Source: Nitrosopumilus sp.
Lineage (GTDB): Archaea > Thermoproteota > Nitrososphaeria > Nitrososphaerales > Nitrosopumilaceae
Assembly (NCBI GenBank): GCA_965223425.1
Contig: OZ245003.1
Span: 1,824,001-1,888,000, forward strand
DNA length: 64,000 nt
Direction: 5' to 3'
Shown here: positions 1 to 64,000 of the stretch, piece after piece
Layout: every line of letters starts with the position of its first letter
Position numbering within the stretch: the first letter of the stretch is position 1
Program-made: the position numbers and the translations under genes
Notes under the pieces: model-generated
Databases searched by the model: none
Told to the model about the DNA's origin: nothing
Seen by the model: only the letters and a program-made list of their open reading frames with translations

Positions 1-3000
1 ATCCTGTAGCGTTGCTGGTTATGACAGGAGAGCTGTCCACCAGATCAGTCGCCGTAGCCGCTCCATAATCGCTTTGTGACAGGACCATAGACGTATCAGT
101 GGCCTCAAACGTGGCATCGCCTGGCGCCGTGATTGCCGGAGGTGTTGTGTCTTGCACGGTGATTGTCTGTGTGCCAGTTGCGATATTTCCTGAAGAGTCA
201 GTTGCAGTCCAGCTAATAATCGTATTACCAAGCGGGAATGTACTTGTAGCGTTATTTGCAACTGTTATGGATTGATCATAGTTATCAGTAACTGTTGCAT
301 TGCCATAGTCATTAGAAGTTAACGGAGTCAATACTCCTGTTGCCTCAAATACCTTGTCGCCGGGAATCGCAAGGACGGGGGCAACGGTGTCCCCAACTGC
401 TACACGTATGGTTTGGGAGTACACCCTGTCAAAGCCGTCACGGTATGCGTGTACGTGGTAGTAAAACGAGTTGCCTGCAGATACATGCGGGTCAGTGTAG
501 GTAAAGGTATCTGCGCTTTCATAAGAAATAAAGTGGAACCGCCACGAATTGGCAGCATCGCTTCGCCTTACGTCAAAGCCTGCTATGGTATCGTCATCGG
601 GGATGTCCCACGTCAGTGTCACCGAGTTTGCAGTGGCGTTGGCACGAAGGTTAAGTGAGATAGGCGGGGCAGGTGCAGACACGCTGACTGTGACGCCAAA
701 GCTGGTGCTGGCAGCGTTTCCCGAATCATCAGTTGCAGTGCAGGTCACAGTAGTGGTGCCGGGGGCAAACACAGATCCCGGTTCTGGCGTGCACGAGACT
801 GCAACGTCCGGATCCACGGTATCTGCAGCTGCTGGCACATCAAAGGTTACGACATGTGCGGTGCCTGGTTCAAACAGTCGGGTGATATCGCCGCGTGCCG
901 GTATCGTGGGGGGAGTTGTGTCCCGTATGGTGACGCTTTGGGTGTCAGTTGCGGTATTTCCTGAATCATCAGTTGCAGTCCAGGTGACTATTGTTATGCC
1001 AAGAGGAAAGGAGGCAGGCGCATCATTGGTTATTGCGGGACTGGGATCCGCGTTGTCAGTGGCAGCTGCGGTTCCCAGCTGGGCTGCAGTTATCGTCGTT
1101 CTTGCACCTGCAGCTTCAAATGCAACGTCAGCTGGCGCCGTGACTATCGGGGGTGTGGTGTCTGGTGGCGGTGGCGGATTTACTCCGCCGCCTCCGCCTC
1201 CACCACCACCAGTTACAGTTACAGTGAATCTTTCAGTGTCGGATTTGCCGTTGGCTGTTGCCTTTACGGTTATTGTGTGGGTTCCAACGTCTGAGCTTGC
1301 AGGATCAATCCTTATCGTCGTGCCAGACATTGTAACAAAGTCAGGAGGGCTCACAAGGGACAGTGCAATGGCATCATTTTCTGCATCAGTTGCAGTGACG
1401 CTTATGTTCCGTACCTGGGTGTGCCTGAGGCTTTGATCTGAAATGGAGGATATTACAGGTGCCGTATCAGGCCTTGGCGCTATTGAGAGGTCATCTACCT
1501 CCACTGTCTCTCTTACAGACGAGGACTTTGCAAGGAGCCTAAAGCTTGCCGTGTCATCTGATATGTCAAGTGTAAGGGATTCATCGACCCAGGCGTCTGT
1601 GTTCTCGTTGTTGTCTTCTGTATATGTGGCCAGGTTGATCCAGTTTGTGCCATCCGTTGAATACTGTATGTACAGACCCTCAGAACGATCAACGCTGTTG
1701 TTTACAAACCGCTTGAAGCTTATCACAAGCGGGCTGCTGGTGTCAAGACTTGAGTTTAGCGTAGCTATGCATTCAGTGCGGCAATTGCTGGAGACTAGCA
1801 CACGGTTGCCGGCATCGGAGTTGGGTATGTTCTCATCTGGGCCACCTCTTGTCCAGTTAGAGTCGCCGGACATTGTCCACAATGACAAGTCATTTTGGAA
1901 GTTATCCGTAAATGAGGTGATGACATCGGGGGAAGTGGTCGGTGGCGTGGTTGGAGGCGGTATTGTTGGAGGCGGTATTGTTGGAGGTGGCGTGGTTTCA
2001 AAAGGATATTTATCAATCGGATGGGTGCTGGCAATTGCATATGGCTCGTTGAGTTTGGTTATTGTAGAGCCATCTGAGCTTACGATTATATTGTAATAAC
2101 CCGTTTGCGGGGCGTCAAATACGACAAATTCATTGGTCTGATGTTCTGAGTCACTTGTCTTCTTGGTGCCGTCAGGAAAAGTCACAGATAGATTGTAATC
2201 GTGGTACTGGTCGTTTGGTGCAACATGTGGACTATTAAACGGCTGCTGTGGATCCAATATGGTGCCGCGTGGGTGAACCAGCCATGACATTATTACCTTT
2301 ACTCTGTCATCTTGTTGCGCGTATATCCTGTATTGTTGATCTGGAAAGTCGTTTGTGCTCTGGTCTGATATGATATTTGGATGTGTGTTGTCAGCAGCAT
2401 ATTCTAGCGACTTTGCCGTATCGAGTATGCCGAATCCCACGTTGTTGATTATTCCAAGTCCCGTTGGCCCGTTTGCAAAGTTCTGATTTGTCGGCTTGTA
2501 GTCATGTGAACATAGTCGATTTGCTCCACCGAGTTCATATTCGGAGGCTGTGCATGGCACGGGACCGGTCCAGTTTGCGCCAACCAATAGGGCAGCCTTT
2601 ACCTCGATTGGCGTCCAATCCGTCCTTAGCTGCAACAGCATGGCTGCAGTAGCAGACACCTGAGGTGCGGCATAACTAGTTCCATTACGCGGATCGGTAG
2701 TACTGTTGGCAATAAAGCTAAGGGTTTGAATGTTAGTTGCCGGTGCCACTATTTCGGGCTTTAGTATAACGGTTCCACCAGCAGGACCCCTACTAGAACT
2801 ATCATACATGCTGATTGATCCTGGACCACGATCGTTGATGCCGCCTACGGAGATCACATTGCTTCCGCATCCAGGATTAGTTATGGACTCGTAAGTTACG
2901 GCACCATTTATTGAGCCTTCATTTCCTGCTGATTTGACTGCAACCATGTTCTTGTCAACAGATTCGTTTACTATGAGATCAAGAGATGTGGTGTGATCAA

Positions 3001-3485
3001 TATTCTGATGGCACCAAGCATCCAGGGTTGAACCAAGTATCCGAAAACTCATGTTTACGACATCTGCATTGTTTCTAAGGGCATAATCAAGTCCATGCGC
3101 TATGCCACTTGCACCTTCACCAAACCGAATATCCAAAATGTGCACTCCGGGGGCAATGCCGTTGTGTTCTGGAAGTCCGGATGCTGCAAGAACCTGTGCT
3201 ACTTGTGTGCCATGGGACGTGATAATGTGATATGGGTTTTTTAAACCAGGTATATTTGAGGGATTAGTAGAGTTGCATCCCATGCTATCACACAAAACAT
3301 GTGCGAGGATTCTGCCACTAAATGCGGTGTTGTGTCTAATGCCAGTGTCTATGACTCCGACTATTATTCCCAAACCATCAAGATTTCTTCCTGTGGCTGT
3401 ACGTATTTCGTCGGCAGTAGCATGTATTGTCTGACGCGCAGTGTCTACCTCCGACACCGCCAGAAGCTCGCCATCACCTAGGCGG
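1..3485 (-). pseudogene. 3' part of large secreted subtilisin-like (S8) protease with Pro/Thr linker, beta-sandwich/Ig-like and HYR-like repeats; cut off from its 5' end by an IS5; runs off the window
   Basis: Manual minus-strand translation gives VIDTG, SHGTQVA, SAGNEG and NGTSYAAPQVS (D/H/N/S catalytic motifs), then PPTIPPPTIPPPTTPP and DTTPP...VTWTATDDSGN repeats. Confidence 0.88.
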
Positions 3486-4559
3486 GGGGTTGTCGCCAAA
3501 TTCGACCAAATGATCTAATTTTGTGATTTTTCACGCATATTGATCAGGGAGGATGTGAGTTCTCTAATGATCTGTCATAAGAGACGTGATCAGTACTGGA
3601 AGTACTATCACGATGCCCACACCCGAGAACTGGATTTTCTCACGTCCCATATAGTTTCTTTGATTGTGAAAAATCCGTGTCCCGTACATGCCAGAAGGTC
3701 TGGTGCGGGGCGCAAACCGGTACATGACAAAAACAAGCTTGCATTTCTCTGCATACTCACGGTGTGCCTTGACTTTACATTCAGGGACATGGAGAATCTT
3801 GCAGCCCTGCTGAGGATGCCGTGGAACGAACCCCTGCCGGATCACAGCACCATTGCCAGGTTCATGCAAAAGATTCCTGTTGCGTGGCTTGAGGACATGA
3901 TTGCCGTCACGGCAGCATCGTGCCTTGCAGGATTTGACGTCTCTGATCTCACGCTGGCATCAGACAGCAGCGGCGTTGCCACTGACAGGTATGAAAGGGT
4001 GCAAAAAAAGGCCAGAAACAGGCACAAACCGGAGGCAAAGCGTCAAAAGAAGTATCTGAAATGGCACGTGGCCTCGGTACTGGGCCTGCAGGTCATACTC
4101 TCCTGCCGCATCACATCCAACAGGATGGCAGACACTACAGTCTTTGCCTCGCTGCTAAAGAAGATCAAAAAGACAGGCATTGCCTTTGCAGGCAGGTTCA
4201 ACGCAGACAGGGGGTATGATTCGGATAGGAACTGCAGGCTTGTCTTTGGTGCCGGCATGACCCCGAACATAAAGCAGAGGGGCAATGCCGTGAACAGAAC
4301 AAAAAAGTTCAGGAAAAAGGCCGCAGGGCTGTTTGACGGGGAGATCTACAAAAAACGAGGCATGATAGAGGGAATATTTGGAGCAGAGGAGACAGAGGGC
4401 CACAGGTTGCTGTGCAGGTTCAGAAAGACATCCACAAGAAGGCGGTTTGGACTGTGCAAGACAATAGGATGGAACTTGGAAGTGTTAAACCGTCTAGAGT
4501 GCGCCGCAAGGCGAAATATTCAGGTGGTGGCAGCTTGATGTGAATTTGGCGACAACCCC
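3486..4559 (+). mobile_element. Complete IS5-family (DDE_Tnp_1-like) element
   Basis: Perfect 18-bp TIR GGGGTTGTCGCCAAATTC; 9-bp TSD CCTAGGCGG at 3477-3485 and 4560-4568. Confidence 0.92.
3540..4538 (+). CDS. IS5-family transposase, apparently intact
   Basis: PDHSTIARF, ASDSSG, ADRGYDS, YKKRGMIEGIFG motifs. Confidence 0.88.
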   Translation: MIREDVSSLMICHKRRDQYWKYYHDAHTRELDFLTSHIVSLIVKNPCPVHARRSGAGRKPVHDKNKLAFLCILTVCLDFTFRDMENLAALLRMPWNEPLPDHSTIARFMQKIPVAWLEDMIAVTAASCLAGFDVSDLTLASDSSGVATDRYERVQKKARNRHKPEAKRQKKYLKWHVASVLGLQVILSCRITSNRMADTTVFASLLKKIKKTGIAFAGRFNADRGYDSDRNCRLVFGAGMTPNIKQRGNAVNRTKKFRKKAAGLFDGEIYKKRGMIEGIFGAEETEGHRLLCRFRKTSTRRRFGLCKTIGWNLEVLNRLECAARRNIQVVAA

Positions 4560-5026
4560 CCTAGGCGGTACATCTCATCGTGGAGAGATAATCCAGGGAT
4601 CTCTTCTACAGGTATGGAGGCCGTTACAAATGAAAGGGATTGAGCAGACACTATGTTACGCGCCCCCACAAGCTCCAGCATCTTTACAACGGCATCCTTG
4701 TTTTTGCCTGCAACCTCATCGCTACCGATTCCGTCTCCTTCATCCCTGACTACCACTATTATGGTGTTGTAGTAACGCGTATCATTGTGTATGCTGACAT
4801 GGCCAACTTGTGGATCCTTTTGTATAAGACCCTGAATCTTTTGGTAGAATCCATGGTCAAACTTGGATTCTATTGCTACCCCAACAGGACCTGGCGGCGT
4901 AGTTGGGATAATGTCTCCAGGTATATCGGAGTTTTGGTCGCCATCATTTGTGGTCTGAGCTGATGCCATACCTAATGAGACGACCATCAATACCAGAATC
5001 ACCGGAATTAAGAGATTATAGACCAA
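4560..5026 (-). pseudogene. 5' part (signal peptide and propeptide) of the IS5-interrupted S8 protease
   Basis: Signal peptide MVYNLLIPVILVLMVVSLGMASA; removing the IS and one TSD gives in-frame HDEMYRLG|DGELLAVSEVD. Confidence 0.88.
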
Positions 5027-5209
5027 TGATCACGTATTTCACATTAGAATAAAATGTTGTCGAATGACGTATAATCTCCATATTCTAACTTCAGGCACAG
5101 AATGCTTGGTTTTTTGATTCTGTTTGGGCACAGACAGCATGTGACAAAATCAAGAAAGTTGATCAGACCACTTTATGTAAAACCGCAGTCAGTCTTGACT
5201 ACTGCCAAG

Positions 5210-6601
5210 TTATGCTGTGGGATCAGACACACGCCCCATGAACAAAATAGCGCCGCTCTCGTCGTCCTGTATGGCAAATATGAAGGGATGGTCTGCGATA
5301 AATCTTGGCAGAGGGGGCGATAATGACTCAGAAAGTACTATGATTGTCACGGCTGCGGCCTCTGTTCCCTCCTCGTTTACGTTGACGTAGGCGTCTTGGG
5401 TGGCCTTTGAGACAAACAGAGAACTATTTGAGATTCCTGAGAGGTCTGCATCATTACTGAATGCGTCAGTGATTCCAAGTTTTTTCAAGGGTTTCTTGAG
5501 ATCATAATTTGTTTTCATCTCAAATTTTGGAAATGAGACGACAACTTCGGCATCTGAGACTTTTTGCTGCCATTCTTCGAGCAGCTCTGCTGAAAGCGAT
5601 TCCTGCAGCTTTGCGATGCCGTCACGCTCAGATGGCAAAACGACTAGCATTGACAGCCTGTCACCCTTGTAGGGCATCCTGAGCAGCTGCACTCCGTCAC
5701 TCTCCGCATAGCCAAACGTACTCTGGATGTTCATAAAGTCGGTCTTGACTTTGTTTGTACCGTTCCAGAACTCGGACTCGTGGGTGTCCTCCTCTGAAAA
5801 CTGCGTCACCCACGTTCCCTTAAAGTATATGGCGTTGGCTATCACAAGCACAGCATTCTTCACAGTACTCAGTAATACAACTTCCGTTATCTTCTCGCGC
5901 GTCTTTTCGCTGGCCCATCCGTTTATGCGTTTTACAGTCTCTGGTCCAAAATCGCCGCGCTCTATGTCTGCACGGTAGATATTGCGCACGACATCTACGT
6001 ATGACTCGTGCAGCTTGAACGAATCTCTGAGCCACAGCGAGTTTGCCATCTCAAGTGTGGCATACGGGTCGTAGCGGTTCAGCGACGACATCGTATCTGA
6101 TACTGCCTCGTGCCTTGCCGCCTCGTCCTCGTCTAGCCCGAACACGTCACGGATCTGCTGTGCCGTATTCCCCTTTGCCCCCTCGTACAGCACGGAGAAC
6201 GCTACGCTCATGCTGGAGGAAGAGAAGAACAGGTTTGGCTCCTCATCTTGAACCTGCCGATAAAAGTCCACCGCAAATGCGTTGTTGGCAGCTGCCACCG
6301 TCTGTGGGATCGGCATGGGCTGGGGCGGAGAAACGACTACCTCAAATCCCCTCTGCTGTAGCGGCTCAACAGATGTGGGAAAGACGCAAGCGGATCGCTG
6401 TGATGGCGACTGCATCAGGATCATATCATCTGAGCACACCCTTGCGTTAACTGCGGGCATGCCGTCTTCCATCATGTGAGCATACTGTTTTGCACCCTTT
6501 GCCTCTGTAGCTGTTGTTTCCTGAGCATGGGATTCAAGTGCAAATCCAAAAGAGAACGCAAAAAATATCAAAAACAAGGACAACGTCACAGGATTATTCA
6601 T
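5210..6601 (-). CDS. Secreted serpin (serine protease inhibitor)
   Basis: Signal peptide; NNAFAVDFY, NAIYFKGTW, hinge EEGTEAAAVT, FIADHPFIFAI. Confidence 0.95.
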   Translation of the reverse strand: MNNPVTLSLFLIFFAFSFGFALESHAQETTATEAKGAKQYAHMMEDGMPAVNARVCSDDMILMQSPSQRSACVFPTSVEPLQQRGFEVVVSPPQPMPIPQTVAAANNAFAVDFYRQVQDEEPNLFFSSSSMSVAFSVLYEGAKGNTAQQIRDVFGLDEDEAARHEAVSDTMSSLNRYDPYATLEMANSLWLRDSFKLHESYVDVVRNIYRADIERGDFGPETVKRINGWASEKTREKITEVVLLSTVKNAVLVIANAIYFKGTWVTQFSEEDTHESEFWNGTNKVKTDFMNIQSTFGYAESDGVQLLRMPYKGDRLSMLVVLPSERDGIAKLQESLSAELLEEWQQKVSDAEVVVSFPKFEMKTNYDLKKPLKKLGITDAFSNDADLSGISNSSLFVSKATQDAYVNVNEEGTEAAAVTIIVLSESLSPPLPRFIADHPFIFAIQDDESGAILFMGRVSDPTA

Positions 6602-6645
6602 CAGGCATGTTGCGTGGTGGTATTATATGAGTATCGCTATTCTTT

Positions 6646-6804
6646 CAGCTAAGCGAAATCTGCTCTAATTCAGGCCAAATCGGCTACAAAATGCAAACAG
6701 ATCAATGAGGGTACGACCACATGATTTTTGTTGCTTAGACAAAAAACCAGACAGAGCCGCGAACTGTTAAACAACCCACGCATATATGAAGATGTTGCAG
6801 ACGG
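6646..6804 (+). mobile_element. Isolated left end of the ISH3-like element also present at 30828
   Basis: Begins CAGCTAAGCGAAATCTGCTCTAATTC; near-identical to 30828-30986. Confidence 0.85.
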
Positions 6805-6874
6805 GTTCTGTGAAGTTATCGTGATATGGATGTGGATCTTCTCTGATTTGATATTTCATACATACCCAAACAAT

Positions 6875-8289
6875 TCATTTTGACATATATCCACATTTTT
6901 TATTCTCATGCCTCAAGCCAGACAATGTGAAACGATTACTCTTGAGTTTGTTACACGGTGAGCATAATAATATCCTATTTGAAATATGATTGATTCCCCC
7001 ATCAGACCGGGGCGTATTATGGTCCAGTTCCAGATATCTTGGATCATCGAACAGGCGATTGCAGCCTTGACATTTACAGCCCTTCTGTTCTAACAGATAT
7101 GTTACCATTTCGGCTCTGCTCATCTTTTTGTCCTGCGGTTCCAGTATGCATTTCTTTGTCTTTAGAAACGGGGATGCGGTTTGGCCGTCATCTGTGCGTT
7201 TTGGGAGTTCTTTGGTGAAAATAAGATTTTCTTCAAACATCCGCATCTGTCTGGTTTTCTTCTGGTCATGTCCACCTATTGCAATCAATCCCTCTTTTTT
7301 CAGCCTGTCTATAACTACCTCATGCGCCTTGTCCCAAATATCAATTCCAACCCATTGGCGGTTTAGTCGTTCTGCTGCTACACATGTAGTAGCACATCCT
7401 GCAAACGGATCCAATACAATATCGTCCTCGTTTGATGATGCCTTGATTACTCTTTCGTATAGTGCAAGCGGTTTTTGTGTTGGATAGCCCATTCTTTCGG
7501 AGCTGGTACTTACTATCATAGGAATGTTCCATACACTGTCAATGGCCTTTCCCTTTTTGATTATGTCATTGATGTATTGTTTTTTTATGGGATAGCCCTT
7601 AGATACAGAACGATTATCCAGGATGTATTCCATGCCGTCTTGATCCTTGAGAATCTTTCTGGCACGTACTCTGGATATGTCTTCTTTTGTCCATTGTGTT
7701 GTAATTTGATTGATAATGTGCTGGTTGGATTTTGCGTAAAATAGTATGATGTCATGTTTAGAATTAAATTTGTATTTATTATGCATTGTTCTTTGTCCGT
7801 AATGCCAGACTATTTCATTTCTAAAATTCGATGGTCCAAAAACCGCATCCATCAACTCCTTCAAATAATGACTTGCGGTAGGATCGCAGTGCAGGTATAT
7901 CGAACCGGTATCCTTTAGAACGCGTCTCATGGCCAACAATCTTACTGCCATAAAGCACAGAAACGCACCCATATCATCACCGTAGCTTGAACGTGAGCCT
8001 TCAATGACATTCATAACGTTTGGATGGTCATCTGTAATCTGATCCACCCAATCCTGATGGACATCTTTTTCCCATGACCATCTGTCCTGGAATGAGGCGC
8101 CTTTTGCCAGACTGTCCGGAGTTGCATGGAAATCACGACCCTTGTTGAACGGGGGATCGGTTGCAATCAGATCAACGGTATCTGAGTTCATTGCACGAAG
8201 GAAATCTAAGTTATCCCCGTGAAATAAAGTACGGTTTGTCCAATTTGCTTGTGACCGCCCCCCCCCCCAATTGAGTTATGTGAGATCAT
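6875..8289 (-). CDS. N4/N6 (beta-class) DNA methyltransferase fused to C-terminal HNH endonuclease; 5' end frameshifted at G11 (in-frame ORF 6875-8191)
   Basis: DPPF before DPFAGCATT; C-terminal CQGC...ELDHNTPRSDGG...NRILLCSPCNKLK; NRTLFHGDNLDFLRA lies upstream of the called ATG. Confidence 0.88.
8258..8268 (-). repeat. G11 homopolymer in the 5' coding region of MTase-HNH
   Basis: 11 C on the + strand. Confidence 0.9.
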
Positions 8290-8290
8290 C

Positions 8291-8473
8291 TTAGGCAGAT
8301 CCTACAACTTCTATTTTTTTGCCCCTTATTACAAATTCAATGTGATCAGGATTATGTAACACTTCTAAAACTTTAGGCGGAATTCTGCAAAGTTTGCTAA
8401 ACTTGCTAGTAGTGCTTACAGCCACTCTGAAATTTGTCTCGTCTTTTTTCCAACGTGTCATAATGTATTCCAA
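8291..8473 (-). CDS. Small putative AbrB/MazE-like DNA-binding protein
   Basis: CRIPPKVLEVLHNPDHIEFVIRGKKIEV resembles a swapped-hairpin pattern; stop lies 1 nt before the MTase ATG. Confidence 0.55.
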   Translation of the reverse strand: MEYIMTRWKKDETNFRVAVSTTSKFSKLCRIPPKVLEVLHNPDHIEFVIRGKKIEVVGSA

Positions 8474-8487
8474 AACCTTGATTATAT

Positions 8488-8531
8488 TAAGGGTACGTTT
8501 ACCAGTAACTATTAAATAAGGGTACTCTTAT
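8488..8531. promoter_or_regulatory. Candidate operator
   Basis: TAAGGGTAC at 8488 and 8517; imperfect palindrome ATAAGGGTACTCTTAT at 8516-8531. Confidence 0.35.
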
Positions 8532-8670
8532 CTAAATAGCAATGAATCAAGTAAAAATGAGGGCGATGATGAGTTCCATTCATTCTGATTCCCATGAAGA
8601 GTCAAGAGAGTCTGAGCCCCCATCATCATTTTTCTATTTACAAGACACTTTATTAATTTTTGAGGTGCCG

Positions 8671-9801
8671 TAGTGAATTGGATTAACAATCGCTCACAAA
8701 ACAGACAACATTATTCAACCACAAGATCTAGATCCCAGTGTATGGCAGAATCCGCATGAAATACAACAATTCTGCAATACCGGCAGACAAAAGATTCCTG
8801 TCCGGCGTCTCCAGTGCGCGCCTGCGCAGCATGCAAAAAAAGGAGACAGATCCCAGGGCCGCAGCAAGGCTGCTGGCATATGCCATGCGCAAGGAGGGCA
8901 TGTCCATACGCCAGATATGCAGGGCCCTCAACAGGTCATACTCTACAGTACGGGACTGGCTTGTGCGCGCCGCACAGCTTGGCACCTGCGGCAGGTACGA
9001 CATCAAAAACAAAGGCGCGCCAAACAAGCTCGATCCGGAACAGACAAAGCAGCTGCGCGCAGACCTGCTGGCAGGCCCGCGCAGTTGCGGGTTCGAGTCC
9101 GGAGTGTGGACGGCACCGCTGCCGGCCGCACACATCAGAAAAAAGTTCGGCGTGCAGTATGCCACTGTCAGCATATATGACATACTGCACAGGATGGGCT
9201 TTTCGTGCAGAAAGCCGCGTCCAAAGCACCCAAGTCAGCCTCAGAATCAGAGAAAAAAGAGTTTAAAAAAAAAGCAGGGGAGGTAATCCGGAGCCATCCA
9301 GACCATACGGTGGTTACAGTTGATGAGGCCTCCTTTATCATTGGGTGGAATACCAAGAACGGGTGGTACCTCAAGGGCAGGCCCGTCACCACTCCAGTCA
9401 GCCTGTCGCGCAAAAGGTTCTACTCGTTTGGGGCGCTGTACGACGGCGGCTTTGACTGCAGGTTCTATGCCAAGGCCGACAGCTACGGCTTTGTGGACAT
9501 GCTCGGACACCTGCATCTCAAGCACGGCAAGATCATCGTCTTTCTTGATAACGCATCATACCACAAGTCAAAGATGGTCAATGATTTTGTCGACTCGTAT
9601 GACGGCGACATAGTCCTTGTTTACTTGCCCGTGTACACCCCGGAGCTGAATACCACGGAGGGGCAGTGGAGGCTGTTAAGAAGGGCCACTGCAAACGTGA
9701 TGTATGAAAGCACAAAGGTGATGAAGGAATCCATATGGACAATGCTGGATAGACGTGAGGTCAAGATAACAAGAATGAGCGGTTATTTATCCTAGTCACT
9801 A
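8671..9801 (+). mobile_element. IS630-family element; transposase split into two frames (8738-9286, 9205-9795)
   Basis: Imperfect 26-bp TIR TAGTGAATTGGATTAACAATCGCTCA / TAGTGACTAGGATAAATAACCGCTCA; VDEA, DNASYH, TPELN motifs; second ORF is -1, with an A9 run at 9265-9273. Confidence 0.9.
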
Positions 9802-10008
9802 CGTGCAATCCTGAATTGTCTTTGGGACGTCATCTGTAGTTTCAACATAACAAATGCCATTGTCATTAGTTAAGATCACCACTTCTTCAAACACATCCTC
9901 ACGAATTAAATGCCAAAATGGAAAAACAATTGTCGACAAAACTACCCCTGCAGCAATAAAAGCACCTACAAAAACCAAACTAGTTTTTTGGCTTGAACCA
10001 AATTCCAT
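9799..10008 (-). pseudogene. Small membrane protein cut at its 3' end by IS630
   Basis: MEFGSSQK plus one TM helix; stop codon is supplied by the IS end. Confidence 0.6.
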
Positions 10009-10009
10009 T

Positions 10010-10177
10010 TTACCAGGTTCCGCCATCACCTGCATTGGGATCTAATTTTTTTGCAGGTACGTTGCCATGTGCTTTTTTCATATGTTTTTTTAAACGCTCA
10101 GGATCATGTAATTCAGTTCCACAGGCGTCACATTTTGTTTTGTCGTCCTTGTCTTTGTTGCGTTTGAACAAGCCCAT
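10010..10177 (-). CDS. 55-aa C2H2 zinc-finger protein (absent from ORF track)
   Basis: MGLFKRNKDKDDKTKCDACGTELHDPERLKKHMKKAHG...GGTW. Confidence 0.75.
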   Translation of the reverse strand: MGLFKRNKDKDDKTKCDACGTELHDPERLKKHMKKAHGNVPAKKLDPNAGDGGTW

Positions 10178-10566
10178 AATTTTGTAAAAATTGGAAATAC
10201 ATTAAAAATGATACGGAATATGCTTTTTAATAGTAAGGAATTACAGGTGTTTTTTGATTTTGTATGCTATCCCTTAATTTGTTCGCATAATGTAAAATTA
10301 CGACAAGAAAGCGCATACTAACAAATATGATAGTGCCGATGGGCAACAAACCGTCTTCTGGAGTAAGCAAAGATTCAAAAAAACTCAGAATATCATAAGA
10401 TCAGACAAAGCCGCCGAACTCACGCTTGCAATATTATAGATGCAAAACAAATTGACCAAAAATGTTTCATGGCAATCAAAGAAAAAACAGTAACTCAACC
10501 ACGAGGTTGTTTGGGAACCAACACGCGTCAAATACATTATAAAGGATACGCAGTTTTTGAAAACTT

Positions 10567-11721
10567 GTGGCAGTAAAAAATATCACAGTTCTGGGTTCAG
10601 GAGTTATGGGCCACGGCATCGCCCAAGTCTCAGCAGCTGCAGGGTACAATGTTGCGCTACGGGACATTGAGCAAGGATTTCTGGATAAAGCTATGGGGAA
10701 GATAAGATGGAGTTTGGATAAGCTAGTCGCCAAGGAAAAAATTTCAAAGGAGGAAGGCGATGCAATTTTTGCACGTATAAGACCAGTAGTGGATCTGAAA
10801 GAGGCTGTAAAAGGCGCCGAACTAGTCATCGAGGTAGTTCCAGAGATAATGGACCTGAAGAAGAAAGTCTATGCCGAACTAGACCGGGCAGCGGCACCAG
10901 AGGTAGTCTTTGCTTCAAATACAAGCACGTTGCCAATTACCGAGATTGCAGAGACGACATCGCGCCCTGACAAGTTCATAGGAATCCACTTTTTCAACCC
11001 GCCACAACTGATGGAGTTAGTAGAGATAATTCCGGGCAAAAAGACAGCACAAAAAATAACTGACCTGACCCAAGAATACGTAAAGTCAGTAAACAAGCAA
11101 GCAGTGCTGTGTAGAAAAGACGTTCCGGGATTCATAATTAACCGGCTGTTCATTCCGATGGTTCATGAGGCATGCTATGTAAAAGACAGGACAGGGGCAT
11201 CGCTAGAAGAGATTGATTCTGCTGTCAAGTTCAAGATGGGGTTTCCGATGGGCATCTTCGAGTTGGCAGACTTTACAGGAATGGATGTGATCCACAAGGC
11301 AACAGTCGAGATGCACATGCGTGACAAAAAAGTAATCAACCCTCACCCGCTAGTTGAGAAAATGTTTGATGAGAAAAAACTGGGGCAAAAATCAGGGGAG
11401 GGATACTACAGGTATTCAGATGACAGGCACGAGCGGGTCGGGCTTTCTGAGGAGTTGGCAGAAAGATGCAGTCCAGTCCAGCTTGTCGCAAACATCCTAA
11501 ACAATGCCGCATGGCTTGTCACAAACGGCGCAAGCGATATCAAGGAGATTGAAAAGGCGGCCAGGTTGGGGCTGGGACTGAAAAAACCGTTGTTTGAAAC
11601 GGCAAAAGAGACGGGCATCAAAAACATCGTTGGCCAACTAGACAGACTTGCCGCAGAACACGGTGAGTTTTACAGGCCTGATCCGTTGCTTGTCTCAATG
11701 CAGCAGGCAGATACCGGATGA
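10567..11721 (+). CDS. 3-hydroxyacyl-CoA dehydrogenase (probably the 3-hydroxybutyryl-CoA dehydrogenase of the 3HP/4HB cycle)
   Basis: GSGVMGHGIA, ASNTSTL, GIHFFNP, GFIINR. Confidence 0.93.
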   Translation: MAVKNITVLGSGVMGHGIAQVSAAAGYNVALRDIEQGFLDKAMGKIRWSLDKLVAKEKISKEEGDAIFARIRPVVDLKEAVKGAELVIEVVPEIMDLKKKVYAELDRAAAPEVVFASNTSTLPITEIAETTSRPDKFIGIHFFNPPQLMELVEIIPGKKTAQKITDLTQEYVKSVNKQAVLCRKDVPGFIINRLFIPMVHEACYVKDRTGASLEEIDSAVKFKMGFPMGIFELADFTGMDVIHKATVEMHMRDKKVINPHPLVEKMFDEKKLGQKSGEGYYRYSDDRHERVGLSEELAERCSPVQLVANILNNAAWLVTNGASDIKEIEKAARLGLGLKKPLFETAKETGIKNIVGQLDRLAAEHGEFYRPDPLLVSMQQADTG

Positions 11722-12001
11722 TGCTGCAAAGAAAAACAGACAGAGACACTAAATTGGAACAGCACATGAAAAGCCAGAACGCCGATTATGGCATTATGAT
11801 CAAGAGTAAATACAAATTTTGTACAGAATAAGCAGGCAAGCAAGCACACGCCTGTTTCAAACAGAGCTGTTCAGATAAAGAACCTGAGGCAATTGTGACA
11901 CATTCAAGCGGAACTATATTTTACAGGGTTGGGTGTTTTTTCCATGCAGGTGTGTATCCCAGCTTTATGGTTTTATTGGAAAATTGCCGTCAATAAACTA
12001 G

Positions 12002-13258
12002 TCATTGATCTACCATAGATATGACATCATCATTTGACGTATACTTGCCTAGCAATACCCAATCTCCATCAACAACACCATGTATCTCATAGTCAGCTTG
12101 TGCCAAGTCCCCTGCCTCATTTAGCGCAGTATTGCCGATGGCACCATTATGGTTTCGTGCAACAGTATGCAGCGTATTTTTGACAGCATCAACATCTGTG
12201 CTTTGTGTCTCAAGCATTGCCAAGCCCACAAGCCATACTGCATCATATGAACCATATGCATAAGTTATTGGCGTGTTGCCCAAAATACCAGTTAATGTGG
12301 ATTTAACACGCTGGTTTATTTCACTATCTGAAGCTGAAACCAGAACAGATGTAAAGTCTGTAGCAGTAGTAAATGATTTTCCTATTTTATCTGAGGTTAT
12401 CGTTTGATCAAGTGCGTTACCATCAGAACCAAACCATTGAACTGTGCCTAGTACATCATGTGAAGCTGCTGACTGCATAAAGAGCAGGCCTTCAGAAAAA
12501 CTGATAAGCATTACTGCAACTTTATCATCGCCATATCGCTGTTTTGCATCGGCAACTTTATCAGCTAACAGTGATGCAGTAGCTGAAAACTCTGGCGACT
12601 CTGGGTTATACCTAACGCCATCATCTACGGTACGGCCAAGTTCTGCAAAGTGCTCTGCAGTAGCTTCTACTAGGCCGTCACCCCAGGTATCTCCCCTATA
12701 CACAGGCACTATAACTTCAATGCCGTATTGATTTGCAAGTTTTGTCAATACGTTTGCCTGGTGTTGATCATTAGTTGTCATACGGAAAACATTATCGCCA
12801 GGTATTGCAAGTGCAGGGGCAGTAGAGCAGCAAGATACTAAAAGTATATTATTAGAATCTGCATATCCTTTCATGTTACGAATATTAGAGCTGGTCTCAG
12901 GTCCAATTACAATATCAATATTTTTGGCGTAAAGTGATGTCAGTTTTTCTAGTGCAACAACTGGACTGGTTGCTGAATCCTCAGATACAAGTTTGAGAGA
13001 CCATGGAGCATTCAGGCTTTCCAGATGCGAGTTAAAATCATCAACTCCAAGTTTTGTTGCAGCCAAGTTATGTCCCCCATGGCTTGCCAAGTCACCAGTT
13101 AGCGGCAGTATGGAGCCAATTTTTATCTCCCCTGTTAATTGTGAAACTTCTGATTCAGGCAAGCCCTCCTCAGGTATTGAGGCAAAATATGATGCCAGGA
13201 CTGCGGCTATGACTGCAACTGATACTATTGCAGATATTGGTAAAAGTCCTAGTTTCAT
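12002..13258 (-). CDS. Branched-chain amino acid ABC substrate-binding protein (LivK-like), orphan
   Basis: N-terminal anchor; IKIGSILPLTG, YAYGSYDAV. Confidence 0.85.
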   Translation of the reverse strand: MKLGLLPISAIVSVAVIAAVLASYFASIPEEGLPESEVSQLTGEIKIGSILPLTGDLASHGGHNLAATKLGVDDFNSHLESLNAPWSLKLVSEDSATSPVVALEKLTSLYAKNIDIVIGPETSSNIRNMKGYADSNNILLVSCCSTAPALAIPGDNVFRMTTNDQHQANVLTKLANQYGIEVIVPVYRGDTWGDGLVEATAEHFAELGRTVDDGVRYNPESPEFSATASLLADKVADAKQRYGDDKVAVMLISFSEGLLFMQSAASHDVLGTVQWFGSDGNALDQTITSDKIGKSFTTATDFTSVLVSASDSEINQRVKSTLTGILGNTPITYAYGSYDAVWLVGLAMLETQSTDVDAVKNTLHTVARNHNGAIGNTALNEAGDLAQADYEIHGVVDGDWVLLGKYTSNDDVISMVDQ

Positions 13259-13676
13259 ACAGCAAGATGCTAAATTGCCTATTAATATTTATTCTTACTG
13301 CGATTCTGTGTAATCCACAGTAGGATATTCTTGGCCATTGATAAAATTAACTTCTAATTGCTCAATGTCTTTTTGGCTACAAACTTGGCACTTGTTTCCT
13401 AATCTCTCAATTAAGGATTTTTTCCAGTTCATAAAAAGTATCTCAAAACAATTGCCTAGAATATTTTTAAACGCGGTATTTATTAATTTAATTTTGCCGT
13501 ACTCGTTTTGAGTTAACAGTCACAGATGAAGACACACTTGTTCATATATTTACTAGGAGTATTATTGCAGAGCAAACACCAATCAGCGCAAACATATATT
13601 TTCTATATTTGGGATTACTTGTTTGCATCATATTATTTTACAACCATCGTACTAGAATTTTTTTATAATTTGCCAT

Positions 13677-14198
13677 CTACCTTAACACCTCATTTGTAAT
13701 TTTTGCTTTTTTTCCCAGTATAAGATTTCGAATCTTTATCATTTTTCTTGCCAGCATAAAACCAGCGCCAGACATGGTGCTGCCAATAATTACATGCAAT
13801 ATTCCAGAATCCTGCTGCGGTGCAACCGTCATCACATATACAAATCCCGAAACCATCAACAAAATACCAAATGCCGCAAAGATTGCCATCATGATAGGAA
13901 CTCTAGGAGGTACGGGTGGCAATTCATCAGAAACAGGGTTTTCAATAAAACCAGCGTCTTTGCAAATACTGCAACAGCGTTTTTGTTTTTTGTTATGCCA
14001 TACGGATTCTAGAAAATAAAATTCTTGGCTACACGAGTCACACGTTCTTTTTGGAGTGGTGACTTTTCCATGATCATCAAAGTCTTGACCAATTTTTTTC
14101 ATACAGCCTTTGCAAAAGTATCCACGCACACGCCACTGTTTTTGAAAATTGTATTTTTTCCATCCAAGCGTTGCATTGCAGCCAGTGCATGATGTCAT
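13677..14198 (-). CDS. Zn-ribbon membrane protein coupled to the urea transporter
   Basis: Four CxxC pairs and two TM helices; ATGA overlap. Confidence 0.75.
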   Translation of the reverse strand: MTSCTGCNATLGWKKYNFQKQWRVRGYFCKGCMKKIGQDFDDHGKVTTPKRTCDSCSQEFYFLESVWHNKKQKRCCSICKDAGFIENPVSDELPPVPPRVPIMMAIFAAFGILLMVSGFVYVMTVAPQQDSGILHVIIGSTMSGAGFMLARKMIKIRNLILGKKAKITNEVLR

Positions 14199-16195
14199 TT
14201 TTTATCTCCTCCTGAAGATTCGGTAACTGATTTTTTACCAGTAATGACTTGGGCAATGCCTTTTCTTGCCTCAATAATCGGCAAAAATATGATAAAGAAC
14301 GATGCCGTACTTACCCAAACTACTGATATTCCAACCCAAACGCTGTATACCATAACATCAAAGACCAATCCGGATGCTATCAAAGGCATTGGCCAGGCAA
14401 TAATTAGCACCAAGGTCATAATGCCGCCTCCCTTGAGGCTAAACCTGAATGCTTTCTTTAGAGTTTCCTCATCTTCTGAGACTACTGCAGCTTCGGCCTC
14501 AGTTAATTCCACCAGAGTAATTTTTTCTTTAAGATCATTCCAGTCAAATGTAGTTTTGGCTGCAAGGCTTCCAATAACTGTAATTGCACCACCAGTTACA
14601 ATTCCTGCAATGTTTCCAAATAACATGGAATAGTTGTGACCAAGGCTTGCAAGACTGACTTCACCACCAAAGTCTGGCAATGTTGCAGCAACAGATATCC
14701 AAGTAGTGACGGCAACAAACAAACCAATGATTGCCCCTAAGGTGGCAGCAATTCTGTTTGTTCTCTTCCACAATATGGTCAAGGCAATTGGAATCACTGC
14801 AGAACCAATCAAGATACCCATTGCCAAGTAAACAAAGCCCAAACTAAGCCCCATTGATAATAACAAAACAGCTAAACCTCCCATACCAAGGCCAAAGCCC
14901 ACAATTGTAGCCCTTGAAACTTTGACTAGTTGCTTGCCTGTGGCATTCGGGTTCTTGTACGTCCTGTAAATATCATAAGTAATAAGCGATGACACCGCTA
15001 TAAGCTCTGCAGAACCTGCAGATGTTACTGCCATGAATAACATTGTAAGTACCATAATGGCACCAACCTCGCCCATTAAAGCAGACGCAGCAGCTGGAAC
15101 CACTAAACCTAGTTGAACCTGTTCCGGAGTCAGATCAACATCCAGCGCCACTGCAGTCAGCCCCATCGTAGTTGCCAATGTAAAGGGAATTGCAAACCAG
15201 CATGCACCGCCAAGCAAGAATCCCTTAACAGTGGAAGATGGTTTTGCAGCAATGGCCCTCTGCCAATATGCTTGATCAACAAAGACAGTTCCAAAGTTTC
15301 CAACTATATTGATAATGCCAAACATCAAGCCTCCAATTGATGCCATGGTAAGAAACGCACCTGCTGCATTTCCTTCAACAGGGTTCAGTTTGGCAGCTTC
15401 AACTAATTTATTGTACATGCCTTCCACACCTCCCGTAATGTCGCTATTGATGTAAACTGCGGCAACGAAAGTCAGGATTACGACAAATATGATTATAGTA
15501 TGCATATAGTCTGCAACAAAAGTAGCCTTGAGCCCGCCTACTAACGTGTAAATCATCACACCGATTGGAATCAAAAAGGCAGCCAGCGAGATATCCATCC
15601 CCGTGAGGCCGTTGACAACTGCAGAACCCCCAAGAAGAAGCATTGCAGTTACAATCATGTTAGTCATTAATGCAAAAACAAGGAAAACTTTGTGAGAGCC
15701 GTTACCATATCGTGCACGAATAATCTCTAAGAATGTGTGTGCATTAGGAGCCTTACGTTTTAATTCAATTGCCAAAATTCCAAACAATAGAACCTGAATT
15801 GATGCACCTGCTGCATACCAAAACGGACCGCTAATACCATATTGATATGCCACAGTTGAGGATTGTAGTAATGTTGCAGCCCATGTCCAAGCAGAGACAA
15901 TTGCTGCGGCAGTTAGGCCAGTCTTGATGGTTCTGCCTGCAGTGTTAAACATTTCAGAAGTTTGGTTTACTCCAAGATACTTTTCTTCAATTTTTACTTC
16001 AAGGGAGATAATTACAGCAAAAACGCTACCCAGGCCAACAACAATTGCCCAACCGATCCATTCTGGCAATGCCTCGCCGATTGCAAATCCCTCTGAGATT
16101 TCTCCAGCACCGTAAACGGTTTGTGGCAAACTGACCAAAACAATAGCAACCAACACAAAGATGGGCAAAAATTTCGGGGATTTGGACAGCGTCAC
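14195..16195 (-). CDS. dur3: DUR3-type sodium:solute symporter (urea transporter)
   Basis: SAWTWAATLLQSS, GNFGTVFVDQAYWQRAIAA; downstream of ureC. Confidence 0.92.
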   Translation of the reverse strand: MTLSKSPKFLPIFVLVAIVLVSLPQTVYGAGEISEGFAIGEALPEWIGWAIVVGLGSVFAVIISLEVKIEEKYLGVNQTSEMFNTAGRTIKTGLTAAAIVSAWTWAATLLQSSTVAYQYGISGPFWYAAGASIQVLLFGILAIELKRKAPNAHTFLEIIRARYGNGSHKVFLVFALMTNMIVTAMLLLGGSAVVNGLTGMDISLAAFLIPIGVMIYTLVGGLKATFVADYMHTIIIFVVILTFVAAVYINSDITGGVEGMYNKLVEAAKLNPVEGNAAGAFLTMASIGGLMFGIINIVGNFGTVFVDQAYWQRAIAAKPSSTVKGFLLGGACWFAIPFTLATTMGLTAVALDVDLTPEQVQLGLVVPAAASALMGEVGAIMVLTMLFMAVTSAGSAELIAVSSLITYDIYRTYKNPNATGKQLVKVSRATIVGFGLGMGGLAVLLLSMGLSLGFVYLAMGILIGSAVIPIALTILWKRTNRIAATLGAIIGLFVAVTTWISVAATLPDFGGEVSLASLGHNYSMLFGNIAGIVTGGAITVIGSLAAKTTFDWNDLKEKITLVELTEAEAAVVSEDEETLKKAFRFSLKGGGIMTLVLIIAWPMPLIASGLVFDVMVYSVWVGISVVWVSTASFFIIFLPIIEARKGIAQVITGKKSVTESSGGDKK

Positions 16196-16296
16196 GGAGT
16201 TACTTGTTACTGGGTTTACTTAGCAATTCAAAAAACAATTTTCTTTAAATACAAAATTTCTATCTGAAAAAAATTCTTGTCGACGTCGGCAAAAAA

Positions 16297-18012
16297 TCAG
16301 TATAAACTGTATAGTCGGGACAAAGAGACTTTGTCAGACGGGTTCACAGTTGCAAGTTTTCCATCAACTGTTACTTCATACGTCTCTGGGTTGATCTCAA
16401 TTTTTGGTGTAAGGTCATTGTATATCATGTCTTTTTTGCCAATATTACGACAGTTTTTGACAGGGACCAGCCTCTTTTTGACATCATTTAGTTTTGATGC
16501 TAATCCTTTGTCTAATGCTAGTTTTGATGTAAAAGTAACCGAAGTCGAATGCTTTGCTCCACCCAATGCGCCAAACATTGGTCGATAGTAGATGGGTTCT
16601 GTTGTAGGAATGGATGCATTAGGATCACCCATTAGTGAATACGCAATGAATCCTCCCTTTACAATCAATTTTGGTTTGATTCCAAAAAATTGAGGAGTCC
16701 AAACTACAATATCGGCCAGTTTTCCAGGCTCAAGTGAGCCGACATGGTCAGAAATTCCATGAGTTATTGCAGGATTAATTGTAATTTTTGCCAGATATCG
16801 TTTTACTCGTAGATTGTCATTTTCTCCTGTTTCATCTGGAAGGCTGCCTGTCATCTTTTTCATCTTGTCTGCAGTCTGCCAGTTTCTAGTAGTCACCTCA
16901 CCGACCCGTCCCATTGCTTGGCTATCAGAAGACATCATGCTCAAAACCCCCATATCGTGCAATACGTCTTCGGCTGCAATTGTTTCTCCCCGAATTCTAG
17001 ATTCGGCAAAGGACACATCTTCTGGAACTGATGGGTTTAGGTGATGACAAACCATCATCATATCAAGATGCTCAGAAAGAGTGTTTACCGTAAATGGTCT
17101 TGTCGGATTAGTAGATGACGGTAAAATATTTTGTTCACTTGCGATTTTCATTATATCAGGCGCATGGCCACCGCCTGCTCCTTCTGTGTGATAAGTATGG
17201 ATTGTCCTTCCAGCAATTGCTTTAATTGTGTCATCTACAAAACCACATTCATTTAGTGTATCAGTATGAATTGCAACCTGCGTGTCAGTTTTGTCTGCAA
17301 CGCGTAGTGCGGAATCTATTGTTGCAGGGGTAGAACCCCAATCCTCATGTAGTTTTAGACCACAAGCGCCTGCTTCGATTTGTTCAAGTAATGCGGCTTC
17401 TTGTGAATCACTTCCTTTGCACAAAAAACCAAAATTTAATGGAAACTCTTCTACTGCTTCAATCATTCTATGAATATTCCAAGCACCGGGAGTGCATGTT
17501 GTTGCATTTGTTCCATCTGCAGGCCCAGTACCGCCACCAATCATTGTTGTTGTGCCACTACAAATTGCATCAAGGGTTTGTTGAGGCGAAATAAAATGAA
17601 CATGGGAATCAACTGTGCCAGGAGTGCAGATAGTATGTTCTCCTGCAATCACTTCAGTGTTTGAAGATATAACCATGTCAACATCATCCATTACATTTGG
17701 ATTTCCTGCGTTTCCAATTCCTGCAATCAGACCGTCTTTGATTCCAATGTCTCCTTTTAGGATTCCAAGTTTAGGATCTAAAACTATCGCATTAGTAATT
17801 ACAAGATCAAGGGAATTATCTCGTGTGACGCCACTTGCCTGACCCATGCCATCCCTAGCACTTTTTCCTCCACCAAAAACAACTTCGTCACCGTATTTGA
17901 TCAAGTCTTTTTCAATTTCGATAAGCAGATCAGTATCGGCCAACCTAACTTTATCTCCAACGGTAGGGCCAAAAAGATCCACGTATGTTTGTCGTGGAAT
18001 CTCCAGAGTCAT
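16297..18012 (-). CDS. ureC: Urease alpha subunit
   Basis: [38 protein letters not shown]. Confidence 0.98.
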
Positions 18013-18377
18013 AAAGAGATCTCCTTGAATCCTTGTTCTTTGGCTTTTTGTAGTGCCTCAGGTTTTTTTTCATCTAATGGGCCGTTGACTAGCCCACTAA
18101 ATCCAAATACAACCTTTTTACCGCCATACTCTACAAGTTCCACACTTCTAGAATCGCCTGGTTCAAATCTTACTGAAGTTCCGGCAGGGATGTTAAGATG
18201 AAAACCGTAGGATTGTTCTCTAGGAAGCGAAAGTGCTTTGTTTACCTCAAAGAAGTGGGCATGCGAGCCAACTTGAACAGGCCTATCCCCAGTGTTAGCT
18301 ACTTGTATTGTTATTGTCTGTTTGTCTGAATTTGCAATGATTTTTTCATCTGAAATAATGTATTCTCCGGGTTTCAT
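18009..18377 (-). CDS. ureB: Urease beta subunit
   Basis: [19 protein letters not shown]. Confidence 0.98.
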
Positions 18378-18381
18378 GTTT

Positions 18382-18684
18382 TCACACTATTGGGTCATGG
18401 ACAGTAACTAGCTTAGTTCCATCTTCAAAAGTAGCTTCAACTTGTATTGAATGAATCAAGTCTGGAACCTCAGGCAGAACGTCTTCTTTAGATAAAACTT
18501 TTCTTCCAGAACTCATCAATTCTGGAACAGATTTTCCATCTCGAGCACCTTCTAAAATATGATCAGTGATTAATGCAATAGATTCTGGGTGGTTTAGTTT
18601 TAGTCCTCTCCCCTTTCGTCTTTGTGCAAGTTGAGCGGCCAAAAAGATATGTAGTTTATCCATCTCTCTTGGAGTAAGCATCAT
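18382..18684 (-). CDS. ureA: Urease gamma subunit
   Basis: [27 protein letters not shown]. Confidence 0.98.
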
Positions 18685-18766
18685 GATTTTGATACTTGAT
18701 TAATGTATTTAATAATTAAAAAAGAGTTGCAAGAAACTATAATTTTGATGAACTTGTGAGATCGTT

Positions 18767-19267
18767 GTGTTAAAGATCACCTCAATTGCCGGAAATATTT
18801 TTCATGATGAGAGATTTGATTCATTAAGAGGAAGTGGGGATTTTGAACGCCTTAAAATATCAAGGATGGAACTTGAAAAAAATAGAATCAGAAGAGAGAC
18901 AGATCTAGGCACGGATGTAGGCTTGCTTTTAGAAGCTGGAATTACACTACACAATGGAGACGTACTTGGCAGCAGCAATAGTGGAAAATTCATTGTTGTT
19001 GAGCAGATACCAGAGAAAGTAATCTCAGTCAGATTAAAAAATAAGACAAAATCAGCAGATCTCCTGGTTCTGCTAGGCCACATCATAGGAAACCGACACA
19101 GACCTATATCTATTGAAGATGACATCATATTCTTTCCAATTCAAGCAGAGTCAGAATTGGAGGTTTTTCAGAAACTATTTGTAGAAATTATTGAGGATGT
19201 TGAATTGTCAACAGAGGAGAAAATTTTTAGGCCACATACAGGAGCTGATGTTCATGGTCATAGATGA
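18767..19267 (+). CDS. ureE: Urease accessory protein UreE
   Basis: LGHIIGNRH; C-terminal HGH. Confidence 0.92.
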   Translation: MLKITSIAGNIFHDERFDSLRGSGDFERLKISRMELEKNRIRRETDLGTDVGLLLEAGITLHNGDVLGSSNSGKFIVVEQIPEKVISVRLKNKTKSADLLVLLGHIIGNRHRPISIEDDIIFFPIQAESELEVFQKLFVEIIEDVELSTEEKIFRPHTGADVHGHR

Positions 19268-19976
19268 TGATGATGATGATTATGATGATATTGCCGAAGA
19301 TCTACACGTAATGCAGCTTTCAGATTCATTTTTTCCCACAGGGCTGTTTGCAACATCAAATGGTCTTGAGACGTTATTTTTTGATAAAAAAATAACCACA
19401 GCGTTAGAATTATTGGAATTTAACAAAATAACAGTAGAACAGCAATTAGGCCCCAGTGATTGTGTGATATTAGCAAATGCATATGATTATGCAAGCACGT
19501 CAGATTATGAAAAAATCAAAGAACTAGATGCAATTTGTTGCGCAATGAAAACAATCAAAGAAATTCGTGAGGCATCAGTAAGATCTGGCAATCAGCTAGT
19601 GAGATGTGTCAAAGAGTTTCTAAGTAATGATAAAACTTTGAATTGCTACAACGATTTACTACAAAGTGGAAAAATAAGTGGGGTTTATCCAATTTCTTTT
19701 GCAGTGTGTTGCAAGTCCATGAAAATTAGTAAGGAAAAAGCACTGATGATGTTCCTTTATGGGTTTGTTGCCAGTACTGTTGGCGCTTCTTTGCGTTTGG
19801 GGATGATTCAACATTTTGAGGGACAAAGAGTTATTCATCAATTAAAACCATTGATAACAAAAGTTGTTAGTGAAAATTTTAACAAACCAGTCTCAGAGAT
19901 TTGGCAGTTCCTGCCTCAAGTTGAAATTTTTCAGATGCAGCACGAAAAGATGGACTCTAAAATGTTTATTACGTGA
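19254..19976 (+). CDS. ureF: Urease accessory protein UreF with N-terminal Asp tract
   Basis: QLSDSFFPTG; C-terminal HEKMDSKMFIT. Confidence 0.93.
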   Translation: MVIDDDDDDYDDIAEDLHVMQLSDSFFPTGLFATSNGLETLFFDKKITTALELLEFNKITVEQQLGPSDCVILANAYDYASTSDYEKIKELDAICCAMKTIKEIREASVRSGNQLVRCVKEFLSNDKTLNCYNDLLQSGKISGVYPISFAVCCKSMKISKEKALMMFLYGFVASTVGASLRLGMIQHFEGQRVIHQLKPLITKVVSENFNKPVSEIWQFLPQVEIFQMQHEKMDSKMFIT

Positions 19977-19993
19977 AATGGAGGTTTGTGTAA

Positions 19994-20740
19994 ATGACTA
20001 GAATTCCAAGAATTGGCATAGGTGGCCCGGTAGGCTCTGGAAAAAGTATGTTGATCGAACGGGTTGTTCCAGTTTTAGCAAAAAAAGGATACAGCGTAAG
20101 CATAATTTCAAACGACGTGATTTCAAAAGAAGATGCAGATAGAATGAGAACGAATTTGGCTACAAAGCGTGGACTGTTACCAGAAAATCTTGTGATTGGC
20201 CTTGCCACAGGCGGATGTCCCCACACTGCAGTAAGAGAAGATCCCTCAATGAACATATCAGTAATAGAGGAGATGGAAGAAAAACACAATGAACTAGATC
20301 TGATAATCATTGAAAGCGGGGGAGATAACATCACAACTACGTTTAGTCCATTATTAGCAGATTACTTTATTTACATTATTGATGTGGCAGGGGGAGACAA
20401 GTATCCCAGAAAAGGGGGTTTAGGAATAGAAAGCTGTGATCTTTTGATAATCAATAAAATCGACTTGGCGCCGCAGGTAGGGGCGAATTTAGACATCATG
20501 AAAAAGGATGCAGAGAGGATCAGAAAAGACAAGCCATTTTTGTTCATAAACTGTAAGACTGATGAAGGAATTGAAAAAGTAGCAGGGCACATTATTCACG
20601 ACATACTTTTTGATTCACGGCCAAAGTCATCGTCATCGTCATCATCGTCATCATCGTCATCATCGTCATCATCGTCATCATCGTCATCATCATCGTCGTC
20701 GTCGTCGTATCCCAAATCATTCCAAAATGTTAAAAGATGA
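19994..20740 (+). CDS. ureG: Urease accessory GTPase UreG with Ser27 tail
   Basis: [24 protein letters not shown]. Confidence 0.97.
20627..20707 (+). repeat. (TCR)27 trinucleotide tract
   Basis: TCA/TCG codons counted directly. Confidence 0.95.
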
Positions 20741-21663
20741 ACGATTTAGAATTCTATACACCATCTGACATTCCATCACAGTTCAAAGTGTTTGATTCAG
20801 AAGTAAAGCAACTTGGAGTAGGCAAATCAGGAAAAAATGGTTTACTGCAAATAACACTACAAAAAGATGGTGATTCTAACAAAACTATTGTTGGGGAATT
20901 GTATTCAGAGATTCCACTTTACGCTCAAAAAATACTACATTGTGATGACAAGTCCAAGTTAGGACATATCTACATTGTTTCAGCTTCGGGCGGGATTCTT
21001 CAAGGGGACAGATATAGGATAGACATCAAAATGAAAAAAGACGCACAGGCACATGTAACGACTCAAGGCGCAACAAGAATTTACAGCATGAATTCAAACA
21101 AAGCAACTCAAATGATAAACGTCACGTTAGAAGAGAATGCGTACCTAGAATTCATACCAGATCAGATTATTCCTTATGAAAATTCGAGATTCTATCAGAG
21201 ATTAGAACTTGATGTGCATAGTGATGCTACAATGATTTATTCTGAGATAATTACCCCTGGCAGAATTGCAATGGGGGAATCATTTGCATATGATGTTTGC
21301 TACCTAAAAACAAAAGCAGTAAATCAACACGGGGATTTTAGAATAGTGGACATTACAAACATTGAGCCAAAAAAACAAAAGATATCCTCTTTTGGGATGT
21401 TAGAAAAATACCTTGTTGTAGGATCAGTGTACATTCTAACAAAAGATCAGTATGTTTTAGAGTTACATGATAAAATTAACTCAATCCTATCAAAGGATAA
21501 AAAGACTTTTGGCGGAGTGAGCATTATGAAGGACGATTCAGGATTACTGGTACGAATCCTTGGAAATGAAACTGAACCTATCAAAGACATTATTTTTAGC
21601 ATAGTTGCAGTTTTGAGAGAAAAAGTTATCAATGTACCATTTTCTGGAATTAGAAAATCATAG
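20737..21663 (+). CDS. ureD: Urease accessory protein UreD/UreH
   Basis: [24 protein letters not shown]. Confidence 0.93.
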
Positions 21664-21774
21664 CTAGCTGAAATAAATCAATTCAAGATTATAGGCCCAC
21701 CAACAATCAATTGGTGCAATAAAACATTTTTTAGAAGATTAAGACCTATTTTATTACCTGAAAAATAATTACTG

Positions 21775-22149
21775 TTGATTTGGATAAAATATAACATAAA
21801 ATTAGTTGATGGGGAAAAATCATCCATTCTTAAATTTGACAGGTTTCATGAAAAGGATTTGGAGCTGTTGTTTCAGATTGCCAAGATTAGAATAGAACAG
21901 AAGACAGAAATCAACTTGGAACAAATGGCAGTGTATTGTAGTTATCATTTAGTAAGATTACTACGCATAAAGACAAATGAAAATATGCAAAAAGGATTGC
22001 TGTTAAAAACTCTCAAAGACATAGGATTGTTTTGCAAAGAATTCAACAACATAGAACAAATTAATTTTGACTTGATAGTAGACGCACTGCCAAAAAAGAC
22101 GTTTAACATACTACTTCCGCCTAAAATTATTTTATCTCCATCAGTTTAG
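21775..22149 (+). CDS. Hypothetical protein
   Basis: 124-aa ORF with host-like composition. Confidence 0.5.
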   Translation: MIWIKYNIKLVDGEKSSILKFDRFHEKDLELLFQIAKIRIEQKTEINLEQMAVYCSYHLVRLLRIKTNENMQKGLLLKTLKDIGLFCKEFNNIEQINFDLIVDALPKKTFNILLPPKIILSPSV

Positions 22150-24452
22150 ATGAAGGTTACAGGCTTTGATGTACGTTCTAAAACTTGTTTGGACACATGT
22201 CCAAGCTCCTCATCAGTTCCCCCAAGACCTTTTTTACCCATAACAATCAAATCCACGCCCAATTTATCGGCCATTTCAGATATTTTTGTTGGCGGATTGC
22301 CCAACTTTACAATTCGCTTGTAATCGTGTAGCTGTTTTGGAACAACTATACTTCTTAGAATTAATCTGCCTTCCTTTTGCATTTGTACAGTTAATTCTTC
22401 ATCTATATTTTCATCATTTTCATCGGACCACTCCATTACATGAAGAAGATAGATTCGTACTAGATTTGAGCCTCGGAAAAGATAGTTTGCATTGTTCAAA
22501 GCCTTCAGTGATTTTATAGAACCATCCACTGGAACCAAAATTTTCATTACAGGTTTATTTTTATCTATTTTATCTTCATCAAGCTCTTTTTGTTTGGAGG
22601 GTTTTTCCATATTTGCTCTTTGAATAATTGTACCAATACTTGTTCGTGCCTCAATTAATGGTAAAATCATAGTAACCCCCGCAGCCCCAAATGCCCAAAC
22701 CATTACAAGCAATACCCAAGCAGTAAATGACTCCAATGTAAAAACAAACTCTGTAAGATACAAAGACAATGGCCAAACTATTACAAGAAATAGTGAAAGT
22801 CCAAATCCAACACGTTTACAAAACGTAGATGCCCTAGACAATATTTCCTCATCAGTGTCACGTTTAATCATGGAACGGACCCTATCATCAGCTAAGAGAA
22901 TTTTTTGTTTCAACATACGGAAATCAAAGTTTTCTGGAATCAGCAAGCTTCCAATAACTGTTATTGCCAAGCTTACCAGTATAGAGGTGATATTTCCAAC
23001 AAAAAGTAGAAGAATGTTGCCAGTTGAAGTTATTGTAATTTCGCCAAACATCATGTAAGCGGCCAAAAACCAAGTAGCAAGCCCAGAGATCAGTCCCACT
23101 ATTGCTGCACTAGTTGCAGCAATTCGGTTGGTTTTCTTCCACAAAATTGCAAAAGAGATAGGTGCCACTGCAGAGCCAATCAATATTCCCATTGTCAAAT
23201 AGACATATTGCAGGCTAACACCAAATTGGAATAATACAGATGCCAAAAGACCCATCCCCAGTCCAAATCCAATAATTGCAAATCTGGAAATTCGCATGAG
23301 TTCTCTGCCTGAAGCAGAAGGTTTCAGGTAGGTTCGAAATACATCATAAGTCATCAATGAGGATACGCTAACTAATTGAGAAGATCCTGCAGCCACTACT
23401 GCTGTAAAGACAATGGTGAGAATCAAAATAGCACCCAGATCGCCCATCAGATTGGCAGCTGCAGTAGGGGCCACAAGTCCAAGACCAATTTGATCCTCAG
23501 TTAATGTCACTCCCGTAGCTACTGCAGCCAAACCAAGTGTAGTGGCAAGAGTAAACGGTATGGCAAACCAAGCCAGACCGCCAATTATGAATCCACCAGC
23601 AGCAGCTTTTGGTCTTGCAGCAATTGCTCTTTGCCAATAGGACTGGTCCACAAAGACTGTTCCAAAGTTTCCCACAATGTTGATTATTCCAAAAATTAGT
23701 GCGCCAATTGATGCAAGTGTAAGGTATGTTCCAAGCACATTTCCCTCTACTGGGTTTAGAATAGATGCCTGGGTAAGCTTTTCATACATTCCTGAAATTC
23801 CGCCAATATCAGGACTGGCAAAATAGATTACAGTTACAAAAATCAAAACTACAACAAAGATAAAGGCCGCATTAAGATATTCAGCAAAGAATGTGGCCTT
23901 TAGTCCGCCAAAAACAGTGTAAATGACAATTCCAAGTGGTATCAAAAATGCTGCAATAGTTATGTCAACCCCAGTAAGTGAGTTTACTACAGCTGCGCCC
24001 CCAAGTATCAGCATTGCAGTAACAATAGTATTTGTCATTAGTCCAAAAAACAAAAATACTTTGTGGGGGTGTTTTCCAAATCTTACATAAAGCATTTCGG
24101 GAAATGTGTGGGTCATTGGTGCTTTTCGTTTGAGCTCTATTGCAAGAATTGAAAATAAAATTACTTGAATGCTAGCTCCTGCGGCATACCAAAACGAACC
24201 ACCCATGCCAAATTCATAAGTTACAGTTGAAGATTGCAGCAAGGTTGCAGCCCAGGTCCATGCAGATACAATAGAGGATGCAATCAACCCTGTTTTGATG
24301 GTTCTGCCTGCAGTGTAAAACCACTCAAAAGTTTTCCGTGTTCCCAGCCATTTGGTTTCTGCCTTTACCATCAGGGTAACGGCCAATGCCAGAATCAAAC
24401 CAACGCCAACAAGTACAACATACCCCACATTTTCAGGCAGAATTGACTCCAT
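22146..24452 (-). CDS. Second DUR3-type symporter fused to C-terminal universal stress protein (USP) domain
   Basis: DUR3 motifs plus KILVPVDGS...DLIVMGKKGLG...LGHVS...PVTFI. Confidence 0.92.
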   Translation of the reverse strand: MESILPENVGYVVLVGVGLILALAVTLMVKAETKWLGTRKTFEWFYTAGRTIKTGLIASSIVSAWTWAATLLQSSTVTYEFGMGGSFWYAAGASIQVILFSILAIELKRKAPMTHTFPEMLYVRFGKHPHKVFLFFGLMTNTIVTAMLILGGAAVVNSLTGVDITIAAFLIPLGIVIYTVFGGLKATFFAEYLNAAFIFVVVLIFVTVIYFASPDIGGISGMYEKLTQASILNPVEGNVLGTYLTLASIGALIFGIINIVGNFGTVFVDQSYWQRAIAARPKAAAGGFIIGGLAWFAIPFTLATTLGLAAVATGVTLTEDQIGLGLVAPTAAANLMGDLGAILILTIVFTAVVAAGSSQLVSVSSLMTYDVFRTYLKPSASGRELMRISRFAIIGFGLGMGLLASVLFQFGVSLQYVYLTMGILIGSAVAPISFAILWKKTNRIAATSAAIVGLISGLATWFLAAYMMFGEITITSTGNILLLFVGNITSILVSLAITVIGSLLIPENFDFRMLKQKILLADDRVRSMIKRDTDEEILSRASTFCKRVGFGLSLFLVIVWPLSLYLTEFVFTLESFTAWVLLVMVWAFGAAGVTMILPLIEARTSIGTIIQRANMEKPSKQKELDEDKIDKNKPVMKILVPVDGSIKSLKALNNANYLFRGSNLVRIYLLHVMEWSDENDENIDEELTVQMQKEGRLILRSIVVPKQLHDYKRIVKLGNPPTKISEMADKLGVDLIVMGKKGLGGTDEELGHVSKQVLERTSKPVTFI

Positions 24453-24573
24453 AGTTCTATTGAAAGCTCAAATCTAGTATTAAAATAATAATTTTGGGTT
24501 TAATCAGAGTCGGGAAATAAGTAAAAAGACTTTCAAAAAGACATTAAATACTTGATCTGCAAAGTGAAGGTGA

Positions 24574-25113
24574 ATGGTAGACAGGATAGATGAAATAATA
24601 ATTTCAGGTCTCAGTCAGAATTCAAAACAAAGTACTTTTGAATTATGGGATTTCCTAAAGGGGTTTGGCTACAACATATCACAAGAAGAGATCGAATCTA
24701 GAATTTCAGTGTTAGAAGAAGAAGGTGTGATCAAAAAGTATGTTGTTTCAGTTGACTCTAAAAAAATTCCAGGCAGAGTAATACGAGTTGATTTGGTTAC
24801 ATTTAGAACATCACAAGCATTACCCAAAAGACTTGAGGGTTTGAAAAAATACCTGAATGATGCACCATTTGTAGTATTCTCAGGACGTACAAGAGGGGGA
24901 TATGACTGGATTACGGTAAAATCATTTTTGTCCGATGAGATGGCAGATGAAGAAAATGATATTTACAGGAATCTCTTTGGGGACATAATTCAAATCTATG
25001 AGGTTTATGATTTTATTCCACAGACAGAGGCATCCCTTAGTGGATTAACATATACAGAAACAGAATACAAAAAATTTCTTAAGGAATGGGTGCCTCCATT
25101 TATTGGGAAATAG
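24574..25113 (+). CDS. Lrp/AsnC-family regulator
   Basis: DRIDEIII...RISVLEEEGVIKKY; divergent from the transporter. Confidence 0.8.
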   Translation: MVDRIDEIIISGLSQNSKQSTFELWDFLKGFGYNISQEEIESRISVLEEEGVIKKYVVSVDSKKIPGRVIRVDLVTFRTSQALPKRLEGLKKYLNDAPFVVFSGRTRGGYDWITVKSFLSDEMADEENDIYRNLFGDIIQIYEVYDFIPQTEASLSGLTYTETEYKKFLKEWVPPFIGK

Positions 25114-25129
25114 TCGACGTCGACAAAGT

Positions 25130-25999
25130 TTATTTTGAATATTTCTTTTTGTGCTGAATGCTCTCATCTATCAGTGAATGTGTGATTCGCCTCAAATTCA
25201 TCAGAAATTCTATCAGTTCTGCACGCTTTGAGGGGGCAACTTTATGGGCATCATCAATAAGATCGTCAATTCTGGACAGAGTAACCTTTAGAGTAAGAGT
25301 GCTTTTTCGTACAATACTGAGTTCTTTGGAATTTTTGTTTTTAGAGTCGGTATTTTGAGGTTTTTCAGGCAAGTTACTTTTCATCTTTCGAATCTGCCTG
25401 ACAGTTAGTTTGTTGTGGACAATCTCATCAATAAAATCATTTTTGACTGAGGACTCCACAGTAGTTAATTCAAGTGCTTGACTAACACTTAGGTTGTTGC
25501 TAGTAATTTTTTCTTTGATATCTTTTGGTAATTTTAATAGTTGCATTCTATGAGATACGTGCTCTACGCTTTTACCTATCTTTTTTGACAGATCACTTGC
25601 TCCACCCCAACCAAAATCAACCACATATTTTTGGAAGGCCTCGGCCTCCTCAAGGGGATCCATGGACTTTCGCTGTATGTTTTCTGTAAGTTGTACCTCA
25701 TATGCTTGCTTGTCAGAAAACTCTCTAATCTTGCATGGGAGAAATCTCCACCTTAGGCTCTTGCATGCAGAAAATCTCCTATGGCCGGCAACAATTTCAA
25801 ATCCGTGTTCTAGAGGCCTTACAACAATTGGCTGGAGAAGCCCGTGTTCTTTGATGCTTTTTTTCAGATTGGCAAATTCGGCGGAATTTTTGGAGTTATC
25901 ATACCGTACAGGGAATTTTGAGGGCCTTATCATTCGCAGTTCTATTTGTTCAACAATTGAGTTATCAAATATTTCCAATATCAGAACCCTGAATATCAT
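25130..25999 (-). CDS. ParB/Spo0J-family protein
   Basis: SIKEHGLLQPIVV, IVAGHRR, ENIQR, HTH. Confidence 0.9.
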   Translation of the reverse strand: MIFRVLILEIFDNSIVEQIELRMIRPSKFPVRYDNSKNSAEFANLKKSIKEHGLLQPIVVRPLEHGFEIVAGHRRFSACKSLRWRFLPCKIREFSDKQAYEVQLTENIQRKSMDPLEEAEAFQKYVVDFGWGGASDLSKKIGKSVEHVSHRMQLLKLPKDIKEKITSNNLSVSQALELTTVESSVKNDFIDEIVHNKLTVRQIRKMKSNLPEKPQNTDSKNKNSKELSIVRKSTLTLKVTLSRIDDLIDDAHKVAPSKRAELIEFLMNLRRITHSLIDESIQHKKKYSK

Positions 26000-26288
26000 A
26001 ACAGGCTACAAAGTATTTATTGATTTTTAGATTAGGCATTGCGATAAAAAAGGCAAAACGCATGAAAAAGGCAGAGGATGTTGCTGTTTGATTTTGGTGA
26101 TCTGAAACCCAAATTGATCAGTCCACATTGACAAAAACGGCAGTGATCTGATGGCTCTGTGCATGGGCCTGTCTGCAGTTTTAAAAGGATCTATTTCAGA
26201 TAATGGTGCCTTTCCGCCGGTTCATTCTTGTAAATATCTACAGGTATGATTATGCAGTAATGGTTTTATTTTATCTAAAAAGAAAAAT

Positions 26289-26870
26289 GTGAATAAAATG
26301 AAAAATTGGAGATTACCATTTCTGGTAGTAGGCATATTACTGATTATTACAGTAGGAATACAGCCAGTATTTGCTGAAAAAATAGTTTCAATCCAAAAGA
26401 CAGTAGATATTGACAGAGAATCACTGACTGATTCCATTTCCAGTCTAGAAAAATATTCACAAATTTTGCCAGATTATATTCAATCATCCAAATTAACAAA
26501 AGACAATACAGCAAATATGAAAATAGGAATAGGCTGGATCACTATTGACATGGATATAAAATTTGCAGAATCAAATGACAAAGTCACACTTGAAGTAATT
26601 TCAGGTGATTTTAGGGGAACAAAACTCTATGTGACAATGTCTGAGAAAACCAAAGACAGTACCAATGAAAAGACGGATGTTTCAGCAGAAATGCATCTTC
26701 AAAGAAGTTGGCATATGGGAGTTTTGACATCATTTGTATCTGATAATGATATCAAATCTATGCTAAATACAAGTCTAAATGGATTAGTTGAATATGCAAA
26801 AAATCCGCCAACCTATGAGAAAGCAATAGAAGAGAAAGAGAGATTCTGTATTTTTGGTTTATGCTTTTAG
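26289..26870 (+). CDS. Secreted hypothetical protein, possibly SRPBCC/START-like
   Basis: Signal peptide; weak fold pattern. Confidence 0.6.
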   Translation: MNKMKNWRLPFLVVGILLIITVGIQPVFAEKIVSIQKTVDIDRESLTDSISSLEKYSQILPDYIQSSKLTKDNTANMKIGIGWITIDMDIKFAESNDKVTLEVISGDFRGTKLYVTMSEKTKDSTNEKTDVSAEMHLQRSWHMGVLTSFVSDNDIKSMLNTSLNGLVEYAKNPPTYEKAIEEKERFCIFGLCF

Positions 26871-27592
26871 TTATCTAAGACACAAGAATTAGTTACTGGA
26901 TCAAAGACAGTTTCTGCTCCACATTTTGAGTTAGTTTTACCAGAGGATGTGGAATCACCAGTATCTAAGACACACGAATTAGTTACTGGATCAAAGACAG
27001 TTTCTGCTCCACATTTTGAGTTAGTTTTACCAGTGGATGGGGAATCAGTACCAGTATCCACAGTTCCCACTTTAGAGTCGGCAACATCTACTTTAGAATC
27101 AGCAACAGCTGATCTTTCCAAAACATTATCAAAGAATCCCTGAGTATAACCTGCACCAAGAATTATCAAAACCAATACAGGAATTCCAACCATAACAGGA
27201 ATTTTCCATCCAATAGTTTTTGTTTGATTTTTTGAACGAATGGAAGAGGTTGGTTTTTCTTCTGGATCAGTTTCTGTACCAACCTCAAACAAAGATGCGC
27301 CGCAAGCCATACAGAAATTAGCACCCAACGGGCCTTTTTTTCCACACTTCCAGCAATGAATCATTTCTTTATCATCATAGTCAGTTTCTGAATTCTCATC
27401 AGTTTCTGCTTGTTGCTTCAAAACGTGGTTTACAAGATATTTTTCTCTCATTTTTTCCAAATAATTTTTATCAGTAATCCAGATAGTTTTATTTTGAATG
27501 TAGGCTTGTTTGATATGTTCTAGTCTATATGAATCACCTACACCGAGTTTTAGTAGGGCATTTACATCATCCACTACATCCTGGGAGTCCAT
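26867..27592 (-). CDS. Zn-ribbon membrane protein with duplicated Cys motif
   Basis: CWKC...CMAC, one TM helix, 2x GKTNSKCGAETVFDPVTNSCVLD (90-bp period). Confidence 0.8.
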   Translation of the reverse strand: MDSQDVVDDVNALLKLGVGDSYRLEHIKQAYIQNKTIWITDKNYLEKMREKYLVNHVLKQQAETDENSETDYDDKEMIHCWKCGKKGPLGANFCMACGASLFEVGTETDPEEKPTSSIRSKNQTKTIGWKIPVMVGIPVLVLIILGAGYTQGFFDNVLERSAVADSKVDVADSKVGTVDTGTDSPSTGKTNSKCGAETVFDPVTNSCVLDTGDSTSSGKTNSKCGAETVFDPVTNSCVLDN

Positions 27593-27882
27593 GATAATTC
27601 CATTCTGAGGTTATTCAAAATTGTTTCTTTTTAACCACTGAAAAAGACAAAAAATGCTTCAAACTTATGCAGTTAAAAGTTTCATATGACGCTTATCGTC
27701 TTGAAAATATTCGTCTAATTTGCTTGTAGTGCCTCCAAATAGCAAGTTTTTGAACAACAGCCTTTGTGACCTATAGAATGCGATGTTATGCAAACAGGGC
27801 AGATTTTCATGCCAATACCTGAATTGTTTGTATTTCAGATGTAGAATCAAAACAATCATCTCTTTTTACAACTAGCTCAAGT

Positions 27883-27906
27883 AGACAGACAGACAGACAG
27901 ACAGAC
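27883..27906. repeat. (AGAC)6 microsatellite
   Basis: Read directly. Confidence 0.85.
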
Positions 27907-28009
27907 ATGTTATTTTTGATAAAAACTTGATATTTTTTGTGCGATTTGAGAACGCTAGCGAAGTCTTCGTGAACGGTTCTTCTGCTGTGTTGCACAACCA
28001 AATAATTAT

Positions 28010-28640
28010 TCAGTCTACGCTAGACAATGATTCATTGTTCATCAAACACTTGGTTATCATGTGTTCAAACAAATTATACAGCAACGCCTTGATTTCCAAC
28101 TCCTTTACCATGTTGCAGTATTTGGTTGCCATGACATGTTCTCCAAAGAACCGTTTGAATGATAAGAATACACCCTCTATACTCCACCTCTCACCACAAA
28201 TTATGCCAAGATTCCACAGCATCAAATTGTACATTTGTACCAAAACAGATTTTCTTCTTGGATAGCAATCAGTATTTACTGACGATGTCTTGCAAATCTT
28301 GATTGCAGGCAGTATCTCCTTGTCATAATACAGATACGAAAAATTGTCCTTTGAATCACATGCGCCATCGCCTAGAACCTTTGCAATCCTGTTGCCTGTC
28401 TTTTCTGCATTCTCTACCAAAAAGGAAGGTGTTAAGCGTCATGGGAGCACTCATCAGTTACCTTCATGGACAGGATTTTTTTGTCTTGATATCAGCTGTT
28501 ACGTGAATCTTCAGAAATCCTCGTTTTGGTGTCTTTTTCCATTTGTGTCTCATCCATTCCCCTCTGTTTGCAACTTTGATTCCCGTTCTGTCAATTGCAA
28601 TGACAACATCATGCTGAATTGACCTTTAGCTTGCGCCAAG
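28010..28640 (-). pseudogene. Degenerate IS5-family transposase
   Basis: IAIDRTGIK, GFLKIHV, GDGACDS, RWSIEGVFLSFKRFFG across frameshifts. Confidence 0.8.
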
Positions 28641-28683
28641 ATAGAACAGATTTGGGCCATCGGTTCAGTCAGGAAAAAATGTT

Positions 28684-28953
28684 TCAGTCTTTGCCGTAGA
28701 CTGACTTGTGGTCGCATACTCTAAGAAATTCAATCGTGTTGTCACTTCAGTTGACATTGTAGATTATCCTGTACTTTCTGCCTATATCGTATGCAAACAC
28801 TCTCTTGCTCTGCTTGTATTTTCCAAGACGTGCAGGATTTTCAGTGGTGAGTAGTTCCAATACGGCTTCCTCCACTCTTTTTTGTATTTTGGAATCTAGC
28901 CTACCAAATTGTTTGGAAAATACGGGACGTCTATCTGGAATCCATCCAGTCAA
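28684..28953 (-). pseudogene. RelE/ParE-family toxin with in-frame TGA
   Basis: FSKQFGRLD...IGRKYRIIYNVN*SDNTIEFLRVCDHKSVYGKD. Confidence 0.8.
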
Positions 28954-29087
28954 GAGTTATGCAACTCTTCAAGAAATTCTTCAATTGATGATGTTTTTCT
29001 GTCTTTTGATTGATAGAATTCATCAATGTCTTTGATCTCCTCAGGAGTAAGATCATCTACCTCTCTTGTATCGGACATATGTCTCAT
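28950..29087 (-). CDS. 45-aa acidic putative antitoxin (absent from ORF track)
   Basis: MRHMSDTREVDDLTPEEIKDIDEFY...SIEEFLEELHNS; TTGA overlap with the toxin. Confidence 0.7.
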   Translation of the reverse strand: MRHMSDTREVDDLTPEEIKDIDEFYQSKDRKTSSIEEFLEELHNS

Positions 29088-29500
29088 GTATGTTACACTC
29101 TTAAAAAAAGATTAAGAGTCAAGAATTCCTACGAGTTCCCGCCTTATCTTTTTGAGCGCCTTTTTGTGCTTTCTTAGGCGCATAGAGCCCTGTGCAATTC
29201 CCAAGAGATTCCACGCGTCATGCATTATCTTGGCCAGATGTCTTGTCATGGCATCAGAGATTATCGAGTATGTCATACTACGGCATGTCATTGTACGGCA
29301 TCATTACTTGCAGTGATTTGTATCATTATTATTCTTCTTGAAGATCTGCAAACGTACATGAGAAATGAAGATACTTGTGATCTAAAGATGGATTTGTACA
29401 ATAATTTAGATCAATGGCTAGTCATGCAACACAGCAAAACGTAGATTACACAGAACCCCATGAACAGCTAGTTAAAATTAGATGAGATTTGAATAAAACC

Positions 29501-29632
29501 GTGAAAGCCCGATTTAATGGGAAATGTGTCGAATGCGGAGAGATAATCAAAGTAGGCAAGGAGATTCTAAAAAACTCCAAAGAAAAATGGGTTCATAAAG
29601 CATGTTCTGATTTAGAAGAAGAATTACCATAA
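29501..29632 (+). CDS. 43-aa zinc-binding protein (absent from ORF track)
   Basis: MKARFNGKCVECG...WVHKAC. Confidence 0.7.
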   Translation: MKARFNGKCVECGEIIKVGKEILKNSKEKWVHKACSDLEEELP

Positions 29633-29697
29633 TTACAAACAAAATTGGAACAAATTAGTAACAAGTTTTTTAAGGTACCTGAAAAAAGAAAAGAAAG

Positions 29698-30126
29698 ATG
29701 ATTGCAAAATCAAACATGTTTTTGATGGCCTCGATTATGACGGTGTTTGGAATAATGATGATTCCAAGCAGTATTTCAGCTGAAACTAGTCAAAATATTG
29801 TTACGATAACTCCAATTAATGAAGAAATTAGTTTGCAAAAAACAATAACTACGATGAATGTTCCTCAAGACAACAAACTTCCATGGGGAATAGTCAAAGG
29901 TTCTGCATCAGACTATGTTGAAAGGTATCCAATAATTATTCAATTTTACAAAGGAGAAGAACCAGTTCATTTTAATCAAGTTGATGTAAAAGGAGATGGC
30001 TCTTATGAATACAAATTCAGAGTCACAAGTCTTGATTCAAACACTGGGGAGTTTATCAATATTTTTGAGGGGGGTTATACTGTGAAAATCTTCAGAGTAA
30101 TTCCAAATAATAATGAACTAGTATAA
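29698..30126 (+). CDS. Secreted hypothetical protein
   Basis: Signal peptide; beta-rich. Confidence 0.75.
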   Translation: MIAKSNMFLMASIMTVFGIMMIPSSISAETSQNIVTITPINEEISLQKTITTMNVPQDNKLPWGIVKGSASDYVERYPIIIQFYKGEEPVHFNQVDVKGDGSYEYKFRVTSLDSNTGEFINIFEGGYTVKIFRVIPNNNELV

Positions 30127-30224
30127 AGTTGATAAGGCTAACTTGATGCCCTTTATCTTTGAGTTTACCAAGAATCTAGTTTGCAACTTTGATTCCATAT
30201 CTTTCAGATCTTACAGAACCAAAT

Positions 30225-30827
30225 CAGTAGTTGGGATTGTACCGTTCCAAAACAGCCCACAAATCACCCGGTAGGCGGTGGTGGCCACCTGGCATACACA
30301 TATGCTGCAAACACGCAGATTATCCTGTTTAAAACGCCTGCAAGTGTCACATGGTACCTTTGTCTGCCCACCGTGCGACGCAGGCCTATCCAGATGTTGT
30401 TTAGCACCAGTGACAAGACAAACAAAAGCATCCGTACGGAGGGGTTCCTGCTGGCAGTGCGCGGGCGTATGCTCTTTGCAGACCTGTACCCCGTTTCAAT
30501 CCCCCAACGTTTTTTGTACTGCTCTGGGATGTATTTGACAACGTCCCTTTCGCTCTCGTATGGCAGCGACGTTGCAAATGCGTGGTACCTGTCAAACATG
30601 GTGCCGTCTTTTTTCCTGGCGTTGTCTCTGATCAGAACCAGGTTGAACGTGAACTTTTCGGAGCCGGACTGTATGGTGTACCGGGAGACATCGCCGCGCT
30701 TTCCTTGGGCGTGCTGTACAATGGCGCGCTTGATGCCGGCATTCTTTTTTGCCGGCATGATAAAATGCCTGTGAAGCGATCTGACAGTCTGCATCACGTC
30801 TGTTGCGTAAAACTCCCTGTCAAGAAG
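30225..30827 (-). mobile_element. 3' remnant of ISH3-family element
   Basis: YKKRWGIETGYR (ORF 30264-30797); end CAGTAGTT at 30225; truncated by the next IS. Confidence 0.78.
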
Positions 30828-32070
30828 CAGCTAAGCGAAATCTGCTCTAATTCGGGCCAAATCGGCTACAAAATGCAAACAGATCAATGAGGGTACGACC
30901 CCATGATTTCTGTTGTTGAGACAAAAAACCAGACAGGGCCGCGAACTGTTAAACAATCCACGCATATATGAAGATGTTGCAGACGGCGCCAAAAACATGC
31001 TTGCATGCGCCAACACATCAGACAGGTACAACGCAACGTTTGGACCAGATGATCTGAACTGCGGCATGCTAAAGGCTGCCACCATGATTCTTCTGTAGCA
31101 GATGCGCAAAGGCGAAGGCGCAAAGGCTGCGATACCCCGTCTGACAGGTGGATTGCATCGGCAATCAAGGGATGAGCAGGATGCAATCCAGCACACGCTT
31201 GAAGGCCAGATAGCAAGGCATCTTGAAACCCTCAAAAGACTGGGCAGGGTTCCAAAAAAAGGACTGGACATGGCAATTGACATGCACCTCATACCGCGCT
31301 ATGACAGGGTACCGGGGGCGGAGCTGACACGTTCCAAATACAAGAACGGAACCAAATACTTGAGCGTTACATGAGTCCAGTGCGTAAATGACAAGATGCG
31401 TATCGTTCTTGCCGCATCATACCTGAAGATGCTTGAATCCGTGCCTGATTACGTGGATGCCGTCCTCAAAACCATGGCAGGGATGGGGGCATCAGGATAC
31501 ACCTGGTGTTGCTTGACCGTGAGTTCTTCTCAGTTGATGCGATAAGCAAGCTGCAGGAAAACAACGTAAAGTTTCTGATGCCGTGCAGGAACACGTACAA
31601 CGTGGTGGCCGCCTGCAAGAGTTTGCACAGGGGAAGAGAAGGAAAATCTCAGGGAACGTAATTGAAAACAACCTGGGTTCTGCTGCTGAATATTCCATGA
31701 TAATAACTGACAGAAAAAAGGCCAAAGACTCTGATGACCCAGAGGGAGGTATACATCGGGTTTGCAACAAACCATCCCGCAGTCAGGACTGAGGTCTATG
31801 CCAAAAGATGGGGGATAAAGATGAGTACGGCAAAATCGAGGAGTGCGGGGCCAAGACACGAATCACAGACATGGAATCGCGGATGCTGTGCTTTTACCAT
31901 TCTCTGGTATTGTACAATGAATGGGTGATTGTCAGGGCAATGCTTTCTGACGGCACTGAAAGGCAGTGCCATGACCATGCTGACGTTTAAGGTGCAGCTG
32001 GAATCGCTTCCCATACGCCAGTCCAAACCGCCTACATGATCTCAGGCTTGGGACACATTTCGCTTAGCTG
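30828..32070 (+). mobile_element. ISH3-like element with decayed transposase
   Basis: 14-bp TIR CAGCTAAGCGAAAT; AIDMH, LLDREFF, YAKRWGI in different frames; no TSD. Confidence 0.82.
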
Positions 32071-32362
32071 GAATAAAGCCTTTGATTCGTCTAAGTGAAT
32101 ATACGATCAGACAGATGCAAGATATTCCATAACCAATAACCAGCAGCGACAGCCTCAGGTTAAAGTGGCATTCTTCTGGCGCCTCCTCTATGTTGCTGTC
32201 CATTAATAATTGTGAATACTCCACGGTCTCCAACATGCACTGATACGTAAACAGGTAAACCGTGTTTACATCCCCCGGGAGTTGTGGAAATGAGGAAAAA
32301 AATGAAAACAAGCACAGTAAAAATATCCCAGAGAACAATAATGCAAATGTTTTTTTGAACAT
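32042..32362 (-). CDS. Two-TM hypothetical protein running into the IS end
   Basis: Two hydrophobic helices; last codons are IS-derived. Confidence 0.5.
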   Translation of the reverse strand: MFKKTFALLFSGIFLLCLFSFFSSFPQLPGDVNTVYLFTYQCMLETVEYSQLLMDSNIEEAPEECHFNLRLSLLVIGYGISCICLIVYSLRRIKGFIPAKRNVSQA

Positions 32363-32684
32363 GATAAAAAAAGGGATGGTTATGGATAGTCAATTAATGC
32401 TTCTGACTGTCCAGTCTGCCGTGATTGTCCATGATAAAACACAAACAGGTATTCTGGCAGTCGTCTTCCCAACTACAATGTTAGTAATGTTGACTGCGCC
32501 ATTCATATTCGCAACGGTTGACGGTAACAACGATTGGCCGAATGCGCTTACACTCGAGGTCTAGGTGGCTGTCGTGATCCTCATAGCCAAGGTTAACACC
32601 CGACCCATTTTGGGAAAACCATCCAAAGAATTAACAGTGTATAAAAAACGTTAGTAATAAATCACAGAGTATCAGACTATCGAT

Positions 32685-32969
32685 ATGACTGAATTAGAAC
32701 ACAAATACGAAGTTGAAATCAAAGAAAGGGAAGAAAAGCAAAAACTACCTGATGATGTGAAAGCTGAGCTAAAAGCATCAGGAATGATGGATGACAAAGG
32801 AAAACTCAAGCTAAAAGGAGTCAGTCCAAAAATGCTCAAAAGAATGAAACAGGAATATGTAGAATGTCCGGTTTTAAAGGCAGACACACAGTTTATCCAG
32901 TGTTTTGTGTGTCCAAATTTCCAAAGCAGGGTTACAGGCAAAGTTCTTTGTAAAGGTGATCCTCTCTAG
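32685..32969 (+). CDS. Hypothetical Cys-containing protein
   Basis: ECP...QCFVCP...LC. Confidence 0.75.
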   Translation: MTELEHKYEVEIKEREEKQKLPDDVKAELKASGMMDDKGKLKLKGVSPKMLKRMKQEYVECPVLKADTQFIQCFVCPNFQSRVTGKVLCKGDPL

Positions 32970-33033
32970 TATTCAAACAAATCGAGGTTCTCACGAAAAG
33001 CTCATTAGTTAAATTAATTCTTTGAATTCTAGT

Positions 33034-34476
33034 TTGAGTAAAGAAGACAAAGGAATCACGGTTTCAAAAAATGAAGATTTCAGTGAGTGGTACACCCAAG
33101 TAGTTCTAAAAGCTAAACTTGCAGATTATGCTCCTGTAAAAGGACTAATCGTACTCAGGCCAGACGGGTATTCTATTTGGGAGTCATTAAGAAGCACACT
33201 TGATAAAAAATTTGCAAATAATGGAATAAGGAATGGATTTTTGCCGATATTAATTCCAGAGTCATTGTTAGGAAAGGAGCAAAAACATTTTGCGGGATTT
33301 AATCCAGAAGTGTTTTGGGTTACCCATTCAGGAACCAATAAAGTTGGCGACAGACTCGCATTAAGACCAACATCTGAAACACTAGCATACACTCTATATT
33401 CTAAGTGGATTCAAAGTTGGAGGGATTTACCACTAAAGATTAATTTTTGGAATACTGCGTTAAGAGCAGAAATTAAAGGAACAAAACCATTTCTTAGAAC
33501 ATCAGAATTTTTGTGGCAAGAGGGACACACTGTACACGCAACACAAGAAGAGGCAGAGAGGGAAGTAATGAAAATTTTAGAGATTTACAGAGACACTGTT
33601 GAAGACGAGTTAGCAATTCCAGTAACCACAGGAAAAAAAAGTGAAAGTGAAAAGTTTGTAGGTGCAGTATACACTACTACAATGGAATCAATCATGCCTG
33701 ATGGAAAGGCATTACAGATGGGCACGTCACACTTTTTGGGTCAGAATTTTTCTAAACCATTTGAAGTCAAATTTGCAGACAAAGATAATGTAGAACACTT
33801 TGCATGGCAAACCTCATGGGGGGTTTCTTGGAGGTTGATTGGTGCAATGATCATGATACATGGGGATGACAAAGGGTTAGTCTTACCACCAAAGGTAGCG
33901 CCAGTGCAAGTAGTAATTGTGCCAATATACAAAAATGATGAAAGCAAGGCCAGCATATCATCTAAAGTAGAGGATATTAGAAAAAGCCTAGAATCAAAAG
34001 GAATCAGAGTTCACATAGATGATAGAGGCGAATTGTCTCCAGGATACAAATTCAACGATTGGGAACTAAAAGGAGTCCCAATACGAATAGAGATAGGCCC
34101 CAAAGACATGGAAAAACAAAGTGTCATAATAGCAAAAAGATACAATCAGGAAAAATCAAGTCTGTCTTTTGCTGAAATTGAAAAAGTTTCTACGATTTTA
34201 GATGAAATTCAAACGGACATGTTAAAGGCTGCCAAAGAACAATCCAAGGAAAACATCATGGATATTTCAGACTATACAGAATTCAAGTCAAGGATTGAGA
34301 AAGGGGGCTTCTTTAGCGCTCCCTGGTGTGGAAAGTTGGAATGTGAGGAGAAGATCAAAGAAGAAACAGGCGCAGACATCAGAGTAATTCCTTTTGGAAG
34401 TGAAAATACAGGAGAAAAATGCATGTATTGTCAAGAACAAAGCGTCTCAATCATTATTTTTGCAAGAGGGTACTAG
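33034..34476 (+). CDS. proS: Proline--tRNA ligase
   Basis: LRPTSET, FLRTSEFLWQEGH, QTSWGVS. Confidence 0.98.
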   Translation: MSKEDKGITVSKNEDFSEWYTQVVLKAKLADYAPVKGLIVLRPDGYSIWESLRSTLDKKFANNGIRNGFLPILIPESLLGKEQKHFAGFNPEVFWVTHSGTNKVGDRLALRPTSETLAYTLYSKWIQSWRDLPLKINFWNTALRAEIKGTKPFLRTSEFLWQEGHTVHATQEEAEREVMKILEIYRDTVEDELAIPVTTGKKSESEKFVGAVYTTTMESIMPDGKALQMGTSHFLGQNFSKPFEVKFADKDNVEHFAWQTSWGVSWRLIGAMIMIHGDDKGLVLPPKVAPVQVVIVPIYKNDESKASISSKVEDIRKSLESKGIRVHIDDRGELSPGYKFNDWELKGVPIRIEIGPKDMEKQSVIIAKRYNQEKSSLSFAEIEKVSTILDEIQTDMLKAAKEQSKENIMDISDYTEFKSRIEKGGFFSAPWCGKLECEEKIKEETGADIRVIPFGSENTGEKCMYCQEQSVSIIIFARGY

Positions 34477-34526
34477 CACAAAACTACCCACAAACATAAT
34501 AATACAAAAACTAGAATTTTTCAGTA

Positions 34527-35837
34527 TTGACCTCAAACCCGGAGCTAGCACAACAAAGACCCTTGTTAGAGCAGTTCAAAGAGACAAGAAATAGGACTTT
34601 GGAACTTGTAAAAACTTTAGAGGAAGATGATTTTGTGGTTCAGACTGCATTTTTCACGAGTCCGCCAAAATGGCATATTGGCCATGTAAGTTGGGTTTAT
34701 GAGGTAGTTATGAGCAAGATTGATAAAAATTATGAATTTTACTCTAAAGAATTTTCTGATTATCTAAATTCCTATTATCAACAGTTTGGGGTTCCACAGG
34801 ACAGGGGATTACGAGGAGTAAGTTCAAGACCCACCGTTGGCCAAGTTTTCCAATATTTTAGCACAGTAAATCAAAGAGTGGAAAAAATTATTGAGACTCA
34901 AACCTTGGATGATGAGCAAATTAGATTGATTACAATGGGGTTTCATCATGAATGTCAACATCAGGAGCTTTTAGTTTATGATCTACAGCATTTGCTTGCA
35001 GAGCAATACAGGCCTGTTAGAAAAAACAACATCCAAAAACCAAACAATGTTGAGAAAAAATCAGTTGGGATCAAAGGAGGTCTATACACGTTAGGATACA
35101 ATGGGGATGAATACTGTTATGATATCGAACTTCCAGAACACAAAGTATACCTTAATGACTACAAAATGGATGTTTTTCCAATAACAAATCAACAATATCT
35201 AGAATTTGTTGAAGATGGGGGATACAAGACATACAAATACTGGCTATCAGATGGCTGGGAGAAAGTCAAAGAAAAAAAATGGGACGCTCCTATGTATTGG
35301 GAGAAAATTAACGGTGAATGGCATGTTAGGGATTTTCTAGGAATCAGAAAAATTAATCCAGATGAACCAGTGTGTCATGTTAGCTATTACGAATCTGACG
35401 CATACTGTAAGTGGGCTGGAAAAAGATTGCCTACAGAAGCTGAATGGGAAAAAGCTGCTAGCTGGAATGAGGAAAAACAAGAAAAAACAATCTACCCGTG
35501 GGGAAACAAACAAGCATCAACAGAAAAATGTAATTTGCTTGAATCATACTATTGGGGATGCACTGAAATTGGGACATTTCCAGAGGGGATCAGTCCATCA
35601 GGATGTCAACAGATGATAGGCGACGTATGGGAATGGACATCGTCAGAATTTTCAGGGTATCCAGGATTCAAATCCGGGTTTGATGAATACAATGACAAGT
35701 GGTTTACAAACCAAAAAGTTTTGAGAGGGGGCTCATTTGGAACTCCAAAAATGTCAATCAGAAGCAGTTACAGGAACTTCTTCAGACTAGATGAGAGATG
35801 GTTATTTTCAGGATTCAGATGTGCAGAAGACACCTAA
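34527..35837 (+). CDS. egtB: Ergothioneine biosynthesis sulfoxide synthase EgtB
   Basis: PPKWHIGH, NSYY, HECQHQELL, FGE-like domain RLPTEAEWEKAA. Confidence 0.92.
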   Translation: MTSNPELAQQRPLLEQFKETRNRTLELVKTLEEDDFVVQTAFFTSPPKWHIGHVSWVYEVVMSKIDKNYEFYSKEFSDYLNSYYQQFGVPQDRGLRGVSSRPTVGQVFQYFSTVNQRVEKIIETQTLDDEQIRLITMGFHHECQHQELLVYDLQHLLAEQYRPVRKNNIQKPNNVEKKSVGIKGGLYTLGYNGDEYCYDIELPEHKVYLNDYKMDVFPITNQQYLEFVEDGGYKTYKYWLSDGWEKVKEKKWDAPMYWEKINGEWHVRDFLGIRKINPDEPVCHVSYYESDAYCKWAGKRLPTEAEWEKAASWNEEKQEKTIYPWGNKQASTEKCNLLESYYWGCTEIGTFPEGISPSGCQQMIGDVWEWTSSEFSGYPGFKSGFDEYNDKWFTNQKVLRGGSFGTPKMSIRSSYRNFFRLDERWLFSGFRCAEDT

Positions 35838-36856
35838 GATTTTGATACCAAGGTCAATGAGAAATACTTGTTGTCATCTAACCACGTATGTTTAATTTCA
35901 AATCCTATACTATCAAGCATGTCATGAATTTGGGATAGCTCATACTTGTGCGAATGCTCAGTGTGAATTAATTCATTTTTTTCTAGATTCAATAACAGGT
36001 TAGATTTGGATATCACAGTTGATTGCCTTACAAGGGATTCAAGATACATCTCAATTCTTTGATCTTTCTTATTGTATATGACACGATGTGCAAAGTTTTT
36101 CAAATCAAAATCAGCATCAAGTTCGTCATTAATCCTAGAAAGAACATTAAGATTAAATTCTGCAGTTACACCTTGAGAATCGTCATATGCAGATTCCAAA
36201 GTATGTGTGTCTTTTACTAAATCCAATCCAATTAAAAAAAGATCATTAGGTTTCATTGTTGAGTTTATCCTCTGCAAAAATTTGCAGCCGGCAGTAGGTG
36301 AAAAGTTGCCAAAGCTAGAGCCCAAAAAGATAATCAAATTTCTTTTATCGTCATAACTTTTAAGAAATTCCAAGCCACCCTCATATGTGTCAATAATGCC
36401 GGTAATCTGCAAACTGTCGTAATCAGATAGTAGTTGTTCAGAGCTTTCGGCAAGAATTTCAGAAATGTCAATTGGCACATACTCTGTTTTATCCTGTAAC
36501 TTTGTAAAAACATCAAGAATCAGTCGAGTTTTTACAGATGCGCCACTTCCAAGTTCAACTAGTCTAAATTCATCATCAAGGTAAGAAGGTAGTTTATCTT
36601 GCAATTTCCTTAAAATAGAGATTTCAGTTCTAGTGGGATAATATTCAGGCAAGGAACATATTTTTTCAAATAAATTCGAGCCTTTTTTATCATAAAAGAA
36701 CTTTGGATTTATGAATTTAGAGTCTCGATTGAGGCTGGAGGATATTTCTTCGGCAAACGTTTTTTCAATTTTGGTAGCATGTGGTTTAAAATATTGAAGT
36801 TTAGAATCTACAACATATTTTTTATAATTAAGATTTTTTTGAAGGGTGTTACTCAA
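35834..36856 (-). CDS. egtD: L-histidine N-alpha-methyltransferase EgtD
   Basis: PKFFYD, LPEYYPTRTE, ELGSG, FNLN, IHTEHSHKY. Confidence 0.94.
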   Translation of the reverse strand: MSNTLQKNLNYKKYVVDSKLQYFKPHATKIEKTFAEEISSSLNRDSKFINPKFFYDKKGSNLFEKICSLPEYYPTRTEISILRKLQDKLPSYLDDEFRLVELGSGASVKTRLILDVFTKLQDKTEYVPIDISEILAESSEQLLSDYDSLQITGIIDTYEGGLEFLKSYDDKRNLIIFLGSSFGNFSPTAGCKFLQRINSTMKPNDLFLIGLDLVKDTHTLESAYDDSQGVTAEFNLNVLSRINDELDADFDLKNFAHRVIYNKKDQRIEMYLESLVRQSTVISKSNLLLNLEKNELIHTEHSHKYELSQIHDMLDSIGFEIKHTWLDDNKYFSLTLVSKS

Positions 36857-37092
36857 GTGTTAAAATCGCAACCATTCAACATAAATGCTTTATCCCAAAT
36901 TTTTATGCGTAAATTGGGCTCTGTTTCGTCATTGGTAGTTTTCTCCGTGTCACTTTTTGGTTGCTGTAATTTGCGTGGAATCCAAAATTCTCCATCAAAC
37001 ATCCACAAAATATCTCTCCCTCAACTCTACAATCGACTACTTCCTTACACGTACGAGTTGACATCTCTTCCTCAATTAAGGATAAACAACAA

Positions 37093-37377
37093 TTAGGGCA
37101 TCTTGATAGGTTCTTCTTCTTCTTCTTCTTCTTCTTCTTCTTCTTCTTCTTCTTCTTCTTCTTCTTCTTCTTCTTCTTCTTCTTCTTCTTCTTCTTCTTC
37201 TTCTTCTTCTTCTTCTTCTTCTTCTTCTTCTTCTTCTTCTTCTTCTTCTTCTTCTTCTTCTTCTTCTTCTTCTTCTTCTTCTTCTTCTTCTTCTTCTTCT
37301 TCTTTCAAATAGAATATTTGAGCCTCCACCATTGCAATATTCCTGTCTTTATCTTTTAGTTCGTTTATCGCTTTCAA
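37093..37377 (-). CDS. Coiled-coil ORF with Glu64 tract, possibly a pseudogene
   Basis: Frame is open upstream to ~37470 without a start codon. Confidence 0.45.
   Translation of the reverse strand: MKAINELKDKDRNIAMVEAQIFYLKEEEEEEEEEEEEEEEEEEEEEEEEEEEEEEEEEEEEEEEEEEEEEEEEEEEEEEEEEEEEEEEEPIKMP
37111..37302. repeat. Perfect (TTC)64/(GAA)64 microsatellite
   Basis: 192 bp uninterrupted. Confidence 0.95.
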
Positions 37378-37664
37378 AATCCCCTGTTTCTGGGATTTGA
37401 TTTCTCCTTTCAGTCGACTTTTTTCTCGAACTAGTTCTTCAATTTGTGATTCTAGATAATATCTATCAATTTACCTTTGACTCTTCCTCTGACACGCCAA
37501 CTGATAATATTTCGATATAATCTATGTGTGTTTTTTTATGTTCTTCTGATTTATTATTTTTCTCTTCTTTGATACTGTGTTATCGGTGGGGGTTCATACA
37601 TTTGCACCCAATGTTTAACGGGGCGATATGGTATTATAATGGTAGAAAAGGTGTTTGAATAAGT

Positions 37665-38156
37665 ATGAAAAATCAAATTTTGATAGAAATTAAAACATCG
37701 TTAGATAAAATGGAAGAAACAGGGAAAGTAGATCTTACTATACTTGACAATCTTACAACATTACGTAAATTTCTAAGACAACTCAAAAGTAAATGGTTGA
37801 ATGTAGATAATTCTGATGGGTTTTATTTTTATCAAGCAGTTCGTAATGTAGAATTGGTATTAGGTAAAATGGAATATTGTTTTAAAAATTCACAAAAAGC
37901 TAATGATAATCCAAAAATTGTAGAAGACTCGTTGGTATTATTACCTACAATAGATAACATTCTAGAAACTACACAAAGTTTCAAAATTAATGAAGATACT
38001 ATTGGTAATGTATTACGTAAAACACATGCCTTAAGAAATCAAGCTGCAAGTACCAATCTTATTGAGTCCTTAGACATAAGTAGAGAAAGTATCGATAAAG
38101 ATACTTTAAAATTACAATTTACTGCATTGATACAAAAATTTGATTCTAATTCTTAA
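37665..38156 (+). CDS. Helical hypothetical protein (cassette cargo)
   Basis: 163-aa AT-rich ORF directly upstream of the PIN-like pseudogene. Confidence 0.7.
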   Translation: MKNQILIEIKTSLDKMEETGKVDLTILDNLTTLRKFLRQLKSKWLNVDNSDGFYFYQAVRNVELVLGKMEYCFKNSQKANDNPKIVEDSLVLLPTIDNILETTQSFKINEDTIGNVLRKTHALRNQAASTNLIESLDISRESIDKDTLKLQFTALIQKFDSNS

Positions 38157-38168
38157 ACCTAATAATAA

Positions 38169-38524
38169 ATGTCCGATGTTAAAGTAATACCTGCACAAAT
38201 GTAATTGTTTCGGCAAGTATAATTGAAAATTTACATGAATTAGAATTAGTAGTAAAACATCATTTTTACGATCAATCTATTCAATTATTTAGTTTGTTTA
38301 AACCTCCAAATGAAACAGATGGATATGTTATGCCAAAAATAAAATCTGAATGTTTTGGAGTTTTATCAAGGACTGTAAAAGATGTATTTGTTCCTAAACG
38401 ATTTGTGGATGGATCTGTTAAAGAGTGATTTTACAATGATGCAGTAGAAATAATTAGTTCTTCGGAACATAAAATGAGAAACTTACTTTCTAGATTAAAA
38501 AGAGTAAATTTAGATCGTCAATAA
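38169..38524 (+). pseudogene. PIN-domain-like pseudogene (cassette cargo)
   Basis: MSDVKVIP[D]TNVIVSASI after restoring 1 nt; later YVMPKIKSEC and internal stops. Confidence 0.55.
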
Positions 38525-38753
38525 ATATGGAAGAATCAAAAAGATGATGGTAACACAAGAAATTTTCACAAGGTTTGGAATCAGATGTGATCATCCTAGA
38601 GAAATTTTCCGAATGGCCGGTGGCACGGTTTAATCAAATATATCGTTATTTTAGAAATCTCAGCAACCGAAAAGTAGTACGGAGAAAACTACCGATGACG
38701 AAACAGAGCCGTAAATTGCATTTCTTGATATACCTCTTCATTGGATAGCAATC

Positions 38754-39719
38754 ATGGACGAAATACTCAAAGTGGAGCATTTGAAGAAATATTTTACAAA
38801 AAAAGGGTTGTTTGGATCAAAATCCACAACAGTTAGAGCGGCAGATGATGTTTCATTTTCTATAAAAAAAGGCGAAGTTTTTGTCTTAGCGGGGGAATCA
38901 GGTTCAGGAAAATCAACCATAGCAAAATTAATTCTAAAATCAATCGAATCAGATTCCGGGAAAGTCTTTTTTGAAGATCAGGAAATAAACAATGAACAAA
39001 AAAATTTAGAAAAAATCAGAATGAATTGTCAGATGATTCATCAAGATCCTTATGATTCTATAAATCCAAGGATGAGAATTGCAGATATTGTTTCTGAACC
39101 ACTTGAAATCCACGGTATTGGAAGCAAGGAAGGTAGAATGAAAAGGGTGATCGAAGTTTTGCAGGAAGTAAAATTAGAACCTGCCGAAGAGCTGATGAAA
39201 AAATATCCTCACATGTTATCAGGTGGACAAAGGCAAAGAGTAGTCTTAGCAAGGGCCCTAGCATTAAAACCCAAAATCATCCTAGCTGATGAACCAGTTT
39301 CAATGCTGGATGTTTCAATTAGAGCAGAAATGCTTGAATTGTTACAGGAACTACAGAAAAAACACAGCATTTCATTTGTATACATTACACATGATTTGGC
39401 AACTGCCAAATACTTTGGTCAAAGAATAGGAATTTTGTATCTTGGAAAAATGGTCGAGATGGGGCCAATAAATCAAGTTCTTCAGGCTCCTAAACACCCA
39501 TACACGCAAGCACTAATTGATGCTATTTCAGAGCCAGACCCTGAAAATCTTCATCAGGATAAGAAAATCAGAATAAACGAGCCATCACATACTGATGTAT
39601 GCCAAGGATGCAGATTCAGCAACAGGTGTCCATACGTAATTGACAAATGTAAAGATGAGCCTGATTTGGAGAAAGTCGGCAATGACCACTATTCTGCATG
39701 TTATGTAAAACTAGACTAG
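38754..39719 (+). CDS. Oligopeptide/dipeptide ABC transporter ATPase (OppF/DppF-like)
   Basis: GESGSGKST, LSGGQRQR, HPYT, GCRFSNRCP. Confidence 0.93.
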   Translation: MDEILKVEHLKKYFTKKGLFGSKSTTVRAADDVSFSIKKGEVFVLAGESGSGKSTIAKLILKSIESDSGKVFFEDQEINNEQKNLEKIRMNCQMIHQDPYDSINPRMRIADIVSEPLEIHGIGSKEGRMKRVIEVLQEVKLEPAEELMKKYPHMLSGGQRQRVVLARALALKPKIILADEPVSMLDVSIRAEMLELLQELQKKHSISFVYITHDLATAKYFGQRIGILYLGKMVEMGPINQVLQAPKHPYTQALIDAISEPDPENLHQDKKIRINEPSHTDVCQGCRFSNRCPYVIDKCKDEPDLEKVGNDHYSACYVKLD

Positions 39720-42700
39720 GATGTTCTTACAGAAGGCATTCGTTTGTCTTTGTAAGTAACAACGTTAGATACGCCGTTCTTTGGGAAAACACCGTAGATC
39801 AGTTTTGCCTTTTGAACAACAGAGTCCTTCAGAGAGACCATAATGAATTGACTTTCTTTGGATCTCTCCTCTAAGATGTTTGCCAGTCTTTTAGCGTTAG
39901 GCGCATCAAGGTGTGCGTCTACCTCATCAAACAAATAGAATGGAGATGGTTTTAGTTTTTGAAGTGCAAGTACAAACACAATTGCAGCTAATGTTTTTTC
40001 GCCGCCACTGATAGAGGTAGACTCTCTTTTTTGTTTATTTGGGAATTGAATCAGATAAGAAATGCCAGAGCTAAATATATCGTCCTCATTTTGTAATTCC
40101 AGCCAAGCATCACCACCAGTCATTTTATTGAAGATTAAATGAATTTCTTTATCGACTCTGTCAAATGCATCTAAGAATGTTTGTCGTTTGTCTTTTTCAA
40201 TACCTTCAATGAATTTTACAATAGAATTTCTTTCTTCCTCAAGAGAATTCTTTCTTGTTGACATTGAACGGTAGCCATAAGAAATTTCAACATATGTTTC
40301 AGGGGCTTTAGCGTTTAATGCATTAAGAGAAGACAGTTCTGAAGTCAGTCCTTGAACGATTGGTTCAACATCAAATGTCTCCATGTCTTTATCAAATCCA
40401 AACGCAGAGAGGATTTGTTGTAATTTGGTTTCATTTTCTACTAAATCATGTAAATCACGATTCAGGGAATCAGACTGACGCTCTAATGTGTTAATTTGCC
40501 TTGTCAGGCCCTTATCGGCATCAGAAAGGGTTTTGAGTTTATCGTCATATTCTTTAAGTTGTCCAATAGAAGAGCCAGAAGTGGAGATTAGATCTTGCTC
40601 TTTTTCTCTTAATTTTACAAGAACCTCGTTTTTTGATTCTTTTTGTTTTTCTAACCCTTGAATTTTTGTTTCTAATTCTTGGCGTTCTAAATTCAAAGAA
40701 TTTTCCTCATCATAAAGTCGATTAGATTGGGATTTTTCTCTGCTGGCTTGGGTTTGCAATGTGGTGAGTTGTGAAGATTTATCACGGTATTCATTCATGA
40801 CTGTCGTGTATAATTTTTCAATATCTGCTTTCTTCACATTAATCTTTGATAGTTCGTTTGCAATACGGGTCTGTTCTCCAGTAGAATAATTTTCCTCTAC
40901 AAGTGCAATACGTTCATGTAATGACTCGACATGGGATTCGTTTGTAGCAATTTCAGACTCGATAGTGGAATTTCTTGAAGCCAGTTTAGAAATTCTGGTC
41001 GTTAGCTGTTCTTTCATGTTTGTTGCAGAAATAATTCTTGATTTCAAATTAGAGTAATTTTCATTTGTTGTGGCAAGGGATTTTTCTGAAACAAAAAGTC
41101 TTTCAGCATAAGATTGAATCGAGTCTTCTAATTTTTTCAAAGAGTGTTTTTTCTTTAGCATGTATTTTTTGATGACACTGATGGATTGGAACAAGCCGTC
41201 AATGTCACTACTCATTGAGATTAGTTTTGTAAGTTTTGATATTTTGGAATTAATGTCAATAACGACAGTGCCGCCCTTGGCCTCAAAGTATTCACCACCT
41301 AATGTTACTGCTTTGTAACCGGCTTGCGAGATTTTATATGCGGATTCACGACTTTCTGCAAGTACAATGTTTCCAAAGAGGAATGTTTTGAGGGCAGAAT
41401 AAGCAGGATCACATTTGACATAATTGGCAAGTATGCCTAAAACTCCAGATTTTTTAGGGATTTTTAGTTTGAAGTTTGGTATAGCCTCAAGTGGGATAAT
41501 TTTCAGCTTTGGAAGTTTTTTACTTCGAGCAACTTCTGCAAGACCAAGTAGCGTTGCAAAGTCTTTTACAACAATTGCCTTTATCCAGTCAGAGCTGACT
41601 GCAAGTACAGAACGCTCATATTTTTTATCCCATGAAATCATTTCATATACAAGACCTTCGATGCCAAGTTTGTCTGCATCTTCTTTTAATTTTGCAACAG
41701 TGTAATCTTCATGCATGAATCCCTTTACAGTTTTAATTTTTGATTCATACTGATTTGCAGCTGTACTGGATTTTTCCAGTATTAATCCCAATTCTTCCAT
41801 ATCATCAGCAATCTTTAATTTTCTTTTTTGTAATTTTGTAATTCTAGATTTTAATTCAGTAATGGTTGCATCATGGTTTTTCATCATTGATTCTAACTGG
41901 GATTTGTATCCGGAAAGTTGCTCAACATCTTGTTCTAATCCAGAAAGTCTTGTGGAATTTTTCTTAATGTTAATTTCAGACTGTTCTTTTTCATGTTGAG
42001 TTTTGGAGAGTTTTAATTTAGAATCATTTAGTTGGGCGAGAAGAGACTTGATTTTGTCATCAATTTCAGATTTTTTGGCGGCAGCTTCAGACTGTTCTGT
42101 TAAAATTTTATTTCTTTGGGAATCAACAATCTTTAGATCATCATTAACCTTGTTCTTTTTCACATTCGTTTCTTCAATTGATTCTTTTGTTTTTAGAATT
42201 TGTGTGTCAATATCACTTGTAATGTTTATAATTTCTTCTAATTCTGTTTTTATTTCAGGAATTCTGTTATCAAGTTGTTCGATCCTTTTTTTAGATGCAG
42301 AAATCGAGCTGTTATCTATCTCATATTGTTCCATTGCCGTACTAATTTCTGCATCAAGTGATGCCTTTTCTTGGCTGTAATCGTTGGCCTCTGCCATCAG
42401 TTTTGATTTTTCAGTTTCCAGACTGCCAATTTCGGTTCTCAAAGCACTTCTTTCATCATCAAATTTTGTTATTTCAGCGGTAATTGTGCGCAACATGGAT
42501 TCTTTAGACTCTTTTTGGCTTGAAACAACCTTCATTTTGTTGGCAGCTGCTATTGCTTTGTATCGATTAAGTTCACGTTCTAAAATATCATGGCGTAATT
42601 TTTGATTTCGTTCTTCTTCAAGTTCATCAATTCGTTTTTTGATTTCACCCATTTTTGCCAGAGCAATTTCCAGTCTTCTATCGGCCTCATCTAGTTGTTT

Positions 42701-43240
42701 TACTGCTTCTGTCTTTTTTTCATCAAAATAAGACAAGCCGATTAAATCCTCGATTGTTTTTCTCTTTTCTTCAGATGTAAATTCTGAAATTCTAGTAACG
42801 GTTCCCTGTTGAACCGCATTTAGTTGACCTAAACCCGCATTGGCCACATCAAGCAAATCAAGAATCTGACTACGGTTTGTTTTCTTTTTATTTAGATAGT
42901 ATGTGTTTTCCCCATTTGCATCCATTTCTCTTGTTATCTCAACAAGATCAGAATCAACTGGAATCTTTCTGTCTGTATTATCAAAATGAACGCTAGATCT
43001 TGCCATTTTTGGACCACGGCGAGCTCCTTCGATATCATGGATTAATGATCGTAGTTTGTCCACTCTCATGATTTTGGGCTTGTTCTCACCCATTGCAAAA
43101 ATAATGGCATCTAAGATGTTGCTTTTACCAGAACCATTTGGACCAGAGATCGATACAAGTCCAGGCTCAAACTGAACAGTGGTGTTCTTAAACCCAAATG
43201 ATTTGAAACCAAAGATCTCAACTTTTTTGACATGAACCAA
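39716..43240 (-). CDS. smc: Chromosome segregation protein SMC
   Basis: GFKSF, GPNGSGKSN, hinge, SGGEKT, FDEVDAHLD. Confidence 0.97.
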   Translation of the reverse strand: MVHVKKVEIFGFKSFGFKNTTVQFEPGLVSISGPNGSGKSNILDAIIFAMGENKPKIMRVDKLRSLIHDIEGARRGPKMARSSVHFDNTDRKIPVDSDLVEITREMDANGENTYYLNKKKTNRSQILDLLDVANAGLGQLNAVQQGTVTRISEFTSEEKRKTIEDLIGLSYFDEKKTEAVKQLDEADRRLEIALAKMGEIKKRIDELEEERNQKLRHDILERELNRYKAIAAANKMKVVSSQKESKESMLRTITAEITKFDDERSALRTEIGSLETEKSKLMAEANDYSQEKASLDAEISTAMEQYEIDNSSISASKKRIEQLDNRIPEIKTELEEIINITSDIDTQILKTKESIEETNVKKNKVNDDLKIVDSQRNKILTEQSEAAAKKSEIDDKIKSLLAQLNDSKLKLSKTQHEKEQSEINIKKNSTRLSGLEQDVEQLSGYKSQLESMMKNHDATITELKSRITKLQKRKLKIADDMEELGLILEKSSTAANQYESKIKTVKGFMHEDYTVAKLKEDADKLGIEGLVYEMISWDKKYERSVLAVSSDWIKAIVVKDFATLLGLAEVARSKKLPKLKIIPLEAIPNFKLKIPKKSGVLGILANYVKCDPAYSALKTFLFGNIVLAESRESAYKISQAGYKAVTLGGEYFEAKGGTVVIDINSKISKLTKLISMSSDIDGLFQSISVIKKYMLKKKHSLKKLEDSIQSYAERLFVSEKSLATTNENYSNLKSRIISATNMKEQLTTRISKLASRNSTIESEIATNESHVESLHERIALVEENYSTGEQTRIANELSKINVKKADIEKLYTTVMNEYRDKSSQLTTLQTQASREKSQSNRLYDEENSLNLERQELETKIQGLEKQKESKNEVLVKLREKEQDLISTSGSSIGQLKEYDDKLKTLSDADKGLTRQINTLERQSDSLNRDLHDLVENETKLQQILSAFGFDKDMETFDVEPIVQGLTSELSSLNALNAKAPETYVEISYGYRSMSTRKNSLEEERNSIVKFIEGIEKDKRQTFLDAFDRVDKEIHLIFNKMTGGDAWLELQNEDDIFSSGISYLIQFPNKQKRESTSISGGEKTLAAIVFVLALQKLKPSPFYLFDEVDAHLDAPNAKRLANILEERSKESQFIMVSLKDSVVQKAKLIYGVFPKNGVSNVVTYKDKRMPSVRTS

Positions 43241-43312
43241 TAGGTGTGTTTTCACATTTGGCTGGATAATCAATGGTTAACAAGTTTAGTTGACATAATT
43301 GCATAATTTTTC

Positions 43313-43412
43313 GTAACAATTCGGATTTCTGGAGTGCCGTGCCTAAATTGGATGTAAAATCTGTGATTTTGATGTGTTTTACGCATGTAACTTCATAAAC
43401 TCGAACTGTTAC
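43313..43412. mobile_element. 100-bp MITE, copy 1 (IS66-like ends)
   Basis: GTAACAATTCG...CGAACTGTTAC; 8-bp TSD AATTTTTC. Confidence 0.88.
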
Positions 43413-43491
43413 AATTTTTCTTGTTTTACTATGAGATTTTTCGTAGCGGTGTTGTGCCTACCTATAATTATGAAGGGATTATTCTAAATTC

Positions 43492-44229
43492 ATGGTAAAG
43501 ATTGGAGTGATTCAAACCAAATCCTATACTGCAAACCAAGAAGGAATTTCTAGAATTTCTGCATTGCTTGAGAAACTTGGAAGAAATGAAACAGACATTG
43601 TTTGCTTGCCTGAACAGTGGTTAAGGATCAACGAGATTCCAGATTTTGACTCAGAGTTTTCAGATTTTAAGAAAATCGCCAAGAATTTCTCAATGACTGT
43701 AATTCCAGGAGCATTTTATAAAACAACGAGGAAAAACACCTCAATTCTTGCACCCATAATCGGACCAAAAGGGGAATTTATTGGCAAGCAGGAAAAAATC
43801 CACCCGTTTGACTATGAAAAAGACAAGGTAAAACCTGGAAAGGAAGCTAAAATCTTCAATACAGCATGTAGATTCGGAGTGATAATTTGCTATGATATGG
43901 TATTTCCAAAGGTAGCCGGCACACTAGTGAAAAAGGGGGCACAAGTGTTGTTATCACCAAGCAGGATTGTCAAAAGGGGCATAGAGCCCTGGCACATGTA
44001 TGTTCAAGTAAGAGCATTAGAGAACAGAATACCAATTCTTGCAGCTAATGTAGAGAATCACAGGTTTGGGGGCGAAAGTATTGTTGTGGATTTAACTGAA
44101 AACAACAAAGTAGTCACAACAAAAACCACTAAATTAAAAGGTCAGAGTGCAATTGCAAGAGAATTTGATCTTAAAAAATATGAAAAAACTAGAAAGAACA
44201 GATTTTCAGATTCTAACAAGTTTCAATAG
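43492..44229 (+). CDS. Carbon-nitrogen hydrolase (nitrilase family)
   Basis: CLPE, EKIHPF, ICYD. Confidence 0.9.
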   Translation: MVKIGVIQTKSYTANQEGISRISALLEKLGRNETDIVCLPEQWLRINEIPDFDSEFSDFKKIAKNFSMTVIPGAFYKTTRKNTSILAPIIGPKGEFIGKQEKIHPFDYEKDKVKPGKEAKIFNTACRFGVIICYDMVFPKVAGTLVKKGAQVLLSPSRIVKRGIEPWHMYVQVRALENRIPILAANVENHRFGGESIVVDLTENNKVVTTKTTKLKGQSAIAREFDLKKYEKTRKNRFSDSNKFQ

Positions 44230-45324
44230 CTATGTGCCTGCAACAAACTTCTCACACGCATCTTTTGCTGCAACATCTGAGGTTTGTTCTATTGGATGTT
44301 TCATCAAATAAGCACTTGCAGGTTTAATTGGTCCACCAACCCCTCTATCAAGCGCAATTTTTGCTAACCTAACTGCATCAATTACTATTCCTGCAGAGTT
44401 TGCTTTATCATCAACCTCTAAACGAACTTCCATATTATATGGAATATTTGCCCATTGGCGTCCTTCAATTCGCATAAACATGAGTTTAGTATTGCCTAAG
44501 AATGGAATGAAATCAGAAGGACCAACATAGATTTGGTCATCATCCAGTCTTTCATCGAGCTGACTTTGAACACTTTCAGTTTTAGAGATTTTTTTAGAAA
44601 CAAGTCTTTCCTGTTCTTTCATATTTAGAAAATCAGTGTTGCCTCCAACATTGATTTGGTATGTTTTTTCAATTTTAGTTCCTCTATCATTACATAATTT
44701 AGCTAAGGTCCTATGAACGATAGTTGCACCAACTTGACCCTTAATGTCATCACCAATACAAGGAATATTTTTTTCTTCGAATTTTTTGGCCCAGTTCTCA
44801 TCTGAGGCAATAAATGAGGGAATACAATTTACAAATGCAGTATTTGTGTCAAGACAAATTTGAGCCCAAAACTCGGTTACTTTATCAGAGCCTACAGGCA
44901 AATACGATACAAGAATTTCAGCGCCAGAGTCTTTGATAATTTGTTTTACTTTTTCTGCAATCTGTTCAGTGGTTTTGTCACTTTGAATTGGCTTGACTCT
45001 ATTTTCCACCCACAATCCAACTCCATCCAATACAGGACTCTCATAGACTTTAGCGTCAGTTTTTGGCATTTCACCTTTAGGAATCCAATCAACCATGTTT
45101 GGATATTCATATATTGCCTCCATGAGGGGCTTGCCGACTTTGTTTTCACCAACATCAAATCCACAAACAAAGTCTATATCATAAATGCCATATCCTGCTA
45201 ATTTTTCATGAATGATGCCAATTACTTGTTGAGAGGGATTTTTTCGATAGTATTCAATACCTTGAATCAATCCTGAAAAACAATTACCAATACCTACCAA
45301 ACCGACTTTAATTCTGTCCCCCAT
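44230..45324 (-). CDS. ino1: myo-inositol-1-phosphate synthase
   Basis: GIGNC, SYLPVGS, GDDIKGQVGAT, GGNTDF. Confidence 0.95.
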   Translation of the reverse strand: MGDRIKVGLVGIGNCFSGLIQGIEYYRKNPSQQVIGIIHEKLAGYGIYDIDFVCGFDVGENKVGKPLMEAIYEYPNMVDWIPKGEMPKTDAKVYESPVLDGVGLWVENRVKPIQSDKTTEQIAEKVKQIIKDSGAEILVSYLPVGSDKVTEFWAQICLDTNTAFVNCIPSFIASDENWAKKFEEKNIPCIGDDIKGQVGATIVHRTLAKLCNDRGTKIEKTYQINVGGNTDFLNMKEQERLVSKKISKTESVQSQLDERLDDDQIYVGPSDFIPFLGNTKLMFMRIEGRQWANIPYNMEVRLEVDDKANSAGIVIDAVRLAKIALDRGVGGPIKPASAYLMKHPIEQTSDVAAKDACEKFVAGT

Positions 45325-45405
45325 TTGAAAACTGGTGTTGTTAGACGGGTTTAAAGTTTTCTTGATAGTTACAAAAATAGTTTCAATTAAGGCAGAATTT
45401 TATAC

Positions 45406-46368
45406 TTGGCACCAACGAATCAGATTATGGTAGATCTAGGCAGGCCAGTAAAAGACATTGAAATTGACTCAAATTCGTCAATAGAAAAAATCTTTGAAGA
45501 GTTGTCTCAATCAGGAGGATTTGAGTCAGTAAATCTTGCAGATGGATTAAAAATTTTAACAGAAATGATTTCAGACGAGCAATGTCTTAAATTTGTCTCA
45601 TTTGTAGGCGCTGTTGTTTCAACAGGGTTAAGAGGAATCATCAGAAACATGATCAAAAACAATTGGTTTGATGTTGCCATAACAACTTGTGGTGCATTAG
45701 ATCATGATATTGCAAGACATTTTTCGCATTACAAAGAAGGCTCGTTTACAATGGATGACATGGAATTAGCTGATCAGAACATTCACAGGTTAGGAAATGT
45801 ACTCGTGCCCATGGATAGCTATGGGCCGCTCATTGAAGAAAAGATGCAGGCATTCTTAGAAGAAGAGTATCAGAATGGGAAAAAGGAAATGACAACTGCC
45901 GAAATATGCAAAATGATTGGCAAACACCTAGGCGAGGATTCGTTTCTTTATTGGGCAAACAAAAATGATGTCAATGTGATAGTTCCAGGAATAATGGACG
46001 GGGCAGTAGGAAGTCAGATTTGGCTATTTACGCAAAAACACAGTGATTTCAAATTAAACATGACAGGGGATGCAGATTTACTTTCTGGATTGATTTTCAA
46101 AGCTGAAAAATCAGGAGCGTTCATGATTGGAGGCGGAATTTCAAAACACCATACATTGTGGTGGAACCAATACAGGGAAGGGCTAGACTATGCATTTTAC
46201 ATTACAACTGCACAAGAGTTTGACGGCAGTCTTAGCGGGGCACTGGTAAGAGAAGCAATTTCCTGGGGAAAAGTAACACAAAAGGCAAAACAGGCAACAC
46301 TTCATGCAGAAGTAACAACGATTTTACCATTCATTTATGCAGCACTTGCTTCAAAATTAAAAAATTAG
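45406..46368 (+). CDS. dys: Deoxyhypusine synthase
   Basis: GGGISKHH, DGSLSGA...EAISWGK. Confidence 0.95.
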   Translation: MAPTNQIMVDLGRPVKDIEIDSNSSIEKIFEELSQSGGFESVNLADGLKILTEMISDEQCLKFVSFVGAVVSTGLRGIIRNMIKNNWFDVAITTCGALDHDIARHFSHYKEGSFTMDDMELADQNIHRLGNVLVPMDSYGPLIEEKMQAFLEEEYQNGKKEMTTAEICKMIGKHLGEDSFLYWANKNDVNVIVPGIMDGAVGSQIWLFTQKHSDFKLNMTGDADLLSGLIFKAEKSGAFMIGGGISKHHTLWWNQYREGLDYAFYITTAQEFDGSLSGALVREAISWGKVTQKAKQATLHAEVTTILPFIYAALASKLKN

Positions 46369-46402
46369 ATAAAAACTATTATCCTATTAATACAAAAACT
46401 AA

Positions 46403-47119
46403 TTGTTGTTTCCCAGAATCAGAATAAAAGAACTAAAACCACTAAATTTAGAAGAGGGCTATCTGATTGACGGGTTCCCTTCAGTGGGATTTAGCAGCGC
46501 AATTGCAACTGAATCAATGGTGCACACGTCACAGTTTGAAGTGGCCGGAGTTATCGACTCGGACAGTTTTCCCCCAATCAGCGTTATTAAAAACGGCAAG
46601 CCCAATTATCCAACCAGGATTTTTGCTAATGATGATTTGAAAGTAGGGGTGTTTTTGTCATATCTTACACTTGATCAGGCATTTCATCGAACCGTAGCTA
46701 AAACAATGCTAAAGTGGGCAAAGAAACACAAAATCGGATTAATTCTGAGCAGTGTGGCAGTCAAGACACCAGAAGGTATTGAAGAAATGGTATGCATTGG
46801 AAGTACAGATTCTGCAAGAGAGAAAATCAACAAAGCTGGTTTGAAAGTTTTAGAACATGGAACAGTTCCAGGAATTCCAGGACTGTTATTAAACGAAGGA
46901 AGCCTAACAGGTCAGGACGTGATCGTAATAATTTTCCATACGGATGGCAAGGGTCCTGATTTCAAATCAAGCGCACAACTTTGCCTTGCAATGTCCAAAT
47001 TAATTCCGGGAGTGTCATGTGATATTTCTTCGTTACAAAAAGAAGCTGAAAAAGCTGAAGTGGTGATAAAAGAGGCAGAAGAGGAATCAAAGCACCTTAA
47101 AGGTTCCATGTATAGATAG
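46403..47119 (+). CDS. PAC2-family proteasome assembly chaperone
   Basis: IDGFPSVG, GIPGLLL, C-terminal MYR. Confidence 0.85.
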   Translation: MLFPRIRIKELKPLNLEEGYLIDGFPSVGFSSAIATESMVHTSQFEVAGVIDSDSFPPISVIKNGKPNYPTRIFANDDLKVGVFLSYLTLDQAFHRTVAKTMLKWAKKHKIGLILSSVAVKTPEGIEEMVCIGSTDSAREKINKAGLKVLEHGTVPGIPGLLLNEGSLTGQDVIVIIFHTDGKGPDFKSSAQLCLAMSKLIPGVSCDISSLQKEAEKAEVVIKEAEEESKHLKGSMYR

Positions 47120-47125
47120 AATTTT

Positions 47126-47314
47126 TCTGTTGTACGAAAAGTAAGTCCGCCTAGGATCAGGAGAACAATAGATGATTATTTCAGGCTGTACCGATCCAGA
47201 AAAGATATGGCAAAAAGACTGACAGAAAAATCCCGACAGCACATAATCAGACAGCGCAAAAAGGGAATCGTCTCCGCCCAGATAGCCAAGGATCTTGGCA
47301 TCACGGCAAGACAT
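47126..47314 (+). mobile_element. IS481-family left end and N-terminal fragment
   Basis: TCTGTTGTACGAAAAGT; MAKRLTEKSRQHIIRQ; homologous to the 54434 end. Confidence 0.8.
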
Positions 47315-47571
47315 CAGTAGTTCCCAGATGTAGATTTGTGCCCAGATGTATGCTTATGCCCAGATGCCGGTGCGTTACCGCATATTGCAATGCAAAGATC
47401 CAGATTAGGTTACGGTGTGCAAGATGTCATGAGCAATCAAACACAAGACGATCTGATCGCACACCAGTACGACATAGCATCAAACCGGTTTAAAATCTTG
47501 CGCTCGTCGTTTCAAAAGCTTGGCATGCCAATGTCTGAGAGGCACAACGCCGTATACGGATGCAACGACAT
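47315..47571 (+). mobile_element. ISH3 left-end fragment
   Basis: CAGTAGTTCCCAGATGTAG TIR; matches the 55827 end. Confidence 0.85.
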
Positions 47572-47990
47572 CAGTAGTTCCCAGATGTAGATTTACCGCA
47601 ACCGCAACTGGCACCGGTTATATTTGCCTCGATCAATGACAAACGACTTGTTTCTGCCTGTAATGTACACGATAAACAACGCCATGGTAAGTTTTTTGTA
47701 ACTGATCGAGTTTATGAAGTTGCATGCGTAAAACACATCAAAATCACAGATTTTACATCCAATTTAGGCACGGCACTTCAGAAACACGAGCTGTTACAGT
47801 TTTTTTCCCGCAGAAGACACTCTTCCGTGCCTCTTTTCTGCATCAAGGCAGAACCTGGCAATCCTCCACAGGTTGTACAGCAGCAGCAGCGGCAGATAAA
47901 ACATCAGCAGCCTCACAGCCAGGGAGTTGCTGCATGTCCTGCCCATGATTTCCTTTATGACGCGAAACCCCGTCTCGATGCCCCATCTTG
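47572..47990 (-). mobile_element. ISH3 right-end fragment containing MITE copy 2
   Basis: Matches 54462-54770; RWGIETGFRVIKE. Confidence 0.85.
47698..47797. mobile_element. 100-bp MITE, copy 2 (inverted relative to copy 1)
   Basis: 8-bp TSD AGTTTTTT; empty site visible in the ISH3 copy at 54580. Confidence 0.88.
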
Positions 47991-48031
47991 AACACATGAT
48001 AACCACCTCGTCGTAGTTGTAGTGATGAATC

Positions 48032-48130
48032 GACCCCTGTGTACGTATGGGCCATGCGCCCTTGAGTTTGAATGGGGCAGTCCGAGCTGCTGTGTGATTG
48101 GGCCTTGCGCCCTGATAGGTGTATGCAGCT
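48032..48130 (+). ncRNA. Candidate IS110 bridge RNA (two internal-loop stem-loops)
   Basis: Two hairpins GGGC-N5-GCCC, each inside a bilateral internal loop closed by CCCC/GGGG or AGCTGC/GCAGCT; lies 5' of the IS110 ORF. Confidence 0.62.
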
Positions 48131-48672
48131 TCCGATCCGTCAAAGATCCGAAAGGAGGTGATAGAAAGGATGAGCAAAGGAACAATCAGCATAGGAATAG
48201 ACATTGGAAAGAGAAAATGTGACGTATGCGTCATGGACGGGAAGGGAAAGGTTTTGCATACTGGCCAGTATCAAAACACCGTCTCAGATGCAGACAGATT
48301 CGCAGAACAGACGGCACTCAGGTATTCTGCCAGAAGATGTCAGGCAGCATGCGAGACGACGGGCAACATGTGGAACATCACATACGGCGCCTTTGAGAGA
48401 CATGGAATCGACATAAAGCTTGCCAACACCTACAAGATGGCAATAATTGCAAAGACGGGAAAGAAGACAGACAAGATTGACGCACAAAAGATAGCAAGCG
48501 TATTGAGGATGGATTCAATACCAGAGTGTTATGTGCCGTCAGCTGACACAAGAGGAGTCCGGGCCATGGTCAGACAGAGGATCAGGACCGTACAGGACAG
48601 GACACGCGTGATAAACCGCGTCCACAGCCTGCTTGACAGATACGATGTGAAAATCGATGCCTCTGAGATGTA

Positions 48673-49781
48673 TAGTCTAGAGCAAAAGTTCTTGAGATCA
48701 AATATGTTAGACAGAAATACATTTTGATCACGCCGCACCACGCATTACAATGCCCACAGTAAAATCCGAAGACCTGAAGAAAGCGTACAAGAGGGAGAAG
48801 AACCCTCGTGTCAAGATCAGAATGGCGGCCGTAAACATGGTGTGCATGAACAATGAAAGCATTCAACATGTGGCAGACTCGCTCATGCAGTGCCCCAACT
48901 GGGTGTCCTTCTGGGTGGAACGCTTCAAGGAGGAGGAGGGCGGCATAGACGCCCTCCGGGATCTTCCAAAGACAGGCAGGCCGCCAAAGGTTCGGTTGGA
49001 CAAGATTGCAAGGGTTGTATCAGATGCAAACAGCAGCGGCATTATTACGCCAAAAAGACTCAAAAGCGACATACAAAAAAGATTCAAAGTAAAATACCAC
49101 ATAACCAGCATCAGAAAGATAATGCACAAGCTTGGAATGTCTGCCAAGACGGCTCAGCGCATCCACGTCGGCAGGGCAGAAATTGACAAAATCAAAAGGT
49201 GGCAACACAATGCAAAAAGGCGGATTTCACGCCTGGAATTGAAGGGTTTTACAACTGTCGTTTTTGACGAATCGATATTCATCGACGATCCTGCAAGTGG
49301 CGCAAAGTACTGGTCACCAAAAGGGGAGCCAATCACAACGACATACAAGGGACGGTACGGCAGGAGGGTGGTGGCATACGGCTCCATTGCGACAGACGGC
49401 AGGCAGTTCTTTAGGACATATGACAGGTTTGACAAGGAGACGGTTCTGCAATACATCAAGGAGATGACAAGTCATTTTGGCAAGGTGACAATCATCATGG
49501 ACAACGCGCCGCAGCACAAGGCAAGGATTGTAAAAGAGTTTCTTGCAGGCAACCCCGATGTCAGGACAATATGGCTTCCGACTGCAACGCCTGAGCTCAG
49601 TGTAGTTGAGGAGTACTGGCATCAGGCAAAACGGGACGTGTCGGTATCTGAATATTACGCTACGGTTGTGCACATGCGCCATGCAATGTCAGAATATTTC
49701 AGGACAGCCCGTCCCAAGCTTGATGCGATGAAGTTTATCTGTAGAAGGTCGCTCACTCTCAAAAACTTTTGATTGACACTA
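48673..49781 (+). mobile_element. Complete IS630-family element
   Basis: Imperfect 24-bp TIR TAGT...CAAAAGTT.TTGAG; TA TSD. Confidence 0.92.
48750..49772 (+). CDS. IS630 transposase, single frame
   Basis: FDES, MDNAPQH, TPELSVVE. Confidence 0.9.
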   Translation: MPTVKSEDLKKAYKREKNPRVKIRMAAVNMVCMNNESIQHVADSLMQCPNWVSFWVERFKEEEGGIDALRDLPKTGRPPKVRLDKIARVVSDANSSGIITPKRLKSDIQKRFKVKYHITSIRKIMHKLGMSAKTAQRIHVGRAEIDKIKRWQHNAKRRISRLELKGFTTVVFDESIFIDDPASGAKYWSPKGEPITTTYKGRYGRRVVAYGSIATDGRQFFRTYDRFDKETVLQYIKEMTSHFGKVTIIMDNAPQHKARIVKEFLAGNPDVRTIWLPTATPELSVVEEYWHQAKRDVSVSEYYATVVHMRHAMSEYFRTARPKLDAMKFICRRSLTLKNF

Positions 49782-50298
49782 TATGCCATAAAGGCCGTAG
49801 AACAGATGGAGTCTGCAAGCCTGGGATCCGTACATGACGAAATAGTACCGAGTCAGTGTGCCCGGCAGATAAGGAGCCTTACCGAGGAGATAAGACACAT
49901 GGATGAACACCTGGAAAAGGAGGCATCGGTAAACGAGGATGCAAAACTTCTTGCCAGCATGACTGGCATGGGAATCTACTCTGCACTGCTGCTTGCCGTC
50001 GAGATAGCCGACATTGTCAGATTCGAGACCCCAAAGAATCCCGTCTCATGGGCAGGCCTGTGTCCGGCGATACGCCAGTCAGGCGACAAAAACTACATGG
50101 GCAGAATCAAAAAGCTTGACACCAACAGTCTGGTCAACTGGGTCATGTGCGAGGCTGCAAACACGGCGGCAATTCATGATACCAGAATGAAGGCAGTATA
50201 CGAGTCTTCCAAGAGAAGACATGCAGGCAAGCATGCACTTGCCATAGTGACTGTCGCCAACAAGATGATAACCATAGCGTGGCACATACTCAAGACCA

Positions 50299-51437
50299 TA
50301 GTAAGTACATAAAAAACCTGAACCATTTTGACAATTATTTTTGGCCAAAAGATCCAAGACCGGCCATACCGCACACACTGCATGTACAAACAAAAAAAGA
50401 GACAGGCTGCAGGGGGGCAAAATTTCTGCCAAACACCGGCGTTGCAGACCTCAAAAGGGCATACAAAAAAGAGACCGATCCCAGAAGGCGCGACAGGCTG
50501 CTTGCGTACATGCAGCGCAAGGACGGCGTGCCGCTAGACAGGATCGGAAGGATGCTGGGAAGGCCCAAGTCCACCATATCTGCATGGCTCAACCGCGCAC
50601 AGGACGAGGGAATGCGCGCAAGGTTCGAGCGCAGCGGCAGGGGACGAAAGCACCTGATAGGCGGGCCGCAGGCAAGACAGCTTGCAGCGGACCTGGATGC
50701 GGGGCCGGAGTCATGCGGCTTTGAGAGCAGCCTGTGGGACTCCAACCTCGCAAGGCTGCACATCAAGCGAAAGTTCGGCGTGCAGTACAGCAAGGCAGGC
50801 GCGCTGCAGCTGGTCAGGGAGATGGGCTTTTCGTGGAGCAAGGCGCGTCCAAAAAACCCAAGATCAGCCTCAAAAAGAAAGCAAAAAGAGTTTCAGGAGC
50901 GGGCAAAAAAACTCGTTGCAGAAAAGTCGGCGCAGGGGTACACCGTACTGGCCGGCGATGCATCCTCGATTCAAAAGGCATCAAACAGGCCCGGCTACGG
51001 GTGGAGAAGGCGCGGCAAGCGCGCCACATCCCCCTCTGTTTTGTCACGCAAGAGAAGATACATTTGGAGTCCTGTCAGCAAGCGCGTTTTACTTTATGTT
51101 TTATGAAAAGCCAGACAGCGACAGCTTTTGCAGCTTTTTGGAACGGGTTCACAAAAGATTCGGCAGGGTGCTGCTGTTTGTAGACAATGCGTCATATCAC
51201 AAATCCAAAAAGGTAAGGGAGTTTCTGGAAAGATACAACGGCGAGATAGTTCTGGAGTACCTGCTGCCGTACACGCCGGAGCTTAATCCCATTGAGATGC
51301 AGTGGAGGGTGATAAAGCGGGTACTGTCTGCAAAGGTGTTTGGCACGCTAGATGAGATGGAGCAGTCAGTACGCAAGCTGTTTGCCAGAAAGGAGATCCT
51401 GCCTGTGAAAATGTTCAATTATTTAATGTGCTAACTA
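50299..51437 (+). mobile_element. IS630-family element with frameshifted transposase
   Basis: Imperfect TIR TAGTAAGTACATAAAA / TAGTTAGCACATTAAA; DNASYH, TPELNPIE; flanks belong to different genes. Confidence 0.88.
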
Positions 51438-52108
51438 TGCTATACCATCTCTAGAATCATCAGTGCTATTTCCGGCAATGATTGCGGCAAGTGCAGTCCC
51501 ATGATCATGAGTTTTAGTTGTGGGAGGGCAATTACTGTTACCACAGTTTACTTTACCTGCTTGCTTTCCTTCCAAATCAGGATGTGAGAAATCCACGCCT
51601 CTATCAATAACTGCTACGGTAATCCCGGTACCATGATAATTATACGGATGTGCAGGAATATTGCTTGCGCCACTGGCGGATTTGGCCTGATCCATATTGA
51701 GCCCTAATTCCTCAAATGGAGGTTCGTCCCCAATCTTGTAAATGAAAGTATAGTTTGCCAGCTCAGCTATTCTGTCAATGGGAACATCCGCAGAGACAAA
51801 ATCCAACGCAGTAGACACAAAAATATCTCTGGCATTGGCAGACAATAAAATTTCACGTAACTGGTATTCAGTACCGTTGATTGTATTGATCAGTATAGGA
51901 TGTGTTGGAATACTTTGCTGTCTTGCTGTTTGGTCTGATTTTGCAGCTGTACGGTCGTATTCTATCTGCATCTGCTGAATTTTTTCATAAAAACCAGCGT
52001 CAAATTTGTACATGTTCTCTTCGTGGCATAAGATTCCCATGCAGAAAATGACATCAGTGTAATTATCAAGACCGCAACAATTAGTTTTTCAAGGTCAGTG
52101 TTTTTCAT
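51438..52108 (-). pseudogene. Second secreted S8 protease, frameshifted after the signal peptide and truncated by IS630
   Basis: MKNTDLEKLIVAVLIITLMSFSAWESYA is out of frame with KFDAGFYEKIQ...VAVIDRGVD...HGTALA; no catalytic Ser. Confidence 0.82.
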
Positions 52109-52263
52109 TTTTAATGTTAATCAATTTAAGAACGGTTACAATATAAATGAGCTACCGAAATCAGTTAATCATAACTTCACTTCCGAGACAACTGTCCATA
52201 TCAAATGCATCCATTCATATGCAGAACAACATACCAAGAATCATCTTAAATTGGAAACTCTCA

Positions 52264-53367
52264 TCAGCCATAACTCAGAACATATTGATTGCCTGAGAGC
52301 GCATAATCTCCATGCCAGAGTTTCCTTTCAGGATGTCCTTTGTTGAGCAGTTCAGCTGCCACATCATGAGTTACACAGGTTGTACTGCTGTGATCATACT
52401 TGACCAGAAAGACTGGGGAATCAAGAGGGCATGCGTATTCTTCATATTTTCTGACTATTTTTTCATGTACTGACTTGTCAACGTGGTCATCAAGTCCCAA
52501 TAGTATGTATTCCAACATTATTGGCTGTATACAGAGATGGGTACCATCTGTTCTGGATATAGGTATTAGGTTTCCATAACATGGTTCCGGATGCTGCAAG
52601 CCATGACCATTCCAATAAAAATTTCCAACTAATAGCAAGTTTGGTGTTGAAGATCCATAACTTGTAAATGCATTGTACATTAATATGATATCACTGTTGC
52701 CGGGTGGCAGTTCAAAACTGAATGTCTGGGATGTGGATGTCTGGTTACGTACGGTGATCTGGTCGTCTATGTGGGATGCATTGTTAATCATATAGTTCAG
52801 AAAAAGATTCTCTGGAATGTTGTAGGAGGTTACAGGTGGATGCAATACATATGGAATCGTAACGTTAAATGTACTCTGTAAACCAACATTTTTGAAGAGA
52901 AATAATATTTCAAGCTCATCGACACCCAGATAGGAGTTCATTCTGCCGTCAGTCAGCTCATAATCCAGATCTATTTCACGATAATTATAATTAAAATGCT
53001 CGATCATGGCTCTATCCTTATACTTTATTCGATAGTCAATGTATGAGCGCAAGTCATCTGTCTTTATCTCAGCAAACCACCCCTGCTCAAGTTTGCTGTT
53101 CAGACTCTTCAATATATGCCGATGATCCGTCATTATCTCAGCAAACCCCCTTTGCCAAAGTGCTTTTACAGAAGTCTGATTTACACAGACCGGCATGCCG
53201 CTAGGCGACCTCATGAGGACTTTGGAGTCCCTGCACTGTACCTCCCCGACTGGCACTCCTTGCTTGTATTGCGCCAGGGGCGTTAAGACGGTATCTGCAA
53301 ATGCGGGGACAGTGATCAATAATACAACTGACATGACTGTCAGTCCCAGCAATACGGTATTTGTCAT
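52264..53367 (-). CDS. Secreted protein with three Cys-hairpin modules
   Basis: Signal peptide MTNTVLLGLTVMSVVLLITVPAFA; PLAQYKQGV...QCRDSKVLMRSPSGMPVCV. Confidence 0.78.
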   Translation of the reverse strand: MTNTVLLGLTVMSVVLLITVPAFADTVLTPLAQYKQGVPVGEVQCRDSKVLMRSPSGMPVCVNQTSVKALWQRGFAEIMTDHRHILKSLNSKLEQGWFAEIKTDDLRSYIDYRIKYKDRAMIEHFNYNYREIDLDYELTDGRMNSYLGVDELEILFLFKNVGLQSTFNVTIPYVLHPPVTSYNIPENLFLNYMINNASHIDDQITVRNQTSTSQTFSFELPPGNSDIILMYNAFTSYGSSTPNLLLVGNFYWNGHGLQHPEPCYGNLIPISRTDGTHLCIQPIMLEYILLGLDDHVDKSVHEKIVRKYEEYACPLDSPVFLVKYDHSSTTCVTHDVAAELLNKGHPERKLWHGDYALSGNQYVLSYG

Positions 53368-53383
53368 TGGATTTTTTTTAAGT

Positions 53384-54434
53384 TGTAATATACGGAAAGT
53401 AGATCCGCTAGTCATCGACATCTCTCTCCATCCATTTTGGGTCACTTTTTCTGATCGCTTCTGGTACTTTTTTGTTGTGGAATGCCTGTAGTGGAACCTC
53501 GCAGTTCTCAATGTCCAGTGAAAAGTGCAGCCTTTTCTCGTTGTAATAGTCGACATACTTTCTCAGGCTCTCATAGTGCCATATCTCATCTTCGATACTG
53601 CGGTGAAGGCGCTCCAGCTTGCCGTTGGTCTGCGGGTGGTACGGCCTGGAGTTTATCAGCATGATGTCCTTTTGCAGAAGCTCCTCCTCAAAGGGGGTTG
53701 GTCTCCACGTTCTGCCTTCTTTTGATTTCTTCCTCCTCTTCCTGCCGTTCTGTCCTACAAAGCACGAGCCGTTATCAGACAGTATGGATGCAGGCGCACC
53801 AAACCTCTTAATTGCAAGCCTGAGTGTCATTACCGCATTCTCTGAGGTGGCATGCTCAAACAATGCAGCACCAGTAATGCATCTTGAGGCATCATCAAGA
53901 TACGTGACTAGCTGCAGTCCCTTAAAGCGCGGATCCTTCATGGCATGCCAGTCCACATGCCACATGGCATTGGAGTATTTTCGCTCAAAGCGGACGTACT
54001 TGCGCTTCTTTGACTTTGCAGCAGATGGTGCCACCATGCCGTTCTTTTTCATTATGCGGTATACTGCGCGGTAGCTTATATCATGATTTTCCCTGTCTCC
54101 TCGCAGTGCGCAGAACCCCCACAGGGTCGTCCTGGTGCACCCCAGTTACAAGGCGTATCTGGGCAGATGTGACTGGGACATGCGGCCTGCCCATCTTCAT
54201 GCGTGTTGTTCCAATTGCCTGGAACCTGGTCCACAGCCTTCGCACATGCCTTGCAGTGATGCCAAGATCTCGGGCTATCTGGAAGGGAACGACTCCTTTT
54301 TTGCGCTACCTGATTATGCATTGCCGTGATTTTTCTGTCAGTCTTTTTGTCATGGATTTTTGTGATCGATACAGCCTGAAATAGTCAGCTGTTGTTCTTC
54401 TGATTTTAGGCGGACTGACTTTTCGTACAATTGA
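53384..54434 (-). mobile_element. IS481-family element with pseudogenised transposase
   Basis: WHVDW, DDASR, SDNGS, YHPQTNGKLER; early stop; both ends visible; no TSD. Confidence 0.87.
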
Positions 54435-54461
54435 ATTGTGAAAAATCCGTGTCCCGTACAT

Positions 54462-55827
54462 CAGTAGTTCCCAGATGTAGATTTACCGCAACCGCAACTG
54501 GCATCGGTTCTACTTGCCTCGATCATTGACAAACAACTCGTTTCTGCTTGTAATGTACACGATAAACAACGCCATGGTGAGTTTTTTTCCCGCAGAAGAC
54601 ACTCTTCCATGCCTCTTTCCCGCATCAAGGCAGAACCTGGCAATCCTCCACAGGTTGTACAGCAGCAGCGGCAGGTAAAACATCAGCAGCCTCACAGACA
54701 GGGAGTTGCTGCATGTCCTGCCCATGATCTCCTTTATGACGCGAAACCCCGTCTCGATGCCCCATCTCTTGCGGTACTGCTCCGGTATGATGCCTGTCAT
54801 GGCTCTGGCGCTCCTGATGGGAATGTTTGTTGCAAACGCAATGTATTGCTCCTCCTCCTCTTCCCCCTCCCCCTTTTTCTTCTTCTTCCTGTCTCTTTTG
54901 ACAATTACAAGGTTGTAGGTCACAGTTACGCCGTCTTTGTTGGTCATTGACTGCTGCGATACCTGGCTTGCCTTTCCGTCCTTGTACATCTTGACTATCC
55001 TCTTGATCTTGGAGTTCATGATGACAGGCATAATGTAGCGGCACCCGCCCTTTCTTGCCTCTGTCATGCAGTCAACGTTGTAAAAGGCGCGGTCGTACAG
55101 GAACACAGTCTTTGAGTGTGCGCCCCCTCTGAGGATTTTCGTGCGTGTTTTGGCTATAAAATCGGCCAGTTTTTCCTTTGCCGGTAGTAGCTTCGATTCC
55201 AGGACAATCTGCGAGGAGTCCCTGCCGACTCCGTGCACTGCGACATACGAGAGAAACGTGGATGTTCCTGCCCTTGGACGCGACTTTCTTGTATGCTCCT
55301 GCAGCTGCTCCCCATGGTATGGTATGTCCGTAACGTCTATTGCAATGGCGTCGATGTCCTGCAGCATTCCTGCACGGCAGGCGTGCCGCACCGTGCGTGC
55401 CAGCGTCCTTGCACACCAGGCCTGCACGTCTGCCGGTTTGACGCCACGGACTGCAGACATGACCAGGTCTGCATCAGGCGTACGTGCACCCGTGTCTTGA
55501 AGCCTGTTGTGCCGTACGAGGGATTCTACAAACGTGTTTCTCTCAGACGCCTTGATTAGCACGTCCAGTATGTCATTGCATCCGTATACGGCGTTGTGCC
55601 TCTCAGACATTGGCATGCCAAGCTTTTGAAACGACGAGCGCAGGATTTTAAACCGGTTTGATGTTATATTGTACTGGCGTGCGATCAGTTCGTCATGTAA
55701 TTCGACTTTCATGACATATTGCACGCCGTAGCCTAATCTGGATCTTTGCATTGCAGCTATGCGGTAACGCACCGGCATCTGGGCATAAACCTACATCTAG
55801 GCACAAATCTACATCTGGGAACTACTG
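54462..55827 (-). mobile_element. Complete ISH3-family element
   Basis: Perfect 23-bp TIR CAGTAGTTCCCAGATGTAGATTT; TSD ACAT. Confidence 0.92.
54510..55778 (-). CDS. ISH3-family transposase (start uncertain)
   Basis: AIDVT, LYDRAFY, YRKRWGIETGFR. Confidence 0.88.
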   Translation of the reverse strand: MPVRYRIAAMQRSRLGYGVQYVMKVELHDELIARQYNITSNRFKILRSSFQKLGMPMSERHNAVYGCNDILDVLIKASERNTFVESLVRHNRLQDTGARTPDADLVMSAVRGVKPADVQAWCARTLARTVRHACRAGMLQDIDAIAIDVTDIPYHGEQLQEHTRKSRPRAGTSTFLSYVAVHGVGRDSSQIVLESKLLPAKEKLADFIAKTRTKILRGGAHSKTVFLYDRAFYNVDCMTEARKGGCRYIMPVIMNSKIKRIVKMYKDGKASQVSQQSMTNKDGVTVTYNLVIVKRDRKKKKKGEGEEEEEQYIAFATNIPIRSARAMTGIIPEQYRKRWGIETGFRVIKEIMGRTCSNSLSVRLLMFYLPLLLYNLWRIARFCLDAGKRHGRVSSAGKKLTMALFIVYITSRNELFVNDRGK

Positions 55828-56699
55828 ACATGCCAGAAGGTCTGGTGCGGGGCGCAAACCGGTACATGACAAAAACAAGCTTGCATTTCTCTGCATACTC
55901 ACGGTGTGCCTTGACTTTACATTCAGGGACATGGAGAATCTTGCAGCTCTGCTGAGGATGCCGTGGAACGAACCCCTGCCGGATCACAGCACCATTGCCA
56001 GGTTCACGCAAAAGATTCCTGTTGCATGGCTTGAGGACACGGTTGCCGTCACGGCAGCATCGTGCCTTGCAGGATTTGATGCCTCTGATCTTGCGCTGGC
56101 ATCAGACAGCAGCGGCGTTGCCACTGACAGGTATGAAAGGGTGCAAAAAAAGGCCAAAAACAGGCACAACAGGAGGCAAAGCGTCAAAAAAAGTATCTGA
56201 AATGGCACGCGGCCTCGGTACTGGGCCTGCAGGTCATATTCTCCTGCCGCATCACATCCAACAGGATGGCAGACACTGCAGTTTTGCCTCGCTGCTAAGG
56301 AAGATCAAAAAGACAGGCATTGCCTTTGCAGGCAGGTTCAACGCAGACAGGGGGTATGACTCTGATAGGAACTGCAGGCTTGTCTTTGGTGCCGGCATGA
56401 CCCCGAACATAAAGCAGAGGGGCAATGCCGTGAACAGAACAAAAAAGTTCAGGAAAAAGGCCGCAGGGCTGTTTGACGGGGAGATCTACAAAAAACGAGG
56501 CATGATAGAGGGAATATTTGGAGCAGAGGAGACAGAGGGCCACCGGTTGCTGTGCAGGTTCAGAAAGACATCCACAAGAAGGCGGTTTGGACTGTGCAAG
56601 ACAATAGGATGGAACTTGGAAGTGTTAAACCGTCTAGAGTGCGCCGCAAGGCGAAATATTCAGGTGGTGGCAGCTTGATGTGAATTTGGCGACAACCCC

Positions 56700-57079
56700 T
56701 GTCAGACAACGGAAGGTACTTTGTTACAATGCGCAACTGGCCTCCCGGAAAGAGATGGAAGCCCACTGACTTTGAGAACGAGCTGCTAGAGCAGGGCATC
56801 GGCCTGATAAACTCCAGGCCGTACCATCCTCAGACAAACGGCAAGCTGGAGAGGTTCTTCCAGACGCTTGAGAAGGAGCTGGTTCACCGCAAGGGAATGC
56901 AGGAGTATGTCGATTATTACAACGAGAGGCGGCTTCACTGGGCACTGGATATTGACAACTATGAAAAGCCGCTTGAGGCGTTTCGCAACAAAACGGCTAC
57001 TGAAGCGATCAGAAAAAGCAACCCAAAATGGATGGAAGAGGAGGCAGATGTTAGTGAGACCTAATTTTCATATAATACA
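56700..57079 (+). mobile_element. IS481-family C-terminal fragment and right end
   Basis: SDNG...YHPQTNGKLER; ends TTTTCATATAATACA. Confidence 0.83.
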
Positions 57080-57154
57080 TATAGATAGAATTTTTTAATC
57101 ATCTTTATTTCACCACTAGAAAATAACAACACAGAAGAACGGTTCAGGTAGACT

Positions 57155-57490
57155 TTGCAGTACCAGTCAGAGCTATTTCAGCATCCGGAGTTTTACATCA
57201 GATCCTCTTTTTGCGGCAAATACATCATATGGACTAGAGAAAGAGCCAAAGAGGATTGCAAAATGGCAGTTAGTCATACAATTGCCGAATTGCCATTGGT
57301 GGTTTTATTAGGAGGGGACATTTCGTTAGAAGCATTTCCGGAATTCCAAAACATGATTTCCATTTTTGGCGCAGTTACACTGTTTGTGTTTACAGGAATG
57401 CAAATCAAAACAGTATTTAGAAAAAAAGAACTCACGTTATCTAATCCAGAGTATGATGATAGGTTCAAGTTTAATTCTAATTTATTTTGA
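57155..57490 (+). pseudogene. Decayed LysE-family translocator fragment
   Basis: ISASGV, LFAANTSYG and MAVSHTIAELPLV in shifting frames. Confidence 0.6.
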
Positions 57491-57517
57491 AATTACATTT
57501 TTGACAGAAATTATACC

Positions 57518-57757
57518 TTAGCTGCAATCTAAAATTTCAACTCGAGGCTCACATACGTCATTGAATAAATCAATTTTCTCAACTATGACTTCACAGACTT
57601 CAGGATCAAGAGACTTTTCATACGAAGCAATTTCATTTAAAATCACCATATGTTGTATGCCACAAGATTTATCAGAATAATTAATGAGAATTACAACAAT
57701 TGAAATTCCAATCACAATTAATATTATATTTCTTAAACTAACTTTTTGAAATGTCAA
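57518..57757 (-). CDS. Small membrane-anchored protein
   Basis: One TM helix and four Cys. Confidence 0.65.
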   Translation of the reverse strand: MTFQKVSLRNIILIVIGISIVVILINYSDKSCGIQHMVILNEIASYEKSLDPEVCEVIVEKIDLFNDVCEPRVEILDCS

Positions 57758-58793
57758 TTTCCATTATAGAGACGTTACGTTGTTTTCCATCTTGAGAAGT
57801 AAGAGAATCAGATGAAATTCTCACATCACTGACAACATAACCTACATAATCCATTCTTTTAACAATCATTTGGGATACATCAACTGCTTGGGTAATTCTT
57901 TTTCCTCTAGCTTTAATGGTTACAGTTTGTCTTGTTGAAAGTTGGGTTAAAGTTGCTGAAACATAAGTCATTAGTGGTTTTGTACCAACAAAAACCACAT
58001 CACGATCTTCTAAAGGTTTAGTGGAATCTGTAGTTTCGCCAGATCGTTCTGGTTCCGGTGTTGGTTCCGGTGTTGGTTCCGGTGTTGGTTCCGGTGTTGG
58101 TTCCGGTGTTGGTTCCGGTGTTGGTTCTGGTTCCGGTGTTGGTTCCGGTGTTGGTTCCGGTGTTGGTTCTGGTTCCGGTGTTGGTTCCGGTGTTGGTTCC
58201 GGTGTTGGTTCCGGTGTTGGTTCTGGTTCCGGTGTTGGTTCCGGTGTTGGTTCCGGTGTTGGTTCTGGTTCCGGTGTTGGTTCCGGTGTTGGTTCTGGTT
58301 CCGGTGTTGGTTCCGGTGTTGGTTCCGGTGTTGGTTCTGGTTCCGGTGTTGGTTCCGGTGTTGGTTCCGGTGTTGGTTCCGGTGTTGGTTCTGGTGTTGG
58401 TTCTGGTGTTGGTTCTGGTTCCGGTGTTGGTTCCGGTGTTGGTTCCGGTGTTGGTTCTGGTTCCGGTGTTGGTTCCGGTGTTGGTTCTGGTTCCGGTGTT
58501 GGTTCCGGTGTTGGTTCCGGTGTTGGTTCTGGTTCCGGTGTTGGTTCCGGTGTTGGTTCCGGTGTTGGTTCCGGTGTTGGTTCTGGTGTTGGTTCTGGTG
58601 TTGGTTCTGGTTCCGGTGTTGGTTCTGGTGTTGGTTCTGGTTCCGGTGTTGGTTCTGGTGTTGGTTCTGGTTCCGGTGTTGGTTCTGGTTCCGGTGTTGG
58701 TTCTGGTTTTGTTCTAGAGTCAAATTCTGATAAAATGTCTTCTGCGTCTTTTGATTTTTTAGAGTCACTCAATTTAAATTCCTTTTCTAACAA
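57738..58793 (-). CDS. Alba DNA/RNA-binding protein with 220-aa PEPT repeat extension
   Basis: VFVGTKPLMTYV...IKARGKRITQAVDV...RNVSIMEI. Confidence 0.9.
   Translation of the reverse strand: MLEKEFKLSDSKKSKDAEDILSEFDSRTKPEPTPEPEPTPEPEPTPEPTPEPEPTPEPTPEPEPTPEPTPEPTPEPTPEPTPEPTPEPEPTPEPTPEPTPEPEPTPEPTPEPEPTPEPTPEPTPEPEPTPEPTPEPTPEPTPEPTPEPTPEPEPTPEPTPEPTPEPEPTPEPTPEPEPTPEPTPEPTPEPEPTPEPTPEPTPEPTPEPEPTPEPTPEPTPEPEPTPEPTPEPTPEPTPEPTPEPTPEPERSGETTDSTKPLEDRDVVFVGTKPLMTYVSATLTQLSTRQTVTIKARGKRITQAVDVSQMIVKRMDYVGYVVSDVRISSDSLTSQDGKQRNVSIMEIDISKS
58047..58706. repeat. 12/18-bp coding minisatellite (PEPT/PEPEPT)
   Basis: GGTTCCGGTGTT units, 660 bp. Confidence 0.95.
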
Positions 58794-58813
58794 AATCTTC
58801 TTTCGCTTTTATT

Positions 58814-59062
58814 TTAATTTTTAAGGTCTTGCCCTTTAACATAGTCTTCAAATAGCTTTTCAAGTTCTTCATCATTAGTACAATTTTTAATTTTCTCAAC
58901 TAATTCTTCTTCCTCGATTTCATAGCAATTTAGAACATCTTGAGAATCTTTGAAAATTAGAATTGCTTTATTTTTGAATACACAATGATAGAGTTTTTCT
59001 TTTTCCATCTTCTCAGGTTTAAAATTCAGACCATTCTCATCCACTGAGACAGGATATTCCAT
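58814..59062 (-). CDS. Hypothetical protein
   Basis: MEYPVSVDENG; host-like composition. Confidence 0.7.
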   Translation of the reverse strand: MEYPVSVDENGLNFKPEKMEKEKLYHCVFKNKAILIFKDSQDVLNCYEIEEEELVEKIKNCTNDEELEKLFEDYVKGQDLKN

Positions 59063-59135
59063 GAAAATAATGAAATTAATCAATATTTAGATGAATACAC
59101 AATATTGTAATAATCAAAAAGAATTCAAGAAGTTA

Positions 59136-60230
59136 TTGGAAACAAGAGTGGTTTTCCACATAGATTTTGATTATTTTTATGCCCAATGTGAAGAGATAAG
59201 ATCGCCTGAATTAAAACTCAAACCAGTTTGCGTTTGTGTATATTCAGATAGAGGCGGAGATAGTGGTGCAATTGCTACTGCAAATTATACTGCAAGAAAA
59301 TATGGCGCAAAATCAGGAATGCCGATAGTTTTTGCAAAAAAAAGATTGGAGGAAAGAAAAGACGCAGTATTTTTGCCAGTAGATTTTGATTATTATGGAG
59401 AAATCTCTGAGAAAGCAATGGAAATTATGAACAAGTATGCAGATATTTTTGAATATGTTGGCAAAGATGAAGCATACTTGGATGTAACAAAAAGAATAGA
59501 AGGAAACTTTGAAAAAGCGAGTCATCTTGCACAACAAATTAAAAATTCAATTAGAGATAAAACAAAACTTAGTTGTTCTATTGGAATCTCGCCAAATAAA
59601 TTAATGTCAAAGATTGCATCAGATTTTCAAAAACCGGATGGCATTACAATTGTATCTCCAGATAAAATTGAAGAGTTTCTAGAGTCATTAGAGATAAGAA
59701 TAATACCAGGCATTGGAGGGAAAACTGAAAAAAGATTTTCAGAAATGAGTCTAAAAACAATTCAAGATGTAAAGAGCTTAGATGTGTTTACTTTGAACAA
59801 AGAATTTGGAAGAAAAAACGGCACTTACATTTACAACGCAATTAGAGGCATCGATAACGATCCAGTCAAAGAAAGAGACGCCAGAATACAATATAGCAAA
59901 ATTACAACATTGAAAGAGGATTCAAAAGATTACCAATTCTTGTCTGAGAACATAATTGAGCTATGCAAAGAAGTGCATGAGATTATTATGAAAAATAATC
60001 AAATGTTCAAATCAATTGGAATACATTTTGTGCAATCAGATTTGTCAAACAAATCAAAATCAAGAATGCTAAGAAACCCAACTACAAATCTTGAAGAATT
60101 ACAAAAAAACGCAGAACAGTTATTAAAAGAAGCATTAGAAAACCAAGAAATTACAATTAGGCGATTAGGGGTAAGAGTTTCAGAGCTCTCAGAAGTAAAA
60201 GGCCAAAGTGATATTACAAGTTATTTTTAA
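59136..60230 (+). CDS. dinB: Y-family DNA polymerase IV
   Basis: HIDFDYFYAQCE, ATANYTARKYG, GKDEAYLD, IRRLGV. Confidence 0.95.
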   Translation: METRVVFHIDFDYFYAQCEEIRSPELKLKPVCVCVYSDRGGDSGAIATANYTARKYGAKSGMPIVFAKKRLEERKDAVFLPVDFDYYGEISEKAMEIMNKYADIFEYVGKDEAYLDVTKRIEGNFEKASHLAQQIKNSIRDKTKLSCSIGISPNKLMSKIASDFQKPDGITIVSPDKIEEFLESLEIRIIPGIGGKTEKRFSEMSLKTIQDVKSLDVFTLNKEFGRKNGTYIYNAIRGIDNDPVKERDARIQYSKITTLKEDSKDYQFLSENIIELCKEVHEIIMKNNQMFKSIGIHFVQSDLSNKSKSRMLRNPTTNLEELQKNAEQLLKEALENQEITIRRLGVRVSELSEVKGQSDITSYF

Positions 60231-60235
60231 AATAA

Positions 60236-61153
60236 TTATCTCTCTAATTTCTTAAGACGCCTAGATTCTATCAGGATCACGACTAGAATGAATGCAAACA
60301 ACCACGGCAAAAACATGATTTCACCTGCAATTTCATGATATTTTTCCCATGCTACAGGATCAGTTGTGACTTTGAGTGCATACCATGACAATGAGAATAT
60401 TCTAATCAGGTTAACAGTGATTGTTCCAATAATTCCTAAAACAAAATAAACGGCTTTTCTGTTTCTAGGAATATTCATCTTTAGCATGAATGCGCCAATC
60501 ACCAAGGAGAATATGATAATACTGTGAACCCCGGCAGATGGCCAAAATACTTGCAGGGCCATCGAGCCATGATCACCACGCAAAAACATCACATTATCTC
60601 TAGCTACCGCAGTTCCCAGATCAAGTACGGTGATTAACCATACATTTGCTTGAACAAAGTAAGGAACGATGTATTGCAGCGGACCAAGTGTGTCATATGG
60701 GAAAAATGCATCAAGTGAAAGAATTATTGCAGTGCCAGTCAGAAAAATTGGTCCTGCAGGAGCAATTCTAATCCATCGTTTTCCAAAGAAAATTGTCAAT
60801 CCCACAACAATAAAAATTGCCATTACAATGAAATCCCACATCCACGTCCAAGAAAAGATCAACTGCACATCAAACTGTTCTGAAGACTCTACAATGTAAT
60901 CTCGTAAACCATATTCTAATGAAATTAAATAAGAGATTGTAACAAGTGCCATAGGAATTACTGCAAGTAATCGTTTCTTTGAAATGACAATTTTAAGACC
61001 AACAAGTTCAGCAGCTACAAAGACAAGGGCAAAAAGATATCCGCCTCTTCCTTCATTCCAACTCAGAGAAATCGAATCAGGAAACGCAATCATTGCAAAA
61101 AGAATTGGACTGGAAATTATCAAAATTCCAACTATGAGATTCCAATTCTGCAT
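60236..61153 (-). CDS. artG: Thaumarchaeosortase (exosortase family)
   Basis: WNEGRGG, VFWPSAGVHS, NLIRI, YH. Confidence 0.85.
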   Translation of the reverse strand: MQNWNLIVGILIISSPILFAMIAFPDSISLSWNEGRGGYLFALVFVAAELVGLKIVISKKRLLAVIPMALVTISYLISLEYGLRDYIVESSEQFDVQLIFSWTWMWDFIVMAIFIVVGLTIFFGKRWIRIAPAGPIFLTGTAIILSLDAFFPYDTLGPLQYIVPYFVQANVWLITVLDLGTAVARDNVMFLRGDHGSMALQVFWPSAGVHSIIIFSLVIGAFMLKMNIPRNRKAVYFVLGIIGTITVNLIRIFSLSWYALKVTTDPVAWEKYHEIAGEIMFLPWLFAFILVVILIESRRLKKLER

Positions 61154-61396
61154 TATGTTTAACCTAAAAAATGGCAAATAAATATCTCAACCTTACAAGG
61201 TTGAGGACTCGTCAATACCATGTAAGGTGGGAAAAGATGCTATTCTTCTACATCTTCAATCTCATCAGATTCTGGATCTCTCTTGTGAGGTCTAATCGGA
61301 ACATAAATGAATGTCACATCAGTAGTTCAACTAACTCAAAGATACATTTCAAGGTTACAAAAGTTTGCCTAATTGGTAATTTCTAGTACATCAAGG

Positions 61397-61876
61397 TCAG
61401 GGATCAAATTTACATTCAGATTTTAGGGATTTTACAGTTGTAAAATAGGCAACAGCCAAAATGGTAATTGCGATTATTCGGATTGGGATCTCATAATTTG
61501 TTACAAACGCAGTGGCAGTAGCTCCCACAGAACCAAAAGTGGAGATCACAGCAAATCCAATGGGTCCACAGCTACATGCACCGGCAACAGCACCAATAAA
61601 TGAGCCAAAAATTCCTCCGCCCATTTTTTGTTTTGAGCCTTTGAGAATATTGATTCGATATACATTCATTGGAATGACTAGCGCAGACAATGCAGAAAGC
61701 ATCACAATTAATACAAAACCCAGTTCACTTCCAGTAGGTAAGTGACTGACAACGTATGGTTCTAAGAAGATAAATTCAGACAGTATCAACAACCCAATCA
61801 TCATTGACACAAAAATTGCAGACGATAGTAGCAGATATCGATGGTTAGAAAAGACTAACTTGATTATTTGTGCCAT
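61397..61876 (-). CDS. Membrane protein with CSC motif, adjacent to DsbA
   Basis: Four TM helices; GACSCGP. Confidence 0.75.
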   Translation of the reverse strand: MAQIIKLVFSNHRYLLLSSAIFVSMMIGLLILSEFIFLEPYVVSHLPTGSELGFVLIVMLSALSALVIPMNVYRINILKGSKQKMGGGIFGSFIGAVAGACSCGPIGFAVISTFGSVGATATAFVTNYEIPIRIIAITILAVAYFTTVKSLKSECKFDP

Positions 61877-62542
61877 TTAGATCATAGAGTCCAGTACTTG
61901 TTTAAAGACTGGAAATGGTTGTGCGCCACCAAGCTGTTGTTGTCCATCAGGACCGACAATAAAGAATCCAGGAGTTCCTCTAACACCGTGGTCTCTAGCT
62001 TGTTGTATGTTATATTGAACGCGCTTTGAATGTTTTCCAGAATCAAGACAGCTCTCAAATAATTCCATATCAAGACCTAAGCTAAATGCAAAAGCTTCGA
62101 GTCTTTCAGAATTTGCCCAGCCTCCATCAATTTGTGGTTCTTGGGAATTGTAAAGAAGATCATGGTATTCCCAATACAGCCCTTGATCTTCGGCACAATA
62201 TGATGCTTGAGCCGCTTTTGGAGAATCACTCCCCAAAAATGCTAAATCAACAAAAACCAAATTTGCTTTTCCTGTTTCTATATAATCAGTAAATATTGCA
62301 GGTTTTGTGTCGTGAAACCAATTATAACATTGATGGCATTGATAGTCACCAAATTCAACAATAGTGATTGGCGCAGAAGGGTCTCCCAAAATTGGGGAGC
62401 CCATAGCAGTAGAAATTGTACCATGAGTTCTTCCCATATCCAGATTTACAGTTCCAGAGGGGGGAGAATATGAATACGATGCTGCAATTCCAACAACGAT
62501 TGCAACAACAATGATGCCTATAATTACGCCTTTTTTGTTCAT
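61877..62542 (-). CDS. DsbA-family oxidoreductase
   Basis: EFGDYQCHQC, GVRGTPGF. Confidence 0.92.
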   Translation of the reverse strand: MNKKGVIIGIIVVAIVVGIAASYSYSPPSGTVNLDMGRTHGTISTAMGSPILGDPSAPITIVEFGDYQCHQCYNWFHDTKPAIFTDYIETGKANLVFVDLAFLGSDSPKAAQASYCAEDQGLYWEYHDLLYNSQEPQIDGGWANSERLEAFAFSLGLDMELFESCLDSGKHSKRVQYNIQQARDHGVRGTPGFFIVGPDGQQQLGGAQPFPVFKQVLDSMI

Positions 62543-62574
62543 TATTTAAAACAGTAAAAATGAGTTAAAAAAAC

Positions 62575-62790
62575 TTATTCCAGATTACGTGATGGCTTTC
62601 GTTTAAATATATTTACAAATTTTGAGATGGCAGTATCAATTGGACATACCTCACAAGTAACACTTGAAGAGTGCCTATCAAAGTGCTTTTCAAACTTTTC
62701 TCTTGATTCAAAGATTAAATTACATTTATCACAGTAAACTTTTGTTACATTGTTTTTTGATGGCTTCTTCTCCACGCTTATTTTGACCAT
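62575..62790 (-). CDS. C2H2 zinc-finger protein
   Basis: CDKC...HFDRH, CEVC. Confidence 0.75.
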   Translation of the reverse strand: MVKISVEKKPSKNNVTKVYCDKCNLIFESREKFEKHFDRHSSSVTCEVCPIDTAISKFVNIFKRKPSRNLE

Positions 62791-62910
62791 CTAGCGCATA
62801 TAAAGATCCTGTTAAAAGATTCTGTGTAATCTTCGGTTCATAGATTGAAATGTGGATCTTCTCCAAATTGAAATCCATGTATGGTTCTGGTAAACTCTGA
62901 TGATCTGATC

Positions 62911-63972
62911 GGTGTTGTCGCCAAATTCGACCAAATGATAATTTTGTAATTTTTCACGCATATAGATCAGGGAGGTGTGGGTTCCCCAATAACTCACCAT
63001 AAGAGACGTGATCAGTACTAGAAGTACTATCACGATGTCCACACCAGAGAACTGGATTTTCTCACATCCCACAGCTTCTTTGATTGTGGAGAATCCGTCC
63101 TGTACATGCCAGAAGGCTGGTGCGGGGCGCAAACTGGTACACGGCAAAAACAAGCTTGCATTTCTCTGCATACTATGGTGTGCCTTGACCTTGCATCCAT
63201 GGACATGGGGAACCCTGCAGCTCTGCTGAGGATGGATCCGTGGAACGAACCCCTGCCGGATCAGTACTGTTGCCAAGTTCATGCAGAAGACCCGACTGCA
63301 TGGCTTGAAGGCATCATGCCTGCACTGCAGAATCATGTCTTGCAGGGCCTGATGCCTTCTCCAAACCCAAGCTTGCATCAAAGAGCACACCGGCGTTGCT
63401 ACAGGGGATATTACGTGGTGCAAAAAAATGTCAGAAACAGGCACAGATCAGAGGTAAAACGTCAAAGGTGTGTCAAATGGCACGTGACTGCAGTGCTGGG
63501 CCTGCAGGTCATACTCTCCTGCTGCATGACAGCCAGCAATTAGCAGATACCACAGTGTTTGCATCCCTGATAGAGAAGATCAAAAAGACAGGCATTGCAT
63601 TTTCTGGCAGCGTCAACGCATACAAGGGATATGGCTCTGATGAGAACTTTAGGCTTGTCTTTGATGCCGGCATGACTCCAAACATAAAGCAGGGAAGCAA
63701 GCCATGAGCAGCTCAAAGCCATTTCGCAAAAGGGCGGCAGGAATGTTTGATGCAGATGTCTACAAAAAACGCGGCATGGTGGAGGGGATATTTGGAAGAG
63801 TAGGCAGAGGGTCACCGGTTGCTGTGTAGGTTCAGAAAAAAGTCCACAAGAAGGCGGTTTGGACTGTGCAAGACAACAGGATTGAACCTTGAGGTGCTAA
63901 ACCGTTTGGAATGCGCCGCAAGGCGGAACATAATGGTGGTGGCAGCTTAGATGTGAATTTGGCAACAACCCC
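62911..63972 (+). mobile_element. Third, heavily decayed IS5 copy
   Basis: Ends GGTGTTGTCGCCAAATTC / GAATTTGGCAACAACCCC; many frameshifts; no TSD. Confidence 0.88.
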
Positions 63973-64000
63973 ACGACAAGATCAGGGGGCGGTGAAAGAT

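Follow-up and report, generated by a model that had tools for sequence, protein, structure and literature searches.

Introduction

Insertion sequences of the IS110 group encode a bridge RNA, which Hiraizumi et al. are said to have described for IS621 in 2024. According to the text of Durrant et al. (2024, PMC11208160), the IS621 RNA is located in the left end of the element, the core participates in all four pairings, and the products are LT-RD and LD-RT; the same text postulates a step in which the 'bridge RNA moved between the ends'. In the related IS1111 family, seekRNAs present the complement of the top strand first, and the IS110-type ISEc21 has the reverse order, as given in the text of Siddiquee et al. 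(2024, PMC11187229). IS1111 members are described there as having the non-coding region downstream of the gene, together with subterminal inverted repeats.

IS110 recombinases are also known from archaea, where 662 have been listed (text of 10.1101/2024.06.21.599552). Catalogues that include archaeal genomes, the ISfinder survey of Durrant et al. among them, run to thousands of variants and report, in their main text, bridge RNAs with structures that deviate from that of IS621 yet covary with target and donor (Durrant et al., 2024; 10.64898/2026.10.21.760802), the 2026 preprint giving 86 covariance models over 32,190 RNAs (10.64898/2026.10.21.760802). The main-text passages of this literature contain no description that we found of an archaeal clade, or of a left-end RNA with the top-then-bottom order. 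The archaeal RNA family reported here may already be present, unremarked, in the catalogue clusters, and the chance of this is real.

The locus described here lies in a window of 64,000 nt, the whole stretch of DNA that was analysed. Two similar stem-loop modules, read directly in the sequence at 48034-48130 on the plus strand, precede an IS110-family recombinase gene, exactly as in the preliminary description of this DNA. This twin-loop is very probably the guide (bridge) RNA gene of an archaeal IS110-family element.

The window copy

At 47989-50298 the window has a defective copy of an IS110-family insertion sequence that measures 1405 bp when intact and belongs to a Nitrosopumilaceae-type archaeon. 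The left flank of this copy (47950-47988) is the interior of another insertion sequence, of about 37 copies, which received the IS110 copy and provides a left target ending in ...GCCCCATCT. Uninterrupted copies of this host element read GCCCCATCT-TG-CGGTACTGC, or a variant with an extra TC. The core dinucleotide TG at the left junction (47989-47990, plus strand) is counted here as the first base pair of the IS110 element. It is followed by the left subterminal inverted repeat ATGATAACCACC (47996-48007, plus strand). The window lacks the partner of this repeat, GGTGGTTAACAT, which intact copies have in their right end. A ribosome-binding-like GGAGGTG (48154-48160, plus strand), kept among homologues, stands ahead of the ATG at 48170.

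The recombinase gene is in two pieces, both on the plus strand. The first (48170-48673, residues 1 to about 168) carries the DEDD/RuvC-like domain (PF01548, DEDD_Tnp_IS110, E 1.7e-29, in the IS110-type open reading frame from the ATG). An IS630-family element is inserted at 48674-49781, plus strand (boundaries ±2-3 bases), with an open reading frame of the DDE_3 type at 48750-49772. The second piece (49782-50298) extends to about residue 340, contains the Transposase_20 domain (PF02371, E 1.6e-17) and is cut off at 50298 by a second, frameshifted IS630-like element (50299-51434, plus strand, end coordinate approximate) that truncates the IS110 copy. It had been noted that most of the reading frame can be rebuilt by removal of the IS630 and that the right end is lost; both points hold, the rebuilt frame covering residues 1-340 of 364 and the other copies running 207 bp past 50298. 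These 207 bp comprise the last 24 codons and the entire right end. Position 50298 was considered as a true right end, as the query matched all copies only that far, and was rejected on account of the same 207 bp. A search of the window for the right half of the interrupted host element gave a single match (54773-54792), which belongs to a separate intact copy.

As the IS630 splits the gene and both the 3′ end of the gene and the right end of the element are deleted, the window copy is immobile; its RNA gene has remained intact and at most could act in trans with the single intact copy of the genome, C1:2063373-2064777. For the window itself the result is a mundane one, that of a dead, nested insertion sequence.

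Five residues of the recombinase, D11, E62, D101, D104 and S267, are invariant in five homologues at 36-48% identity, and these columns align with the GID, E, KTDxxDA and SG motifs of the solved ISCro4 recombinase. They are presumably the catalytic residues, as we take them to be from the IS621 literature. The similarity to recombinases of the described systems is remote, with phmmer E values of 2e-7 to IS621 and 7e-9 to ISCro4; protein similarities to IS621, ISCro4 and ISEc11 are equally remote.

Copies in the genome, element ends and core

Comparisons were made within the genome of origin, a 2.64-Mb assembly of two contigs in which the window is C1:1824001-1888000. There is one intact 1405-bp copy (C1:2063373-2064777), which encodes a protein of 364 amino acids (P0001) and has a left end of 181 nt and a right end of about 129 nt. 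Five more copies, the window copy among them, are 98-99% identical and are interrupted or truncated. Two truncated copies belong to a subfamily at 76-83% identity. The remainder are fragments, namely three short ones of the left end and one of the right end. At C1:367316-367401 a fragment is joined to a target-type insertion sequence end directly after the 3′ strand of loop 1.

Complete copies end in ...GGTGGTTAACATAGG-TG, and all copies begin with TG-AACACATGATAACCACC. Empty sites contain the dinucleotide TG once, and complete copies have it at each of their two junctions: xxTAGCT-TG-TTGCATAAC and GGCATCT-TG-CGCACAAAGG, both empty, correspond to occupied sites of the form ...TG-AACAC...ATAGG-TG-.... 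The GCATAACACGCC motif has 15 matches, of which 12 are uninterrupted copies of the first class of empty site, xxTAG(C/T)T-TG-TTGCATAACACGCC, which reads as the terminus of another insertion sequence; the second class, GGCGGCATCT-TG-CGCACAAAGGCC, is represented by three empty copies. In both classes, insertion is site-specific and nothing is duplicated beyond the short shared core. Since the comparison of empty with occupied sites leaves only TG common to both junctions, the core is TG. The donor junction is then ...AACATAGG-TG-AACACATGA..., i.e. CATAGG-TG-AACACA. The element has the subterminal inverted repeats ATGATAACCACC and GGTGGTTAACAT, and a TATA-like motif is present in its right end.

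The preliminary description had proposed an AT core, on the observation that all four unpaired loop strands end in or next to AT. The observation is correct (TAT, AAT, ATT and TAT), but the terminal AT, AAT or TAT is not the core, which the empty sites and both junctions of complete copies give as TG. The target and donor sequences of that description are likewise unsupported. In place of the target TGTACGT-AT-TCAAA, the window guides read GAGTT-TG-CGTACAC, and in place of the donor TGTGTG-AT-ACACC stands the junction given above. The imperfect donor match of the local left junction, TGAACAC, finds an explanation, as the 5′ strand of loop 2 pairs with five of the first six bases after the core.

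Structure of the predicted RNA

To judge from its sequence, the left end encodes a predicted bridge RNA of ~120 nt on the plus strand, where all parts given here are located. In the predicted fold an outer helix, P1, surrounds two modules that each consist of a stem, an internal loop and a hairpin; module 1 would be target-binding and module 2 donor-binding. P1, a feature absent from the preliminary description, pairs GATGAATCG (48024-48032) with CGATCCGTC (48133-48141; helix alignment and RNAalifold), shows changes on both sides in nine of nine pairs, and is also predicted by RNAalifold.

In module 1, the P2 strands CCCC (48034-48037) and GGGG (48074-48077, helix alignment) close the target-binding loop and show both-side changes in four of four pairs. 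The 5′ strand of this loop, TGTGTACGTAT (48038-48048), comprises T, the right-target guide GTGTACG, a core-pairing TA and a final T, and is complementary to the top strand of the core and right flank. After the P3 hairpin, GGGC-CATGC-GCCC (48049-48061; helix alignment and RNAalifold), comes the 3′ strand, TTGAGTTTGAAT (48062-48073), which comprises TT, the left-target guide GAGTT, the core TG and AAT. As it equals the top strand of left flank and core, it would pair with the bottom strand.

In module 2, the donor-binding loop is closed by the nearly invariant P4 stem, AGCTGC (48085-48090) with GCAGCT (48125-48130, helix alignment). The bases with which the left end opens, AACACA, have their complement in the 5′ loop strand TGTGTGATT (48091-48099). 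The P5 hairpin, GGGC-CTTGC-GCCC (48100-48112), is assigned from the helix alignment and RNAalifold. The 3′ loop strand TGATAGGTGTAT (48113-48124) contains ATAGG and TG, which are the right element end and core of intact copies.

Conservation of the structure

Single-sequence folding showed no extra stability over dinucleotide shuffles (z of -0.7 to +0.4), and the minimum-free-energy fold of longer stretches does not produce the twin loops. A scan of 47000-51500 with Rfam 15 at E values up to 10 gave nothing relevant, only two chance hits of miRNA models elsewhere, and Rfam 15 may hold no bridge RNA model. As folding energy and Rfam are uninformative, the case for a real structure rests on comparison. 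Homologues were taken from related genomes and from 78 public loci of Nitrosopumilaceae, other Nitrososphaerota, Bathyarchaeia and one Promethearchaeati MAG, with recombinases 36-69% identical, and the upstream regions of the homologous recombinases share the twin-loop layout.

Five helices were tested in 30 homologous left ends: P1 (outer, 9 bp), P2 and P3 of loop 1, and P4 and P5 of loop 2. Paired cells amount to 91.2%, compared with 78.0% in column shuffles, none of 500 shuffles being as high; 20 of the 27 pairs have changes on both sides, and slid-partner controls pair at 30-44%. Unguided, RNAalifold recovers P1, P3, P4 and P5. It favours over P2 a small local hairpin that is without compensatory change.

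A covariance model, R1, was built from the 30-sequence alignment. In the genome of origin it has exactly eight matches, all of them left ends of this IS110 element. In 92 sources it has 75 matches, all at archaeal loci with recombinases related at 36-69% identity, some of them outside the seed alignment; most lie just upstream of the recombinase and a few mark other copies within a locus. Such a model across homologous left ends had been named as a check on the preliminary description, and with compensatory changes in 20 of 27 pairs the structure is found to be conserved.

The same results bear on whether the twin-loop is a chance pair of like hairpins or a functionless local tandem duplication. 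The modules are indeed alike, GGGC-NNTGC-GCCC being present in both, and the folding energy is unremarkable, as such an origin would have it. The 75 matches across divergent archaeal loci and the 20 of 27 covarying pairs refute chance, and the probability left to this explanation is negligible.

The model found no match at 13 bacterial loci (L146, L147, L150-L152, L154-L157 and L160-L163) or at L063-L066, L070 and L071, loci whose recombinases are 24-35% identical to that of the window. Haloarchaeal, Afipia and ISEc11 loci were likewise undetected by R1, and inspection of the Afipia element by eye for the RNA layout gave nothing recognisable. A haloarchaeal IS110-family relative at 34% identity (L164) does display, by eye, the archaeal layout. 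It has the core TG at 979-980 and a 17-bp subterminal repeat at 986-1002 and 2382-2398; the right flank has its complement in GGATTT-CA, the left flank reads as GTTCTGT-TG and the right end as ATAGG-TG.

Correspondence of loop strands with flanks and element ends

The near-identical copies in the genome of origin differ chiefly in loop 1. Its 3′ strand has the form TT-NNNNN-TG-AAT, in which the five variable bases and TG equal the left flank and core. This correspondence was examined in 65 non-identical rows by comparing the 7-mer with the 75 nt upstream of the same element, the non-self set amounting to 4030 comparisons. The guide matches its own flank exactly in 24 of 65 rows and at 6/7 or better in 53 of 65; the non-self rates are 1.2% and 13.5%. 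Nearly all self matches lie at the element boundary, 35-44 nt ahead of the model start. A 77%-identical copy in the genome of origin provides an example, with the guide GTTTC-TG and the flank CGTTTC-TG.

The 3′ strand of loop 2 corresponds to the right element end. Its 7-mer was found within 900 nt downstream of the RNA in 43 of 63 rows, in 39 of them as a single occurrence, and its variants across relatives include ATAGA-TG, ATGAG-TG, ATGGA-TG and others. Of the 43 right ends so located, 41 adjoin an inverted copy of the left subterminal repeat, with 5-18 nt shared (5 nt at L153), and two share none.

The 5′ strands of both loops also track the DNA. The reverse complement of the loop-1 5′ strand has the form A-[core]-[right flank], and its fit to the seven bases past the core was assessed with the right ends located through the loop-2 3′ strand 7-mer. 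This right-target guide matches on average 4.43 of 7 bases in self comparisons compared with 2.18 in permuted ones (28 unique pairs), and the reverse complement of the loop-2 5′ strand agrees with the left end over its first six bases at 4.28/6 compared with 2.69 (25 unique pairs), with 0 of 10000 permutations as high in each case, figures that overstate independence because the homologues are relatives, several of them from one genome. Matching substitutions in the left end and the loop-2 5′ strand are found, as in AAGACA with TGTCT and ATAGTA with TACGAT.

The core covaries as well. AG replaces TG in L135 and L143, where the left junction and both 3′ strands carry it, and in L135 the switch extends to the right end that was located and to the 5′ strand of loop 1. 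At L120 only the flank and the 3′ strand of loop 1 carry AG, and the loop-2 strand has a degenerate appearance. Among the six copies that are 98-99% identical, 5 of 23 target-guide bases vary, compared with 16 of 552 bases elsewhere (Fisher p 8.7e-4).

These correspondences bear on an alternative view, in which the recombinase mRNA merely has a conserved cis-regulatory leader at its 5′ end, acting for example in translational or stability control and guiding nothing. The structure is directly upstream of the ribosome-binding site and ATG, and conserved helices alone would suit a leader equally well. A leader gives no account of four unpaired strands that track the flanks and element ends, of the joint change from TG to AG in loops, ends and flanks, or of target-loop strands that are the most variable bases among near-identical copies. 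It is thereby rendered very improbable, and the structure is better read as that of a guide RNA.

The fit of individual guides varies. Of the eight full copies in the genome of origin, just four reach 6/7 or better against their own left flank. For the window copy the left-target match is 4/7, with two of five variable bases (GAGTT compared with CATCT), and its right-target guide predicts CGTACAC, which fits the empty site of the host element, CGGTAC, only with a 1-nt slip. The guide of a sister copy, GATCT, is a better fit to the left flank of the window copy (4/5), which suggests either that copies have since exchanged guide segments or that the element inserted at an imperfect site. Poor fits are also found at the right flank of L139 (0/7), at L061 (1/7) and at the donor of L057 (1/6). 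The right-target guide of the intact copy likewise needs a 1-nt slip against the flank (TTGCATA compared with TGCATAC) and matches only 1/7 in register.

A further alternative is that the repeats act as DNA, as subterminal sites recognized by a protein or as single-stranded hairpins, and that the likeness to flanks arises from copying of the target into the element or from exchange between the two by recombination. Wobble counts leave the strand undecided (38 G:U cells and 32 A:C cells) and, favouring neither, are in keeping with a role as DNA. The fusion in C1:367316-367401 of a target-type end after the loop-1 3′ strand means that recombination at the DNA level does occur at this segment. 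DNA sites or hairpins fit poorly with loop sides that are complementary to opposite DNA strands in the IS621 geometry, each guide pairing from the core, and with an RNA-like three-way arrangement that has compensatory changes. In addition, the recombinase family is known to be RNA-guided (texts of PMC11208160 and PMC11187229). Action as DNA is therefore considered very unlikely.

For a guide RNA, the plus strand was chosen because it alone lets every guide pair with DNA from the core onward, which is the arrangement of the solved system. A minus-strand RNA was considered and rejected; it would pair with DNA 5′ of the core and would match neither described geometry.

Proposed mechanism

By analogy with IS621, a recombinase of the DEDD/Ser type, together with the RNA, would bring the abutted right-left junction of the excised circle (...CATAGG-TG-AACACA...) to a matching target. 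Loop 1 would select the target and loop 2 would recognise the right-left junction, both including the TG core, and the pairing partner of the donor module's 5′ strand would be the top strand where the left end begins. Strands would be exchanged at the shared TG core, which would therefore place TG on both sides of the inserted element. Production of the RNA, its binding by the recombinase and the chemistry of the reaction are likewise proposed by analogy.

The covariation and the guide-DNA matches, both read from sequence, support the original interpretation of the locus as a bridge-RNA-like gene that has one loop for the target (loop 1) and one for the donor (loop 2) and occupies the left non-coding end of an IS110-family element in an archaeon. 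By sequence logic, RNA-guided recombination of the IS110 family would operate in several archaeal phyla. Natural copies suffice to read all four guide segments and the core, and near-identical copies with different target guides in one genome represent natural reprogramming of the guide, alongside insertions at imperfect sites. A compact recombinase (364 amino acids) with readable guide rules makes the element an ordinary candidate for a recombination assay. The findings also bear on proposals, in the text of 10.1101/2024.06.21.599552, that tie archaeal IS110 recombinases to Nop5 and C/D-box guide RNAs.

Comparison with known systems

The archaeal element resembles IS621 in several respects. 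The recombinase has the DEDD domain and Transposase_20, and the guide RNA is in a long left non-coding end upstream of the gene, with two internal loops, of which the first is for the target and the second for the donor, i.e. the right-left junction (text of PMC11208160). As far as the text on IS621 goes, the two also share the pairing of each loop strand with a DNA segment that starts at a shared 2-nt core, the participation of this core in all four pairings, its presence on both sides of the inserted element, and a preference for a repeated sequence as target, here the end of another insertion sequence.

The differences from IS621 are equally clear. The guide order, compared with the published text, is reversed in all four strands: top-strand pairing (right half) falls here to the 5′ side, and bottom-strand pairing to the 3′ side. 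Where IS621 has CT as its core, this element has TG. The subterminal inverted repeats of 8-18 bp contrast with the 2-3 bp given for the IS110 group in the text consulted. The host is an archaeon, and the right end has a TATA-like motif, not a sigma-70 junction promoter. In the archaeal element the outer helix P1 encloses both loops; to our knowledge the IS621 RNA is without an outer helix around both loops.

With IS1111, whose repeats are about 7-17 bp in the text on that family, the archaeal element shares clear subterminal inverted repeats and site-specific insertion into the ends of other mobile elements. It also shares the guide order in which the complement of the top strand comes first, the IS1111 strand convention being that of the text of PMC11187229. 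It is unlike IS1111 in that the RNA is upstream, between the left end and the ATG; in ISEc11, the only IS1111-group element examined, the long non-coding region is downstream of the gene. In the circular form this amounts to a junction upstream of the RNA, not downstream. With the order and repeats of IS1111 and the RNA position of IS110, as these are given in the published texts, the family mixes features of both groups, and this mixture bears on their divergence.

It is conceivable, though on present evidence rather doubtful, that the archaeal clade (Nitrososphaerota, Bathyarchaeia, an Asgard-type MAG and, by eye, Halobacteria) represents a third, undescribed layout of RNA-guided DEDD recombination. 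This layout would have guide order and repeats of the IS1111 type and an RNA upstream of the gene, across the junction, and a conserved TATA-type promoter in the right end would drive the RNA only from the circular junction. If so, the archaeal clade would be a living intermediate of the postulated move of the RNA between the ends.

Probable rearrangements of the guide-coding segment

Two copies of the element in the same 2.64-Mb assembly, at C1:850534 and C1:2135837 (C1 being contig OZ245003.1), have a common target class and carry an identical 1.13-kb insertion at the identical position, yet both of their target-guide strands differ (GTGTACG/GATCT vs GTATGCA/GAGCT). This combination in the sequences points to guide segments having been swapped from one copy to another.

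A left-end fragment of the element is present in the same genome at C1:367316-367401 (locus L012). It terminates directly after the loop-1 3′ strand (…TTGAGTTTGAAT), and immediately beyond this strand is GCATAACACGCC, which represents a target-type IS end. The fusion looks like a recombination product between guide-coding DNA and a real target, whereby the guide-coding DNA mimics the left target plus core. At another of the compared loci, a deletion variant is found (L137:2887-2960) in which only one GGGC...GCCC hairpin separates the loop-1 5′ strand from the loop-2 3′ strand, as would result from recombination between the two almost identical hairpins.

Promoter-like motif in the right ends

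The right ends of intact copies display CTAGCGTTAGCTATAAA, a spacer of ∼12 nt and CTAGGCACGGATC, situated ∼95 nt before the right end. The motif is conserved in several Nitrosopumilaceae subfamilies (e.g., in L003 at about 2790-2850, and also in L086, L121, L093 and L104), and its GGCACGGATC portion resembles the 5′ strand of P1, the outer helix of the bridge RNA. It looks like a putative outward-facing archaeal promoter of the TATA type, which would read over the junction into the RNA solely in a circle or tandem arrangement.

Nested insertions in the window

The IS110 copy in the window interrupts a member of a ∼37-copy IS (47794-47988, minus strand) that has a weak DDE_Tnp_1 match. The window lacks the right portion of this member, so that sequence was deleted or rearranged alongside the nested insertions. 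A separate intact member of this IS is at 54756-54792, ∼6.8 kb downstream. The second IS630-like element (50279-51434) is frameshifted, with the HTH part (ORF 50279-51106) and the DDE_3 part (ORF 50682-51434) in different frames.

An A/T-rich inverted-repeat stretch contains two weak matches to plant-miRNA models (47628-47811). Their E values are 0.67 and 3.5, far under the gathering scores, and the matches were taken as chance.

Other IS110-family paralogues

A scan of this genome with R1, the covariance model of the bridge RNA, gave zero matches outside the left ends of the element. The genome also carries at least three additional groups of IS110-family paralogues, present in several copies, for example at C1:785397-786191, 1500638-1501615, 2046356-2047342 and 2373768-2374601; these display 26-31% identity to P0001, the 364-amino-acid recombinase of the intact copy.
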